Notes: a model not told the origin generated them from the sequence alone. Numbered from the stretch's first letter, positions 1 through 64,000 are shown. The stretch: 64,000 bases of DNA from Candidatus Multivoradales bacterium (GCA_965223855.1 CBDCXM010000009.1:864001-928000); one strand, 5' to 3'. Numbers and translations are program-made.

Positions 1-848
1 TGGCGATCGAGGAGGCGATCGCCGTCGAGGGGGACGCGCGGCTCGGCGGTGCTCCCGCAATCCTCGCGCCCGGTGAGGAGGTGACGGTGACGGTCGAGCA
101 ACCGCTCCAGGGGATGCTCGGGGTGACCTCGCGCCGCTACGCGCTCGTCACCGACGAGCCGGGAGTCGCCCGCTATCGCTTCTCGCTCACCGGTTTCGTC
201 GAGTCGGCCTTCGAGCCGGAGATCCCCACCCTGCAGTTCGGCAAGGTGGGGAGCGGGCTCGGCATCGCGACGGTGGAGGTCGTCAGCCGCGAGGTCGAAG
301 AGCTGCAGGTCCGCCCGGTCGGTCCGCTGCCGGGCGAGATGGCGATCGAGGTAGCGAGCGTCGAAGGGGACCCTCAGGCGCTGACCCTCGAGGCCGTGCT
401 CGCGCCGGACGCTCCGCTCGGGATCACCGAGGGCGCCTTCCTGCTCGAGACCAACGTGCCGACGCATCCCGAGCTCGAGGTGCGCTACGGCTACGCCTAC
501 TACGGAGCCGTCGTGCCGGAGCGCAATCCGCTGATGGTGCTGCCGGCCGAAGCGGGGACGCCGATGGAGGATTCGTTCCGTCTCGTTTCCGAGGAGCCGT
601 TCGAGATCGTGTCGGTGGAGGCGGACTTCGAAGTGGTGACACTGGAGAGCACCCCCTGCGCCGGCGACTCGCCTTCGAGCTGCTGGACGATTCGCTTCCG
701 CACACCGCCGCGTGCGATCGGCCCCTTTGCGGGCTCGCTCGAAGTGGTCGTGGCCGGCGAGTCGCGGCCCCTGCCGCTGCGGGTTCTCGGCATCGGGATC
801 CCACCGGGGACCGAGCTCAAGACCATCGACATCTCGGGAGGAGCCTGA
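1..848 (+). CDS. 5'-truncated beta-rich protein with Ig-like (DUF1573/PapD-like) modules
   Basis: The frame of ORF 81..848 is open back to the window edge (AIEEAIAVEGDARLGGAPAILAPGEEVTVTV). Repeated Ig-like patterns such as ILAPGEEVTV and GxFLLETN. Stop at 848 abuts the next ATG. Confidence 0.6.
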   Translation, partial: AIEEAIAVEGDARLGGAPAILAPGEEVTVTVEQPLQGMLGVTSRRYALVTDEPGVARYRFSLTGFVESAFEPEIPTLQFGKVGSGLGIATVEVVSREVEELQVRPVGPLPGEMAIEVASVEGDPQALTLEAVLAPDAPLGITEGAFLLETNVPTHPELEVRYGYAYYGAVVPERNPLMVLPAEAGTPMEDSFRLVSEEPFEIVSVEADFEVVTLESTPCAGDSPSSCWTIRFRTPPRAIGPFAGSLEVVVAGESRPLPLRVLGIGIPPGTELKTIDISGGA

Positions 849-849
849 G

Positions 850-1266
850 ATGAGGATGGCAAGCACCCTTCTGTGCGCGATCGTGCTGTCCGTCCCGGCG
901 GCGATGGCAGCCGAGGAAGACGCGGCCCTGCCGAGGCTCGAGTGGCGCGCGCAGCACGAGGAGGCACTCTACGGCTACCTCGTCTATCGCTCCGAAGCCC
1001 GCTCGGGTCCCTTCCTCAGGGTCTCGAAGAAGATCGTCCGGGTGCCCGAGGACGGTTCGACCTCTCATAGTTACGAGTTCGTCGATGCGACCGCCGAACC
1101 GTGCCGCACCTACTACTACTACCTCGACCAGGTGCTGAGGAACGGAGCGAAGTCGAGATTCTCCGGGGTGCTGGCGAAGGAGACGGCTTGTCCGGCGGAA
1201 GGCGAGGCGTCGACGTCCGATGCGGCCGGGCGTCGGGCCGCCGACGGCACGTCCGAAGACAGTTGA
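850..1266 (+). CDS. Small secreted FN3-like protein
   Basis: ATG at 850 after GGAGGAG. Signal peptide MRMASTLLCAIVLSVPAAMA, then LEW...GYLVYRS...YEFVDATAEPCRTYYYYL, a typical FN3-like pattern. Confidence 0.7.
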   Translation: MRMASTLLCAIVLSVPAAMAAEEDAALPRLEWRAQHEEALYGYLVYRSEARSGPFLRVSKKIVRVPEDGSTSHSYEFVDATAEPCRTYYYYLDQVLRNGAKSRFSGVLAKETACPAEGEASTSDAAGRRAADGTSEDS

Positions 1267-3083
1267 GCACGCGCCGGCGACGCGAATGGCGGGCCCTGGC
1301 GGTGGCGGGGTCGCTCGTCTGGATCGGAGCAGCCGGATCCGCGGCCGGATCAACAGCCGAGCCTCAGCCCGGCCTTGGCGCTGCTCGAGACGAGCTCGCC
1401 GGACCTGAGGTCTCCAGGCCCGATGTCCTGGTCATCACCATCGACACCCTGCGCCCCGACGCGGTGGGGGCGATCGGCGGTAGCAACGAGACGCCTCATC
1501 TCGACCGTCTGATCTCCGAGGGGGTGCTGTTCGACGGCGCGGTCTCACCGTTGCCGCTCACCCTGCCCGCTCACACCTCACTCTTCTCCGGGCTGCTGCC
1601 GGCGCGTCACGGCTTGCGGGACAACGGGCAGACCGTCGCGCCCGGCACCGGGCTGCTGGCGGAGCAGTTGAGGGAGGTGGGCTACACCACGGCGGCGTTC
1701 GTCAGCGGCTTCCCGCTCGAGAGCGTCTTCGGCCTCGATCGCGGTTTCGACCACTACGACGACGCCCTCGTCGACGGGCCCGCCGGGCGGCTCGAACGCC
1801 CCGCCGACCGCACGGCCGATGCGGCGATCGCCTGGCTCGAGGAGGCCGCGTCGCCGTGGTTCGTCTGGGTCCACTTCTACGACCCTCACGATCCGTACGA
1901 GCCGCCGCGCGCCTTCTGGAAGCCGGGGACGCGAGGGGCCTACGACGGTGAAGTGACCTTCGTCGACGAAGCGATCGGCCGTCTCGCCGCCGTCACGGCG
2001 CCCCGGCCGACGCTCACCGTCGTCACCGCGGATCACGGCGAGGCACTCGGCGAGCACGCCGAGAAGACGCACGGCTACTTCGTCTACGACTCGACGATGC
2101 TGGTACCTCTGCTGTTCCACTTCCCGGAGCGGATCGCGCCGGCGCGGCTCGGAGCCGCGGCACGACTCATCGACGTCGCACCGACCCTGCTCGACCTGCT
2201 CGATGTCCGGGGGTCAGGCGTCGAGGCGCCGGGAGCGGTCGACGGGGTGTCGCTGCGCTCGGCGTTCGAGGGGCAGCTGCCGGTCGTACCGCCCGCCATC
2301 CTCGAGACCTTCCTCCCCTGGACCTACTTCGGCTGGTCGCCGCTGCGTGCGATCCGCACCGGGAAGTGGAAGCTCATCGAAGCGCCGAGACCGGAGCTCT
2401 ACGACCTGACCGCCGACCCCGGCGAGACCACCAACGTACTGTCGAGCCATCGACAGCAGGCTCGCCTCCTGGCCGAGCAGCTCGGGGACCTGGGTGCGGG
2501 AGAGTCGTCGACACCGGCTGCGGTCGAGGACCCCGAGACGGTCGAGAAACTGCGGGCTCTCGGTTACACCGTCTCGCCACGCCGCGAGCCGCCGCGTCGG
2601 GGACTTCCCGACCCCAAGGATCGCATCGCGCTGCGAGACCGGCTCACCCTGGCAGAGGACCTTCTGGCGAGCGGCCGAGTCGCCGAGGCGGCGACGCTCT
2701 TCGAGGAGGTGCTCGCCGTCGAGGCCGACAATCGAGCCGCGCTGCTGCGCTCGGGAGTGACGGCGCTCCGGCGGGGCGACCTCGAGCTCGCCGAGGAGCG
2801 GCTCGGCCGCTCGATCGAGCTCGACCCGCACCGGGCGGAGGCGCGCTTCGCTCTCGGTGACACCCTGATGCGGCGCGAACGCTGGGCCGAGGCGGCGCAG
2901 CAGTGGATGGAGGTCGCGCGTCTGCAGCCGCGACGGGTGGAGGCGTGGGCGAATCTCGCGCAGGCCCAATGCGCCGCCGGGCAACCGGAGCTGGCGAAGT
3001 CCGCACGGCGCGAGGCGCTGGCGCTCGAGCCGGAGACCGAGGAGCGTCTTCCCGAGTGCGGCGCCGTGAAGAGTTCAGGCTAA
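1263..3083 (+). CDS. Sulfatase-like hydrolase (alkaline phosphatase superfamily) with C-terminal TPR repeats
   Basis: Motifs ITIDTLRPD, TLPAHTSLFSG, HFYDPH, ADHGE, ELYDLxxDPGE, LRALGY, followed by helical TPR repeats. Probable TTG start at 1263 overlapping the upstream TGA. Confidence 0.88.
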   Translation: MSTRRRREWRALAVAGSLVWIGAAGSAAGSTAEPQPGLGAARDELAGPEVSRPDVLVITIDTLRPDAVGAIGGSNETPHLDRLISEGVLFDGAVSPLPLTLPAHTSLFSGLLPARHGLRDNGQTVAPGTGLLAEQLREVGYTTAAFVSGFPLESVFGLDRGFDHYDDALVDGPAGRLERPADRTADAAIAWLEEAASPWFVWVHFYDPHDPYEPPRAFWKPGTRGAYDGEVTFVDEAIGRLAAVTAPRPTLTVVTADHGEALGEHAEKTHGYFVYDSTMLVPLLFHFPERIAPARLGAAARLIDVAPTLLDLLDVRGSGVEAPGAVDGVSLRSAFEGQLPVVPPAILETFLPWTYFGWSPLRAIRTGKWKLIEAPRPELYDLTADPGETTNVLSSHRQQARLLAEQLGDLGAGESSTPAAVEDPETVEKLRALGYTVSPRREPPRRGLPDPKDRIALRDRLTLAEDLLASGRVAEAATLFEEVLAVEADNRAALLRSGVTALRRGDLELAEERLGRSIELDPHRAEARFALGDTLMRRERWAEAAQQWMEVARLQPRRVEAWANLAQAQCAAGQPELAKSARREALALEPETEERLPECGAVKSSG

Positions 3084-3157
3084 GATCAAGCGCCCCTGAA
3101 TCAGCCCTGTTCGCGGCGACCGCTCGCGAACTGCTGCGACCAACTACGGAGTTCGCG

Positions 3158-6100
3158 ATGAGATCAGCCTTCCCGACGTCCTGTGTCCGAGCGTTGTGGG
3201 TGGGAGCCACGATGATGGTGCTGCTCGCTTCGGCAGTTGCCGCCGAGCCGCCCTCGCCGCCGCCCTACTACGCGATCACGAACGTCACCGTCGCCACCGG
3301 CGACGGCCGCACCCTCGAAGGAGCCACGGTGCTGGTGGCCGACGGCCTGATCGAGGCGGTTGGCAGCAGCGTCTCCGTGCCGGGCGACGCCTGGACGATC
3401 GACGGCAGCGGGCTCTACCTCTACCCCGGCCTGATCGACGGCATGTCGACGCTCGGCCAGGCCTCCGGTGGCGGCGAGTCGGACGACGACTCGGGCGGCA
3501 ACCCCTTCGCCTCCGACGGCCCGGAGATCCGCGGCCCCGAGGACCGGCCGAAGACGACCCCGTGGGTCAGCGCCGCCGATCTGCTTGGCGACGACAGCCG
3601 GGTCGAGAAGTGGCGCGACGCCGGTTTCACCGCGGCGATGTCGGTGCCGGAGAGCGGCATTTTCGGCGGCAGCGCGAGCCTGGTGCACCTGGGCGACGTC
3701 GAGCCGCGCGAGCGGGTAGTGGCGACCGGGCTCGCTCAGCGAGTGGCGCTCGAGACCGGCGGCTTCCGCAACTATCCCGGCTCGCTGATGGGGGTCATCT
3801 CCTATGTGCGGCAGGTGCTCTCCGACGCCGACCACTATGCCCAGGCGAGCGCCGCCTACGAGCGCGCTCCGGCGGGCCGCAAGCGCCCTGAGTACGACCG
3901 CACGCTCGAGCCTCTGGTGACGGCGCGAGCCGCCGGCGTGCGCTTCCTGCTGCCGGCCGACAACGGCCAGGAGATCGATCGGGCGCTGGCGATCGGCAGC
4001 GACTACGACCTGTCGACCGTGATCTACGGCGCCCGCGGCGCCTACGCCCGGACCGGGCGCCTCGAAAACGCCGGTGTCGCCGTGCTGGTCAGCCCCGACT
4101 GGCCCGAGGAGGAGAAGGACCGCGACCCGGATGCCGACACCGACTTCCGCGACTACTACCACCGGCGGATGGCGCCGACGACCCCCGCCGCGCTCGCCGA
4201 GGCGGGCGTCGACTTCGCCTTCTACTCGCACGGCATCGCCGGCTCCGACGCCTTCTTCGAGGGGGTGCGCGCGGCGATCGAAGCCGGCCTGTCGGAGGAC
4301 GACGCCCTGGCGGCGCTGACCTCCGCGCCGGCCAAGATCTTCGGCGTCGGCGACCGGGTCGGCACCGTCGAGCGCGGCAAGATCGCCAACCTGGTGCTCG
4401 CGACCGGCCCGCTGTGGGCCGAGGACACCGAGATCGAGGCGGTGTTCGTCGATGGCCGGAAGTATCAGGAGCGCGAGAGCGAGGAGCCGACCGAGGCCCC
4501 CGAGGGCGACGCTTCAGGGACCTGGTCGCTGGCCCTCGTGACGCCCGGCGGTACGCGCGACATGACCGCCGAGCTCGAGATGGACGACGAGGGCAAGGTG
4601 ACCGGTGAGCTCTCGAGCGAGATGGGCTCGAGCTCGGTCGACGACGGCCGGCTCTCCGGCACCCAGCTGCGCTTCAAGACGACGCGCGAGATGGCGGGTC
4701 GCAGCATGGAGGCGTCGTTCTCGATGGAGCTCGACGGCGACACGCTCTCCGGCACGATGAGCGCCGGCCCGATGGCGATGGATATCTCCGGCGAGCGCAC
4801 CGCGCAGGCGGCCGACGCGAGCGAGGAGGGCGACGACGAGGCCGCGGCGGACGACGTCTCCCTCGCCGAGCTCGCCGAAGCGATGGAGGTCTACCAGGGG
4901 CCGGTCAGGAAGCTCGACACCTTCGCGATCATGAACGCCCGCATCTACACCGTGACGGGCGAGACGATCGACAACGGCTCGGTGCTCGTGCGGGACGGCA
5001 AGATCGCCGCGGTGGGTCTCGAGCTGCGGCTGCCGAGCGACGTCGAGATCTTCGACGCCGCGGGCGGGTCGCTCGTCCCCGGGATCTTCGACGCCCATGC
5101 TCACATCGCCGTCGACGGCAGCGTCAACGAAGGGTCGCTCGCGGTGACGTCGATGGTCGGTACCGGTGACGTGATCGACCCCGACGACATCGCGATCTAC
5201 CGCGCGCTCGCCGGCGGGGTGACGACCGCCAACATCCTCCACGGCTCCGCCAACCCGATCGGCGGCCGCAACCAGCTCATCAAGCTGCGCTGGGGAATGG
5301 ACGCCGAGGGAATGAAGTTCGCCGGCGCCCCCAAGGGGATCAAGTTCGCTCTCGGTGAGAATCCGAAGCGCTCGAACTTTCGCTCGCCGGCGATTCCGCA
5401 GCGCTACCCGCAGACCCGGATGGGCGTGATCGACGTCATCCGGCGCGCCTTCACCGAGGCGAAGGCCTATCAGGCCGAGTGGCAGGAGTGGGAGGCAACG
5501 CCGGCAGGGAAGCGCGGTGTCGCCCCGCGGCGCGACTTCAAGCTCGAGGCGCTGGTCGAGATCCTCGAGGGCGAGAGGCTGGTGCACTCGCACAGCTACC
5601 GCGCCGACGAGATCCTGCAGCTGATCCGCCTTGCCGAGGAGTTCGGCTTCACCGTCGCGACCTTCCAGCACGTGCTCGAGGGCTACAAGGTGGCCGACGA
5701 GCTGGCTGCTCACGGCGCCGGCGCTTCGACCTTCTCCGACTGGTGGGGCTACAAGGTCGAGGCCTACGACGCCATCCCCCACAACGCGGCGCTGATGACC
5801 GAGCGCGGCGTGGTCGTGTCGATCAACTCCGACAGCGGTGAGGAGATGCGCCACCTCAACCAGGAGGCGGCGAAGGCGGTCAAGTGGGGCGGCATGAGCG
5901 AGGTCGAGGCGTTGAAGCTCGTGACGCTCAACCCGGCGATCCAGTTCGGCGTCGACGACCGGATCGGCTCGATCGAGGTCGGCAAGGATGCCGACCTGGT
6001 GCTCTACGACGGCCCGCCGCTGTCGATCTCCTCTGTGGTGCAGAAGACCTTCGTCGACGGCGACCTCTACTTCGACATCGACGCCGATCGTGAGCGCCAG

Positions 6101-6256
6101 GCGCTGATCGACGAGCTCGAAGAGCGCCTCGGCGGCGGTGACGAAGAGGAGACGGACGAAGAAGAGGGTGAAGGCTCCGAAGAGGAGGAGGTCAAGGCAC
6201 CCGACCCGCCGGAAACGATCGCGCTCGAGGCCGGGCGCTCGGAGGAGGTGAGCTGA
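3158..6256 (+). CDS. Secreted double-domain amidohydrolase family protein
   Basis: Signal peptide from ATG 3158. Two amidohydrolase modules (YPGLIDG...GTVERGKIANLV and PGIFDAHAH...HSYRADE...HVLEGY...INSD...GSIEVGKDADLV) separated by a beta-rich linker domain. Confidence 0.88.
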   Translation: MRSAFPTSCVRALWVGATMMVLLASAVAAEPPSPPPYYAITNVTVATGDGRTLEGATVLVADGLIEAVGSSVSVPGDAWTIDGSGLYLYPGLIDGMSTLGQASGGGESDDDSGGNPFASDGPEIRGPEDRPKTTPWVSAADLLGDDSRVEKWRDAGFTAAMSVPESGIFGGSASLVHLGDVEPRERVVATGLAQRVALETGGFRNYPGSLMGVISYVRQVLSDADHYAQASAAYERAPAGRKRPEYDRTLEPLVTARAAGVRFLLPADNGQEIDRALAIGSDYDLSTVIYGARGAYARTGRLENAGVAVLVSPDWPEEEKDRDPDADTDFRDYYHRRMAPTTPAALAEAGVDFAFYSHGIAGSDAFFEGVRAAIEAGLSEDDALAALTSAPAKIFGVGDRVGTVERGKIANLVLATGPLWAEDTEIEAVFVDGRKYQERESEEPTEAPEGDASGTWSLALVTPGGTRDMTAELEMDDEGKVTGELSSEMGSSSVDDGRLSGTQLRFKTTREMAGRSMEASFSMELDGDTLSGTMSAGPMAMDISGERTAQAADASEEGDDEAAADDVSLAELAEAMEVYQGPVRKLDTFAIMNARIYTVTGETIDNGSVLVRDGKIAAVGLELRLPSDVEIFDAAGGSLVPGIFDAHAHIAVDGSVNEGSLAVTSMVGTGDVIDPDDIAIYRALAGGVTTANILHGSANPIGGRNQLIKLRWGMDAEGMKFAGAPKGIKFALGENPKRSNFRSPAIPQRYPQTRMGVIDVIRRAFTEAKAYQAEWQEWEATPAGKRGVAPRRDFKLEALVEILEGERLVHSHSYRADEILQLIRLAEEFGFTVATFQHVLEGYKVADELAAHGAGASTFSDWWGYKVEAYDAIPHNAALMTERGVVVSINSDSGEEMRHLNQEAAKAVKWGGMSEVEALKLVTLNPAIQFGVDDRIGSIEVGKDADLVLYDGPPLSISSVVQKTFVDGDLYFDIDADRERQALIDELEERLGGGDEEETDEEEGEGSEEEEVKAPDPPETIALEAGRSEEVS

Positions 6257-7560
6257 TGCGCCGCAACCGGAATCTGATTCTTGCCCTCGCCGTCGTCGCG
6301 GCATCGACGCCCTTTGCCGGAGCCGAGAGCCTCGCCATCACCGGCGGCACCGTCCATCCGGTCTCGGGCGAGTCGTTCGTCGGTACCGTGGTGATCGAAG
6401 ACGGCGTCATCGCCGCCGCCGGAGCCGATCTCGACGTCGTGACCGACGCCACGATCGACGCGACCGGTCTCCACGTCTATCCCGGGCTCTTCGACGCCTT
6501 CAGCCAGCTCGGTCTGGTGGAGGTCAACGCGGTCGCGGCGACCGACGACCAGGCGGAGATGGGGACCTACAACCCGCACCTGCGCGCCGCCACGGCGATC
6601 CACCCGGCGAGCCGGGTCCTCGGCGTGACCCGCGCCAACGGCATCACCCACTCGGTGGTCGCACCGCAGGCCGACGGCGACGGCGTCATCTCCGGTCAGG
6701 CGGTGCTGGTGAACCTCGACGGCTGGACGGTCGAGGAGATGACCGTCGAGCCCGACGTCGCAATGATCGTCTACTGGCCCGAGATCCAGACCCGCAGCTT
6801 CGACTTCTCCACCTTCAGCGTGCGCGAAACGCCGTTCGCAGAGGCGAAGGAGAAGGCGGAAGAGCAGGCCAACGAGCTGCGCGACTGGCTCGACGCCGCG
6901 CGCCACTACCACGCGGCCTCGACGGCCGACGGCAGTCGCGTCGAGCGCAATCTCGAGCTCGAGGCGCTCGCCGGCGTCCTCGATGGCGCTCAGAAAGTGC
7001 TCATCATGGCCGACGCCGAGCGTGACATCGAAGCGGCGGTCGAGTTCGCCGAAGAGCAGGGGCTCTCGATGATCCTCGGCGGCGGGCGCGACGCCTGGAA
7101 GGTGAAGGAGATGCTGGCCGAGAAGGGCATCGGCGTCGTGCTCGGCCTCACCCAGAGCCTGCCGAACAACGAGGACGACCCGTACGACCGGCCGTTCAGG
7201 AACCCCGGCCTGCTGGCCGAGGCGGGCGTCACCATCGCCTTCACCTCCGGCGCCGGCGGCGGCTTCGGCCCCGGCGGCCCCCACCAGTCGCGCACCACCC
7301 CGTACGAGGCCGGCACGGCCGCCGCCTACGGGCTCGACCGCGAGGCGGCCATCCGGGCGCTGACCCTCGGCCCGGCCGAGATCTACGGCGTCGCCGACCG
7401 CCTCGGCTCGATCGAACCGGGCAAGATCGCCAATCTCATCGTCACCGACGGCGATCCGCTGGAGATCACGACACAGGTCTTGCACCTGGTGATCGGCGGC
7501 CAGGAGGTCTCGACCGACAACTACCACCGCGACCTCTACGAGACCTATCGCGGGCGGTGA
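6256..7560 (+). CDS. Secreted amidohydrolase family protein, probably metal-site-degenerate partner subunit
   Basis: TGATG coupling to the upstream gene. Signal peptide, YPGLFDAFSQLGL (no HxH), GSIEPGKIANLIVTDGDPL. Confidence 0.85.
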   Translation: MRRNRNLILALAVVAASTPFAGAESLAITGGTVHPVSGESFVGTVVIEDGVIAAAGADLDVVTDATIDATGLHVYPGLFDAFSQLGLVEVNAVAATDDQAEMGTYNPHLRAATAIHPASRVLGVTRANGITHSVVAPQADGDGVISGQAVLVNLDGWTVEEMTVEPDVAMIVYWPEIQTRSFDFSTFSVRETPFAEAKEKAEEQANELRDWLDAARHYHAASTADGSRVERNLELEALAGVLDGAQKVLIMADAERDIEAAVEFAEEQGLSMILGGGRDAWKVKEMLAEKGIGVVLGLTQSLPNNEDDPYDRPFRNPGLLAEAGVTIAFTSGAGGGFGPGGPHQSRTTPYEAGTAAAYGLDREAAIRALTLGPAEIYGVADRLGSIEPGKIANLIVTDGDPLEITTQVLHLVIGGQEVSTDNYHRDLYETYRGR

Positions 7561-7567
7561 CACGGCG

Positions 7568-9091
7568 GTGAGTCGGTCCGGCAGCTCGGGAGAGGGGCCG
7601 GATCGGCCATTGCCTTCGAGCCAGGTACCGGCACGCCCCGGCGTCGCCCTCCGGCTCGGGGCGGCGCTCGTGCTGCTGCCGCTGGCCGTCCTCGTCCTGC
7701 TGGTCGCCCTCGACTGGCCGGCCGGGGACGGCGCCACCGAGGGCGATCACGCCCTGATCGAGCTGTCGGTCCGCGAAGCGGCGGCCGGCCGGCAGTGGAC
7801 CGGCGCCTACTCCCGCTGGGGTTGGGACCACCCGGGGCCGCTGTGGTTCTACCTGATGGTGCCCCTCTACCTCGCAACGGGAGGCTCCTCGTGGGGGCTG
7901 GCGCTCGGAGCGGCACTGCTCAACCTGCTTTGTGCGGCATTTCTCGTGGCCGTCGCGCTGCGGCGTTGCGGGAACGGGCTTGGCGGTTGGTTGGCGCTGT
8001 TCGTGCTGGCGCTCTTCTTCGCCGCCTTTCAGACGTACCACCCACCGCTGTCACTGATCTCGATCTGGAACCCGGTGGTCGCCGTTCTGCCGCTCGGAGC
8101 GTTGCTGGCGCTGGCGCTCCTTGGATCGGGCGGCCGCTGGGAGCTCTACACAGCGGTGGCGCTCCACGCCGTCGTCTGTCAGTCGCATGTGTCGCTGGTG
8201 GCTGTCGCGACAGTGGCGTTGCTGGCGGTGGGCGCCAGGGAGATTGGGGTTGCCAGGGACCGGATGCGACAGCTCGTCGGACCCGCACTGGCGATAGTGG
8301 CGCTCTGGTCGCTGCCGCTCCTGGACCTCCTCATCGGTCAACGCAACCTGATCGATCTTGCGCGCTTCCTGCTGGCGCCGCCCTACGAGGCGATCGGCCT
8401 CTCCCGGGCGATCGCCGAGGGGTCGGTCGCCTTTTCGCGACCGCTCTGGTTCCCGTTCGTCGAGCAGGCGCCGGCGTGGCTGGCTGGTCTCCTGAGCGCG
8501 GTCGTCGTTCCGTTCGTGATCTCGCGTTTCCGCTCGGGGGGTCGCCATGCCCGCGCGGCTCGGTTGTCGCTGCTACTCCTGGTCGTTGCCGCCGTCACTC
8601 TCGCGCGCGGCGACGCCGGCAACCTCTCTCACACGCGGTGGCTGCCGATGCTGACGACGCTCCTGCTGCTGGTCTCGTGTGCCGGCCTGACCGGACCGCG
8701 ACCTCGGCCCGTCGTGCGCTGGATCGGCATGATCGTGCTCTCAACGCTGGCCGTCTGGCAGCTCCTCTTCGTGGAGCCGCGTCTCGAGCGGATCCGCGAG
8801 ACGGTCGAGACGAAGCACAAGCGCTACGAGGATGTCGTCGCCGAACTCGGCGAGGAGGCCCTCGGCAGCGAGGTGCTCAGCACTTCGGGTTCGATGAACC
8901 GGCGCTTTCCCGGACTCGTCCTTGCGCTCTCGAAGCGGGGCGTCGCCGTGACGGTAGACGACTCGTGGGAAGCACAGTTCGGTCGTGCAGTGGCATACGG
9001 ACCTACCGCGACTCTGCAGGTGGAAGAGCTGCCGCTCGAGAGCCAGCCTCTGGCGGGCCGACAAGGGCTCTGGCTTTACCTGGTGCGGTAG
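7568..9091 (+). CDS. Polytopic membrane protein, GT-C fold glycosyltransferase-like
   Basis: About 10 hydrophobic segments. GD..LIEL and DHPGPLWFYL loop motifs, WNP and QSH motifs as in GT-C-like membrane proteins. Confidence 0.55.
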   Translation: MSRSGSSGEGPDRPLPSSQVPARPGVALRLGAALVLLPLAVLVLLVALDWPAGDGATEGDHALIELSVREAAAGRQWTGAYSRWGWDHPGPLWFYLMVPLYLATGGSSWGLALGAALLNLLCAAFLVAVALRRCGNGLGGWLALFVLALFFAAFQTYHPPLSLISIWNPVVAVLPLGALLALALLGSGGRWELYTAVALHAVVCQSHVSLVAVATVALLAVGAREIGVARDRMRQLVGPALAIVALWSLPLLDLLIGQRNLIDLARFLLAPPYEAIGLSRAIAEGSVAFSRPLWFPFVEQAPAWLAGLLSAVVVPFVISRFRSGGRHARAARLSLLLLVVAAVTLARGDAGNLSHTRWLPMLTTLLLLVSCAGLTGPRPRPVVRWIGMIVLSTLAVWQLLFVEPRLERIRETVETKHKRYEDVVAELGEEALGSEVLSTSGSMNRRFPGLVLALSKRGVAVTVDDSWEAQFGRAVAYGPTATLQVEELPLESQPLAGRQGLWLYLVR

Positions 9092-9174
9092 CGGATCGAG
9101 GCGCTCCGGAGCCCGGCTGCGGTGCTACCTTATGTTCCTGTTTCAAGGCGCCGACACTCCTATGGAGACCCTGC

Positions 9175-12100
9175 ATGTCCGCTGACCGAGATCTGATGCG
9201 CGTCCTCGATGCGTTGCGCGAGCTGTCGACGTCGGAGCTCGACAAGGGGCATCGCTTCGAGCGCCTGATGCTGGGCTTCCTGCGGGTTGCGCCGCAGTGG
9301 GCGACGAAGTTCTCGCACGTCTGGCTGTGGCAGGACTGGCCGGGGAACGGCGGCAAGGTCGATACCGGTATCGATCTGGTGGCCGAGCACGCCGACGGCT
9401 CGGGTCTGACGGCGATCCAATGCAAGTTCTTCGACGCTGCGAGCTCGCTGACACTCAAGGAGACCGGCACCTTCTTTGCGGCCTCCGAAGGGGCTCCGTT
9501 CACCGAGCGCATGCTGATCGCCACCACTTCGAAGTGGTCGGGGCATCTGCTCGACGCGATCGAGAAGCACGACAAGCCCACCGTCCGCCTCACCCTTCCC
9601 GATCTGGCCGACTCCGGCGTCGACTGGAGCGCCTGGAAGGACGACGGCTCGACCCCACTCCAACGCTGCACCCGCAAGCCGCTGCCGCATCAGGTGACGG
9701 CGATCGACAGGGTCCTCGCCGGCTTCGAGCAGCACGACCGCGGCCAGCTCATCATGGCGTGCGGTACCGGCAAGACCTTCGCCGGGCAGGTGATCGCCGA
9801 GCGGCTGGTGGGGAGCGATGGTTTGGTGCTGGTCCTGCTGCCGTCGATCTCGCTGCTGTCGCAGACGGTCAAGGAGTGGGCGGCGTGGTCGTCGCTGCCG
9901 CTGACGCCTTTCGCGGTCTGCTCCGACACCCGGGCTGGGGCGAAGGGCGATCAGGAGGACCTGTCGCCGTTCGATCTCGTGGTGCCGGCGACCACTGATC
10001 CGGAGGTGCTGCTCGACAACCTCGGCCGCGCCCCCGAGGGGCATCTGCGGGTGATCTTCTCCACTTACCAGTCCTCGCCGGTGATCTCCGCCGCGCAGGC
10101 TGCCGGGCTCGGCCGCTTCGACCTGGCGATCTGCGACGAGGCCCACCGCACCACCGGCGTGACGCTGGCCGGCGACGAGGACTCGAACTTCACCCGTATC
10201 CACGACGACGAACAGATAGCCGTCGCCCGGCGGCTTTACATGACGGCGACGCCACGTGTCTACAGCGACGGCTCGAAGGCCAAAGCGAGCGCTGAAGACG
10301 CCGTACTGGCGTCGATGGACGACGCGGCCACCTTCGGCCCCGAGTTCCACCGCATCGGTTTCCGCGAGGCGGTCGACCGGGGCCTGCTGACGGACTACAA
10401 AGTACTCGTACTGGCGGTCGACGAGCGGTCAGTCTCGACCGCCTTCCAGGACCTGATCTCGGACGCCGACCACGACCTGCGGCTCGAAGGGGCGGCGCGG
10501 ATGGTCGGCTGCCTCAACGCGCTCACCAAGCGCAACGCCCTCGGCAAAGCGTTCTCTGCGAGCGACACCGTGCCGATGCAGACCGCGCTCGCCTTCCACA
10601 CCACCATCGCCCAGTCGCAGGAGTTCGCGGCGCTCCTGAGTGAGGTTGCCGACCGTTACGACACCATGGTCGAGGACTTCGACGTCGCCGTCGAGGTCGA
10701 CCACGTCGACGGCGGCCACCACGCCCTCGAGCGCGAGGAGAAACTCGCCTGGCTCGCCGCCGACGTCGGCGACGACCGGGTGCGGGTGCTCTCCAACGCC
10801 CGCTGCCTCACCGAGGGGGTCGACGTGCCGACCCTCGACGCGGTGATGTTCCTCGAGCCGCGCAACTCGATGGTCGACGTCATCCAGGCGGTCGGCCGGG
10901 TCATGCGGCGCGACCCGACCGGGCGCAAGAAGCTCGGCTACGTCATCCTGCCGATCGGCATCCCGGCCGGCATCACGCCGGAGGAAGCGCTCGCCGACAA
11001 CCAGACCTACAAGGTGGTCTGGCAGGTGCTCAATGCGCTCCGCTCCCACGACGAGCGCCTGAACGCGGTCATCAACCAGCTCGAGCTCAACCGCGAGAAG
11101 CCGAAGCTCGTCGACATCCTCCCCGGTGGCGTCGGAGCCGTGGCGGGTGTGGCTGAGGACGAGGTGGACGCCTACGGCCGCCAGCTCACCCTCGGCTTCC
11201 CGATCGGCGAGGTCAGCGAGGCGATCTACGCCCAGCTCGTGAAGAAGGTCGGCACCCGCCACTACTGGGAGGACTGGGCGACCGACATCGCCGCCATCGC
11301 GGCGCGCCACGAGACCCGCATCCGCAGCCTGCTCGACGCGGGCGACGGTGACGGAGCGGAAGTGGCGGCGGAGTTCGAGCAGTTCGTCACCGGCCTGCGC
11401 GCCAACCTCAACGACGCCATCTCGACCGACGACGTCATCGGCATGCTCTCGCAGCACCTGATCACCCGCCCGGTGTTCGAGGCGCTGTTCGAGGGCTACG
11501 ACTTCATCGGCTCGAACCCGGTGTCGATCGCCATGCAGGGGATGATCGACCGCCTCGATCACCACAGTCTCGACAAGGAGGCGCGCACCCTCGAGCGTTT
11601 CTATAAGGACGTTCGTTTGCGCGCCGAAGGGATCGACAATGCCGAGGGCAAGCAGCGCATCATCACCGAGCTCTACGAGCGCTTCTTCGCCCGTGCGCTG
11701 CCGAAGACCGCCGATCAGTTGGGCATCGTCTACACCCCGATCGAAGTGGTCGACTTCCTGCTCCACGCCGCGAACGACGCCCTGGAGCGCCATCTCGGCT
11801 GTTCGCTCTCCGACGAAGGGGTCCACGTGCTCGACCCCTTCACCGGCACCGGCACCTTCGTCGTCCGGCTGCTCGAATCGGGGCTCGTCTCGCCGCACGA
11901 CCTGGCGCGCAAGTACGCCAGCGAACTGCACGCCAACGAGATCCTGCTGCTGGCGTACTACATCGCCGCGATCAACATCGAGGCGACCTACCACGACCTG
12001 ACGGCGGGCGCGGGCGACGGCCCGTACCAGGCCTTTCCCGGCATCGTGCTGACGGACACCTTCCAACTGGGCGAGGAGGGCGCCGGCTCCAACCTCGACC

Positions 12101-14019
12101 TGTTTGGCTCCAACAACCGCCGAGCGGAGCGCCAGAACGAGCTGCCGATCCGGGTGATCGTCGGCAACCCGCCCTACTCGGCGGGGCAGACCTCGGCCAA
12201 CGACAACGCGCAGAATCTCAAGTACCCGGCGCTCGACGCCCGGATCGGCGAGACCTACGCCGCGCGTTCCACCGCGACTCTCAAGAACAGCCTCTACGAC
12301 AGCTACATCCGGGCGCTCCGCTGGGCCTCCGACCGCATCGCCGACAACCCGGCCGGCGGGGTGGTGGCGTATGTGTCGAACGGCGGCTACATCGACTCCA
12401 ACGTTGCCGACGGTCTGCGACTGTCGCTGGCGGAGGAGTTCCACCACCTCTACGTCTACAACCTGCGTGGCAACCAGCGCACCGCCGGCGAGCAGTCCCG
12501 CAAGGAGGGTGGCAAGGTCTTCGGCCAGGGGAGCCGCGCGACCGTCGCGCTGCTGCTCGCTGTGCGCGAGGAGGGGGCGGTGCCGGAGAGCGGGGCCGAA
12601 CTCCACTACCGTGACATCGGTGACTACCTCACCCGGGTGCAGAAGCTCGCGCGGTTGCGCGACGAGGCCGCGGCGGAGTCACCGCTGGCGGCGGTCGAGT
12701 GGCAGGAGGTCGAGCCGAACGAGCATGGAGATTGGATCAACCAGCGGTCGGAGCGGTTCGCAACCTTTTATCCGATGCTCGAGCCGGAAGACAAGGACAG
12801 CATTTTCTTGATGCGGACCAGCGGTCTCGTCACCTCTCGGGACGCATGGAACTACAACAGCGGTAGACCCACGTTGCTCAAGAACGTGGAGAAGATGGTC
12901 GAGTTCTTCAACCGGGAGGCAGAGCGTTTCGAGAAGGACCACCCTAGCCTGACCGGCACCATGAAGGAGCTCTCAACGACAGCAAGAAGCTACGTTAGCC
13001 TAGACCCTAGGAAGTTCAGTTGGGACTACTCGGATTTTGGTCGAATCGCTAAGAACGAGCGCCACGAGGTCGACCTCTCGTGGGCGTACGTAGCTCAGTA
13101 CCGTCCCTTCGAGAAGCGGCATGTGATCGCCCAGCCGAGCCTCAACAATCGCACGTATCAGCTCCCTAGGCTCTTCCCTTCGTCAGAGGCTCGAACCCTA
13201 ACGATCACGCTGACGGAGGCGGGTTCACGAGTGCCATTCTCATGCTTGCTTGTTGATCGACTACCCGATAGCAAGGTCTACATCGACGCTATTCGTTGCT
13301 TTCCCATGAGGACGTTCGAAGGTCTAACTAGTGACGAACCGAGCCTGTTCGACAGCCACGAGCAGGACGGTTGGCGGTCGAACCTCTCGCCCACAGCCCT
13401 CGCCCGCTACCAGCAGCTCGATCCTTCCCTCACCGACGAAGACCTCTTCTTCCACGTCTACGGCCTCCTCCACGCCCCCGACTACCGGTCCGCGTTCGCC
13501 GCCGACCTCAAGAAGTCGCTGCCGCGCATTCCGCCGGTGGACACACCGGAACTCTTCTGGGCGTTCAGCAACGCCGGCCGCGCGCTTGCCGATCTTCACC
13601 TGGGCTACGAGGAAGTCGAGCCGTGGCCCGACCTCGAGGTCACCTTCGCCGACGGCTTCGACGACGCCAACCCCGACCACTGGCGGGTCGAGAAGATGCG
13701 CTACCCGAAGGTCACCGATCCCGAGACGAAGAAGAAGGTCAACGACCTCACCACCGTCGTCGTCAACCGCTTCCTCACCGTCGCCGGCATCCCCGAGCGG
13801 GCTCACGACTACCGCCTCGGCTCACGCTCGGCGGTCGACTGGATCCTCAACCAGTACCAGGTCAAGACCCACAAGAAGTCGGGCATCACCAACGACCCCA
13901 ACGACTGGGCGACCGAGCACGGCAAGCCGAGCTACATCTTCGACCTGCTGTGCTCGGTGGTCACGGTGTCGATGAGAACCCTCGACATCGTAGAGGGCCT
14001 GCCGCCTCTCGATCTCTAG
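9175..14019 (+). CDS. Type ISP restriction-modification enzyme (LlaGI/LlaBIII-like: Mrr-type nuclease, SF2 helicase, N6-adenine MTase, TRD), about 1614 aa
   Basis: ATG 9175 after GGAG. Nuclease DTGIDL...AIQCK; Walker A MACGTGKT; DEAH; MTATP; QAVGRVMR; LGIVYTP; DPFTGTGTF; VGNPPYS; NLRGNQR; C-terminal LKKSLPRIP and SGITNDPND. The upstream ORF extension (7795-9174) is a shadow of the preceding gene. Confidence 0.95.
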   Translation: MSADRDLMRVLDALRELSTSELDKGHRFERLMLGFLRVAPQWATKFSHVWLWQDWPGNGGKVDTGIDLVAEHADGSGLTAIQCKFFDAASSLTLKETGTFFAASEGAPFTERMLIATTSKWSGHLLDAIEKHDKPTVRLTLPDLADSGVDWSAWKDDGSTPLQRCTRKPLPHQVTAIDRVLAGFEQHDRGQLIMACGTGKTFAGQVIAERLVGSDGLVLVLLPSISLLSQTVKEWAAWSSLPLTPFAVCSDTRAGAKGDQEDLSPFDLVVPATTDPEVLLDNLGRAPEGHLRVIFSTYQSSPVISAAQAAGLGRFDLAICDEAHRTTGVTLAGDEDSNFTRIHDDEQIAVARRLYMTATPRVYSDGSKAKASAEDAVLASMDDAATFGPEFHRIGFREAVDRGLLTDYKVLVLAVDERSVSTAFQDLISDADHDLRLEGAARMVGCLNALTKRNALGKAFSASDTVPMQTALAFHTTIAQSQEFAALLSEVADRYDTMVEDFDVAVEVDHVDGGHHALEREEKLAWLAADVGDDRVRVLSNARCLTEGVDVPTLDAVMFLEPRNSMVDVIQAVGRVMRRDPTGRKKLGYVILPIGIPAGITPEEALADNQTYKVVWQVLNALRSHDERLNAVINQLELNREKPKLVDILPGGVGAVAGVAEDEVDAYGRQLTLGFPIGEVSEAIYAQLVKKVGTRHYWEDWATDIAAIAARHETRIRSLLDAGDGDGAEVAAEFEQFVTGLRANLNDAISTDDVIGMLSQHLITRPVFEALFEGYDFIGSNPVSIAMQGMIDRLDHHSLDKEARTLERFYKDVRLRAEGIDNAEGKQRIITELYERFFARALPKTADQLGIVYTPIEVVDFLLHAANDALERHLGCSLSDEGVHVLDPFTGTGTFVVRLLESGLVSPHDLARKYASELHANEILLLAYYIAAINIEATYHDLTAGAGDGPYQAFPGIVLTDTFQLGEEGAGSNLDLFGSNNRRAERQNELPIRVIVGNPPYSAGQTSANDNAQNLKYPALDARIGETYAARSTATLKNSLYDSYIRALRWASDRIADNPAGGVVAYVSNGGYIDSNVADGLRLSLAEEFHHLYVYNLRGNQRTAGEQSRKEGGKVFGQGSRATVALLLAVREEGAVPESGAELHYRDIGDYLTRVQKLARLRDEAAAESPLAAVEWQEVEPNEHGDWINQRSERFATFYPMLEPEDKDSIFLMRTSGLVTSRDAWNYNSGRPTLLKNVEKMVEFFNREAERFEKDHPSLTGTMKELSTTARSYVSLDPRKFSWDYSDFGRIAKNERHEVDLSWAYVAQYRPFEKRHVIAQPSLNNRTYQLPRLFPSSEARTLTITLTEAGSRVPFSCLLVDRLPDSKVYIDAIRCFPMRTFEGLTSDEPSLFDSHEQDGWRSNLSPTALARYQQLDPSLTDEDLFFHVYGLLHAPDYRSAFAADLKKSLPRIPPVDTPELFWAFSNAGRALADLHLGYEEVEPWPDLEVTFADGFDDANPDHWRVEKMRYPKVTDPETKKKVNDLTTVVVNRFLTVAGIPERAHDYRLGSRSAVDWILNQYQVKTHKKSGITNDPNDWATEHGKPSYIFDLLCSVVTVSMRTLDIVEGLPPLDL

Positions 14020-14050
14020 CCTGCCGAGGCACCCGGTAGACTGAACTGCT

Positions 14051-14854
14051 ATGCAGAGCCGTGGCGTCCACCTGCCTCCTCCTCATCGCACCTTCCTCGA
14101 CAACGCTCTCCACCAGCTCCCCGCCGACCCGCGCCTGATCGGCCTCGCCGTCGGCGGCTCGTATCTCGACGACGCGCTCGACGAGTTCAGCGACCTCGAT
14201 TTCGTCGTCGGCGTCGAGCCGGCGGCGTTTGACGAGGTGATGGTGGCACGCCTGAAGATCGCCCGCGGCCTAGGCCCGCTGCTGGCCGGTTTCAGCGGCG
14301 AGCACGTCGGCGAGCCGCGGGTGCTGATCTGCCTCTACGGGCCGCCGCTGCTCCATGTCGATCTCAAGTTCGTCAGCGAGCCCGATCTCGCCGAACGGGT
14401 CGAGGACCCGCAGGTGTTGTGGGAGCGCGACGGGCGGATGACGGCGGCTCTCGAACGGGGAGAGGCGCGGTTCCCGCAGCCCGACCCGCAGTGGATCGAG
14501 GATCGTTTCTGGGTCTGGGTGCACTACGGGGCCGCCAAGATCGGCCGCGGCGAGCTGTTCGAGGCGCTCGGCTTCCTGGCCTTCCTGCGCGAGCGGGTGC
14601 TCGGACCGCTCGCGCTGGCGAGTCGCGGCGAGCAGCCGACCGGGGTGCGCAAGCTCGAGCGGCTGCTGCCCGACCTCCAGCCGGCATTCGAGGCGACCGT
14701 GGCGGCGTACTCGGCGCACTCAGCGGCCGCAGCGCTCGGGGCGGCGTCGGACTTCTACCTCGAGCTGCGGGAGGACCTCGACGTCGAGCGTCACGAGGCT
14801 GCGGAGAGAGAGGCGCTGGCGTATCTCGAGGAGATCGCCGGCCGCGCCGGGTGA
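14051..14854 (+). CDS. Nucleotidyltransferase domain protein (Pol-beta-like, aminoglycoside/lincosamide adenylyltransferase-like)
   Basis: GGSYL...DEFSDLD motif, HVDLKF, C-terminal helical domain with RGELFEA. Confidence 0.8.
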   Translation: MQSRGVHLPPPHRTFLDNALHQLPADPRLIGLAVGGSYLDDALDEFSDLDFVVGVEPAAFDEVMVARLKIARGLGPLLAGFSGEHVGEPRVLICLYGPPLLHVDLKFVSEPDLAERVEDPQVLWERDGRMTAALERGEARFPQPDPQWIEDRFWVWVHYGAAKIGRGELFEALGFLAFLRERVLGPLALASRGEQPTGVRKLERLLPDLQPAFEATVAAYSAHSAAAALGAASDFYLELREDLDVERHEAAEREALAYLEEIAGRAG

Positions 14855-14857
14855 CGA

Positions 14858-15412
14858 CTACTCTTCTTCCGAGGCCCGGTTCTCAGCCTTCGAGGCCAGG
14901 CGGCGCTCTATCTCGATCTCGGACTGCAGGCGTCGGAGCTTCTCGACGTCGACGAGGTCGATTGGCCGTCCGGAGTCGAGTTTCATGCGGATGAGATCCT
15001 CGAGGCCGAGGAAGCGGGCTGGCACGCCGGTCGCCGCGTCGTCGACGAAGGCGCGCTCGTAGACGGCGTCGAAGTCGAACGGCTCTTCGAGGAAGAGGTC
15101 GATCCGCATCAGAGGGTCGCGCTGGTGATAGAGCTGGAAGACGACCGCGTGCTTCTCTTCCTGCCAGCGCCGGCGCTCCTCCGCGCTGGCGAAGCTCTCG
15201 AAGGGAACCGGAACGGTGGGCTGGTAGCCGAGCTCGACAAGGGCGCCGATGGCTCGCTGGAGGTTCTCGGGCTCTAGCTGGAGCACCAGGTCGATGTCCT
15301 TGGTCGCGCGGACGTAGCCGTGAGCGACGACGGCGACACCGCCGACGACGAGGTAGCGCACTCTTGCTTCTTCGAGTGCCCGCAGGATGGCGACGAAGTA
15401 CTCGACGACCAT
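14858..15412 (-). CDS. Nucleotidyltransferase, MenT/AbiEii-like fold
   Basis: YLVVGGVAVVAHGYVRATKDIDL, RIDLF and DLIRMK...RPIDLVD motifs. Confidence 0.8.
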   Translation of the reverse strand: MVVEYFVAILRALEEARVRYLVVGGVAVVAHGYVRATKDIDLVLQLEPENLQRAIGALVELGYQPTVPVPFESFASAEERRRWQEEKHAVVFQLYHQRDPLMRIDLFLEEPFDFDAVYERAFVDDAATGVPARFLGLEDLIRMKLDSGRPIDLVDVEKLRRLQSEIEIERRLASKAENRASEEE

Positions 15413-15429
15413 GTTGGTACTCTACAGGT
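15413..15429. promoter_or_regulatory. Putative bidirectional promoter with overlapping -10 hexamers
   Basis: Plus strand TACTCT at 15418-15423 lies 6 nt before GTG 15430. Minus strand TAGAGT at 15424-15419 lies 6 nt before ATG 15412. Confidence 0.6.
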
Positions 15430-15642
15430 GTGACCGTGCCGGAACTTCAGCGAGACCCCTGGTTCTACGCCACCTGGGAAGGCAACGAGATCGCCACACT
15501 GCTCGCCGGCGCTCGCCTGACGCTGCCCGAGAAGCTTCAATGGCTCGAGGATGCCTGCCGGATGGCTGAGTATTTCGAGGGGCGCCGGGTCGAGGGGCGC
15601 AGCGTCGAGGCGAAGCAGAAGTCGGGTCCCGAAGCGGAGTAG
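15430..15642 (+). CDS. Small (70 aa) protein, paralog 1, candidate nucleotidyltransferase partner or antitoxin
   Basis: DPWFYATWEGNE...LTLPEKLQWLE. 24/45 identical residues with the next ORF by manual alignment. Confidence 0.6.
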   Translation: MTVPELQRDPWFYATWEGNEIATLLAGARLTLPEKLQWLEDACRMAEYFEGRRVEGRSVEAKQKSGPEAE

Positions 15643-15652
15643 CGTCGTCGGT

Positions 15653-15859
15653 TTGGCCCGCTGGCAACCACCGGGAGACCCGTGGCGCTACGTCACCTGG
15701 GAGGGCGCGGAGCTGGCGAACCTCCTCCACGGTCGAAGCCTGTCAATGCTCGAGAAGCTCGACTGGCTGGAGGAGATGAGCCGCGTCGTCGAGCACCTTC
15801 AGGGGCGGGCGAAGGCAAGGACGCGCGGTCGCTCCGAAGCCGTCGACTGCGGTGACTGA
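15653..15859 (+). CDS. Small (about 68 aa) protein, paralog 2, candidate nucleotidyltransferase partner or antitoxin
   Basis: DPWRYVTWEGAE...LSMLEKLDWLE. Probable TTG start at 15653 downstream of GGAG. Confidence 0.6.
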   Translation: MARWQPPGDPWRYVTWEGAELANLLHGRSLSMLEKLDWLEEMSRVVEHLQGRAKARTRGRSEAVDCGD

Positions 15860-15913
15860 CGCCTCCGGCCGTTCAGCGGACAGGCCCCTGCGAAACTCCG
15901 TTTCCGATGCGGG

Positions 15914-17086
15914 TCAGTTCGCCTTCCGGTAAGGCCTCACGTAAGGCGTCTCGTCCGCCCGCGCCTTGCGCTGCCAGCGCCAGACGAGGAGCAGCAGCAG
16001 TGCCGCGACGACGATCCAGAAGACCTTGAGGCACGGATCTCGGTGGACGTGCTCGGGCTTCTCCGGGTGCGGCGGCGCGAGGTACGGGAACTCGGCCGCG
16101 AATGGCTTGTCGTTGACCGTCTTGCGCGGCCAGCCCCCCTCGATGAAGGCGACCTCCTGGAGGACGCAGTCGCCCTGGGCGCAGGTCAGCCCGGCGACGT
16201 CGTCCTCGAGGCGCCGGCCGTTGGGAAAGCCGGGCGCGCGGGAGTCGCTGTAGATGAGGACGTCGGGGAAGACGTCGTAGTCGCGCACCTGGAGGACGTA
16301 CTGGTAGAGGCCCTGGAGCGCGCTCACCGGCATCAGGTGCTCCATCAGGTGGGCGAGCACCTTCTGCACCCGGTTACCGCCGGCGAGGCGCTTCTCGACC
16401 GCTGCGACGTGCTCGTCGGGCGGCAGGGTGTTGAGAAAGTCGAGGCGGCCGAGCTGGGTGCGGTTGGAGCGGCCGACGAGGTCGATCTGCTCGCCTTTGC
16501 CGGCCTTGGTGGTCGTCGCCCAGACGAGCATCGAGCCGCTGGGGATCGCACTCCTGGGGAGCGCCACGGCCATGGCGATCACGTTGGTGCCGAAGAAGCG
16601 GGGGAAGATGAACGGGTCGTCGTAGACCCCGCTCGCGACCTTCGCTCCGGCGCCGGAGATCCCCTCGTAGCGCGGGTAGCCCTCCGTGAGGTCGCCCTTC
16701 TCGTCGAGCCGGAAGCGCAGTGACACGTCGGCGGAGATCCCCTCCGGATTGGGAATGCTGCCGCCGTAGCGGGCGAGCTCGGAGTCGTTGCCGAACATCA
16801 CCCGGCTGTGGTGGTCGATGTGGATCGCATACTCGAACTTCTCGAGGTCGTAGGGGGGCGTCGAGGTGAGGCCGCGGTGGAGGGTGAGGATGAACACCAG
16901 ATCGTCGCCTTCGGGAAAGACGAACAGGCCGGTGAGGCCGGCGTCGAGGTTGCTCAGGGTGATCGGGTCGGCGTGGTCGGAAGCGCCCGCGGCGGCCGCG
17001 ACGAGCAGGAGCGCCGCCAGGAAGGCGGCCGCAGTGCCAGTACGAGTGCCAGTGCCGGTGCCAGTGCCAGTTCGAGAGCGGCTCAT
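15914..17086 (-). CDS. Secreted DUF4331-like protein with C-terminal membrane anchor
   Basis: ATG 17086 overlaps the true GMC stop (ATGA). Signal peptide, then ASDHADP, DDPFIF, GFPNGRRLEDDV, NDKPFAAEFPYLAPP and a C-terminal TM helix. Confidence 0.8.
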   Translation of the reverse strand: MSRSRTGTGTGTGTRTGTAAAFLAALLLVAAAAGASDHADPITLSNLDAGLTGLFVFPEGDDLVFILTLHRGLTSTPPYDLEKFEYAIHIDHHSRVMFGNDSELARYGGSIPNPEGISADVSLRFRLDEKGDLTEGYPRYEGISGAGAKVASGVYDDPFIFPRFFGTNVIAMAVALPRSAIPSGSMLVWATTTKAGKGEQIDLVGRSNRTQLGRLDFLNTLPPDEHVAAVEKRLAGGNRVQKVLAHLMEHLMPVSALQGLYQYVLQVRDYDVFPDVLIYSDSRAPGFPNGRRLEDDVAGLTCAQGDCVLQEVAFIEGGWPRKTVNDKPFAAEFPYLAPPHPEKPEHVHRDPCLKVFWIVVAALLLLLVWRWQRKARADETPYVRPYRKAN

Positions 17087-19039
17087 GACGCCGCCGCCTT
17101 GGCGAGGATGACGTCCGCCGCCTTCTCGCCGATCGTGTAGATCGACGAGACGATGAAGAAGCCGGGGATCTTCGGGAACACCGAGGCGTCGACGATCCGC
17201 AGGTTCTCGACCCCGTGGACCTCGAAGTCGCCGTTGACGACGCCGTTCCTGTTGCGCGGTCCGATCGGGCAGGTGCACGAGGCGTGGTGGCCCCAGGCAC
17301 GGTCCTTGACCCACTGGGCGATGCTCGGCGTCGCTGTGCGACCCCCGGGCCCCGGGCGACTCCTCCTCGGCGATGGTCCCGTCGGCCAGCAGCGGCGCCG
17401 TCATCTTGCGAACGAAGCGGATCCCTTCGACTACCGCCCGGACGTCGTCGTCCGATTCGTCGTTGCCCTCGTCGAAGTACTTGAAGTTGATTTCCGGGGT
17501 ATCCCTCGGGTCCGCCGAGCGGAGCCTGACGTAGCCGGACGTGTTGTTGGTGTGCGCCTTGAGGATGGCCCAGGTGAGGTAGTTGAGGTTCCTGGCGAAG
17601 AGCGACGAGTAGCTCGGGAAGTAGCCGCGGAAGAGTCCGAGCAGCCCGAAGACAAAGAGGTCGGGCAGCGGCCGCTCGGGGAGGGAGCGTTTGATGACGG
17701 CAAGCACCGCTCCGTTGGTCGTGTAGACACCGCGCCGCTTCTTCCACTGCTCGAACTGCGGATCCCCCGGAGCGAACTTCGCCCCCTGGAGCACTTCCCA
17801 GGTGTCGAAGTTCATCCGGTTGACGATGCCGACTTCGTAGCGATCCTGGAGATTCTGTCCGACGCCCGGCAAGGGCACGAGACAGTCGATCGAGTGCTCT
17901 TCGAGGTGCGCGGGGTCTCCGATGCCGGAGAGCATCAGGAGTTGCGGGGTGTTGAAGGCGCCGCCGGCGAGAATCACCTCGCCATCCGTCATCGCCTGGC
18001 GCACCTCGCCACGGTCCTGAGAGGGGTCGAAGCTCGCTCGATAGAGGCGCGACCCTTTGAGGTACTCGACGCCGACCGCGCGCGTGCCGTCGAAGAGTAC
18101 CCGCGTCGCCAGAGCGTCGAGTTCGATCGTCAGCGGGTGCTTCTTCGCGACCTCTAGGAGGCGCTCACGGGTGCCGTTGCGCCGGCGCTTTCGCGTGGCC
18201 AACGGCGGATAGCGCAACCCGGTGGCGTTGCGCTGCGTGAGTCGCCAGTCGTTCGGTTCGCCCTTACCCTCGATGAACCAGCGGATCCGGCTTTCCTTGC
18301 TTCCTCCCTCGAACTTGATCGCCGCCTTCGCGGACTTGCGGATCGTGCGAATCAGCTTGCGGTCCTTGATCAGAGCGAGGAGGGGGATCGCCTTCTCGGT
18401 ACTGAGCCAACCCTTGAACCCGTGCTTGGACGGGTTGAGACCGAGCTTGCTCAGGAACCGGAGAAACGGCCGGTAGTGGCAGTTCTCCAGGCGCTGGAAG
18501 TACCTGCGCATGTTCGGCGTAGACCAGGAGCGGTCGCCGGTGAGGCTCTCGATGTAGTCCCAGTCGGCGTTGTGCGGGTAGACGGTGATCATGGCGTTGT
18601 GCGCCGTGCAGCCGCCGAGGGTTCCGGCGCGCGGGTAGAGGATGCCGCGAGCGGGCTCCTCCACAGGGCCGACCGCGACATCCGGCCGACCGCCTTTCCC
18701 TGTGACCGGATCCTTCGGCGGCTCGCTCTCCTGTGACCAGTCGTCGCTGTACTTGGGGTCGCGCTTGCGCCGCTCCGGGTCGGAGTAGTGATCGACGAAG
18801 AAGTCCCACTTCATCGCGTTGTTCTCGGACGAGATCGCGTGGAACACCGGCACCTGGTAGTCCTCCGGCAGCCGGTTGTTCTCCGGATCGACCGCGTCGG
18901 CCCCCTGGAGGTGGATCGGGTCGCCGCCCGCTTCGAGCAGCAGCACCCGCTTGCCCGCCTCGGCGAGGCGCGCGGCCACGGTGCCGCCGCCGGCGCCCGA
19001 GCCGACGACGATGTAGTCGTACCTGGTCTCAGTGCTCAT
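17083..19039 (-). CDS. GMC (glucose-methanol-choline) oxidoreductase, one frameshift near 17320-17360
   Basis: YDYIVVGSGAGG FAD motif, PRAGTLGGCTAHN, AGGAFNTPQLLMLSGIG, VGQNLQDR. The C-terminus WGHHASCTC...LRIVDASVFP...IGEKAAD is in another frame and ends at TGA 17083. The 1041-aa ORF is an artefactual fusion. Confidence 0.88.
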
Positions 19040-19071
19040 CCTGCACTCCCCTCTCGACGATGTGCCCCGAC

Positions 19072-19096
19072 CCGCACGGCGGGAATCGCTGTGCGG
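19072..19096. other. Intergenic stem-loop between the diheme gene and the GMC gene
   Basis: ccgcacggcg-ggaat-cgctgtgcgg: 10-bp arms with 9 matches. No U-tract. Confidence 0.4.
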
Positions 19097-19127
19097 ACCG
19101 GGGAGGAAACTCGGATCGTCATCACGC

Positions 19128-21661
19128 TCAGAGTGTCTTCAAGTACTCGATCAGCGCCCACTTGTCGTCGTCCGACAGCCCAGGCTCCTGATCGAACCAG
19201 TCGGTGCCGAAGTAGTGGCCGCGGTTGACGACGAAGTCGGGACACTTGTTGAGCGCCAGCAGGTCGGGCACCAGGTTCGAGAAGGCGCTGCGCGCCTGCT
19301 CGTCGCTGGCGTCCTGCGGCAGATGCTTGAGATCGCGAATCGCGGTCTTGAGGAAGTGCACCAGCATCTTGGCGTGCTCGGCGCGCGCCGACAGGCTGCG
19401 GTCTTCCGACAGCGGATTCAGGTTCGCCAGCAGATTGACCGGAGTGCCGGCCGGGATCGGGCCGAGCTCGATCGCCTGCGTCCTCGAGGTTGACCCACGG
19501 GAAGAAGCGGGCGATACCGCCGAGTGCCTGGAGGCTTCTTCGGCAGGTAGCCTACCGGCACCTTGAGATAGCTGCGCTCGGTGGTGCGGTACATGTAGCC
19601 CGGCAGATCGACGGCGATCGAGTCGGGGAGCCCCAGCTCGGCGACGTGCTGGCGGTCGGTCTTGCGCTTCTCCGGCCACAGCATCTTCTGGATCGAGTCG
19701 TCGAACGACGCCATCCGCGACTCGACCGACGGCAGATAGTGGAAGTCGCCGACCGAGTTGTTGAGCAGATAGGGCGCCTGCGACCACAGGCTGATGAGTG
19801 ACGCGGGCCGCGTGTAGCCGCGGCCGCCGCCCGGCATGTCGTACTCGTAGGGCTCACCGGTGAACGGATGGTGCACCGTGTACTTGCCGACCGCCGGCAG
19901 CTCCTTGTAGGTCTGCGACGAGAAGTTGTCCCAGATGTCGTTGGCGATCGCGTTGGTGGCGAGCGGCGAGCAGGCGTTGGTGCCCAGAAGCGTCACCGGG
20001 ATCCGCACCTCGGTTGACAGAAAGTTGTCGGCGAGGAAGTCGTCCGCCATCACCATCTCGGTCATCGCGGTCTTGAACTCGTCGGTCTTGGTGTACTCCC
20101 AGTAGGCGTCCCACTCGTGAGGGCGTCTTGCCCTCGGGCAGCTCCGGCAGCTTGCCGGAGTGGCAGCGGGCGCAGGTCTGGGCGAACACCTCCTTGCCGC
20201 GGGTCATCTGCGGATCGTCGTCGGCGATCAGGTACTCCTCACCGCCCGGGGCATCGCGCAGGTAGTCGGGCGGTGCCGTCCTGGCGAAGAAGAGCGCCAC
20301 GTCGGGTGTCTGGAGCTCGTTGGCGTTCCAGTAGGTCGAGTTCTCGCGCGCCACCGAAATCTCGATCGGAGTGATCACCTTGCCGCCGATCAGCTGGTTG
20401 AAGTGCAGCAGCCACTCCTCGCTGAAGAGACCGATGTTGAGGTAGACCGGTTGAGCGCTCCGAGAATGCCGACCGCGTCGGCGCCGTCCTTGAGGACGTG
20501 CGGGGTGAGCACGGTGTCCGGCGCCTCGAAGTACTCGGAGAGGAACTTCGTCTGCTCGTAGTCGTTGAACTGCGCGTTGTCGAGACCACCCCCCGCGAGC
20601 TTCTCGCGGCCGTACTTCTTGGCCGGGCCGAGCCGTGCGCCGATCGAGTAGACGGCGTTCATCGTGCGCGGGTTGTTGATGTTGTCGGTCGATACGAACG
20701 AGGTGTCGAGCGCGCCCGGCGGCGAGGTGTGGAACAGCTGCCAGGCGAAGTTGGTGGTGTCGGGGTCCCAGAAGAAAATGCGGTCGATCCAGAAGTACTG
20801 GGCGCCCGGATTCGACGTCAGGTTGGCCCACTCCGGGTTCTCGGCGTCGGCCGGCGGGTTGGTCGGGTCGGGCCCGACGTGGCAGAAGCCGCACGACATG
20901 CCGACGCGGTAGGGGCGCACCAGGTCCTTGTCGTTGTAGTAGGACGGGTCGGTGTAGAAGCGATCCGGGTCCCAGTTCGCCTCGGCCTCCTCGTCGAACG
21001 CCGGATTCGGGAAGACCCTCAAGCCGACGATGCCGGAGGCGTAGCCGTAGTAGGAGCCGGCTTCGATGTTGTCGCCGCGCGCGCCGATCTCGACGCCCGG
21101 GTACTTCTCCTCGTTCTCGAACGGGTCGGGCGGGCAGTCGCCGTCGCGCACGTCGAGCCACAGGCCGTGGCGGTCCTCACGCCCGGAGGTGGCCTTCGAG
21201 AAGCACGGTTCGTTGACGAGGCCGAAGTACTTCCAGCGGTTGTCGCGACTCGCCTCGTACCACTTGCCGGGGCCGTCGTCGCAGTAGGAGGCGGGGTAGG
21301 TCTCCCAGCCGTAGTAGGCGTCGCCGCAGTACTTGAGACTGGGGTGCGACGACAGGGTCTTCAGCAGGTCGATGGAGCCGAAACTCGTGTTGGCGAGGTG
21401 GTCCCAGAAGCGGTCGTTGCCGGCCGTCCAGGCGATCCAGTTGTTGCGGCCGATGACCTCGTTGCGGGTCAGCTCGACCCCGCGGTCCATGTCGTGGAAG
21501 TAGTCCTCGTCGGCGCCGGGAAGGTCCTCGGCGCTCAGTCCGGCGAGCATCGCCTCGTCTTTGACTTCACCCGGCTTCGGGCCGTGATCCCTGAGGCGGT
21601 TGAAAACGACGATCCCGACGATCAAGGCCAGGATCAGTCCGATGACGACCAGCGCTTTCAT
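19128..21661 (-). CDS. Membrane-anchored diheme cytochrome c enzyme (RoxA/MauG/bCcP superfamily-like), about 845 aa, broken by about 4 frameshifts
   Basis: ATG 21661 after GGAGGAG, N-terminal TM. Heme motifs CGFCH and CARCH, LISLWSQAPYLLNNSVG, NRGHYFG, LSDDDKWALIEYLKTL. Pieces lie in ORFs 20390..21706, 19854..21161, 19418..20065 and 19128..19787. Shifts near 20448, 20120 and two in 19480-19540. Confidence 0.75.
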
Positions 21662-21820
21662 GTCTCTCTCCTCCCCGATGAGTTGTCGATGCGTATGCCC
21701 GGGCACACGATCGGTGGAGCAGGTTCACGAGCGCGCCGGGGCCTCTCCCGGGCCCGGCGGTTGTCGTCGTGAACCTCCGGCGGCTCGAGCCGCCCGATGA
21801 CGCCTTGAAGATTTGTCAAG

Positions 21821-21850
21821 ACGGTATGAATCTTTTCGTGCAAGTGTCAA
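21821..21850 (-). promoter_or_regulatory. Putative sigma70-type promoter for the diheme/GMC/DUF4331 operon
   Basis: Minus strand TTGACA (21850-21845), 18 nt spacer, TACCGT (21826-21821), in an AT-rich patch. A second TTGACA lies at 21819-21814. Confidence 0.55.
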
Positions 21851-21953
21851 GTCCGGAGTTGCGCCGGTTCCGGTGCCGGAAGCTGAATCGGGCCTCTGTA
21901 GAGACAGGCCCGTGAGCCGCGACTTCGTTACGCGCGGCGGTAGGATTCGCCGG

Positions 21954-23339
21954 ATGCGAAGGGTCTCGACGGGGTGGATTCGCGCGGCCGCGGGTGTCGC
22001 AGCTGCCGTCGGACTGTCGCTGGGCGTGGCCGCCTGTTCCGGGGCCGGAGCGCGTCTCCCCGAGGGGTACCCGGCGCCGGAGCGACCGGTGGTCCTCGTT
22101 CCCGGCATCACCGGCTCGGCGCTCAGGACTCCCGAGAGGCGGGTCGCCTTCGGCACCGCGCGACAGCTCTTCCTGCCCCGTGACGGCGGCTATCTCCTCA
22201 CCCGGGCGCTCGACGGCTCGAGCCCGGCGTTCGATGCCTTCGACCTGCTCCGCGAGATCGACCTCGGGTTCTATCGCAAGCCGATCTACCAGCCGTTGAT
22301 CGACCTGCTCGGCGCGGTGGGCTACCCGCTCGGCGATCCCGAGCGGCCGACCGCGAGTCCGCAGCTCTATCCGTTCGCCTACGACTGGCGCCAGGACAAC
22401 CTCGACAACGCCGCCCGTCTCGCCGTCACCTTGAGGCGGATCGCCGACGCCTCCGGCGGGCGGGTCGATCTGATCTGCCAGAGCAACGGCGCGCACCTGT
22501 GTCGCTGGGCAGCGCGCTACGGCGAGCTGGGGCTCGAGAAGGCGGAGAGCGTCGAGAAGGGGGCGGAGATCGCGGTGCACCGCCCGCCGCTCGGGCGCCT
22601 CGTCCTGGTCGGCACCTCGAACGGCGGCAGCCTGCGGATCCTCCAGGAGATGAATCGCGGGCGACGCTATCTGCCGCTCGTCGGCCGGCGCTTCCTGCCC
22701 GAGACCTTCTTCACCTTCCCGTCGCTCTACCTCGACCTGCCGTTCGACTCGACCGATCTCTTCGTCGACGCCGCCGGCGAGCGGCTCGACATCGACCTTC
22801 ACGACTCCGCGTCCTGGGAGCGCTACGGGTGGTCGATCTTCGCTCCCGAGAGCAGCGTGCGCGCCGACCGGCACAGCGGGCTCTTCGGTACCCGAGAGGA
22901 GCGCCGCTCCTACCTCGAGCGGCAGCTCGAGCGTTCGCGCCGCGCCCAGACGCTCCTCGGCACCGGCGTCTCACCGCCGGACGCGGTGAGCTATCACCTG
23001 ATCGAGAACGGCTCGGCGCCGACGTCGCGACGGGCGATGGTCGAGCGTCGCGGCGCACGCTGGCGGACCCTCTTCGCCGGCGACCGCGGAGTGACGGCGG
23101 CGGCCAGGCGGCGGCTCACGGAGGCGGGAGACGGTCACTCGGTGCTGGCGAGCCAGCGACGTCTGACGCCGGCCGAGGCGGCCGTGCTGGCGCCGCCGAA
23201 GGCAGTCGGCGGCGGCCACTTCGAGATGCTGCAGGAGGCGGAGACCGAGCGCTATCTGCTGGATGTGCTGGCGCTGCCGCTGCCGCCGGCGTCGTTGGCT
23301 GCCGGCTCCGGGAACGCCTCCAACCCGTCGTCGAAGTAG
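21954..23339 (+). CDS. Lipoprotein, LCAT/lipase-like alpha/beta hydrolase
   Basis: Lipobox LGVAAC, VVLVPGITGS, FAYDWRQD, elbow LICQSNG, GTSNGGS, GDGHS, GGHFEM. TAGGAT lies 7 nt before ATG 21954. Confidence 0.78.
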   Translation: MRRVSTGWIRAAAGVAAAVGLSLGVAACSGAGARLPEGYPAPERPVVLVPGITGSALRTPERRVAFGTARQLFLPRDGGYLLTRALDGSSPAFDAFDLLREIDLGFYRKPIYQPLIDLLGAVGYPLGDPERPTASPQLYPFAYDWRQDNLDNAARLAVTLRRIADASGGRVDLICQSNGAHLCRWAARYGELGLEKAESVEKGAEIAVHRPPLGRLVLVGTSNGGSLRILQEMNRGRRYLPLVGRRFLPETFFTFPSLYLDLPFDSTDLFVDAAGERLDIDLHDSASWERYGWSIFAPESSVRADRHSGLFGTREERRSYLERQLERSRRAQTLLGTGVSPPDAVSYHLIENGSAPTSRRAMVERRGARWRTLFAGDRGVTAAARRRLTEAGDGHSVLASQRRLTPAEAAVLAPPKAVGGGHFEMLQEAETERYLLDVLALPLPPASLAAGSGNASNPSSK

Positions 23340-24247
23340 CGCCGCAGCACCTCGGCCAGTGCCGCCGGGCTTTCCTCCATCGGCAGGTGGCCGATGCCGG
23401 GGAGTTCGACGAACCGGTAGGCGGAGAGGACACGGGCGGCGCGGCGGGCGGAGTCGGCGGTGATGAGGGTGTCTTCGCTCCCCCAGACGAGCAGCGTCGG
23501 CAGCTCGATGTCGGCCAGCTCGACCTCACCCTGCGGGTCACGCAGCGGGGCGGTGAGCCCCCAGAAGGCACGCGGCGTCCCCTCGATCGTCAGTCTCTGG
23601 TGGTAGGCGTCGACCAGCTCTTCGGTGACGATCGAGTCGTCGGCCGTCGAGCGCTGGAGCCCCTCGCGCACCCGGCCGCGCCGCAGATTGAGGCGGACGA
23701 AGGCGCCGGCCAGAGGGCGGAAGGCCGCTGCCGCGCTGCGTCGAGCGCTCGGATAGTCGGGGGCGGCGAGTCGACCAGCGTGAGCGACGAGAAGCGCTCG
23801 GGGGCGCGCGCCGCCAGCGCGCTCGAGATCGAGCCGCCGTAGGAGTGACCGACCAGGTGGGCTCGCTCGATACCCAGCGCGTCGAGCACGCCGATCACCA
23901 TCTCCCCCTGGGCGAAGCGCGAGTAGGCGGCCCGCTCGCGCGGCCGTCTCGTCAGCCCGAAGCCGTGAAGGTCGATCGCGAGCACCCGGTAGCCGCCGGC
24001 GACGAGATCGGCCGAGACGTCCCGCCACGAGTAGGTCGAGGCGCCGAAGCCGTGCAGCAGGACGACCGCCGGCCCGATCGCCCGTGTCCTCGACGTGCAC
24101 CAGCCCGTCGCCGACCTCGACGAAGCGGCCGCGGCCGAGCTCCCGGCGGGCGGTCTCGAACGGGGTGAAGCCGACACAGCCGCCAAGGAAGGCGGTCAGC
24201 ACGACAGCGACGAGGACCGATCGCGGCGCGACAGCGATGCGCTTCAC
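23252..24247 (-). CDS. Lipoprotein alpha/beta hydrolase, two frameshifts (about 24080 and 23765)
   Basis: VKRIAV...FLGGC lipobox, LLHGFGAS, DLHGFG, GHSYGG, LVWGSEDTL, GHLPMEE. Pieces lie in ORFs 23252..24646 and 23590..24186. Confidence 0.8.
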   Translation of the reverse strand: MKRIAVAPRSVLVAVVLTAFLGGCVGFTPFETARRELGRGRFVEVGDGLVHVEDTGDRAGGRPAARLRRLDLLVAGRLGRSRRRRLPGARDRPSRLRADETAARAGRLLALRPGGDGDRRARRAGYRASPPGRSLLRRLDLERAGGARPRALLVAHAGRLAAPDYPSARRSAAAAFRPLAGAFVRLNLRRGRVREGLQRSTADDSIVTEELVDAYHQRLTIEGTPRAFWGLTAPLRDPQGEVELADIELPTLLVWGSEDTLITADSARRAARVLSAYRFVELPGIGHLPMEESPAALAEVLRRYFDDGLEAFPEPAANDAGGSGSASTSSR

Positions 24248-24255
24248 GTCGGCGC

Positions 24256-25678
24256 CTAAGGCTCGCTCGGAGGAGCCGGGAATGCGGCGATCGCGTCGCG
24301 GTAGCTGCGGGCGCGTTCCAGCGCGGCGTCGCGATCGACGGTCAGCACCCGGCGGTCGCGCACGACGATTCGCCCGTCGACGATCACCGTCTCGACGTCC
24401 GCCGCTCCGGTCGAGTAGCTCAGCAGCGAGTACGGGTCGAACCACGGCTCCTGATGCGGCGCATCGGTCGTCACGACGATCAGGTCGGCACGCTTGCCCG
24501 GCTCGAGCGAGCCGATGCGCTCGTCGAGATCGATCGCCTGCGCCCCGCCCAGCGTCGCCATGTGGAGCGCCTCGTAGGCGTCGACGACCGTCGGGTCGCC
24601 GGTCGTCACCTTGTGCAGCTTGGCGGCGGTGTCGATCTCGTCCCACAGCTCGAGGTCGTTGTTGGACGCCGCGCCGTCGGTGCCGAGACCGACCGCGACG
24701 CCCGCCTCGAGTAGCGCCGGAACCGGTGCTACTCCGGCGGCGATCTTCATATTCGACTGCGGGCAGTGGGCGACGCCGACGCCACGCTCGGCCAGAAGCG
24801 CGATCTCCTCACCATCGGGCCACACCATGTGCGCGGCGAGCATCCGATCGTCGAGCACCCCGAGGCGGTCGAGCCAGCGCACCGACGACGTGCCGGTGCG
24901 CGCGGTCACCGACTCGATCTCCTTGCGGTCCTCGGCGAGGTGGATCAGGAGCGGGGTTCCGAGTTCGGCGGCGAGGGCGTGCGCCTCGCGCAGGTGCGCG
25001 TCGGAGACCGTGTAGGGGGCGTGCGGCGCCACCGCGGCGACGATCCGCTCGTGGCCGCGCCAGCGCTCGACGAAGCGACGCGTGGCGGCGACCATCGCCT
25101 CCCAGCTCTCGTTGTCGGGTGCCGGGAAGTCGATCAGCGTCTGTCCGAGCACCGCGCGGATGCCGCACGCCTCGGCCTCCTCGGCGATCGCGTCCTCGAA
25201 GTAGTACATGTCGACCACGGTGGTCACGCCGCCCATGAGCAGCTCGACGCACGCCAGCCGGGTGCCCCAACGGACGAACTGCTCGTCGACGAACTCCGCC
25301 TCGGCCGGGAAGATGTGGTTCTCGAGCCAGTCCATCAGCTCGAGATCGTCGGCGATGCCGCGGAAGAGCACCATCGGCAGGTGGGTGTGAGCGTTGACGA
25401 GCCCCGGCAGGACGACGCGGCCGCCGGCGTCGATCCGCTCGACGGCCTCGAACTCCGCCTCGATCTCGCTGCGCGGGCCGACGGCGACGATCTCGCCGCC
25501 CTCGCACCGCCACCGCACCGTCATCGAAGCGCGCGCGCTCGGCGTTCATCGTCAGCACCGTGCCGCCCGAGACGATCAGATCGACCGTCTCCGGTTCGGC
25601 AGCACCCGGGAGCGTCGCGAAGGCGAGCAGGAGGGCGACGCTGGAAGTGCGCAGCCGGGCCGAGGTCGCCGTCCACAT
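24256..25678 (-). CDS. Amidohydrolase, MTA/SAH deaminase (MtaD/AtzA-like) family, frameshift near 25505
   Basis: PGLVNAHTH, APHAPYTV, IHLAE, AHMVW, HCPQSNMK, GLGTDGAASNN, GSLEPGKRAD. The N-terminus with signal peptide is in ORF 24809..25678. Confidence 0.85.
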
Positions 25679-25740
25679 GGTCGGGCGATCCTGTCACAGG
25701 GGCGGCGACCTCTCGGCGGTGGCTCTGAGAGACTGACAGC

Positions 25741-26541
25741 ATGAGGAAGGTCGCTCCATCGGCGCGAGGATGGCTCTTGCTGGTCTGCGTCTTCTGCGCC
25801 TCCTGCGGCTTGCTGCCGAGCGATGGAGGAAGGGTTCTCCAGGCTCACCTCGATGAGGTGTGGGCGAAGTGTCGCGTGCCGATCGGCGAGCGGATGCGGG
25901 TCGCGGGCGACCCGAACGGACCACCTCCCGCCGGCGCCCTCGGCGAGCGGCAGCTCGACGAGCTTCGCAGGTGGGAGACGGCGGGTTTTGTGACCCTCAT
26001 GCCGATCGGAGGCCCGGTGAGGGCTACCGCTTTCGACCTCTGCTACTTGGCGCGGGACTGCTCGAAGAGTTGGCCGGAAGCCGTGGTCGGGGCCGTTCCC
26101 ACCGAGGAGGGATTGAGGAGGGCCAGTATCGAGAGCTCTGAAACCTCTCCGAGTGGCAGGATCCTGGTCGCCGACTGCGGCAGCGTCGAGGTCGTTCGGC
26201 TGCTGGACGACGAGCTGTTCGAGAGCGGTGAGAGTCGCTACCGAGTGGTGGAAGCGGTCGTCCGCCGCGAGCCCAACGACACCTGGTCTCAAATTCGGCG
26301 ACGCGACCTCTCACAAGGGCGCAGCCGCTTCGCCTTGCGCCAGCTCTTTCACCTCGACCCCGTGGAGAGCGCCTGGGTAGCGACGGAGGACTTCGACCTC
26401 GGCGATGCGACCGGCGTCTTCGACAGCAACTTCGTCGGGCTGTCGCTGGCGGGTCGCGGAATTTCGCATCCCTGGTCAGAAGCGAGGGCGGCAGAGATCA
26501 GGCAGCTCTGGCGCCGGCCGCTCGAGGGCGGCGTCGAGTAG
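25741..26541 (+). CDS. Hypothetical lipoprotein
   Basis: N-terminal WLLLVCVFCASC lipobox-like signal. Fills the gap between flanking genes. Confidence 0.5.
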   Translation: MRKVAPSARGWLLLVCVFCASCGLLPSDGGRVLQAHLDEVWAKCRVPIGERMRVAGDPNGPPPAGALGERQLDELRRWETAGFVTLMPIGGPVRATAFDLCYLARDCSKSWPEAVVGAVPTEEGLRRASIESSETSPSGRILVADCGSVEVVRLLDDELFESGESRYRVVEAVVRREPNDTWSQIRRRDLSQGRSRFALRQLFHLDPVESAWVATEDFDLGDATGVFDSNFVGLSLAGRGISHPWSEARAAEIRQLWRRPLEGGVE

Positions 26542-29314
26542 GTCCGCCGGGTCGAGCCCGCCGACGGCGAGCCACTCCCAGAGCTCCTCGTGCCCCTCCG
26601 CGGGGGCGGGTCGGCTGCGCTCGAACAGCCGGTCGGAGAGTTCGAGCAAATCGTCTCCATCGAGCGCGATCGCCGGCGATGCGGGGTCGAACCAGCGCTG
26701 CGGGTCCCGGACCTCGATTGACTTCGGCAGTTGCCAGTGGGTGCCGAAGCCGGTGCGCAAGGCGTCGGGCAGCGGCACGTCGACGAGCTGCAGCGTGTTG
26801 CCGCCGTGCCGGTACCAGCGGCACTGGAGATCGGCCGCCAGCTCGGCGATCAGACCGTCCCCCAGCCGCCGGCGCGCGGCGCCGACTGCGCCGAGACCGC
26901 GGTCCTCGGAGTAGCGGGTCGAGAGGCCGGAGGCCTGGGCGACGAGGACGGTCAGCGGCGGCAGCCGCAGCTCGCCCGGCTTGCGCTCGAGCGCGTCGAG
27001 CTCGGCGCGCAGGGCCAGCAGCAGGCTGATGGCACCGCGATTCTCGATCGCCCCGCCGTCGGTGACGTAGAAGGTCGAGGGCGTCTCGGCTTCGAGTTCG
27101 ACCCGGGCGTTCGAGAAGACGGGCGGGAAGTTGGCGCTCAGCGCCGCTGCTGTCGTGAGCGGCACGGTCGGATCGTGGACCGTCACGTAGTCGAAGTCGT
27201 GGTCCCAGCCCGGCACCGGGGTCGCTGCTGCCTCGGCGGTGAACGAGGCGAGGTTGGTGATCGCGAGACGCCCTCCCGTCCGGGCGAGCGTGGCGCAGCG
27301 CCGTGGCGGCAGGCCCGATTCGAGGCATGCCTCCGTGGCCTCGCCCGGCTCCCGAGCCCCCGTGATCGCGGTGTTGAACAGGACACCGAAGTCGAGGCCG
27401 TCGCCGTCCGGGCAGCCGACGGTGCGGCAGGCGGGCGGTTGGTCGAAGTAGACCCGCCCGAAGCCCTCGTCGAGAAGCGCGCCGAGCCGGGTCCCCTGGA
27501 AGAAGCGGAACTCGCCGACTCCGGCCAGGACGTCGTGGATGAAGGGCGCACCGACAGCGTCGCGGAAGCGCGACCAGGAGTCGTCGCCCACCGGCGCGTC
27601 GAGGAGCGCTCGATGGTGAGCGGCGAAGTAGGCGACGCCGGCGCTGCCGCCGGAGACGCTCGAGGTGAGCACGACGTCGCCGAGCCGATCGCGCTCGTGG
27701 AGCCCGCGCATCATCGAGTAGGCGTAGAGCGCCGCCCGCGTGCCGCCGCCCGAGTAGGCGACGGCGAGCAGGGGCTCGTCGGATGTCCCGGCCGCGGACT
27801 CGGAAAGGCGGGCCGCAAGGTCGAAGCCGGTCGTCTCCACGGTCGGCGCAGGGTCCGCGTCGGCTTGCAGGCTGACGGCCTGATCGAGGTGGAAGAGCCA
27901 CCAACCGCAGCCGCCGAGCACCAGCAGCAGCACGAGGGCGGGAACGGTGACGAACAGGCGCACCTTCGCCTCGAGGGCGGCGAGGGCGAAGGTCACGTCG
28001 TCGTAGGTCGCCCAGTCGAGCGGTCGCCCGGCCCGCTCGACCACGGTGCCGTCCTTGCGCTTCGCATGCTCGGCGGATCGCACGTCGCAGCCGAGCTGCC
28101 GGTGAATGCGCTCGAACGCCTCGAGCGGGCGGTACGACTCGAAGGCCACGTCCTCGCCCTCGCGCGGCGGCTGAATCGCCAGCCAGCGGCCGGCACCATG
28201 GATCTGGAGGCGAACCGAGCGTGCGCCGTCGCGCGTGAAGTCGAGGGACGAGAGGTAGTCGCCTGAAGATCCGTCGGCAGGGGCTCCGTCGGCAGAAGCC
28301 GTGCGTGCCGCCGGAGCCGGCGTCCTTCCCGCCGGCTTCCGGTCGCAGGAACCCGAGCAGCGTCTCGGCGGCGGCGCGTTGCAGCCAGTAGTCGTAGAGC
28401 CAGAGGATCAGGTAGAGGATCGCGAACAGGCTCCAGATCACCCGCTGACTCGCCTGGTCGAGGACGGTGGTGACGTAGTCGACGCCGGCCAGGCGGGTGG
28501 CGGCGAAGACGATCACCAGGAGGGAGACGAGCAGCGGCGCTCCCGTCGCGAGTGCCTGGCGGGCGAGCATGCGGAAGGTGACGAGACGATCGTTGTAGTG
28601 CGTCGCCGCGAGGGCGATCCAGCCGAGGACGAGCGTCGAGGCGGCGATCCAGCCGAGCCAGCGGGCGGGTGCGAGCAGCGAGAAGAAGGCCGGAATCCAC
28701 AGGAAGAGGATCGGCGAGCTCAACGGTACGAGGGCGTACGCGCGGACGACCCGGGCGACGCTGTGAGGACCCTCGCTCGGCGTCACCAGGAGCTGGGTGG
28801 CGGCCAGGTGCGGTGCGAAGGTGCGGCGGAACCGCTCCCGCTCCCCGCCGATCAGCCGTTCGGAGAGCCACCGTCCGGCCGGCATGCCGACGGTGAGGGC
28901 GAAGGCACCGAGCAGCCCGTAGATGTGGCGGTAGGGGACGCCGTCGGCCTCGAGCGCGGCCTCCGGGACGACGAGAAACACCGTCACGGCGAACCCGGCC
29001 AGGAAGAGCCACTGCAGGCGCGGCAGCCAGCGACCCCGCGCCCAGCGGGCGAGGGCGAGGTGCACGCCGAGCGCGGCGACGCAGGCCAGGGCGAGCCCGA
29101 CCCCTCGCCAGCGGAGCATCCCGTAGGCGAGCACGATCAGCACCGGGATCGGCAGCACGAAGGAGAGCCTCGAGTGCCCGCGCACGAAGCCGGCCTCGTG
29201 CAGCGAGGTCCCCTCGATCCGATTGACCCGGAAGTCCCACCAGCGCAGCCGCCGATCCAGCCGTGCCGGGAAGTGGAAGAACCAGTCCCGAATCCGTTGC
29301 CACATGGTCGACAC
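26476..29314 (-). CDS. Polytopic membrane protein with C-terminal patatin/cPLA2-like phospholipase domain, one frameshift near 28300-28345
   Basis: N-terminal multi-TM region in ORF 26498..29314. C-terminal AYSGGGTRAA, SSVSGGS, SANFP and TDGGAIEN in ORF 26476..28149, whose frame is open upstream to about 28310. Confidence 0.75.
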
Positions 29315-29361
29315 CCTCCCCGAAGCCCCCTCGGAAGGTGCGGTCGTGCCCGGGCTGCGCC

Positions 29362-31692
29362 TCAGAACGGGAAGAACACAGGCACCAGGAGCACCAGCAG
29401 CACGAACAGCATCAGAGTCAGCGGCGTGCCGACCTTGAGGTAGTCGGACGACTTGTACCCGCCCGCTCCCATGACGAGGAGATTTGCTTTATGGCTAAAG
29501 GGTGTCATGAAAGCTGCGGATGCGGCGAGGCTCACCCCCATCATCAGAGGGTAGGGGCTGTAGCCGAGCTTGTCCGCCATCTCGAGCACCACCGGCGCCA
29601 GCAGCACCACCGCCGGCGCACCGTCGAGCCCCTGGCTCAGGAGGCTGGCGAGCACGATCAGCGCCGCCAGCACCGCATGGGGGCCGAGCGGCCCGGCGAG
29701 GCTGGTGACGTTGTCGGCGAGGAAGTTGGCCGCCCCGGTGCGCTCCATCGCAAAGCCGACCGGCAGCACGGCGGAGACGAGGAAGATCGCCCGCCACTCG
29801 ATGGCACGGTACGCCTCGCGCATCGTCATCGCGCCGAAGAGCACCGACAGCGAGGCGGCGGTGAACGCGGCGACGTGAATCGGCTGATAGCCGGTGGCGA
29901 CGAGGGCGATCATCAGGATCAACGCACCGAGGGCGTACTTGGCTTTGTGAGTGCGGCGCACCCCCTGATCGGCGTCGGAGAGGACGACGAAGTCGGGCTC
30001 GGAGGCGAGCCGCGTGATCCGGTCGGGGGTACCGTAGAGGAGCAGAGCGTCGCCGGTGCGCAGCGGGATGTGGGCGAAATCGGCATGGATCGGCCGCCCG
30101 TCGCGCCAGATGGCGAGTGCGATCAGGCGGTAGCGGTCGCGGAAGTCGATCTCGGCCAGCGTGCGGCCGTCGAGCGCCGAGCGCGGCGCCACCGTCGCCT
30201 CCACCATCACCAGCTTCTCGGTCTCGAGCTGCGTCTTCTCGCCGCGCGCCGAGAGCTCGACCTCCCCCATCTCGAGCAGCGCGGCGATGCTGTCGGGATT
30301 CGAGGCAAGCAGCAGCCGGTCGTTGGCCTCGATTGTCTCGCCCGGCGAGACGGCGAGCCGGGTGGCGTCGCCGCGTGCGATCCCCGCCACAGTCAGTCCG
30401 GCGAGCTCGCCGAGTCGGCTGTCGGCGATCGAGCCGCCGATGAGCGCCGAACCCTCCGGGACGACGATCACGTAGAGGCCGGTCCCCAGCTCTTCGAGCG
30501 CCGTGAAGCCGACGTCGCTGACGACGAAATCGGACTCTTCGGCGAAGCGCTCCAGAGCGTCGCGCGAGCCGAGTGCGAGCAGCTCGTCGTCGCCTTCGAG
30601 CGGCAGGTCGCCGAGGCGGTCGCGCCTTAGAGAGTCGCCTTGCCTGAGACCGACGACGACGAGTCCGAAGCGGCCGCGGAAGTCGATCTCCTTGAGCGTG
30701 CGGCCGCGAAGCTCGCTGTCGGGAGCGAGGCGGGCGCGGATGCCGCCGACGCCCCCCATGATGTCCGGCAGCTCGTCGAGCGCCGTCGGTCGGACCTGCA
30801 CGTCCTGGAGCCTGAGGAGCTCCGCCAGTCGCTGCGCCTCGCCGTTGACGAACAGCACGTCGCCCCCTCGGAGCTCGGCGTCGGCGGTCGCTTCGATCCG
30901 CTTGCTGCCACGCAGGATGGAGAGCACCTTGACCCCGAGCGTGGTGCCGATGCGGGTCTCGGCGATCGTCTGGCCGCCGAGCGGCGAATCGGGCGGCAGG
31001 CGGATGAAGAACAGCCGCTCCTCGAGCTGGTAGAGCTGGCTCAGGTCGGCGCTGTCGCCGCCGCCGGTGCCGCGCTGCTCGTAGGTCGGCAGCAGTTTGC
31101 GGCCGAGCGTCAGCATGAAGACGACGCCGAGGGCGAGGATCGCCAGCCCGAGCGGCGTGAAGTCGAAGAGCTGGAACGGCTCGAGGCCGCGATCGGCGAG
31201 GATCTGCGCCGCGAGGATGTTGGGCGGTGTGCCGACCAGCGTCGTGGTGCCGCCGAGGATGGCGCCGAACGCGAGCGGCATGAAGAGGCGCGACGGCGCC
31301 AGCCCGGCGCGCGGCCCGAGCGTCGCCACCGCCGGCATCAGCACCGCGGTGGCGGCGATGTTGTTCATGAAGGCCGACAGCACGCCGGCGACCACCATCA
31401 GCACGATCACCAGGCGGATCTCGCTCGAGCCGACGATGCGGTGAATGTGCTTGCCGATGGTGTCGGCGACCCCCGTCTCGAGCAGCGCCGCGCCGACGAT
31501 GAAGACCGACAGCATGGTGATGACCGCCGGCGAGGAGAACCCCTGGAACGCCTCGGCCGGGGTGACGTAGCCGGCGAAGATCAGCACGACGAGACCGAGA
31601 AACGCGGTCAGGTCGACGGCCAGCTTCTCCGTCAGGAACAGATAGACCATGACGGCCAAGAGGGCGAAGAGAGCGCCGATCTGGAGGGTCAC
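29362..31692 (-). CDS. SLC13/CitMHS-family permease with tandem TrkA-C (RCK_C) domains
   Basis: SAFMNN, GGTTTLVGTPPN, four RCK_C repeats, AASAAFMTPFSHKANLLVMGAGGY. TACAAT lies 6 nt before GTG 31692. Confidence 0.92.
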   Translation of the reverse strand: MTLQIGALFALLAVMVYLFLTEKLAVDLTAFLGLVVLIFAGYVTPAEAFQGFSSPAVITMLSVFIVGAALLETGVADTIGKHIHRIVGSSEIRLVIVLMVVAGVLSAFMNNIAATAVLMPAVATLGPRAGLAPSRLFMPLAFGAILGGTTTLVGTPPNILAAQILADRGLEPFQLFDFTPLGLAILALGVVFMLTLGRKLLPTYEQRGTGGGDSADLSQLYQLEERLFFIRLPPDSPLGGQTIAETRIGTTLGVKVLSILRGSKRIEATADAELRGGDVLFVNGEAQRLAELLRLQDVQVRPTALDELPDIMGGVGGIRARLAPDSELRGRTLKEIDFRGRFGLVVVGLRQGDSLRRDRLGDLPLEGDDELLALGSRDALERFAEESDFVVSDVGFTALEELGTGLYVIVVPEGSALIGGSIADSRLGELAGLTVAGIARGDATRLAVSPGETIEANDRLLLASNPDSIAALLEMGEVELSARGEKTQLETEKLVMVEATVAPRSALDGRTLAEIDFRDRYRLIALAIWRDGRPIHADFAHIPLRTGDALLLYGTPDRITRLASEPDFVVLSDADQGVRRTHKAKYALGALILMIALVATGYQPIHVAAFTAASLSVLFGAMTMREAYRAIEWRAIFLVSAVLPVGFAMERTGAANFLADNVTSLAGPLGPHAVLAALIVLASLLSQGLDGAPAVVLLAPVVLEMADKLGYSPYPLMMGVSLAASAAFMTPFSHKANLLVMGAGGYKSSDYLKVGTPLTLMLFVLLVLLVPVFFPF

Positions 31693-31809
31693 CGCGCGAT
31701 TGTAGCTCGCGCTCGAAGGCGCCCCGCGGGAGGGTCGCTCGGATACCATCAGCCAGGGATCGGAGTCGTCTCACGTTCCCCTCCCGTACCCCCTGCAGGA
31801 ACCGCCGCC

Positions 31810-33405
31810 ATGTCTTCCGACGTTCGCCTCGACTACGTCTCGCCGCTGCCGCCGGTGCGCTCGGGAATCGCCGACTACAGCGCCGACCTGCTGCCGGAGC
31901 TCGAGTCGCGCTGCGACCTCCGGGTGGTGAGGGTCGCCGGGCAGCCGGTGTCCGACGAGATGGAGCGCCGCTGGCAGCCGGTCGGGAGCGAGCAGCTCGG
32001 CGAGGACGGTCGGCTCCCGTACTACCAGATGGGCAACAACGAGCATCACGCCGAGGTGTGGAAACTCGCCCACGAGACGCCGGGAGTGGTGACCCTCCAC
32101 GACCTCGTCCTTCACCACCTGCTGATCGAGCTGACGCTGGCCGAGGAGAACTGGGACAGCTACGCCGCGCGGCTCGAGGCCGACCACGGCTGGCTCGGCC
32201 GGGTGGTGGCGAAGGCACGCGAGTGGACCGAGCTCGGGCAGTCGGCGGTGTTCGGGCTGCCGGCCCATCGCACGCTGCTGCGGCGCCAGCGGGGGGTGGT
32301 CGTGCACAGCCGCTGGGCAGCGGGGATGCTGGCGGAGTCCGACCCCGAGCTCGCCGTGCGGGTGGTGCCGATGGGGGTGCCGCTGCCCCAACTCGTCGAT
32401 GCCGCGGCGGCGACCGTCTGGCGAGGGGAGAACGGAATTCCGGAGTCGGTGCCGCTCATCGGCTCGTTCGGCTTCCAGACGCCGATCAAGCGCACCGACA
32501 AGGCGATCCTCGCCCTCGCCGAGCCGCGGCTCGAGGGGGTGCACCTGCTGATCGGCGGCGCGGTCTCGGAGAACCTCGACCTGATGGGGGTCGCCACCTC
32601 GGCGGGGGTGGCCGAGCGGGTGCACTTCCTCGGCTTCCTGCCGTTCCAGCAGTTCGAGACCGCGATCTCGGCGTGCGACCTGTGCCTCAACCTGCGCTAC
32701 CCGACCGCCGGGGAGACCTCGGCCTCGCTGCTGCGGATGCTGGCGCTCGGGCGGCCGGCGATCGTCTCCGACTACGCGCAGTTCGCCGAGCTGCCGGACG
32801 AGGTGGCGGTCAAGGTACCGCTGGGAGACGACGAGGTGCCAGCGCTCGCGGCGGCGGTCGGCGAGCTGCTGGCGGACGCAGCGTGCCTCGAACGGATGGC
32901 GGTCGCCGCTCGCGAGCACGTCGTTGCGGTGCACGATCCGGGGCGCGCGGCGGCGGCGGTGGTGGCGGCCTGTGCGGAGCTCGCGGACCTGGAACCGCCG
33001 GGCGACCGGCCGTTCGTCATGCCGCCGCCGACGAGCTTCCTCTATCGCTCGCTGCCCGGCCGGGTCGAGGTCGAGGGCGCCGAGGCGCCGTGGCCGGTCG
33101 GCGAGCGACGGCGGCTCGCGGTGCGGCTCCACAACGGCTCGATCGCCCGCTGGCTGTCGGCGGAGCACGAGGTCGGCGGCGTGATGATCGACGTCCACTG
33201 GCGCCGCGAGAGCAAGGGCGAGTCGGGCGAGCAGCACTGGTTGAAGCTGCCGCGCGACCTCGAGCCGGGGGAGTCGATCAACCTCGAGATCGAAGTGCGC
33301 CGACCGCTCGAGGACGCCCACCTGCTGGTGGTCGAGCCGCACCTGCGCGAGATCACCGGTTTCAACGCCATCGACGGGCCGTCGTGGATCGGAGAGGTGT
33401 CGTGA
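31810..33405 (+). CDS. Glycosyltransferase family 4 with C-terminal Ig-like domain
   Basis: SPLPPVRSGIADYS, YQMGNNEHH, LHDLVLHH, FGFQTPIKR, NLRYPTAGETSASL. Confidence 0.9.
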   Translation: MSSDVRLDYVSPLPPVRSGIADYSADLLPELESRCDLRVVRVAGQPVSDEMERRWQPVGSEQLGEDGRLPYYQMGNNEHHAEVWKLAHETPGVVTLHDLVLHHLLIELTLAEENWDSYAARLEADHGWLGRVVAKAREWTELGQSAVFGLPAHRTLLRRQRGVVVHSRWAAGMLAESDPELAVRVVPMGVPLPQLVDAAAATVWRGENGIPESVPLIGSFGFQTPIKRTDKAILALAEPRLEGVHLLIGGAVSENLDLMGVATSAGVAERVHFLGFLPFQQFETAISACDLCLNLRYPTAGETSASLLRMLALGRPAIVSDYAQFAELPDEVAVKVPLGDDEVPALAAAVGELLADAACLERMAVAAREHVVAVHDPGRAAAAVVAACAELADLEPPGDRPFVMPPPTSFLYRSLPGRVEVEGAEAPWPVGERRRLAVRLHNGSIARWLSAEHEVGGVMIDVHWRRESKGESGEQHWLKLPRDLEPGESINLEIEVRRPLEDAHLLVVEPHLREITGFNAIDGPSWIGEVS

Positions 33406-34697
33406 GCGAGCGCCCGAGCGATCTCGCCGGCTGGCGCGCTCTGTGGGAGAGCGACGGCCGTTTCCGGGTGGAGCGCGGCCCCGGTCTCAAGGGGTGGGTG
33501 GCGGCGGCGCTGCGACGACTGCTGCGGCCGCTGCTGGCGGCGCCGCTCGCCGATCTGTGGGACCGCCAGCGGGCCTACAACCTGGTCGTCCAGGAACAGC
33601 TCGAGGAGCGCTCGGCGGAGGCGGCGTCGCTCGCCGGACTGCGCGACGCGATCGACGGTCTCGGCGCCGACCTGCAGACGATCCAGAAGGAACTCGGCCG
33701 CGACCTGCGCAAGTCCGAGGCGCAGCTCGAGGAGGCGATCCGCAAGTCGGCGAAGGAGCTTCTCGACTACCTGCAGGCTCACGAGGACCAGATCCAGCGG
33801 ATGCTGCTGCTCGAGCAGGAGGGGTTCGACGAAGTCAAGCGCCACCACGAGGGGGTCTTCACGTTGCTCGAGCAGCGGATCGAGCAGTACCGGCGCTCGG
33901 CGGTCGAGCTGCGGGCGAAGCTGGTGAGCCTGCTGAAGGTGGCCGAAGCGGGAGGGGCACCGGCGCTCGAGGAGGCGGTCGGCGAGCAGGCGTATCTCGA
34001 GCTCGAGCGACGCCATCGCGGCACCGAGGAGGAGATCGTCGGTCGCATCGAGCCGTATCTCGGCTTCTTCCGCCCGCCGTCCCGGTTCGCCGGCAGCGGC
34101 GAGATCCTCGACCTCGGCTGCGGGCGCGGCGAGGCGCTGGCGGTTCTGGGAGAGCGCGGCCTGCCGGCGCGTGGCGTCGACTCGAATGCGGAGATGGTGG
34201 CGCGCTGCCGCGACAAGGGGCTCGAGGCCGAGGTCGGCGACCTGTTCGATGTCCTGCGCGCGGTGCCCGAGGGGAGCCTCGGCGGCGTGATCTCGTTCCA
34301 CGTCATCGAGCATCTGCCCGCGGAACTGCTCGAGCAGCTGGTGCTGCTGTCGTGGAAGGCGCTCGAGCCGGGCGGGGTGCTGGTGGTCGAGACGCCGAGC
34401 CCGCTGTCGGTGGTCGTCGGCGCCCGCAACTTCTGGCTCGACCCGACCCATCAGCGGCCGGTCCATCCCGAGAGCCTGGCGCTGCTGTTCGAGGAGGCAG
34501 GCTTCGAGGCGGTCGAACGCATCGACCGTCAGCCCTTCACGGCTGCCGACCGGTTGCCGGAGCTCGACACCGCCTCGTTCGAGGGCGAGGCGCGGCGGCT
34601 CGCGCACGACGTCAACGCGATCCGCGACCAGCTCGACGGTCTGCTCTACGGCTTCCAGGACTTCGGAATGGTGGGGCGCAAGAGCGCCCCCGCCTGA
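33402..34697 (+). CDS. Class I SAM-dependent methyltransferase with N-terminal coiled coil (glycan capping type)
   Basis: GTGA overlap with the GT gene. Coiled coil, then YLELERRHRG, LDLGCGRGE, FHVIEHL, ETPSP, FWLDPTH. Confidence 0.88.
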   Translation: MSERPSDLAGWRALWESDGRFRVERGPGLKGWVAAALRRLLRPLLAAPLADLWDRQRAYNLVVQEQLEERSAEAASLAGLRDAIDGLGADLQTIQKELGRDLRKSEAQLEEAIRKSAKELLDYLQAHEDQIQRMLLLEQEGFDEVKRHHEGVFTLLEQRIEQYRRSAVELRAKLVSLLKVAEAGGAPALEEAVGEQAYLELERRHRGTEEEIVGRIEPYLGFFRPPSRFAGSGEILDLGCGRGEALAVLGERGLPARGVDSNAEMVARCRDKGLEAEVGDLFDVLRAVPEGSLGGVISFHVIEHLPAELLEQLVLLSWKALEPGGVLVVETPSPLSVVVGARNFWLDPTHQRPVHPESLALLFEEAGFEAVERIDRQPFTAADRLPELDTASFEGEARRLAHDVNAIRDQLDGLLYGFQDFGMVGRKSAPA

Positions 34698-34700
34698 CGA

Positions 34701-36845
34701 ATGCCGCGCTCCCGCATGGCAGCCTCGAGCCGGGCGCTCCTGGTCGCCACCGCCGTCCTCGTGCTGGCGGCGTTCGGCTTCCTCGGCTCGCAGCGCGACG
34801 CGCTCGAGCGGGTCGTCGGCGACGAGGGGACCTTCCTCGCCATGACGCAGAGCCTGGCGCTCGACGGTGACTTCCTCTTCGGCGCGGCGGATCTGGCGCG
34901 GGCCGAAGCGACCGACGAACCGGGGCGCAGAGCGCTGATCCTGCAGCGCGCCGAGGGGCGGCTCAGCTACTCCAAGTCGTGGGTCTACCCGCTGCTGGCG
35001 GCACCTTTCTACCGGCTGGCGGGCGAGGGAGGGGTGGTGTTCTTCAACTTCCTCGCGCTGGCGTTGGCCGGCGCTCTGGCGTGGGGGTTCCTGTGCCGGC
35101 TCGGCTCCCGGCCGTCGGCGAGCTGGACCCTGCTCGTCTTCGTCGGCGCCTCGACGCTGCTGCCGCTGGCGGTCTACCGGATGAGCGATCTGTTGCAGGT
35201 CGCGCTCTCGCTGTCCGGCGGCGTGCTGGCACTGGCCGCCCTGAGGAGCGTGCCCGAGGGCGAGAGCGACTCGCGGCTCCAGCGGCTGCTGGCGAGCCGG
35301 TGGGCGCCGTGGATCGGCGGCGTGCTGCTGGGCCTCCTCGGTGTCGCCCGCTACCCCAACTTCGTGTTCCCCGCCGGAGTGACGCTGGCGCTGGTGGTCG
35401 CCGCCCGTTGGCGGCACGCCCTGGCGGTCGCTGTGGCGACCGCGGCCACGGCCGGAGTCCTTCTCGCAGCCGGTGAGCTGGCGACCGGCGCGGCGGTGCC
35501 GTACAAGGCGGAGCGCGCCACCTTCAACGAGGTCACCGGCTACCCGACGGCGGCCGCCGACGAGGTGGCGAATCGCGGCTTCGTCGAGCGGCGCGCCACC
35601 CAGAGGCTCGGCGCGCAGCCGCTCGTGAGGCCGAGCGTCTCCGCCTACGCGTCGCTCTACTTCTTCCTCGGCCGGCATACCGGGCTGCTGGTCTATTTCC
35701 CGGCGGTCGTCGCGCTGATGATCGCGGCACTCGGATGGCGCGCGCGCCCCGACCGCGTGACCTTCGCCCTCTATGCCACGCTGGCGGCGGCGTTCGTCTT
35801 CTTCGTCGTCTGGATGCCCGAGAACTACTTCGGCGGCGCGACCTTCGTCGGCAACCGCTACGCCGCCAGTCTCTATCCGCTCTTCCTGCTGGCGCTGCCG
35901 CGCCTGCCGGGGAGGCGCGCCCTCGCGGCGAGCGGCCTGCTGGCGGTGGCCGTCTGGGCCTCGGCGGCGGCGTCGGAGCTGGCGGTCGGCGAGCGCGCCC
36001 GCCACAGCCAGACTCACACCTTCGGCGGCCTCTTCCGGCTGTTGCCGTACGAATCGACCGGACGCAACATCGACGGCCGGCAGGACCGCTACTGGTCGGG
36101 CGACTTCGTCCGCTTCCAGGATCCGTTCGCGAAGGTCGGCGAGAGCTCGTGGAAACTCGCCGTCGGCGATCGGCCGAGCGAAGTGATGCTCGCCACGCAG
36201 CACCCGCAGAACAGCTTCGACCTCCTGGTGCACGCTCCGGGCGGAGACGTCGAGCTGGTGTACGGGGACTGGGCGGGCGAGGGGCGCTACCCGGTCGCCG
36301 CTCCAGGCGGACTCGTGCGGGTCGAAACCTCGGAGCCGTGGCGCCGCCACTCGTACTGGTTCCCGCAGTGGGAGATCTACGACACCCGGGTCGTGCGCCT
36401 CGCCGCCGAGGGCGACCAGGAGGGCGAGGTGGAGCTGCGCTACCTCGGCACGACCCTCGACGGCATGGCCACCACGCTCCTTCACGAGGTCGAGATACCG
36501 GCGGCGGTGACGGCGGGATCGACCGTGCCGCTGCACATCCGGGTGAGAAACATGAGCGACTACCCGTGGTACCAGCGCGGCGTCGTGCCGCTGCGCTGGG
36601 TGATTGACCTGCGGCCCGTCGACGGCACCGACCGCGACATCGGGGTGCCGGCGCGCGGGGTCTTCGATCTGCCGCACGACGTGGGCTCGGGAGATCCGGT
36701 GCTCCTCGAAGCGCCCGTCCTGTGGCCGACGGTGCCCGGCGACTACCGGGTGATCGTCGATCTCCAGTACGGCGACCTGATGCGCTTCGAGCAGCGCGCG
36801 GGGGCGCCGATGGTGGAAAGGAAGGTCGTCGTTGGCGCTCCGTAG
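34701..36845 (+). CDS. Polytopic GT-C-like membrane protein with periplasmic C-terminal Ig-like domain
   Basis: GDEGTFLAMTQSLALDGD loop, about 10 TM helices, GRHTGLLVYFP, YFGG..FVGNRY. Confidence 0.65.
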   Translation: MPRSRMAASSRALLVATAVLVLAAFGFLGSQRDALERVVGDEGTFLAMTQSLALDGDFLFGAADLARAEATDEPGRRALILQRAEGRLSYSKSWVYPLLAAPFYRLAGEGGVVFFNFLALALAGALAWGFLCRLGSRPSASWTLLVFVGASTLLPLAVYRMSDLLQVALSLSGGVLALAALRSVPEGESDSRLQRLLASRWAPWIGGVLLGLLGVARYPNFVFPAGVTLALVVAARWRHALAVAVATAATAGVLLAAGELATGAAVPYKAERATFNEVTGYPTAAADEVANRGFVERRATQRLGAQPLVRPSVSAYASLYFFLGRHTGLLVYFPAVVALMIAALGWRARPDRVTFALYATLAAAFVFFVVWMPENYFGGATFVGNRYAASLYPLFLLALPRLPGRRALAASGLLAVAVWASAAASELAVGERARHSQTHTFGGLFRLLPYESTGRNIDGRQDRYWSGDFVRFQDPFAKVGESSWKLAVGDRPSEVMLATQHPQNSFDLLVHAPGGDVELVYGDWAGEGRYPVAAPGGLVRVETSEPWRRHSYWFPQWEIYDTRVVRLAAEGDQEGEVELRYLGTTLDGMATTLLHEVEIPAAVTAGSTVPLHIRVRNMSDYPWYQRGVVPLRWVIDLRPVDGTDRDIGVPARGVFDLPHDVGSGDPVLLEAPVLWPTVPGDYRVIVDLQYGDLMRFEQRAGAPMVERKVVVGAP

Positions 36846-37392
36846 GGCCGCTGCCTTTCTGGTCGGGTGTTGCGCGCTCCTGGCGGACGGGAGCTTCGGC
36901 GAGGAGCGACGCTACTTCACCTCGCCCGAGCATTGGGACGAGCCACGCATGTTCCATCATGCCTTCGACGCCTGGTACGAGTCGCGGCTGGTCGTCGAGC
37001 CGGCACAGAGCGCGGAGGGCGATCTGCGACTGGTCTCTCCGAACGGCGGCTACGCGATCGTCGTCGTCGCGGCGGATTGGGAATCCGAGAATGGTGAGCT
37101 GCAGTCGCGGGCGTTTGTGCCCGACCTGTTGCTACATATCGATCGGGAACTCGAATCTCCTCTGGCGATCCGTCTCCTCGATCGCTATCCGAACTTCTAC
37201 GTTTCGGTGCGTTGGGTGTCGGAGAAGCTCGTTTTCGTGCGCGTGTGGTGGGGCCGGGTACTGGGGACCGACGCGATCCTGGATGTCGAGAGCGGCCGCT
37301 TCGTCTACCGCGAAATGGTCCAGAGCGGCATAGGGGCGTTCCTGCAGCATCAGCATCTGAGAGAGGGTCGGGACGGGTCGGACTCCAACTAG
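36832..37392 (+). CDS. Hypothetical secreted protein
   Basis: Signal-like N-terminus, overlaps the upstream stop, beta-rich (SPNG, WWGRV). Confidence 0.55.
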   Translation: MALRRAAAFLVGCCALLADGSFGEERRYFTSPEHWDEPRMFHHAFDAWYESRLVVEPAQSAEGDLRLVSPNGGYAIVVVAADWESENGELQSRAFVPDLLLHIDRELESPLAIRLLDRYPNFYVSVRWVSEKLVFVRVWWGRVLGTDAILDVESGRFVYREMVQSGIGAFLQHQHLREGRDGSDSN

Positions 37393-37476
37393 GAAGGCCG
37401 ACTCTCCCGGCCATCGCGGGCAGGCTAGAATCGCCCATCGCTTCCTCCACCAGTCGCCGGGCCGCCTAGACCGCCG

Positions 37477-38916
37477 ATGCTGCGCTCGATCGTGATGCTG
37501 ATCCCGATCGCCGTCATGGCGGTGATCGTGTTCTTCGTCTTCACGGAGTCGATGCCGGAGGGCGGCATTCACAGTTGGGACGACTTCCTCCAGGTCGCCT
37601 TCTTCCCTCTGGCGATCGTCGCCATGGGGCTCGTCATGCTGCTCATCCGCTACTGGATGCGGCGGCGGCGCGAGACGGAGGCGGTGGCCGCGCCGATCCA
37701 GGAGGCGATCTCGAGCCGCGAGGCGAGCGGCGGCAAGTGCGGCTGCTGGGCCGGCGCGTGGATGTTCTTCCTGGCCGGCCTCGGCTTCAGCCTGGTCTTC
37801 ATCATTCCGGGGGTGAAGAACCTCCAGGCGCGTTCGTGGGCCGAGACCGACTGCGAGATCCTCAGGAGCTGGGTGCAGTCGCACTCGGGGGACGACGGGG
37901 GAACGACGTACAGCGTCGAGGTCGAGTACCGCTACACCTTCGACGGCGTCGAGTACCAGGGCGACCGGTACCAGTTCATGGGGGGGTCGTCGAGCGGTCA
38001 CAAGGGGAAGCGGAAGGTCGTCGACGCGCTACCCGAAGGGTCGACGACCACCTGCTGGGTCGATCCGGAGGAGCCGAGCGAATCGGTGCTCTATCGGGGG
38101 TGGTCGTGGGTCTATCTGATCGTCCTCTTCCCGATGGTGTTCGTGGTGGCGGGGGCGGTCGGCCTTTGGATCACCTGGAAATCGGGCCCCGACACACGCA
38201 CGGTGTCGCTCGGCGGCGAGTCGGGAGAAAGCAAGAACGGTCTCGAGGCCGTCTTCGCGGCCGACACCGACGGCCTGCCCGAGGTGCCTGCCGGCCCGAT
38301 GGAGCTGGAGGAGTCGGTCAGCCCGCTCGGCAAGCTCGCGATGCTCCTGTTCTTCACCGTGTTCTGGAACGGCATCGTCGGCGTCTTCCTCTTCGCCGGC
38401 TGGCACGAGTGGCAGCAGGGCGGCTCCTTCCCCGGCTGCATGGCGCTGTTCCTCCTGCCGTTCGTCATCATCGGCGTGCTGCTGCTGGTGAGCGTGCCCT
38501 ACCAGATCCTGGCGCTCGCCAATCCGCGGCCGCAGCTGCGGCTCGCCGAGGGCGGGGTGAGAGTCGGTGAGAGCACCAGCCTCGAATGGAGCTTCCGGGG
38601 CGCGGCCCACCGGATCCGTGACTTCCGGCTGGTGCTCGAAGGGAAGGAGTCGGCGACCTACACGATGGGGACCAACCGATCGACCGCCACGCGGGTCTTC
38701 GAGCGGCTCGAAGTGGCGTCGATCGACAGGGGGATGCTCGCCCACCAGGGAAGCGCCCGGATCGAGGTGCCCCAAGGAACGATGCACTCCTTCGACTTCG
38801 GCGACAACGAGATCTCGTGGAAGCTCAAGCTGCACGCGAAGATCCGCTGGTGGCCTGACGTCATTACCGAGTTCCCGTTCGTCGTACGGCCGCCGGAGAG
38901 GGGCTACCGTGGTTGA
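37477..38916 (+). CDS. DUF3592 domain membrane protein with C-terminal beta-sandwich
   Basis: TM, SW..T.C.IL.S, Y.VEVEYRY.FDG.EY.G, WVDPEEPSESVL, FWNGIV. Confidence 0.8.
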   Translation: MLRSIVMLIPIAVMAVIVFFVFTESMPEGGIHSWDDFLQVAFFPLAIVAMGLVMLLIRYWMRRRRETEAVAAPIQEAISSREASGGKCGCWAGAWMFFLAGLGFSLVFIIPGVKNLQARSWAETDCEILRSWVQSHSGDDGGTTYSVEVEYRYTFDGVEYQGDRYQFMGGSSSGHKGKRKVVDALPEGSTTTCWVDPEEPSESVLYRGWSWVYLIVLFPMVFVVAGAVGLWITWKSGPDTRTVSLGGESGESKNGLEAVFAADTDGLPEVPAGPMELEESVSPLGKLAMLLFFTVFWNGIVGVFLFAGWHEWQQGGSFPGCMALFLLPFVIIGVLLLVSVPYQILALANPRPQLRLAEGGVRVGESTSLEWSFRGAAHRIRDFRLVLEGKESATYTMGTNRSTATRVFERLEVASIDRGMLAHQGSARIEVPQGTMHSFDFGDNEISWKLKLHAKIRWWPDVITEFPFVVRPPERGYRG

Positions 38917-39292
38917 GCTCGAGATCAGGCTCGCGGACGGGCGCGCCCGCTACGCGCCGGGCGAAGCGATCCGCGGCACCGCCGAGTGGCGGGCGGCCGG
39001 CGACGTCGACGAGCTCGAGATCCGGCTGATCTGGTTCACCGAGGGCCGGGGAGACCGCGACGTCGCGATCCTCGACGAGGTGAAGATCGACACGCCCTCG
39101 CCGAGCGGCGAGCGCGACTTCGAGTTCGCCGCTCCCGATTCGCCGCTGTCGTTCTCCGGCCAGCTGATCACCCTGCAGTGGGCGGTCGAGCTCGTGGCAC
39201 TGCCGTCGCGCGAGGCGAAGCTCGCGCCGTTCGTCCTGAGCCACGGCGATCGGGAAATCGACATCCAGGCGGAGCCGCCGGAAGAGGCCTGA
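38909..39292 (+). CDS. Small arrestin-N/SpoOM-like beta-sandwich protein
   Basis: GTG 38909 overlaps the upstream stop. YAPGEAIRG, LIWFTEGRG, PLSFSGQLITLQW. Confidence 0.65.
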   Translation: MVELEIRLADGRARYAPGEAIRGTAEWRAAGDVDELEIRLIWFTEGRGDRDVAILDEVKIDTPSPSGERDFEFAAPDSPLSFSGQLITLQWAVELVALPSREAKLAPFVLSHGDREIDIQAEPPEEA

Positions 39293-39294
39293 GC

Positions 39295-39867
39295 TTGCGC
39301 GCCGCCGACAACCCCTATCGCGTCAGCCGCACCGACGCGCTCGAGTACCGCGCTACGGGCTTCTGCTGGTCGGCGCTGCTCGAGCGGCTCGCCGCGAGCG
39401 GCGGTCGTGGAGCGATTCGCGGCCCGCACGGCAGCGGCAAGTCGACCCTGTTGCGGGGGCTCGCTCCGCGCCTGCGCGAGCAGGGAGCCGCCGTCCACCA
39501 CCTGCGGCCCGACCCCGATGACATCGAACGGGCGGAGCGCCAGCTCGCTCGCCTCGAGAGCACGATCGCAGAGGGCGACGCCGTACTGCTCGACGGCGCC
39601 GACCGGCTCCCGGCACGCCGCTGGCGCCGGCTCCAGGCGGCCGCCGCGCCGGCGGCGTGGCTGGTGGTGACGACCCACCGCCGCGGCCGGCTGCCGACAC
39701 TCCACCGCTGCCGACCGACGGTCGAGCTCCTCGCCGGGCTGCTGACGGAGCTCGACGCCGAAGCCGCCCACGACGCTCGCGGGCTCTTCCGCCGGCACGG
39801 CGGCGACCTGCGGGCGGCGCTCAGGGAGTGCTTCGACGCCGCGGCCCGCAGTTCGGCGGCTCGCTAG
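39295..39867 (+). CDS. Small P-loop (AAA-like) ATPase
   Basis: TTG 39295, NPY, Walker A GPHGSGKST, Walker B VLLDG. Confidence 0.72.
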   Translation: MRAADNPYRVSRTDALEYRATGFCWSALLERLAASGGRGAIRGPHGSGKSTLLRGLAPRLREQGAAVHHLRPDPDDIERAERQLARLESTIAEGDAVLLDGADRLPARRWRRLQAAAAPAAWLVVTTHRRGRLPTLHRCRPTVELLAGLLTELDAEAAHDARGLFRRHGGDLRAALRECFDAAARSSAAR

Positions 39868-39989
39868 GGCTCACAAACAGCGCCCGACGCTGCCCGGTTC
39901 GACCCTATTGAACAGGCCATAAGCAAGCGGCTGCGGGCCTGCTACGTTGCCGGCATCGAGAGAATGTCGGTTCCGGAGGTCGAGGCGGC

Positions 39990-42245
39990 ATGACGGGCAG
40001 ATGGATCGGAGGACGTGCACGAGGGCGGTCGGTCGGGCTTGTGGCTGTCGTGACGCTCGGCCTGCTGATCGCGGCCCCGGTCGGTGCAGGGGTCGACCTT
40101 CCTCACCCGGTGCTGTTCGTCACCCAGATGCCGATCCCGGCGGACTTCGCCACCATCGGCTCGGTGTTCGCCAACCACCGCGCCGACTTGCAATCGGTCG
40201 GGCGCGGCGGTGATCTCTACATCCGCTACGAGGACGGTGCGCTTCGCAACCTGACCGCCGAAGCGGGCTACGGCGAGAGCGGTTTCCAGGGTGCCAACGC
40301 GATCGCGGTGCGCGACCCGACGGTGCACTGGAGCGGCACGCGGGCGGTGTTCTCGATGGTGATCGGCGCCCCCGAGGAGCAGTTCGACTACGAGACCTAC
40401 TACTGGCAGCTCTACGAGGTCAGTGGCTTCGGGGTCGGCGAGACGGTGTCGATCAGCCGGGTCCCGAACCAGCCGGCGGCGAACAACAACATCTATCCGT
40501 TCTACGCCGAGGACGGAAGGATCCTCTTCGTCTCCGACCGGGCGCGTGACGGCTCGGGCCATCTCTATCCCAATCTCGACGAGTACGAATCGACGCCGAC
40601 CAACAGTGGGTTGTGGAGCCTCGACCCGGCGAGCGGCGAGTTGCGGCTCCTCGACCACGCGCCCTCGGGCGACTTCGACCCGTTCGTCGACAGCTTCGGC
40701 CGCATCCTCTTCACCCGCTGGGATCACCTGCAGCGCGACCAGCAGGCCGACGCCGACGCCGTCGGCGGGGGGAGCTACGGCACCTTCAACTGGTCGGGCG
40801 AAGGGCCGGGGGCGGTACCGCTCGACACGAGGGAGGAGGTCTTCCCCGAGCCGCGCCCTCAGCGCACCGACCTGCTCGACGGCACCAATCTCGAAGGGCA
40901 TCGCTTCAACCACTTCCTGCCGTGGCAGTTGGAGCTCGACGGCACCGGGCTCGAGATCCTCAACCACCTCGGGCGCCACGAGCTGCACTCCTACTTCAAC
41001 CGCTCGATCAACGACGACGGCAACGTCGTCGAGTTCATCGCCTCCGCCTCGGGCCGCACCAACCCGAACTCGATCGGCAACCTGCTGCAGCTCGCCGAGG
41101 ACCCGACGAGCGCGGGGCGCTACTTCGGCACCGACGCGCCGGAGTTCCAGACCCACGCCTCGGGGATGATCGTCTCCCTCGACGCGCCGCCGACGCTGCG
41201 CCCTGACCTGACGACGGTCACCTACGTCACCCATCCCGACACCGCGACCGTGGTGCCGGACGGCGACCCGGTGCCGCCGACCCACTCGGGCCACTACCGC
41301 GAGCCGATCGCACTCGACGACGGCACCCTGATCGCGGTCCACACGCCGGAGGCGCGCCGCGCCGCCAACGAAGGGTCGCGCCCCTTCCCGGTGCCGCGCT
41401 ACGACTTCCGGCTCAAGGTCGTCGATCGCTCCGGCACCTACGGGACGGCGGCGGCACCCCTGACCGGCGGGATCACGAAGACCCTCTCGTACTGGGACCC
41501 CGACGTTCTGGTGCAGTACTCGGGTGAGCTGTGGGAGCTCAACCCGGTCGAGGTGCGGCCGCGCACGGTGCCGCCCAGCCCGAGCTTCGAGCTGCCCGCA
41601 CCCGAGCAGGCGATCTTCGACCAGGAGGGGGTCGACGTTGCCTCCTTCCGCACCGGCATGGCGGCCGATGGGCTGGCGCTGGTAGTGGTGCGCAACGCGA
41701 CGACCCGTGACGCTCTCGACCGCCAGCAGCCGTTCAACCTGCGGGTGCCGGGTGGGGAGGAGACGCTCGGCGCCGCCGGCACGGTGTACGACGTCGCTCA
41801 CCTGCAGTTCTTCCAGGGCGATCTCATCCGCGGCATGGGCGGTATCGCCAGCCCCGATCCGGGACGTCGAGTGCTGGCACAGCCGATGCACGGGGTCGAC
41901 GCCAATCCGCCCAACCCGACCGGTCCCGAGGGCAGCGTCGCGGTGGCGCTCGACGGCTCGATCGCCGCGCTGGTGCCCGCCGAGCGGGCGCTCGCCTGGC
42001 AGCTCACCGATTCCTCCGGGGTGCCGGTGGTGCGGGAGCGCAACTGGCTGACCTTCCAGGCGGGCGAGATCCGCGTCTGCGACGGCTGCCACGGCGTCAA
42101 CGACGTCAATCAGGCCGGCGAGCCGCCGGCGTCGAACTCGCCGGAGGCGCTGCGCTCGCTGCTTCAGCAGGTGTCATTCGACACGATCTTCGCCGACGGC
42201 TTCGAGAGCGGCGACACCTCGGCGTGGCCGACGACCCGCCCCTGA
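39990..42245 (+). CDS. Secreted hydrazine synthase alpha-subunit-like propeller protein with one CxxCH and IFADGFESGD tail
   Basis: Signal peptide, TolB-like repeats (DGRILFVSDR, GRILFTRWDH), DGSIAALVPA.R...WQL, WLTFQAGE.RVCDGCH. Confidence 0.78.
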   Translation: MTGRWIGGRARGRSVGLVAVVTLGLLIAAPVGAGVDLPHPVLFVTQMPIPADFATIGSVFANHRADLQSVGRGGDLYIRYEDGALRNLTAEAGYGESGFQGANAIAVRDPTVHWSGTRAVFSMVIGAPEEQFDYETYYWQLYEVSGFGVGETVSISRVPNQPAANNNIYPFYAEDGRILFVSDRARDGSGHLYPNLDEYESTPTNSGLWSLDPASGELRLLDHAPSGDFDPFVDSFGRILFTRWDHLQRDQQADADAVGGGSYGTFNWSGEGPGAVPLDTREEVFPEPRPQRTDLLDGTNLEGHRFNHFLPWQLELDGTGLEILNHLGRHELHSYFNRSINDDGNVVEFIASASGRTNPNSIGNLLQLAEDPTSAGRYFGTDAPEFQTHASGMIVSLDAPPTLRPDLTTVTYVTHPDTATVVPDGDPVPPTHSGHYREPIALDDGTLIAVHTPEARRAANEGSRPFPVPRYDFRLKVVDRSGTYGTAAAPLTGGITKTLSYWDPDVLVQYSGELWELNPVEVRPRTVPPSPSFELPAPEQAIFDQEGVDVASFRTGMAADGLALVVVRNATTRDALDRQQPFNLRVPGGEETLGAAGTVYDVAHLQFFQGDLIRGMGGIASPDPGRRVLAQPMHGVDANPPNPTGPEGSVAVALDGSIAALVPAERALAWQLTDSSGVPVVRERNWLTFQAGEIRVCDGCHGVNDVNQAGEPPASNSPEALRSLLQQVSFDTIFADGFESGDTSAWPTTRP

Positions 42246-42253
42246 CGGGTCAC

Positions 42254-42910
42254 TCAGCGCGGTGAGCCAGCCCGCGTAGCCAGCCCAGCGAGCCAGCCGA
42301 CGAGCACCTCGGGCGCCGGGGCGGTGCGCGCAGCGGCCCAGGAGCCAGCGGCCGACTCGAGCTCGGCGGCCTGGCGCGGGCGGAGTTCGACCAGCGCGGC
42401 GTGCGCGGCGAGCGTCTCGTCGTAGCGTCCAAGATCGAGCAGCGTCAGCGTCCACGGGCCGATCAGCCCGTGGTCTTCGGGGGTCTGCTCGAGGGCGGTG
42501 CTCAGGACCGTGAGAGCCTCGTCCAGGCGACCCAGTCCCCGTAGCGCCACTCCACGCCCGGCGAGCGCCTCGTGCAGTTCGGGGGCGAGGGTCCAGGCGC
42601 GCTCGTAGGCGGCGAGGGAGCGTTCCCAGGCGGCGAGCCGCTTGCGCTCGATCCGCTCGCGGCGCTTCGCCGCGGTGACGCGGCTGTCGAGCTTCTCGGC
42701 CAGTGCCCGGTCGCGGCGCGCGGTGGCGAGGTGCTCGTTCGCCTCTTCGAGCGGCGAGGTTTCGATCGGCTCGAGGCGCCCGAAGCTCGGCGTCCGCTGC
42801 TGCGCCGGCCCGCGGGTCACCTGCGACTCGGCACTGGTCGCCGCCAGAACGATGGCCAGGACCGCACTCGTAACTAGGGTCGTTCGTCTCAACTCGGGGC
42901 GTTGCGCCAC
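42254..42910 (-). CDS. Secreted TPR protein
   Basis: Signal peptide. TPR repeats AYERAWTLAP, GVALRGLGRLDEAL, LGRYDE. Confidence 0.7.
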   Translation of the reverse strand: MAQRPELRRTTLVTSAVLAIVLAATSAESQVTRGPAQQRTPSFGRLEPIETSPLEEANEHLATARRDRALAEKLDSRVTAAKRRERIERKRLAAWERSLAAYERAWTLAPELHEALAGRGVALRGLGRLDEALTVLSTALEQTPEDHGLIGPWTLTLLDLGRYDETLAAHAALVELRPRQAAELESAAGSWAAARTAPAPEVLVGWLAGLATRAGSPR

Positions 42911-42915
42911 CCGGC

Positions 42916-42961
42916 CAGATTAGCAGGGGGCACACTAGCAGGGGGCCAGACTGGCAGGGGG
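42916..42961. repeat. Three imperfect 15-16 bp direct repeats in a divergent promoter region
   Basis: cagattagcaggggg / cacactagcaggggg / ccagactggcaggggg. Confidence 0.7.
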
Positions 42962-42988
42962 TACCGCTGCCACCGCTATCATCGGCCG

Positions 42989-44512
42989 ATGAAGGATCCG
43001 CAGTCGCGTCCGGTCCGCTGGTGGCCTCTGGTCACGATCCTCGTCCTGTGGGCGATCGCGCTCGCCCTGACCTGGTGGACCGGCGATGCCACCGGACAGG
43101 AGCGGGTGACCAAGACCCTCGCCGCCACGCTGCTGGCGATCCTGCTCGGCGTGCTGTGGCTGCTGGCGCTCAGTCGCCTGCCGTGGCGGCGCCGGCTACT
43201 GACCTTCCTGGGTGTTGCCGCCGGCCTGTTCGTGCTGTCGCAGGGGCTCGAGTTCCGCGGGGTGAGCGGCGACCTGATGCCGATCCTCGAGTGGCGCTGG
43301 GGCGGCGGTGGCGTGGCACGCGGCGGCGATGAGGCGCTGGACGGGCAGCTCACCGACTACCCGCAGTTCCTCGGGCCGGGGCGCAACGCCACCGTGCCGG
43401 GGCCGTCGCTGTCGCGCAGCTGGGAAGTGCCGCCACGCGAGTTGTGGCGACGCCCGGTCGGCGAGGGGTGGTCGGCGTTCGCGATTGCCGGCGGCGTCGC
43501 CGTCACTCAGGAGCAACGCGAGAACGACGAGATCGTCTCGGCGTGGGAGCTCGAGAGCGGAGAACGGCTGTGGGAGCACGCGGACCCCGGGCGCTACGCG
43601 ACGGGCATCGGCGGTGTCGGGCCGCGCGCGACGCCGACGATCTTCGACGGGGTCGTCTATACGGTGGGAGCGACCGGTCGCGTCAACGCTCTCACCCTGG
43701 CGGAGGGACGGCTTCTGTGGACCGTCGATCTCGAAGCCGAGTACGGCAGGGCGACCCCGGAGTGGGGGCGCAGCGGGTCGCCCCTGGTCTACGACGACCT
43801 GGTGGTGGTCGCCGCCGGAGGCCGAGGGGGCACGATGGCCGCGTTCGACCGGGCGACCGGAGAGCCGCGTTGGAAGGGCGGCAGCGGAGGCGTGAGCTAC
43901 TCGTCTCCGCAACTGCTCGAGCTCGCCGGCCGCCGTCAGGTCGTGACCTTCAACCGCACCGCCGTGATCGGTCAGGATCCCCTCACCGGCGCCGAGTTGT
44001 GGTCGTTCCCGTGGCCGGTGACGCAGCCCAACGTCGCCATGCCGGTACCGGTCGGCACCGATCGCTTGCTCGTGTCGTCCGGCTACGGTACCGGCAGCAA
44101 GTTGCTGCGCCTCAGCCCCGCGGGATCGCAGTTCGAGGTCGCGGCGCTGTGGGAAAGCCCGCGCCTCAAAGCGAAGTTCACCAACGTCGTCCTTCACGCC
44201 GGCTCGATCTACGGGCTCGATGACGGTGTGCTGGTGTGTCTCGACCCCGAGACGGGGGAGCGTCGATGGAAGCGCGGCCGCTACGGCCACGGCCAGATGA
44301 TCCTCGTCGGCAACCTGCTGCTGGTGACTACGGAGAAGGGGGAGGTGGTGCTCGTGGAGCCGAATCCGGAGGAGCTGCGGGAACTCGGTCGCTTCACCGC
44401 CTTCGACGGCAAGACCTGGAATCCGCCCGCTCTCGCGGGGCGCTATCTGCTGGTTCGCAGCCACGAGGAGGCGGCCCTCTACGAGTTGCCGCTCGCCGAC
44501 GAGGGAGCCTGA
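42989..44512 (+). CDS. Membrane-anchored PQQ-like beta-propeller protein
   Basis: Three N-terminal TMs, YPQFLGPGR, GPRATP, YSSP, TWNPPAL. TATCAT lies 6 nt before ATG 42989. Confidence 0.87.
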   Translation: MKDPQSRPVRWWPLVTILVLWAIALALTWWTGDATGQERVTKTLAATLLAILLGVLWLLALSRLPWRRRLLTFLGVAAGLFVLSQGLEFRGVSGDLMPILEWRWGGGGVARGGDEALDGQLTDYPQFLGPGRNATVPGPSLSRSWEVPPRELWRRPVGEGWSAFAIAGGVAVTQEQRENDEIVSAWELESGERLWEHADPGRYATGIGGVGPRATPTIFDGVVYTVGATGRVNALTLAEGRLLWTVDLEAEYGRATPEWGRSGSPLVYDDLVVVAAGGRGGTMAAFDRATGEPRWKGGSGGVSYSSPQLLELAGRRQVVTFNRTAVIGQDPLTGAELWSFPWPVTQPNVAMPVPVGTDRLLVSSGYGTGSKLLRLSPAGSQFEVAALWESPRLKAKFTNVVLHAGSIYGLDDGVLVCLDPETGERRWKRGRYGHGQMILVGNLLLVTTEKGEVVLVEPNPEELRELGRFTAFDGKTWNPPALAGRYLLVRSHEEAALYELPLADEGA

Positions 44513-44567
44513 CTCGGGACCTCGCCGCGTGAGCAACCCGCTCCGTGGCGACCTGTAGACTCTCCGC

Positions 44568-45590
44568 ATGTTGAGCCTGAGCCGCTTTCGTCCCTTCAGC
44601 TTCGTCCTCATCGCCCTGCTCGCCGCCGGATGTGGTGGTGGCGGAGACTCCACGACCGCAGACGGCGAGGGCGCACCGGCGTCGCCCGAACGCAGGTTCC
44701 TGAGCCTCGGCACCGCCCCTCCGGGTGGCGCCTTCTTCGTCGTCGGCGGGGCGCTCGCGGAAGTGCTCAACGAAGCCGAAGGCACCGGCTGGCAGGTGAC
44801 GGCGGAGGCGACCAAGGGGACGCAGGAGAACCTGCGACGGCTCGCCTCGGGCGAGCTCGACTTCGCCCTCGCCAACGCGGCGATCAGCTATTTCGCGGTG
44901 CGCGGCGAGGAAGGGTGGGAGCAGCCGTACGACGTACGCGCGGTGATGACGCTCGCCCCCAACGTCGCGTTCTTCGTCTCGCCGCGCGATGCCGGGCTGA
45001 CCTCGGTCGCCGATCTCGCCGGCGAGCGGGTGGTCGTCGGGCCCGCAGGGGCGGGCTTCGAATTCTTCCTGCGGCCGATCCTCGGCGCCCACGGCGTCAC
45101 CTACGACGACTTCACGGCGCTCAACGGCACCCAGTCCGGGTCGGTCGATCTGCTGGCCGACGGCTCGGCGGCGGCGGCGATCCTCGGCGGCGCCGTGCCG
45201 ACGGCGTCGATCACTCAGGCGGCGAGCGGTCAGGACGTCGTCTTCCTGGAGTTCGACCCGGCGGCGCGCGCCTCACTCGTCGAGCAGTATCCGTTCTTCG
45301 CCCCGGTGACGGTTCCCGGGGGGACCTACCCGGGCCGCGACGACGATTTCGCCGGTCTCAACGTCGGCTCGATGCATCTCGTCACCGGCGCGGGGGTCGA
45401 CGAGGAGCTGGTCTACCAGGTGACGAAGTGGCTCTACGAGAACCGGGCACGGGTGGTCGAACGACACCCGGCCGGCCGCGCGATCAACGAGGCGAACGCC
45501 CCTCGCGACGTCGGCACCCCGTTCCATCCCGGGGCCGAGCGCTACTACCGCGAGGCCGGCCTGTGGCCCACGGCTGACAGCGGCGAATGA
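44568..45590 (+). CDS. TAXI family TRAP transporter solute-binding lipoprotein
   Basis: Lipobox LAAGC, LGTAPPGGAFF, ATKGTQENL, PFHPGAERYY. Confidence 0.92.
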   Translation: MLSLSRFRPFSFVLIALLAAGCGGGGDSTTADGEGAPASPERRFLSLGTAPPGGAFFVVGGALAEVLNEAEGTGWQVTAEATKGTQENLRRLASGELDFALANAAISYFAVRGEEGWEQPYDVRAVMTLAPNVAFFVSPRDAGLTSVADLAGERVVVGPAGAGFEFFLRPILGAHGVTYDDFTALNGTQSGSVDLLADGSAAAAILGGAVPTASITQAASGQDVVFLEFDPAARASLVEQYPFFAPVTVPGGTYPGRDDDFAGLNVGSMHLVTGAGVDEELVYQVTKWLYENRARVVERHPAGRAINEANAPRDVGTPFHPGAERYYREAGLWPTADSGE

Positions 45591-47616
45591 GCGCGCGGCC
45601 GAGCGCCCGGCCGAGCACCCAGCCGATCAGCCCTCCAGCGGCCGAGCTGTGGGCGCGCCTCGCCGCGTTCGTGCTGCCGCTCTTCGTCCTCGTCGAGGTC
45701 AACTACCCGATGCTGCGTCCCGAGACGCAGCTCGCGCTCTTCGCCGGCCTCGGTGTGGTGCTGGTGTTCGGTCGTCCCCGCCGGCAGCCGAAGGCATGGA
45801 CGATCTGGCTCGATCGGCTGCTGGCTCTCGGGGCGGCCGCCGTCTTCGGCTACGTCCTCGTCCAGAGCGAGCCGGCGTTCTCGGGATGGTGGCTTGGAGG
45901 CCGCTCGCTCGGTGAGCGCGCCGGGATCGAGCAGCCGCTCGACTTCGCGGTCGCGATCGTCGGCCTCCTGCTGGTGTTCGAGGGGGCACGTCGCACCGTC
46001 GGCTGGGCGCTGCCGCTGCTGGCGCTCGGTTTCCTCGCCTACGGCTTCTGGGGGGCGTCGCTCCCCGACTGGCTGTTGCCCCATCGGGGGTACGGGGTGG
46101 AGAGGCTGGTCGCGCAGACCTTCCTCCACAGCCAGGGGGTGTTCGGCATCGCGCTGCGGGTGATGTTCACCTACGTCTTCCTGTTCGTGCTGTTCGGCGC
46201 GCTGCTCGAGGCGACGGGGACGACGAAGGCGGTGGTGGCGCTCACCCGCCGGGTGTTCCGCGGCAGCGTCGGCGCGCCCGCCAAGGTGGCGGTCGTGTCG
46301 AGCGGCCTGCTCGGTTCGTTGTCGGGAAGCGCAGTGGCCAACACCGCGACTACCGGCACCTTCACCATCCCGATGATGCGCGGCGCGGGGTTCCGGCGCT
46401 CGATCGCCGGCGGCATCGAGGCGGCGGCGAGCTCGGGGGGAGCGCTGGTGCCGCCGGTGATGGGGGCGGGCGCCTACATGATGCTCGAGCTCGTCGAGCC
46501 GGCGGTGACCTATCTCGAGATCGTCCGGGCCGCGCTCCTGCCGGCGCTCCTCTACTACCTCTCCCTGTTGCTGCTGGTGCATCTTCAGGGGTTGCGCGAC
46601 GGTCTCGGCGCGTTCGGTGGCGAGGAGGCGTCGGCGTCGGGAGAGGAGAGCCCCACGGAGACGAACGGCGACGACGGCGAGTGAGGAACTCCGGGGGCGG
46701 CTCACGACTGCTGAGTGCGGAGATCGGCGTCTTCGTCGTCGGTCTCGGCCTCCTGCTGGTGCTGCTGCTCATGGGCTTCAGCGTCTTCCGGGCGGTGACG
46801 GGTGCGCTCGCGATCGCGCTGGTGGCGAGCGCACTTCATCCCCGCACCCGACTCTCGCCCGGCAAGCTGGCCTCGGTCTGCCGCCGTGCCGCGACCGCGA
46901 CCACGCCGCTCATCGCCGCCGCCTCCTGTGTCGGCGTCGTCATCGGCGTCGTCACCCTGACCGGCATCGGCACCCGGCTGCCGGCACTCATCCTGTCGCT
47001 GGCCGAAGGGCAGCTGCTCGCCGCGCTGGTGCTGATCATGGTCTCGTCGATCGTCCTCGGTATGGGGCTGCCGTCGGCGGTCTGCTACCTGCTGATGGCG
47101 ACTCTGGTCGGGCCGGCGCTCTCCGGCCTCGGGATCGTGCCGCTGGCGGCGCATCTCTTCATCTTCTACTTCGGCATGATGTCGATGGTCACGCCGCCGG
47201 TGGCGCTCGCCGCCTACACCGCGAGCTCGATCGCCGACTCGAAGCTGATGCCGACGAGTTTCGCGGCGCTGCGCTTCGCGCTCGTCGGCTTCGTGCTGCC
47301 GTTCCTGTTCGTCTTCCGGCCGGAGCTGCTGATGCTGGAGTCGGGAGGGGGGACGGCAGCGGCGACGGGCATCCTCGCCGCACTGGCGCTGGCGCTGGCC
47401 GGCGTGCTGCCGCTGGCGGGAGCCCTGGCGGGCTACTGGTGGGGGCGGATCGGCCTTCCGGTCCGGCTCGCGCTCGGGGCACTCGCCGCAGCGGTGCTCC
47501 TGCCGTCGGGCGCGGACGGCACTTCTTTCGGCTGGTGGAACGCCGTCGGCCTGGGTCTCCTGCTGGTTGCCGCTCTGTGGGGGTGGCTGCGGTCCCGTCG
47601 ACCCGCCGCGACCTGA
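45587..47616 (+). CDS. TRAP transporter 4TM/12TM fused permease, split at 46681-46684
   Basis: GVFG, PAKVAV, SGSAVAN, TGTFTIPMM, EAAASSGG, PPVMGAGAY in ORF 45587..46684. LGMGLP, HLFIFYFG, TPPVALAA in ORF 46681..47616. Confidence 0.85.
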
Positions 47617-48897
47617 TCAGGGGGCTTCGCCCTCGACCGCGGTGCCCGGTTCCTCAGCGGCCAGGTCCGCTGCGCCCGGTTCTTCCACGGCCTCCGCTCC
47701 GGCCTGCAGCGAGGCGGCGAGGCGGCGGCCCACCTCCCAGGTGGCGAAGGCGCCGCCGAAGAGCTCGCTGCCCGGCCCGTAGGCCATCAGCGGGACGTCC
47801 ACGGCGGTGTGGTCGCGCGTCGACCAGGATCCTCGAATCGCGTGCCAGCCCTGCCGCCCCTTGGTGAGGGAAAGCCCCCCGGTCTCGTGGTCGGAGGTGA
47901 AGACGAGGAGGGTGTTGCCGTCTCCGGCCGCGAAGTCGAGCAGTTGGGCCGCGACGGTCTCGATCGCCTCCAGTCCGCGCATCACGCGGGCGAAGTCGGA
48001 GCGATGCGAAGCCGAGTCGATCTCCTCGCTTTCGACCAGCAGCAGGAACGGGCGCTCTGCCGAGGCCATCCGGTCGAGCGCCACGGTCACGAGCTCGGGG
48101 AGGGTCGGCGTCGACTCCAGATCCTGAACCTGGTCTTCGTGGAACAGCCAGGCGATCGGCTCGCCCGCTCGGTTGGCTGCGGCGAGGTCCGCCGGGTCGA
48201 CCGCGACCACATAGCGCTTCGACAGAGTCGCCACGGTCGCCTCGACCTCCGGGACTTCCCCCTCGCCGACGTCCTCGAGCTCGCCGATCAGCACGTCGAG
48301 TGGTGCGGCTGCGAGCTGCTCGAGGATCTGCGCCGCCTCGTCCCGATCGGGCACGCGGGTCACGAAGGCGGCAGGGGTGGCGTCCCAGACGTAGGAGTCG
48401 GTGACGATGCCGGTGCGATAGCCGAGCGCGGTGGCGCGCTCGAAGAGCGTCGGGCGCTCCTCGCCCGAAGCCGCGAGCCCCACCGCACCCGGGTCGGCCG
48501 GCTCGCCGATCGACAGTGCCGTGGCGGCGGCGGCGGAGTCGGTAAAGGGGTAGCCGGCGGAGTGGGTGGCGTGCCATCCGGTCGCGGTGAAGCGGCGCCA
48601 CAGGTCGCGGCTCGGCGCCCCCTTCTCGATGCCGGCGGCGGCGAGATGGGCGAAGCCGAGGCCGTCGGCCACCATGACGATCACCGAGCGCGGGGCCAGG
48701 GCGGTGGTCGGGCCGAGGGCGGCGGGAGAAGCGGCGGCCCGGTCGAGCTCGGACTGTGCCATCGGCGGGGAGTGCGTGGACACACGAGTGAGACGAAAGC
48801 CGAGCATTCGGGAGAGGGCGAAGGCGACGAGCAGGAGTGCCACGGCGCCGATCAGGCCCGCGAGGAGAGGGCGGCCGGGAGATCTGCGGTGTGCCAT
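47617..48897 (-). CDS. phoA: Alkaline phosphatase
   Basis: VADGLG, TDSAAAATA (Ser nucleophile), ATPAAF, EIDSASH, SDHETGG, HTAVDVP. TATTCT lies 7 nt before ATG 48897. Confidence 0.85.
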   Translation of the reverse strand: MAHRRSPGRPLLAGLIGAVALLLVAFALSRMLGFRLTRVSTHSPPMAQSELDRAAASPAALGPTTALAPRSVIVMVADGLGFAHLAAAGIEKGAPSRDLWRRFTATGWHATHSAGYPFTDSAAAATALSIGEPADPGAVGLAASGEERPTLFERATALGYRTGIVTDSYVWDATPAAFVTRVPDRDEAAQILEQLAAAPLDVLIGELEDVGEGEVPEVEATVATLSKRYVVAVDPADLAAANRAGEPIAWLFHEDQVQDLESTPTLPELVTVALDRMASAERPFLLLVESEEIDSASHRSDFARVMRGLEAIETVAAQLLDFAAGDGNTLLVFTSDHETGGLSLTKGRQGWHAIRGSWSTRDHTAVDVPLMAYGPGSELFGGAFATWEVGRRLAASLQAGAEAVEEPGAADLAAEEPGTAVEGEAP

Positions 48898-49024
48898 GGC
48901 TGCGAGAATAGCTGTCCCACGCGGGCTTCGGGAGACGGCATGCTCACGAGCCGCGGAACCAACGGCCGACTTCCGGAGTCGGATACGCTGCGAGGCGACG
49001 ATGGGGGATCGCGAAGTGGTGACG

Positions 49025-49576
49025 ATGACGACAATCAGGCTCGGTGCTCGAGGCCTCCTCTTTGCCGCCCTCGTGAGCCTCGCGGCGCCGCTTGCGGCGC
49101 AGCGAGAGCCCGCGGAGCTTCCTCCCGAAGCCGCGCGACGGCTCGAGGCGATCGTCGGCAGTTGGGATTCCACCTGGCAGTGGCTCGGCCCAGACGGGGA
49201 GGTCGTGAGGACACTGGTCGGGACCGAGGAGGCGAGCTGGGCGATCGAAGGGAGGGTCGTCCTGCTGGCCACGGCGGTGCCGGAGGTCGGCAGCGAGAGC
49301 CGGTCGCTCATGTACTACAGCGAGATCGACGAGCGCTTCCACCTCGTGTCGGTGGATGCCCGCGGCGATCTGTGGCTGCTGTCGGGCGGGCTCGAGGCCT
49401 ACGTCATTACTTCGGAACCGAAGCCGCAGCCGGACGGCAGCGAGCTGACGATCCGCTTCACTCACGACGAAAGCGATCCCGACCGCTTCACCGCCGTGAT
49501 GGAGACGAGCAACGACGGAGGCCGGACCTGGCGCAAGGCCGTTCATCAGGAACTGGTTCGCAGGAAGGAAGGATGA
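49025..49576 (+). CDS. Secreted beta-barrel-like hypothetical protein (DUF1579-like)
   Basis: Signal peptide, IVGSW, SNDGGRTW. ATGA overlap with the next gene. Confidence 0.6.
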   Translation: MTTIRLGARGLLFAALVSLAAPLAAQREPAELPPEAARRLEAIVGSWDSTWQWLGPDGEVVRTLVGTEEASWAIEGRVVLLATAVPEVGSESRSLMYYSEIDERFHLVSVDARGDLWLLSGGLEAYVITSEPKPQPDGSELTIRFTHDESDPDRFTAVMETSNDGGRTWRKAVHQELVRRKEG

Positions 49577-50841
49577 GAGCGATGGGTAGACAGTCGGCGG
49601 CGTGGATGATTCTGGCCCTGGGGGGCGCGGTCGCCCTCCTCGGTGAGGGCAGCGGAGAGTGGCCTCAGTTCGGCGGCCCGGAGCGGACGTTCCAGGTTCC
49701 GACGGGCCCGGTGGCCGGGTGGGGCGAGGACGGGCCGCGCGAGCTGTGGCGACGTTCCCTCGGCGACGGCAACTCGACGATCGCGGCGGCCGGAGAGCGG
49801 CTCTACACGATGTACCGCAAGGACGATCGCGAGGTGATCGTCGCGCTCGATCGCTCGAACGGCGAGACGATCTGGGAGTACGGCTGGGACGCGGTGCCGT
49901 TGTGGGAGACGTTCTTCGATCAGTTCGGCCTCGGTCCCCACGTCACACCGCTCGTCGTCGGTGGGCGCCTCTACGCGGCCGGCTTTGCCGGTCGCCTGGT
50001 GTGCCTCGACGTCGCCTCGGGAGACGAGGTGTGGACACGCGAGCTGTGGCAGGACATCGATCTCGGGGCGAAGGAGTTCGGCCCGCGGCAGCTCGGCTAC
50101 TCGGGAAGCCCGCTGCTCCATGACGGTCGCCTGATCGTCGTCGGCGGTGAGATCGAGGCGGGCCTGCTGGCGCTCGACCCGACGACCGGCGAGACGGTGT
50201 GGTCGACCACGGGGGTCGAGCCGGCGTTCGCCTCGCCGATCGTCATCGAGTCGGGCGGTCGCGAGCAGATCATCTGGTTCGCCGCCGACGAGGTGGTGGG
50301 GGTCGATCCTGCGGACGGCTCCGTCCTGTGGCGCTGGGAGCACAAGACCGACTTCTACGTCAACGCGACGCCTCCGATCTGGGACGGCAAGGACACGCTC
50401 TTCCTCTCCTCGGCCTACGGCAGCGGCAGCCGCGCGCTGCGCCTGACGACGAGCGACGGCAAGGTGGAGGTCTCCGAGCTGTGGGCAGACAAGGGGGTGC
50501 AGGTTCACCACCAGTCGGCGGTGCTGATCGACGGGCTGGTCTACGCCTCGAGCGGCGATTTCGGTCCGGCGTTCCTCAAGACGGTGCGTCTCGCCGACGG
50601 CGAGGTGGTGTCTCAGGAGCGCGGCTTCGCAAAGGCGAATCTGATCGCGGCCGGGGATCGGCTGCTGATCCTCGACGAGGACGGGGTGCTGGCGGTGGCC
50701 CGTACCTCACCCGAGGGGCCGGTCGTCGAAGCGCGAGCCGACGTCATGAAGTCGCGCTCGTGGTCATCGCCGACGCTGGTCGGTTCGACGCTCTACGTGC
50801 GCGACCGCGAGGAGATCGTCGCTCTCGATCTGGGTGGATGA
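49573..50841 (+). CDS. Secreted PQQ-like beta-propeller protein
   Basis: WPQFGGPER, GPHVTP, YSGSP, FASP, SWSSPTL, LYVRD. Confidence 0.87.
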   Translation: MRAMGRQSAAWMILALGGAVALLGEGSGEWPQFGGPERTFQVPTGPVAGWGEDGPRELWRRSLGDGNSTIAAAGERLYTMYRKDDREVIVALDRSNGETIWEYGWDAVPLWETFFDQFGLGPHVTPLVVGGRLYAAGFAGRLVCLDVASGDEVWTRELWQDIDLGAKEFGPRQLGYSGSPLLHDGRLIVVGGEIEAGLLALDPTTGETVWSTTGVEPAFASPIVIESGGREQIIWFAADEVVGVDPADGSVLWRWEHKTDFYVNATPPIWDGKDTLFLSSAYGSGSRALRLTTSDGKVEVSELWADKGVQVHHQSAVLIDGLVYASSGDFGPAFLKTVRLADGEVVSQERGFAKANLIAAGDRLLILDEDGVLAVARTSPEGPVVEARADVMKSRSWSSPTLVGSTLYVRDREEIVALDLGG

Positions 50842-51460
50842 GCCGATGACGGCCACCGGAGAGCTCGAGGTGGTGGAGCTCACCGCTGAGGATGCGCCGC
50901 GTGTCGTCGAGGTGCACTGCGACGCCTTCTTCGACTACCCGACGATGCGCGACGTCCTCGGAGCGGGGGGCGAGTATCCGGAGCGGTTGCGAACCCTGAT
51001 CGCGCTTTTCATCGACGGCACGCTGCTGCGCGGCGGAGTGCTGCTGGGCGCCGTCAGCGGAGACGACCTGGTCGGTGCCGCCGATCTCGTGCCGTCCGAA
51101 GCCGACGCTACCGGCCTCGAGGAGCGCCGTCGCCGGGCGTGGGAGAGTCTCGGTGAAGGGGCGCGCCGTCGCTACGAGGACTATTCGAGGATCACCGCGC
51201 CGTTCGAGCCGTCGCGCCCACATCTCTATCTGAGCATGCTGGGTGTCCGTCGCGCCGCGACCGGGCGCGGCGTCGCCGGGCGGCTGCTCGAAGCGGCGCA
51301 CCGACGCTCCCTCGAGGACCCGCGCTCCGAAGGGGTGGCTCTGGAGACCGAGGATCCGGACAACGTTTCGTTCTACGAACACTTCGGTTACCGGCGGGTG
51401 GGCTACGGCAGGACGTCGAGCGGTCTCGAGTCCTGGGGGTTCTTCCGGCCCGACCCCTGA
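50834..51460 (+). CDS. GNAT family N-acetyltransferase
   Basis: HLYLSMLGV, GRGVAGRLL, LET, NVSFYEHFGY. Confidence 0.88.
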   Translation: MDEPMTATGELEVVELTAEDAPRVVEVHCDAFFDYPTMRDVLGAGGEYPERLRTLIALFIDGTLLRGGVLLGAVSGDDLVGAADLVPSEADATGLEERRRRAWESLGEGARRRYEDYSRITAPFEPSRPHLYLSMLGVRRAATGRGVAGRLLEAAHRRSLEDPRSEGVALETEDPDNVSFYEHFGYRRVGYGRTSSGLESWGFFRPDP

Positions 51461-51483
51461 GCGCCCCCGTGGATCGACAGGGC

Positions 51484-52809
51484 TCAGCCGACGGGATCGC
51501 CGGAAAGCCAGTCGCTGAGGAGCTCGAGGACCCGCGGGTCGCGGTAGGGCGCGCTGTGGCGCAGCGACGCGTCGTCACCGCCGTCGGGCGCCAGTAGCGA
51601 CACGCTCCACTCGCCGGGAGGGGTCGCCTCGATCGAGACGTCGAGAAAGAGATTGCCGAAGGCGATTCGAGGGCCGAACGGGACGATCAGGACCAGGGAG
51701 AGGAGAAGAGCGAGCGGGAAGGCGAGCGCGCTTCCCAGATAGACCAGGAGTGTCGAGACGATCGGGGTGGCCCGCAGGAGAAGGAACGCAACCCCGCCGA
51801 GTCCCACGGTCTTGCCGACGTCGACGGTCGTTCCGGCGTCGAGCCACCAGGCGAGCCCCCAGATCGGCAAGCCGATCGCCGCGGCCACTGCCGCGACAAC
51901 GGTGGCTCGCGACGCACCGCGCGAGCTGTGGCGCTCGGCTGCCGCCGTCTCCATCGCGCCGAGGCGAGCGAAGATCCGGGCGGTGAGCGCGGCGGCGAAC
52001 TGGCCGGCGAGAAGGCCGGCGGAAGCCTCGTCGCCGACCATCCGCACGATCCGCAGCTTGCCCTGGAGCCGGTCGGCGGCGAGGTCGAGGCGGGTGACGA
52101 GCCTGCCGAGTCGCTGGTGCCACCAGGCGAGCGATGCGAGGGCGGCACCGAAACCAACCATGGCGATCAGCGCCGTCCACCATGGGGCGTCGAGGTGATC
52201 GAGCACGCCGTAGGCGACGAGCAGCAGGGGCAGCGGTGCGAGGATCGCGAAGCGGGCCGGGCCACCGACCAGATCGCGGCGGGAGAGTTGCAGGAAGGGA
52301 GTGGCGAGGCAGGTCACGGTCGAGACCCGGTCGCGGAGTGGCGCGAGCGCTCCGGCAACCTCGCGCTGCTCGTCGTCGGCGAGTCCTTCCGAGCGTCTGC
52401 GTAGCGAGGCATAGCGCTCGTCGTTGAGCGCGTAGAGAGCAACGTTCCCGCCGTGCGAGTGAGCGATCAGATGGTGTTGCGCCGTCGGCCATCGATCGAG
52501 CTGCTCGGCGAGCACCGCCCGAAGCTCGTTGGCGGCACGGAGCCGTGCCTCGAGGGTGTTGCCGCCGGACCAGACGAGACGGCGCAGCGCGGTGCTCTGT
52601 GATCCCAGCTTCTCGACGACGGAGCGCGAGAGGGTGGACTCGGCAGCCGTCCACGCCGCGGATCGGGCGAAGGTCCCGTGAATCAGGACGACGACATGCT
52701 CGGGTCGTTCGCATTCGAGGAGCTCTTCGACCTTGCACGGACGCCGTTCGATCCACAGGCTCCACAGCACGAGCGCGACGACCGCCACGGCGGCGATGGC
52801 AGCGAACAT
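51484..52809 (-). CDS. Membrane-embedded lipase-like alpha/beta hydrolase
   Basis: ATG 52809 after GGAG (alternative GTG 52815). N-terminal TM, LIHGTFA, WSGGN...R..AA..L, IAHSHGGN, LATPF, GDEA, terminal HS..Y. Internal TM hairpins. Confidence 0.8.
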   Translation of the reverse strand: MFAAIAAVAVVALVLWSLWIERRPCKVEELLECERPEHVVVLIHGTFARSAAWTAAESTLSRSVVEKLGSQSTALRRLVWSGGNTLEARLRAANELRAVLAEQLDRWPTAQHHLIAHSHGGNVALYALNDERYASLRRRSEGLADDEQREVAGALAPLRDRVSTVTCLATPFLQLSRRDLVGGPARFAILAPLPLLLVAYGVLDHLDAPWWTALIAMVGFGAALASLAWWHQRLGRLVTRLDLAADRLQGKLRIVRMVGDEASAGLLAGQFAAALTARIFARLGAMETAAAERHSSRGASRATVVAAVAAAIGLPIWGLAWWLDAGTTVDVGKTVGLGGVAFLLLRATPIVSTLLVYLGSALAFPLALLLSLVLIVPFGPRIAFGNLFLDVSIEATPPGEWSVSLLAPDGGDDASLRHSAPYRDPRVLELLSDWLSGDPVG

Positions 52810-52829
52810 CGACACTCCGGTCTCGCGTT

Positions 52830-53777
52830 CTACTGTTTGTAGTTGCGCAGGAAGTACTCGAAGCCGCTCTGCACCCGGCCGAGCGCGTCGGTGGCGTCGT
52901 TGAGACTCGACTCGGTCTCGGCGGTGCTGGCGTCGAAGTTCCGCAGCGCTCCCTCGACCGCCTGAGTCGAGCCGTCGATCTCGTCCCGCAACCCGGCGAG
53001 CTTCTGCGCGACGGTCTGCGAGGCCTCGGCGCGCGCGGAGAGCGCCTGCTCGTGGAGCGTCTCCGCCTCGGTGCGGGTGTTGTCGAAGTTGGTCTGCGAA
53101 TTCTCGATCGCCGCCTCGAGAGTCTCGATCACCAGCTGCTCGATCTCGCCCGCCTTGGCGGCGAAGTCCTCGCTCGCCTCGGTCACGCGCCCCGAGGCTT
53201 CGCTCTCGAGGCTCGCGGCGACCTGATCGCCTTGCCCCTCGAGAGTCCCGGTCGCTTCGTCGAGCTCGGTGAGCAGGGTCTCGCCGTACTGCTCGCGGGC
53301 GCTGTCGAGCGCCTGGGTGGCGCCGGCCGCCAGGCCGCTGAACTGCTCCGCGAGTGCGGTCTGCACTGTCTCGATCTCGTCCAACTGGGCTCTCACCGCG
53401 GCCGCCGCTTCCTCGAGGGCGCTTCCCTCGTCGCCCAGCGCTGCGACTTCGGCCTCCGCCTGTCCTGCGACGGTCTGTTCCAGAGTCGACAGCGCGTTCG
53501 CCGCGTCGGACAGGGCGCCGAGCGCCTGCTCGAGCTCGGTCGCCAGCCGACTCTGCTCTCCGGCCAGCCAGGTGACGAGGCCGGTCGCCTCCTCTTCCAG
53601 CTTCGCCCAGCCGTCCTCGACCTGCGCGGTCGCCTCCTCCGAGGCGGTCTCGAGCGCGTCGAAGGTCGCGTCGATCTCGGTCGCCGCGCCCTCGATCTCC
53701 TCGAGTGCATTGACCAGCTCGCCGCTCGAGGCGGAGAGCTCATCGACGAGCTGGTCGGCCTGGTCCGCACCGGCCAT
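52830..53777 (-). CDS. Acidic helical/coiled-coil protein P4 (315 aa), unknown function
   Basis: ATG 53777 shares a base with the upstream TGA (TGATG). Ala/Glu-rich with periodic hydrophobics. No signal peptide or TM. Confidence 0.78.
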   Translation of the reverse strand: MAGADQADQLVDELSASSGELVNALEEIEGAATEIDATFDALETASEEATAQVEDGWAKLEEEATGLVTWLAGEQSRLATELEQALGALSDAANALSTLEQTVAGQAEAEVAALGDEGSALEEAAAAVRAQLDEIETVQTALAEQFSGLAAGATQALDSAREQYGETLLTELDEATGTLEGQGDQVAASLESEASGRVTEASEDFAAKAGEIEQLVIETLEAAIENSQTNFDNTRTEAETLHEQALSARAEASQTVAQKLAGLRDEIDGSTQAVEGALRNFDASTAETESSLNDATDALGRVQSGFEYFLRNYKQ

Positions 53778-54697
53778 CAGATGCCGAGCTCCCTGGCGAT
53801 GTGAACGACGGTGTCCGCGAGTTCCTTGCCGCCTTCCGAGAGGCTCTTGACACCCTCGAAGAGCGCATCGAGCTGGTCCGCGGCACCGGTGGAGTGGGAC
53901 TCGACTTCCTTGAGGCGGCCCTCGAGCTGCTGCACCCGCTCCGGTACCGAGGCGGCCTCCTGCGCCACCGGTTGCTCGATCTCGGAGGTCAGTCGCTCGT
54001 CGGCGGCGTCGCGCGCCTCGTCGGCCCATTCGCGCATCTGCTCGGCCAGTCCCACGAGCTCGCGGCCGTGCTCCGTGGCCGCGTTCGAGACCTGGGTGAG
54101 GGCCGACTGCGCCGCTTCAGAGATATGAGCCGTCGCTTCGGCCATCTGACCGGCGAGCGCCGCGGCGGCGGCGGTGACGACCCCGGTGGCCGCGTCGCCG
54201 CCGTCACCGTGGCTGCCGGCGCCGGCGGAGCAGTTCGAGCCGGCTTCGCCTGCCGCCGCTTCTCCTTCCTCGATCGCACTCGTCGCCTCTCCCGTCGCCG
54301 CTTCGACGCTTGCTGCCGAGGCGCCCACGGCCTGAGGCGCCGACTCGAGAACTCCGTCCAGGGATTCTCCCGTCGCCACGGTCTGGCGGTTGGCGGTGGA
54401 GAGAGTCTCGGCGTTTTCGGCAACCGATTCCTCGGCGCCGGCTGCGGCCGAGGCGACCGCTTCACCCTGCTGCTCGAGCGTGGTGGTGGCGGTGGCGCCG
54501 AACTCACCGAGCGCCGCGAGCGCCTGGTCGAGCTGGGCCGTGGTGCCGGGAACTTTGCCGGTGAGCTTCTGCACCGTCGCGAGGCGCTGGGCCAGCGTGC
54601 GCTGGAGTGCGGTGCCGCGACGGGTGAGCTCCTGCAGCTGTTGCGGGACGCTCTCGAGGAGCTCCTCCAACCGGTCGTGTCCACCGAACATCGCCAT
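53777..54697 (-). CDS. Acidic helical/coiled-coil protein P3 (306 aa), unknown function
   Basis: Starts 6 nt after the upstream TAG with a purine-rich RBS. Ala/Glu/Gln-rich helical sequence. Confidence 0.78.
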   Translation of the reverse strand: MAMFGGHDRLEELLESVPQQLQELTRRGTALQRTLAQRLATVQKLTGKVPGTTAQLDQALAALGEFGATATTTLEQQGEAVASAAAGAEESVAENAETLSTANRQTVATGESLDGVLESAPQAVGASAASVEAATGEATSAIEEGEAAAGEAGSNCSAGAGSHGDGGDAATGVVTAAAAALAGQMAEATAHISEAAQSALTQVSNAATEHGRELVGLAEQMREWADEARDAADERLTSEIEQPVAQEAASVPERVQQLEGRLKEVESHSTGAADQLDALFEGVKSLSEGGKELADTVVHIARELGI

Positions 54698-54703
54698 GAC
54701 CCT

Positions 54704-55654
54704 CTACTCCCCCACCGCGTCGATCCGCTGTTTGGCCTGATGGCCGCGGTCGATGTCGTCGGCCGAGCCCGAGAAGTCGGCCGTTCGGCTGCTCCACCCC
54801 TCTGCGGCGTCGAGCACCTTGCCGAGCCCGTCCTCCGCCGCGACCATCGCGTCGCCCTGCAGCCGCTCACACGGCTCTCGAAGTTGCGTGTCGGCCGTCT
54901 CGATCAGGCTCTGAACGACCCGGCCGGCCGCCGTGGTGATCCCCTCGAGCAACGACTGGCGGGCGGCGTCGGCCTCTCCACCCCAGGTCGAGTAGGTCTC
55001 ACCGAGAGCCGAGGAGAGCCCTTCCGCCTCGCTCTCGCACTCGCCCCCGACTCCCTCGAGTTCGCTGCCGGCGGACTGCCCGGCTTCGGCCAGCGCCTCC
55101 GCTCCGTCGGAGGCGAGCGTAGAGGCCGCTGAGTCGAGTGCGGCTGCCGCCGTCTCCAGGGCGCTCGCGACCTCCTGCCCGGTTGCCTCGCTGCGTGAGG
55201 AGGCGCCCGACAGCGCGGCGGAGAGTGAAGAGGCATGAGTCGCGTCGGCCGCCGCGGCGTCGGTCAGCGATGCCGTGACCTGCTCGAAACTCTGCCCGAG
55301 CCGGGTCGTGAGCTGCGCCAGCGCCTCGGTCTCGGTGCTGACGGTCGTCGCGGCGCCGTCGGCGGCCGCCTCGACTTTGCCGCTCCCCTCCGAGCAGCCG
55401 GCGTCCCCCTCCTGCGCCGCGGCGGTGGCGCCTTCGAGACTGCCGACCGTCTCGGGCAGCGCGGCATCGAGGGAACCGTCGAGCTCGGCGACGGCATCGG
55501 AGAAGGCGGTGAACCCTTCGAGCACCTGCTGCTGGGACTCTTCGGCCCAGGTGAGGAGGCTGTCGACCAGCGCGAGGCTCTTCTCGTTGCGGGCGCGCGC
55601 GCTGGCGAACATCCGGGTCAGCTTGGCCAGGCCGGAGGGGTTGACGTCGCTCAT
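54704..55654 (-). CDS. Acidic helical/coiled-coil protein P2 (316 aa), unknown function
   Basis: ATGA overlap with P1. Ala/Glu/Ser-rich helical sequence. Confidence 0.78.
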   Translation of the reverse strand: MSDVNPSGLAKLTRMFASARARNEKSLALVDSLLTWAEESQQQVLEGFTAFSDAVAELDGSLDAALPETVGSLEGATAAAQEGDAGCSEGSGKVEAAADGAATTVSTETEALAQLTTRLGQSFEQVTASLTDAAAADATHASSLSAALSGASSRSEATGQEVASALETAAAALDSAASTLASDGAEALAEAGQSAGSELEGVGGECESEAEGLSSALGETYSTWGGEADAARQSLLEGITTAAGRVVQSLIETADTQLREPCERLQGDAMVAAEDGLGKVLDAAEGWSSRTADFSGSADDIDRGHQAKQRIDAVGE

Positions 55655-56550
55655 CCGGGCACCTTCGAGGCCGTGCTGCTGATCTCGGACTGCAGGCCGC
55701 CGATCGCTTCGGCGAGCCCCTCCGTGAGTTCCGTGACTCTGGGTGCCGCCGACTGCAGCGACTGAAGCTGTTGCTCCTGCACGGCGCCGACGCCGTCGAG
55801 GACCTCGCCGACGGTCTCGAGCTCTCCATCGAGTGCCTCCGGAGCGTCGACTGCCAGCCCCTGCCAGAGCCCCTCCATGACCTCGTTGTGCTGCTCGACC
55901 ATGGCGTTGCCCGCGTCGATCAGCGATCTCCCGAGGTGGCGCACCAGCTCACCACCGGCGCTGGCGAACTCGGTGCTGTGCTGTGCCCCCTCGCGGGCGA
56001 CATCGGACAGCGCCTCGGCCCACGAGGATCGAGCCGTCAGCAGGCTCTGGTGAGCCGTGCCGGCCGTCTCGACGGCGGCGGAGAGGGCGGACTGCAACGC
56101 CTCGATTCCGGCGTTGCCTTCGGCGACGGCTGCCTGTGCGGCGGCAGCGACCTCGGTTGCCGCCTCCGCTGCTGCCGACAACGAGCTGCCGCGCTCCTCG
56201 CCGAGCTCCCGGCGGGCCTCGGAGAGCTGCTCGAGTTGCGGCGTCAGCTCCTCGAGGGACGTGCGGGCCGTCGCCGCCAGGGCGGAAGCCTCCGCGGTCA
56301 GCTCCGACAGCGCTTCGTGAAGGCCGCCCGTCGCCGTCTCGCCGGCGGCGCGAGCGGCCGCGACCTGCTCGAGCGCCTGCTCGATCGACGCCTGCGCGGT
56401 CTGCGCTTCGGCTTCGATCGCCGCGACGAGATCCTCGCTGCGGCCCAGAAGCTCCTGGACCGGAGCGCGGGCCGCTTCGCAGCGCTGCTCGAGCTCCCGG
56501 CAGCTCGAGACGGCCTCCTCCAACCGGTCGATGATGACGGGCTGTGCCAT
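55651..56550 (-). CDS. Acidic helical/coiled-coil protein P1 (299 aa), unknown function
   Basis: First gene of the operon. TAGAAT at 56568-56563 upstream. Ala/Glu-rich helical sequence. Confidence 0.78.
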   Translation of the reverse strand: MAQPVIIDRLEEAVSSCRELEQRCEAARAPVQELLGRSEDLVAAIEAEAQTAQASIEQALEQVAAARAAGETATGGLHEALSELTAEASALAATARTSLEELTPQLEQLSEARRELGEERGSSLSAAAEAATEVAAAAQAAVAEGNAGIEALQSALSAAVETAGTAHQSLLTARSSWAEALSDVAREGAQHSTEFASAGGELVRHLGRSLIDAGNAMVEQHNEVMEGLWQGLAVDAPEALDGELETVGEVLDGVGAVQEQQLQSLQSAAPRVTELTEGLAEAIGGLQSEISSTASKVPG

Positions 56551-56671
56551 GACGGTGAGGGGATTCTAGTCCTCCGGCACGGTCGACTCCATGACGACTC
56601 GCACAGTCTTGGGCGCGGCTTTCACGCACGGCGTTACAGGGCGCCTGGACCGGAGGGATAGAATTCGGGCA

Positions 56672-57784
56672 ATGACTCCTGCGAGGTGGCTCGCGACGCC
56701 GGTTCTCGGCGCCCTGTGTCTGATGCTGACCACGCCCGGCTGCGCGCCGCCGGCGAAGAACGGCGAGCCCGGCAATGGGAGTGATTCGCCCGGGAGTTCC
56801 GAGCCGGACTACGCCGTCGTCCGTGTTCTCTACGGCACCGATCGCGACGACACCGGAGCGGATCATCCGCGCGACAAGTACGGTGTCGCGCGCGGTGACG
56901 GAATCTCGTGGGGTCAGTGCGAGGTCAGCATCCCGCGGGACCATCGGATGGGAGAGCTGGAGGAGCCGTCGATCTGGCGCCTCGAGTTCCGCGAGGACCC
57001 GGAGAAGCACGTCGTCCTGCTCGACGGGGTGCGCTACGACCGTGACGAGTTCGTCGCGGCGCTCGCCGGCGCGACCGAGAGCTCCCGGAACCGGTCGGTG
57101 CTCGTCTTCGTCCACGGCTACAACGTCACCTTCGAGGACGCGGCGCGACGCACCGCCCAACTGAAGTACGACCTCGGGTTCGGCGGCGCCGCGACCTTCT
57201 TCTCGTGGCCGTCGAACGGCTCGAAGGCTGCCTATGCGGCGGACGAAGCCGACATCCAGTGGTCGACGCCCCACATCCGGGAGTTTCTCGAGACGGTGGC
57301 GACGGCCGACGGGGTGGGTGAAGTGTTCGTCGTCGCCCACAGCATGGGCAACCGGGGGGTCACTCGCGCGCTCATCGATCTCGAGCCCGAAGCGCGGAGC
57401 CGGATCCGGGAGGTCGTCCTCACGGCGCCGGACATCGACGCCGACGTCTTCGTTCGCGACCTGCTGCCGCGTCTCGGCGCGGAGGGGAGTCGCCTGACCC
57501 TCTACGCGTCGTCGAACGATCTGGCGCTGCAGGCCTCGAAGCGGTTGCATCAGGGGCGCCGGGCGGGCGAGGCCGGGCCGGAGTTGATCGTGGCCGAGGG
57601 GCTCGACACCATCGACGCCTCGAGCGTCGAGACTTCGTTTCTCGGTCACTCCTACTTCGCCGAGGAGCGCTCCCTGCTGTCCGACCTCTATTACCTGCTC
57701 ACCACCGGCAGCGCACCCGACGAGCGTGCCGGCCTCGAGCGCGAGGAGCTCGCCGGGCAGCCCTACTGGCGTTTTCGCGACTAA
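56672..57784 (+). CDS. DUF900 family alpha/beta hydrolase lipoprotein
   Basis: VLYGTDR, VSIPRDH, VFVHGYN, FSWPS, AHSMGN, APDID, YASSND.AL, GHSYF. TAGAAT lies 7 nt before ATG 56672. Confidence 0.9.
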   Translation: MTPARWLATPVLGALCLMLTTPGCAPPAKNGEPGNGSDSPGSSEPDYAVVRVLYGTDRDDTGADHPRDKYGVARGDGISWGQCEVSIPRDHRMGELEEPSIWRLEFREDPEKHVVLLDGVRYDRDEFVAALAGATESSRNRSVLVFVHGYNVTFEDAARRTAQLKYDLGFGGAATFFSWPSNGSKAAYAADEADIQWSTPHIREFLETVATADGVGEVFVVAHSMGNRGVTRALIDLEPEARSRIREVVLTAPDIDADVFVRDLLPRLGAEGSRLTLYASSNDLALQASKRLHQGRRAGEAGPELIVAEGLDTIDASSVETSFLGHSYFAEERSLLSDLYYLLTTGSAPDERAGLEREELAGQPYWRFRD

Positions 57785-57822
57785 CCCGGCGGTATCATCG
57801 GCGCCGAACAGGGAGGCGAACG

Positions 57823-59298
57823 ATGAGACGAACGGTGACGATCCTGCTGGGCCTGTGGCTCGCTTCTGCTGCCGGTGCGGCGCCTGCCGAATCGACCCGG
57901 CGCGAGGGCCCCGAACCTGTCCGGATCCTGCGTGAGCGCGCCAACCTTCCGGCTGCCGTGATCGAGTCGGGCTCGGGCACCTTCCCCTCGCCGGAGCTGC
58001 TGTTCTCGATGGTGGGCGCCGACAACGCGCCCACCGTGCGCGCTCTTCCCGACGTCACCGGCGACGGTGTCGCCGAGGTGCTGGTGGGGATCGACGAGTC
58101 GGGCACCGACAACCTGTTCTGCCTCGACGGGACGTCCGCCGGAGCCTCGCCAACGGTCGTCTGGAGCCTCGAAACGATGGACGGCGTCTCCGGCGGGTCG
58201 CCCTGGAGCGAGGAGTCGCTCTCCGTCGGCTCCGACCAGGACGACGACGGCTCGCCGAATCTCTACTTCGGCACCGCCTGGGGCGGTCGCACCGCCTACT
58301 CGATCAACGGTGACGACGGCGAGATCGTCTGGCGCTTCGACACCTACGACAGCCCCGACTCCGGCTGGATCTATTCGCTGGCGGAGATCGGGGACGTGAC
58401 CGGCGACGGAGTACCGGAGACCGCTTTCGCCAGCGGCTCCGACAGCGACCGGCTCTACCTGGTCGACGGGGCCAGCAGCGGTGAGCCGGCGACGATCGTC
58501 TGGACCTATCTCGCGGCTGACGCGGTCGGCTCGGTGCGCAATCTCGGCGACGCCGACGACGACGGGTTCGACGACGTCGTCGCGGCGGTGTGGGACAACG
58601 GCGATCTGGTGGTCGCGCTGAGCGGCGCGACCACGGCGCCCGGAGGCGACGTGCTTTGGACCCGCCCGATCGGACTGACCCCGCAGTCGCTCGGCGTGAT
58701 CCCCGATCTCGACGGCGACGGCGTCGACGAGGTGCTGGCCGCGGTGTGGGCGACCGACGGCAGCTCGGTGCGCTGTCTCGACGGCGAGAGCGGCAACGAA
58801 GTGTGGCGTACGACCACCGTCGGTGGGCCCGGGATGGCGGTCGATCTCCTCGACGACATCACGGGCGACGGTGTCCCCGAGGTGATCGTCTCGTCGTGGG
58901 ACAACGCGGTCACCGTCGTCGACGGCAGCGACGGCAGCCAGGTGTGGAAGACCTTCGTCGGCACGACCAACGGCGGCGACGTGTGGACGGCGCGCGCGAT
59001 CGGCGACCTCGACGGCGACGGGCAGGAGGACGTCGTCGCCGGTTCGTTCGATTACCACGTCTACGCGATGAGCGGCGACGACGGCGACATCCTGTGGGCC
59101 TACTTCACCGCGAACCGAGTCTTCAGCGTGCACCCGATCGACGACCTCGACGGCGACGGCGCTCCCGACGTCGTCGCCGGGACCCAGGACACCCAGAACA
59201 ACGTCGTGCTCCACGTCCTGAGCGGCGGCGCCGGGCCGATCTTCGTCGACGGGTTCGAGTCGGGCGACACGAGCGCCTGGCCTTCGACCGTGCCCTGA
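57823..59298 (+). CDS. Secreted FG-GAP/PQQ-repeat beta-propeller with IFVDGFESGD tail
   Basis: GGAGG RBS, signal peptide, about 8 DxxGDGxxD/E Ca-binding repeats. Confidence 0.85.
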   Translation: MRRTVTILLGLWLASAAGAAPAESTRREGPEPVRILRERANLPAAVIESGSGTFPSPELLFSMVGADNAPTVRALPDVTGDGVAEVLVGIDESGTDNLFCLDGTSAGASPTVVWSLETMDGVSGGSPWSEESLSVGSDQDDDGSPNLYFGTAWGGRTAYSINGDDGEIVWRFDTYDSPDSGWIYSLAEIGDVTGDGVPETAFASGSDSDRLYLVDGASSGEPATIVWTYLAADAVGSVRNLGDADDDGFDDVVAAVWDNGDLVVALSGATTAPGGDVLWTRPIGLTPQSLGVIPDLDGDGVDEVLAAVWATDGSSVRCLDGESGNEVWRTTTVGGPGMAVDLLDDITGDGVPEVIVSSWDNAVTVVDGSDGSQVWKTFVGTTNGGDVWTARAIGDLDGDGQEDVVAGSFDYHVYAMSGDDGDILWAYFTANRVFSVHPIDDLDGDGAPDVVAGTQDTQNNVVLHVLSGGAGPIFVDGFESGDTSAWPSTVP

Positions 59299-59325
59299 GG
59301 GCCGGCCGTTCCCGAGAGGAACGGG

Positions 59326-60684
59326 CTAGCGCGGCGGCAGCCAGCAGGTGACGACCGTGCCGAGCTCGCCGTTGGCCTGCAGGCTGATCTTGCCGCCGTG
59401 GGCCTCGAGGATCTCGCGGCACAGCGGCAACCCGAGACCGGTGCCGGTCTTCTTGGTCGAGTAGAAGGGCAGCAGGGCCTTCTGTATCGTCTCCTCGTCC
59501 ATCCCGAGACCCCGATCGAGAACCTGCAGGTAGGTGCCCTCCGGGGTCGCCTCCACCCGCAGCTCGACGGGAGCGGCACCGAGGCCCGCCTCGATCGCGT
59601 TCTTGACGAGGTTCTGGATCGCCTGCCGCATCTGCGAGGGGTCGAAGTAGCCCGGCTCGCGAGGCACGTCTCCCACCAGCACGACCCGCGGCGGGTCCTC
59701 GAACTCGCCGAGGAAATCGGCCCACTCGACCTCCTCCCGTCGCGGCGCCGGCAGGCGGGCGAAACGGGCGTACCCCTCGATGAAGCGACGCAGGTGGCGC
59801 AGCCGCTCTTCGATCGACTGGAACACCTCGGTCATCCGATCCGCATGCTCCGGGGCGCGACTGATCTTCTGTGCGGAATGCACGAGCGACGACACCGGCG
59901 CCAGTGAGTTGTTGAGCTCGTGCGAGATCACCCGAATGACGCGCTTCCAGGTCTCCGCCTCCTGCCGCCCGAGCTCACCGGTGAGGCGGCGCAGCAGCAC
60001 GAGAGTGTGCGGTCGCCGGTTGAGCTGAAAGCTGCGCTGGGAGAGGTGATAGGTCTCGCTTTGAAGGTCGCCGGGCACGGTGAAGATACCGTCGGTGCGG
60101 CTGGCGAGCACCTCCTGCATCTCGGGCGGGCAGCCGGCGCGCAGCTCGGTGAAGCTGCGCCCCTCGAGCTTGTCGCCGCCGGTCAGCAGGCGCCGCGCCT
60201 CGCGATTCGAGTAGAGGATCCGGTCGAGCGGGTTGATCAGCAGGATCGCCGCCGGCGAGCTGTCGAGCGCCGACTGCAACAGCAGCTCGCGCTGGCGCAC
60301 TCCGTGGCGCTCGTCGTGGAGGACGGTGCGGACCTCGTTGTAGTAGCGCACCAGATCGCCGAGCTCGTCGTCGCGCCGGTAGGCGAGCGACATGCTGAAG
60401 TCGCGGTCGCGGAAGCTGCGAATGCCGTCGGAAACGCCGCGCACCACCCGGTCGAGCGGCTCGAGCACCCGGCCGACGAACCAGGCCGCCAGCGGCAGGC
60501 CGACCAGCAGGATGCCGAGGAAGAGCGCCAGCGGCGAGACGATGTCGAAGCTCGAGCCCCAGGCTGCGAGTGCCGCCAGCAGCGTGAGGAGGACGAACAA
60601 CCCGGCGGTGATGCGGCCGGCGAGCGAGAAACGCCGCCGCAGCGGCGCCTCGGTCGATTCCCCTCGGTGCTCGGGCTCGCTCAT
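59326..60684 (-). CDS. Sensor histidine kinase (HAMP, PAS, NtrY-like)
   Basis: Two TMs, DELG, SHELNNSL, NLVKNA, DRGLG, PFYSTK, GTGLGL. Confidence 0.93.
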   Translation of the reverse strand: MSEPEHRGESTEAPLRRRFSLAGRITAGLFVLLTLLAALAAWGSSFDIVSPLALFLGILLVGLPLAAWFVGRVLEPLDRVVRGVSDGIRSFRDRDFSMSLAYRRDDELGDLVRYYNEVRTVLHDERHGVRQRELLLQSALDSSPAAILLINPLDRILYSNREARRLLTGGDKLEGRSFTELRAGCPPEMQEVLASRTDGIFTVPGDLQSETYHLSQRSFQLNRRPHTLVLLRRLTGELGRQEAETWKRVIRVISHELNNSLAPVSSLVHSAQKISRAPEHADRMTEVFQSIEERLRHLRRFIEGYARFARLPAPRREEVEWADFLGEFEDPPRVVLVGDVPREPGYFDPSQMRQAIQNLVKNAIEAGLGAAPVELRVEATPEGTYLQVLDRGLGMDEETIQKALLPFYSTKKTGTGLGLPLCREILEAHGGKISLQANGELGTVVTCWLPPR

Positions 60685-60734
60685 CGTGGCGATCTTGCCA
60701 GAGCCGGGCCTGCACGCCGGCGTCGAGGCCGCTG

Positions 60735-62147
60735 CTAAGAGTCCTTGAGGCGGCGCTCGAGCTCGATGCCGAGGCGCGCCATCTTGCGGTAGAGCGCCTG
60801 GCGACTGACGCCGAGCTCGTCCGCGGCGTGAGCGACGACGCCGCCGGACCGCTCGAGGGCGGAGAGCACTCGCTGGCGTTCCTCCTCCTGATTCGGGTCG
60901 AGCGTCGGGCCGGTGTGCTCGAGCGGCTCGATCCCGATCCCGAGCCCGAGATCGGCCGGCTCGAGCTGGGTGCCGCCGACCAGCAGGCCGCGCTGCACCC
61001 GGTTCTCGAGCTCGCGGACGTTGCCCGGCCAGTCGTGCTCGGTGAGGGCACGGGCGGCGGCGGCCGACAGGGCGACCTCCCCGGCGGCGTCTCCTTCGGT
61101 GGCGAAGCCGGAGAGAAAGTGGCGCGCGAGTGGCAGGATGTCGTCGCGCCGGGCGGCGAGCGGGGGGATCGCCAGTTCGACGACGTTGAGGCGGAAGTAG
61201 AGGTCCTCGCGGAACTCGCCGCGCTCGACCGCTCCCTCGAGGTCGGCGTTCGAGGCCGACAGCACCCGCACGTCCACGGCATGGGTGTCGCTGCTGCCGA
61301 GACGTTGGAACTCGCCACTCTGCAGCACCCGCAGCAGCTTGACCTGCCCCGCCAGCGACAGGGCGTCGATCTCGTCGAGGAAGAGAGTGCCACGGTGGGC
61401 GCTCTCGAAGTGGCCGATCCGTCGGCGGTTGAGCCCCGTGTAGGCGCCGGCCTCGGCGCCGAAGAGCTCGCTCTCCATCAGCTCCTCGGGGATCGCGCCG
61501 ACGTTCACCCTGACGAACGGCCGGTCGCGGCGCTCGGAGTTGGCCTGGAGCAGCTCGGCGATCTTCTCCTTGCCGCAACCGCTCGGGCCGGTGACGAGCA
61601 CCGGTGCGCGCGAGTCGGCGACGTGGAGCGCCAGCGCGACGACGTCCTGCATCGCGCGGCTGGCGTAGACGAGATCGCCCAGGTCGTAGCGCTCGGCGAG
61701 TTCCTCGCGAGACTGCCGCACCGCGCGACGGAGCTGCTCGTTCTCGAGCTCCAGCCGCCGCAGCCGCACCAGGTTGCGCACCGCGGCGACCAGCTTCTCG
61801 TCGTTCCACGGCTTCTCGATGTAGTCGGACGCTCCTTCGCGCACCAGCTCGACGGCGGTCTCGAGCGAGGCCCAGGCGGTCATCAGCAGCACCGGCAGGC
61901 CCGGCTGCAGCTCCTTGAGCTCGCGGAAGAGCCGGATGCCCGCCTCGCCGTCGGTCTCGCTGCGAGCGAAGTTCATGTCCTGAATCGCCGCGCCGAGAGT
62001 TTCCGAGCGGGCCAGGTCGCACGCCTCCTCCGGCGTGGAGGCGGCGACGTGAGCAATCCCCTCGAGATCGAGAAGAACCTGGAGCGCTTTGAGAATCGCC
62101 GGTTGGTCGTCGATCAGCAGGACGCGAAGCGGAAGTTCGGCGACCAT
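60735..62147 (-). CDS. NtrC-family sigma54-dependent response regulator
   Basis: LIDD, QDMNF, GPSGCGKE, ESELFG, GAYTG, LFLDEI, FREDLYFRLN, WPGNVRELEN, HTH. TACAAT lies 6 nt before ATG 62147. Confidence 0.95.
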   Translation of the reverse strand: MVAELPLRVLLIDDQPAILKALQVLLDLEGIAHVAASTPEEACDLARSETLGAAIQDMNFARSETDGEAGIRLFRELKELQPGLPVLLMTAWASLETAVELVREGASDYIEKPWNDEKLVAAVRNLVRLRRLELENEQLRRAVRQSREELAERYDLGDLVYASRAMQDVVALALHVADSRAPVLVTGPSGCGKEKIAELLQANSERRDRPFVRVNVGAIPEELMESELFGAEAGAYTGLNRRRIGHFESAHRGTLFLDEIDALSLAGQVKLLRVLQSGEFQRLGSSDTHAVDVRVLSASNADLEGAVERGEFREDLYFRLNVVELAIPPLAARRDDILPLARHFLSGFATEGDAAGEVALSAAAARALTEHDWPGNVRELENRVQRGLLVGGTQLEPADLGLGIGIEPLEHTGPTLDPNQEEERQRVLSALERSGGVVAHAADELGVSRQALYRKMARLGIELERRLKDS

Positions 62148-62212
62148 GGCGCGATTGTACGGTTGCGGTGCCCGGTGCGTCGGCCGTCACGGCGGCCGGC
62201 GACACCGTCCGG

Positions 62213-63433
62213 TCACACCGTCCGCGTAGCGACCTCCGGTGCCACCCGGGTCGCTCGCAGCGCCGGTACCAGGGCGGCGAAGATCCCCGTGACCCACAGC
62301 AGCGCCCCGCCGGCCACGAGCAGTACCCAGTCGAGCTTCGGCGCGGCGGCCAACTTGGTCAGCATGAAGGAAAGTCCGATCGCCAGCGCCGTGCCGAGGA
62401 CGAGGCCGATGCCGGTGATGATCCAGTTCTCGACCAGAAAGTAGCGGATGACGTCGCCCTTGGTCGCCCCGAGGGCGCGACGCGTGCCGATCTCGCGGGT
62501 GCGCTGGGTGACCGAGAAGGCGGTCAGACCGACGATGCCGAGCGAGGTGATCAGGAGCAGCAGGACGCTGAGGGCGCCGAGCATCTTCATCAGCGAAGTC
62601 TCGTTGCTGTACGTGCTGGCGCGGAAGTCGGCCATGGTGTCGAGGTTGATCACCCGGTCGGGGTGGATCGAGAGCATCAACTCCTCGAGTCCGGCGGACA
62701 CGCTGTCGACGGCACCTTCTTCGGTGCGCACCATGTAGGTCATGCGACGCGCGTTGCCGACCTCCGCGGGGAAGAAGGCGACCCTGTACTTGCCTTCCTG
62801 CCAGCCGGGCCAGGAGTTGTGCATGTCGCTGACGACGCCGATGATGGTGTTCGACAGCTCGCCGGTCGAGTTCTCGATCAGCGAGCCGAGGGCGCCGCCG
62901 TCCGGGAAGAGGGCGTCGGCCAGCGTGCGGGTGACCAGGACGTTGCGGTGCGGGATATCGCCGTTCTCGAGCTCGACGAGATCGAAATCGGCAGCCTCGA
63001 ACCCCCGGCCCTCGAGCAGCTCGAGACCGAGGGACTCGACGACCTTGTCGCTGGCGCGGTAGTAGGGGGTGTTGACTTCGAGATCGACGCCGACCGGCTT
63101 GCGGGTCGTGGCGCTGCCACCGGAGCTGATCGGCACGGCGCTGGTCGCCATGGCGTTGTGCACCCCGGGGAAACTCCGCAGGCGGCGCAGATCCTCCTTC
63201 TCGAGGTCGGCGATGAAGTCGTCGTCTTCGAACTCGGGACCGAACGGTTCGGCGCGGATGACGACGATGTTGGGCTCGTCGATTCCCGACGGCTCGTTGT
63301 AGCGCGCGCGCAGGTCGAGCACGACGTTGATGCAGTTGACGACGATCGCCAGTGTCAGCGCCACCTCGACGGTGATCAGCCAGAACCGGGTCTTGTTGTG
63401 GAACAGGGCGCGAAGGACGGGGCCGAAGTGCAT
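62213..63433 (-). CDS. MacB/FtsX-family ABC transporter permease
   Basis: N-terminal TM, periplasmic domain, VTQRTREIGTRRALGA, C-terminal TMs. Confidence 0.92.
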   Translation of the reverse strand: MHFGPVLRALFHNKTRFWLITVEVALTLAIVVNCINVVLDLRARYNEPSGIDEPNIVVIRAEPFGPEFEDDDFIADLEKEDLRRLRSFPGVHNAMATSAVPISSGGSATTRKPVGVDLEVNTPYYRASDKVVESLGLELLEGRGFEAADFDLVELENGDIPHRNVLVTRTLADALFPDGGALGSLIENSTGELSNTIIGVVSDMHNSWPGWQEGKYRVAFFPAEVGNARRMTYMVRTEEGAVDSVSAGLEELMLSIHPDRVINLDTMADFRASTYSNETSLMKMLGALSVLLLLITSLGIVGLTAFSVTQRTREIGTRRALGATKGDVIRYFLVENWIITGIGLVLGTALAIGLSFMLTKLAAAPKLDWVLLVAGGALLWVTGIFAALVPALRATRVAPEVATRTV

Positions 63434-63445
63434 CAGGAGCCTCCT

Positions 63446-64000
63446 CTACTGAAGCTTGAGGTGGAGCGCGGGTGGAACCGCGCAGATCCGCCATGCGGGG
63501 TAGATGCCGGCGACGAGGCCGGCGACGAGGGAAAGCAACAGACCGGCGCCGACCATGTTGAGGTCGAGGCTGAAGACGAACTGTTCGCCCAGCAGCCGGT
63601 TGATGATCTTGAGTGCCCCCGCCGACAGGGCGATTCCCAGCACGCCGCCAAGCAGACCTATGAGCTCGCACTCGACGATGTGCTGCAGGAAGACGGAACG
63701 GCGACTGGCACCGAGGGCGCGACGCACCCCGACTTCGGGTGAGCGGGCGAGGAACTTGCCGAGCAGGATGCCGATCAGGTTGACCGAGCAGACGATCAGG
63801 AAAAGCAACGAGATGATCAGCATCAGCTTCGCCTCGTCGGCCACCACCTCCCGCTTCGCGAGCCAGGTCGGCACGTCGGAGAGCTGGTTGTTGGTCGGGC
63901 GCTGAAAGCGACCCGCGGCGCGCTGCGACTCGGTGTAGGCGTCGAGAAAGCTCTGGTAGCGCGCCCGCTGTTCCCGGTCGTCGAGTTGGACCCACATCTG
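63446..64000 (-). CDS. MacB/FtsX-family ABC transporter permease, 5'-truncated at the window edge
   Basis: EVGVRRALGA, AGIYPAWR, TM helices. Confidence 0.88.
   Translation of the reverse strand, partial: QMWVQLDDREQRARYQSFLDAYTESQRAAGRFQRPTNNQLSDVPTWLAKREVVADEAKLMLIISLLFLIVCSVNLIGILLGKFLARSPEVGVRRALGASRRSVFLQHIVECELIGLLGGVLGIALSAGALKIINRLLGEQFVFSLDLNMVGAGLLLSLVAGLVAGIYPAWRICAVPPALHLKLQ

Follow-up and report, generated by a model that had tools for sequence, protein, structure and literature searches.

Polymorphic toxin systems are usually classed by the export route of the toxin. Helical proteins of 300-400 aa that are encoded in tandem are known from the multi-component toxins of the ClyA family (Hbl/Nhe, XaxAB/YaxAB, Ahl/Smh and Mak). 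LXG toxins of the T7SSb have been described together with the helical targeting factors Lap1 and Lap2 (bioRxiv 10.1101/2022.07.06.499029 and 10.1101/2023.07.21.550046). As trafficking modes of polymorphic toxins, Zhang et al. 2012 (PMC3482391) list T5SS, T6SS, PVC, T7SS, PrsW and MuF, with T2SS tags in their toxin tables, and the same work places alpha/beta-hydrolase toxins with an HSxG motif among the polymorphic toxins, Acidobacteria included.

Here we analysed 64,000 nucleotides of DNA from a Candidatus Multivoradales bacterium (the window), which carry four genes for helical proteins, P1-P4, followed by a gene for a hydrolase, P5. The arrangement resembles the LXG/Lap systems as described in the two preprints, in that co-encoded all-helical proteins adjoin, in related loci, polymorphic antibacterial toxins and immunity genes, and in that the helical bundle proposed below would render a toxin export-competent, as described for the Lap factors. 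It differs from them in the number and size of the helical proteins, four with about 300 aa each as against small partners, and in its toxins, which carry a short Pro-rich tag and stand alone instead of being fused to an LXG domain. Also unlike the T7SSb setting, the hosts are Acidobacteriota and EssC was not found in five carrier genomes. In related loci, as in the systems of PMC3482391, a conserved module precedes a variable toxin and immunity genes, and the families to which these belong are shared. However, the trafficking modes named above include no four-gene helical cassette, and the cassette toxins are unfused to any of the trafficking domains listed.

Gene layout of the locus

The coordinates of the five genes are given in Table 1. 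All five ORFs had a coding-type GC3 of 0.81-0.88. The tight coupling of P1-P4 was confirmed, with an ATGA overlap between the P1 stop and the P2 start, a 6-nt gap and a TGATG overlap. The hydrolase gene, reported to start about 20 nt after P4, does so for the ATG at 52809, which has a GGAG upstream and yields the 441-aa form on record; from the GTG the spacing is 14 nt and the protein has 443 aa. The TAGAAT motif that had been proposed as -10 element is present 12 nt upstream of the P1 ATG, but a promoter scan returned 0 sites in 51000-57000. The gene after P5 encodes a convergent GNAT, and no immunity-like gene follows P5 in the window.

Table 1. Genes of the helical cassette and its neighbouring slot in the window
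Gene	Position	Strand	Description
P1	55651-56550	minus	299 aa; acidic, all-helical; divergent Q1 member (ORF and translation)
P2	54704-55654	minus	316 aa; acidic, helical; divergent Q2 member (ORF and translation)
P3	53777-54697	minus	306 aa; acidic, helical; divergent Q3 member (ORF and translation)
P4	52830-53777	minus	315 aa; acidic, helical; divergent Q4 member (ORF and translation)
P5	51484-52815	minus	membrane-embedded alpha/beta (serine) hydrolase, 441-443 aa; in variable slot after cassette

P1-P4 represent four conserved positional families

Each of P1-P4 matched the family of its own position in other loci, indicating positional orthology. P1 aligned end to end and nearly gap-free with Q1 members and matched Q1 ORFs of metagenome loci with phmmer E values of 1e-14 and 2e-14. 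P2 matched the Q2 protein of genome G330 (phmmer E 1e-6), P3 the Q3 ORF of locus L036 (phmmer E 2e-5), and P4 both the Q4 protein of locus L012 (phmmer E 6e-11) and the Q4 alignment A1 (hhalign probability 95.8%, E 6.8e-9). Identities to the orthologues within the genus were 44-47% for P1, 40-42% for P2 and 41-44% for P3. Judged by these matches, P1-P4 each belong, as divergent members, to a positional family of their own (Q1-Q4) and together form the window's copy of a conserved cassette.

The tandem array proved to be conserved across the sample of 31 metagenome loci, 20 loci from eight genomes in a different family (f56) of the same phylum and two same-genus genomes, in all three of which the order Q1-Q4 recurred. 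In 22 of the 31 metagenome loci the ORF immediately preceding Q4 was Q3-like, and the other nine had at most 320 nt of upstream DNA. Complete and ordered Q1-Q2-Q3-Q4 was found in 17 of the 20 genome loci, while two were cut by contig ends and one read Q1-Q4-Q2-Q3; one case among the 20 was a tandem double cassette. The four-gene core had no other conserved partner in the metagenome and genome loci. The five-gene operon, as which the locus had initially been regarded, is not supported as a conserved unit: in a genome of the same genus (G002) the P4 orthologue is directly followed by an AHH nuclease gene, with the same 14-nt spacing as in the window and without the hydrolase.

According to these searches the distribution of the cassette is patchy and multi-copy, and in most relatives searched it was not found. 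It was found in 2 of 401 genomes of a phylum sample, in 8 of 61 relatives of G330 (every one of them from family f56, represented by 37 genomes, with 1-6 matches per carrier) and in 4 of 81 relatives of G000, a count that includes a weak match in G005, a genome flagged as unpublished. G000 itself has a second, divergent cassette. The hosts are some soil Acidobacteriota, the phylum being judged from the source names of Q3 and Q4 members.

A variable slot for toxin genes

In related loci the position after Q4, and sometimes that before Q1, is occupied by small stand-alone toxin genes and immunity genes, as annotated from their sequences, and the toxin or pre-toxin family found after Q4, or in some loci before Q1, changes from locus to locus. 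Pfam domains in or adjacent to this slot were AHH, WHH, Gln_amidase, Gln_deamidase_2, PT-TG, Imm35, SUKH and SUFU. A Gln_deamidase_2 neighbour of the cassette exceeded the Pfam cut-off with E 3e-28; neighbours with AHH, Gln_amidase, PT-TG, WHH followed by SUKH, and SUFU were over their cut-offs as well. Imm35 in the Gln_amidase locus scored 40.2 bits, and another Imm35, adjoining the Gln_amidase gene on its 3' side, scored 27.2 bits at a cut-off of 27.5. In one related locus SUFU lay 3' of a gene with a weak, sub-cut-off similarity to Endonuclease_NS. The toxin and immunity genes beside the cassette were translationally coupled at 1-40 nt. These annotated loci display the pattern by which polymorphic toxin systems are recognised, a conserved module flanked at a constant site by toxins that vary.

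The slot genes grouped into few small families, and most of them matched no Pfam family. Many open with a Pro-rich N-terminal tag: Pro-x(0-1)-Pro occurred within the first 14 residues in 18 of 28 slot ORFs, while among the remaining ORFs of these loci 36 of 273 had it (Fisher p = 9e-9, which is overstated because the loci are related). A regular-expression search for tag-bearing ORFs in G000 gave four matches, by eye none of them tag-like. The idea of the preliminary description that the helical proteins serve the downstream enzyme is compatible with the data, because related loci hold polymorphic toxins in that position. A conserved cassette with a variable toxin gene after it thus points to an undescribed toxin-handling module.

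Sequence and predicted structure of P1-P4

The four proteins contain 20-21% Ala and 10-15% Glu and carry net charges of -31 to -53, P4 being the most acidic (-53). As previously stated, they have neither signal peptides nor TM-like segments, the 19-residue Kyte-Doolittle mean peaking at ≤1.11. The motifs from which a paralogy in register had been proposed are all literally there: DRLEE at residues 8-12 and QAL at 58-60 in P1 and P3, L217/E219/W224/E227/A228/A231 in P2 and P3, and EExxxQVxxG[F/W] in P2 and P4. A common register was however seen only for P1/P3, where the identity at offset 0 was 19.1% compared to 11.0 ± 2.4% elsewhere (best of 161 offsets); for P2/P3 offset 0 was not over background (z = 0.9). 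Direct comparisons among P1-P4 were insignificant, and profile comparisons exceeded a reversed-sequence control, but modestly. The picture of four paralogues is only weakly supported by these alignments.

AF2 models of P1 and P4 consisted of two long helices each (residues 3-122 and 127-295 for P1, mean pLDDT 65; residues 2-175 and 180-314 for P4, mean pLDDT 66), with modest confidence overall (pTM 0.29-0.34). P1-P4 are each predicted to form a very long helical hairpin. For the P1 and P4 models, plain hairpins without a head domain, no specific fold relative was found. A similar geometry is that of the cytoplasmic signalling hairpin of methyl-accepting chemotaxis proteins (MCPs; PDB 2ch7), in which about 300 residues, many of them Ala, Glu, Ser or Thr, likewise form an acidic antiparallel pair of helices. 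This hairpin gave the best Foldseek row for P4 (E 0.08, TM 0.34-0.40) and a Z of 7.5 for P1, neither being significant. Unlike MCPs, P1-P4 have no TM or HAMP parts, and the Pfam matches listed up to E 1 did not include MCPsignal. In these models the resemblance is one of geometry only.

No match to a curated family was obtained for P1-P4, in line with the earlier view, and by these searches they belong to no characterised family. WXG100 was tried as a candidate, with P2 as the best match (PF06013, 15.7 bits vs 27.3; TIGR03930, 16.8 vs 44.85), and none of P1-P4 had an LXG or WXG100 Pfam match over cut-off. The WxG motif is indeed present, as WQG in P1 and WGG in P2, but the reading of it as a WXG100-like signal was not sustained: the Trp column is unconserved in the Q1 alignment and kept by one of six other Q2 members. 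Apolipoprotein and ApoLp-III profiles were rejected as well (PF01442, 23.5 vs 90 for P4; PF07464, 10.9 vs 36.3 for P1).

Alternative explanations

A set of helical proteins that are near 300 aa in length and encoded together would be expected for a multi-component pore or translocation toxin of the ClyA/Hbl/XaxAB type, in which the four proteins insert in the target membrane and carry the enzyme across. Faint matches point in the same direction (Bacillus_HBL E 0.19, alpha-xenorhabdolysin A E 0.015 and, when PDB profiles were searched, XaxA and HlyE at E 0.12-0.95). The scores, however, stay under the cut-offs (Bacillus_HBL 11.9 bits vs 29.1; NF033928 14.6 vs 125), the models are headless, signal peptides are missing, and a hydrophobic head or tongue is absent from eight proteins (P1-P4 and the four of G330; maximum 19-residue hydropathy ≤1.11), such that the objection to a ClyA pore raised in the preliminary description stands. 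Membership in the ClyA/Hbl family is not borne out, and we consider a pore of this type quite improbable. Even less probable, in our estimate, is a cytoplasmic scaffold, for instance a filament or a coat resembling PspA/ESCRT-III, phasins or apolipoproteins, to which the neighbours including P5 would be functionally unrelated. The lack of another conserved partner of the core would suit it, as would the generic fold matches to apolipoproteins, designed bundles and the PspA rod. As to the suggested kinship with PspA, a SynPspA rod chain reached a Z of 7.8, inside the background range for long helices, and the Pfam matches listed up to E 1 included neither PspA nor phasin families. Against a scaffold also speak the recurrence of the coupled toxin and immunity genes, the N-terminal tag common to slot genes, copy numbers of up to 6 per genome and the failure to find the cassette in most relatives searched.

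An intracellular conflict system (for example anti-phage or abortive infection) would dispense with export altogether. Sensing or scaffolding would fall to the coiled-coil proteins P1-P4, and the enzyme in the slot (nuclease, deamidase or lipase) would act as a suicide effector curbed by its immunity protein. The missing signal peptides, the lack of secretion genes in or near the loci, the patchy multi-copy distribution and the failure to find T3SS, T6SS and T7SS markers in the carrier genomes tested all agree with this, and there are weak coiled-coil matches to the ZorA, LmuB and JetC models. These PADLOC matches are, however, low-scoring coiled-coil noise (best 25.8 bits), the neighbours PT-TG, AHH, WHH, Gln_amidase, Imm35, SUKH and SUFU are classic interbacterial families, and many toxins behind one conserved module are the pattern of exported polymorphic toxins. 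We regard intracellular defence as unlikely, though somewhat less so than a pore. To the remaining reading, in which the cassette is a toxin-associated helical carrier or adaptor of a polymorphic toxin system of Acidobacteriota with P5 in the toxin slot, we assign about an even chance.

Proposed mechanism and export

If the cassette is such a carrier, the four hairpins may come together as an elongated, hetero-oligomeric bundle of helices, whose role would be to bind, stabilise or escort the toxin encoded in the slot. In many loci the contact between bundle and toxin would be made via the short Pro-rich N-terminal tag. The bundle would then deliver the toxin out of the producer, as helical partners escort LXG toxins.

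The loci encode no export machinery. Classic toxin and immunity families adjoin the cassette, yet searches of G000 and G330 found neither TssC nor WXG100 (PF06013) nor FlhA/SctV, and no EssC/EccC multi-domain ATPase was found in five carrier genomes; each had a single, FtsK-like partial match to TIGR03928 (94-101 bits vs a cut-off of 778). A phage sheath gene was present in only two of these five. With loci free of export genes and the genome markers not found, the proposed export step has no known route. An undescribed delivery route in diderm Acidobacteriota, by which the hairpin carrier reads the Pro-rich tag and takes toxins into competitors with no known secretion machine nearby, is a tentative and rather doubtful extension of the carrier idea. 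If the four helical proteins are a carrier, they would constitute a new arming route of abundant, poorly studied soil bacteria and a new pair of short tag and carrier for protein delivery, and would put names to the four protein families and to many slot genes now called 'hypothetical'.

The hydrolase in the slot

For the window this reading predicts that a membrane lipase-like enzyme was recruited to the toxin slot. P5 scored 19.1 bits against Pfam DUF676 (cut-off 20.3) and has five hydrophobic TM-like stretches, with a TM helix at its N-terminus. In an alignment of 30 family members H46-G47-T48, S120 (within AHSHGG) and D262-E263 were invariant and H420 was kept in at least 90%. By sequence, P5 is an alpha/beta-hydrolase (DUF676-like) with a nucleophile elbow and a conserved triad S120/D262/H420, which agrees with its initial description as a membrane lipase-like enzyme. 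The nucleophile motif is of the HSxG type, for which the HSxG toxins of PMC3482391 provide a precedent. P5 has no Pro-rich tag, which, like its N-terminal TM helix and the lack of an immunity-like gene after it, speaks against this reading. As a lipase-like enzyme in the variable toxin slot it is at most a candidate cargo toxin. P5-family genes elsewhere, also to be counted against it, were not linked to the cassette: in two other genomes among the 401, no Q-family ORF lay within 1.5 kb of them, and in G001 a P5-family gene was located 3' of a prepilin-like gene.

A conserved cassette of four helical protein families

The acidic helical proteins P1-P4 belong to a cassette that is conserved, ordered, present in multiple copies and patchily distributed, and in which four different helical proteins lie beside variable toxin and immunity genes. 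We refer to the families of the four successive positions as Q1-Q4. A phmmer search with P4 against 1.84 billion representatives returned its own cluster and one further match at E 6.7e-4. This protein forms the bridge to the Q4 family: it is the head of a close-knit family with 91 members, most of them 305-308 aa long. Against the Q4-family profile P4 reached an hhalign probability of 95.8% (E 6.8e-9), while P1-P3 do not match it.

A metagenome scan provided 31 loci. A Q3-like ORF was located directly 5' of Q4 in 22 of these loci, the other 9 having at most 320 nt of upstream DNA, and Q2 and Q1 came next wherever the contig extended far enough. In G330, a genome of another family (f56) of the phylum, four consecutive helical genes encode proteins of 295, 321, ~310 and 304 aa. 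Q3 was present, with 1-6 matches each, in 8 of 61 relatives of G330, all 8 belonging to its own family, which is represented by 37 genomes. From these 8 genomes we obtained 20 loci, of which 17 were complete with the order Q1-Q2-Q3-Q4 and 2 were cut by a contig end. The tandem arrangement of the four genes, which the preliminary description had reported for the window, recurs in the neighbourhoods of the homologues. The remaining locus (L056, from G330 itself) has the order Q1-Q4-Q2-Q3 as judged by the best HMM match. Two complete cassettes stand in tandem at L066, and at L062 the cassette is followed by an extra Q1 gene.

Each protein of the window matched the family of its own position (P1-Q1 1e-14, P2-Q2 1e-6, P3-Q3 2e-5, P4-Q4 6e-11); weaker cross-matches were few, e.g. 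P2 against a Q4 at 5e-5. Among 81 relatives of the window's genome (G000) a Q1 match was found in 4, namely G000, two genomes of the same genus and, weakly, G005, whose genome is flagged as unpublished. P1-P4 share 40-47% identity with their counterparts in the same-genus genomes. A sigma-54-type regulator near the cassette has dozens of paralogues at 36-48% identity and is therefore useless as a baseline of same-genus divergence, such that we make no claim of fast evolution for the cassette. Members of the Q3 and Q4 families carry the source name "Vicinamibacteria bacterium", which denotes a class of Acidobacteriota; G000 shares its phylum with G330 and would accordingly also fall within the Acidobacteriota. 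Scans of genome contigs with P5 and with the Q4 alignment gave no confirmed relative. In the ESM Atlas the clusters nearest to P4 were three without a name (297-310 aa, scores 0.87-0.91) that are most frequent in Cyanobacteriota, a lead to possible analogous cassettes outside the phylum; the Atlas search with P1 yielded nothing useful.

Gene organisation in the window

The ORFs of P1-P5 show a coding-type codon bias (GC3 0.81-0.88). The junctions reported previously were confirmed: an ATGA overlap between P1 and P2, a gap of 6 nt between P2 and P3 and a TGATG overlap between P3 and P4. From the P4 stop the start of P5 is 14 nt away for the GTG start, or 20 nt for the ATG start, which has GGAG in front. 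All motifs that had been read in P1-P4 were found at the residues assigned to them. The four proteins contain 20-21% Ala and 10-15% Glu at a net charge of -31 to -53, and none has a hydrophobic stretch, in agreement with the reported absence of TM segments. The hexamer TAGAAT, which had been taken as the -10 element of the operon, is indeed present 12 nt 5' of the P1 ATG; a promoter scan of 51000-57000 found 0 promoter-like sites, such that the promoter call is unverified. A search of sequencing runs listed DNA data sets, all from a single study, and no RNA data set.

Coordinates of the genes and loci considered (window positions unless a locus or contig is named)
Feature	Position	Strand	Remark
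P1	55651-56550	-	ORF, 299 aa
P2	54704-55654	-	ORF, 316 aa
P3	53777-54697	-	ORF, 306 aa
P4	52830-53777	-	ORF, 315 aa
P5	51484-52815	-	ORF, 443 aa from GTG; 441 aa (ATG form) on record
DUF900 alpha/beta-hydrolase	56591-57784	+	divergent, upstream of P1; Pfam E 2e-46
FG-GAP or Calx-beta large repeat protein	57823-59298	+	window
FG-GAP or Calx-beta large repeat protein	L058 931-4713
FG-GAP or Calx-beta large repeat protein	L060 7650-10562
FG-GAP or Calx-beta large repeat protein	L075 15463-18612
Second G000 cassette	C9:2812266-2815174 (L075 8279-11175)		outside the window
Cassette with order Q1-Q4-Q2-Q3	L056 3537-7329		G330
Tandem cassettes	L066 472-8289
Cassette plus extra Q1	L062 4276-9197
TPR protein	L014 2290-4662
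TPR protein	L035 2850-4652
TPR protein	L039 258-1526
TPR protein	L055 8247-9866
TPR protein	L072 1345-3534
TPR protein	L057 5855-9046

The DUF900 hydrolase would carry a lipoprotein-like leader (lipobox read by eye) if it started at Met28, which would also widen the intergenic region to P1 to ~120 nt. At another cassette locus, L063, a lipase-like gene with a signal peptide and no Pfam family is divergent from Q1; taken together, the two genes indicate that hydrolases recur next to cassettes. Downstream, P5 is followed by a GNAT gene in convergent orientation. Several cassettes, that of the window included, have genes of large FG-GAP or Calx-beta repeat proteins nearby, which may be due to chance in these genomes.

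Relationship and predicted fold of the four families

Searches of P1-P4 against Pfam, NCBIfam and PADLOC gave sub-threshold coiled-coil noise only, and in profile searches of the PDB with the four families the only matches were designed bundles, apolipoproteins and spike HR1. Membership of P1-P4 was tested for the WXG100/T7SS proteins, the ClyA-type pore toxins and the apolipoproteins, and they could be assigned to none of the three. For PspA, no Pfam match was listed at E up to 1, and a SynPspA rod chain reached a Z of 7.8, which lies within the background for long helices.

All-against-all phmmer and blastp comparisons among P1-P4 detected nothing significant. The Q1-Q4 family alignments were then compared by hhalign using one family reversed, or with shuffled columns, as control. 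Family-versus-family scores were 43-72, compared to 39-47 for the reversed control and 11-20 for column shuffles, such that the excess over the reversed control is modest. Q1/Q3 (72 versus 47 reversed, over 272 columns) and Q2/Q3 (64 versus 45 reversed) aligned as full-length in-register pairs. Cross-family HMM scores had medians of 5-24 bits versus 0-16 bits for reversed sequences. The preliminary description had suggested paralogy in register, and for P1/P3 this suggestion holds: their identity at offset 0 was 19.1%, the best of 161 offsets, compared to 11.0 ± 2.4% at the others. The remaining pairs lack such support; P3 matched the orthologue of P2 in the same-genus genome G002 at E 2e-8, but out of register. 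We read P1-P4 as representatives of four separate families that share a fold class and probably descend from a remote common ancestor.

AlphaFold2 models based on the family alignments consisted of two long helices each, at residues 2-175 and 180-314 for P4 (mean pLDDT 66, pTM 0.34) and at 3-122 and 127-295 for P1 (mean pLDDT 65, pTM 0.29). With modest confidence the modelled fold is a giant helical hairpin. In Foldseek searches with both models no match reached E 0.001; the nearest was the cytoplasmic hairpin of a chemoreceptor for P4 (2ch7, E 0.08, TM 0.34-0.40). The highest Z of a wide VIA-align search was 9.3, which the tool itself regards as uninformative for long helices, such that neither method rose above the long-helix background for either model. 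Giant helical hairpins usually bury surfaces by pairing, and a hetero-oligomeric bundle is proposed for this reason. A complex prediction for P2, P3 and P4 scored 0.06, which is no answer and speaks neither for nor against binding.

A variable slot with toxin and immunity genes

The five-gene operon proposed for 51484..56568 did not hold up as a conserved unit, since the hydrolase does not constantly accompany the cassette. In G002 an AHH nuclease (PF14412, E 1e-10) begins 14 nt past the P4 orthologue, the spacing that P5 has in the window, and a 169-aa gene comes next. Occupants of this slot, or of the position before Q1, at other loci were Gln_deamidase_2 (E 3e-28), PT-TG, DUF2515 and a DUF676-like lipase fragment (below cut-off). 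A Gln_amidase "papain fold toxin 1" was followed by Imm35 at 27.2 bits (cut-off 27.5), its locus containing a second Imm35 at 40.2 bits; a WHH nuclease was followed by a SUKH immunity protein, and a SUFU immunity protein stood after a weak Endonuclease_NS-like gene. In this the system resembles polymorphic toxin systems that employ helper proteins. A Pfam search of 24 flank proteins assigned no family to 18 and a toxin-like one to 1, the rest being TPR, glycosidase/GDSL or sigma-factor proteins; when 12 of the 24 were searched again at a laxer setting, nothing significant appeared. TPR proteins recur within a few kb of cassettes (six loci in the table), one of them carrying an AAA_16 STAND-type NTPase domain.

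The slot genes group into few small families and start 1-70 nt past the Q4 stop. In many of them a Pro-rich N-terminal stretch leads up to an aromatic residue. Of 28 slot ORFs, 18 had Pro-x(0-1)-Pro within the first 14 residues; among the remaining ORFs of these loci the count was 36 of 273 (Fisher p = 9e-9, which is indicative and not a proper probability, since the loci are related to one another and some of the control ORFs are spurious). In G002 the slot genes start Leu-rich and end this stretch in Trp, as compared by eye. A regular expression for tag-bearing ORFs found 4 matches in G000, which looked spurious by eye.

We consider the locus a polymorphic toxin system with a previously undescribed helical module; our searches of an open-access library brought up no description of a four-gene helical cassette, though one may exist in print.

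Delivery, defence and the role of P5

For the function of the module we propose that the four hairpins would assemble into an elongated complex. This complex would bind the slot toxins, via the N-terminal tag where a tag exists, and would thereby stabilise them or escort them for release. Such a mechanism would be modelled on LXG toxins, which have Lap proteins as partners. There is a substantial chance that the helical module marks a new delivery route. Export is the weak point of this carrier mechanism: P1-P4 have no signal peptides and the cassette loci encode no secretion machinery; searches of G000 and G330 for TssC, WXG100 and FlhA/SctV were negative, as was the search for EssC in five carrier genomes, of which only two have a phage sheath gene. 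Due to this gap, the reading as an intracellular conflict or defence system stays alive beside the carrier mechanism.

P5 belongs to a bona fide serine hydrolase family: all of 30 aligned members have S120 (AHSHGG) and D262, and nearly all have H420. It has five hydrophobic TM-like stretches. It may be a cargo toxin, a membrane partner that was recruited, or merely a neighbour by chance. Its gene stands precisely at the slot position, and polymorphic systems are known to include HSxG alpha/beta-hydrolase toxins (PMC3482391), both of which favour a cargo; against this, P5 lacks a tag, has no adjoining immunity gene and shows no cassette linkage elsewhere. In G001 a homologue with 50% identity follows a prepilin-like gene on another contig. 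Within the phylum sample of 401 genomes, 3 have the P5 family; of the only two other copies found there, one (L085, G341:C6) contains two in-frame stops and the other (L086/L087, G158:C4) matches as two adjacent pieces, such that both genes may be disrupted; no Q-family ORF was found within 1.5 kb of either.

A second cassette in the same genome

Elsewhere on its contig G000 possesses a second, more divergent cassette with Q2-, Q3- and Q4-like genes (333, 308 and 300 aa), directly 3' of the gene of a 1987-aa Decapeptide-repeat protein. At the orthologous locus of G002 the C-terminus of the Decapeptide-repeat protein matches the Q1 profile (E 3e-12); Q1 is therefore probably fused to this protein at the second cassette. 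The G000 cassette is followed by a duplicated Q4 fragment and by Lcl_C, multi-FHA and Calx-beta proteins.
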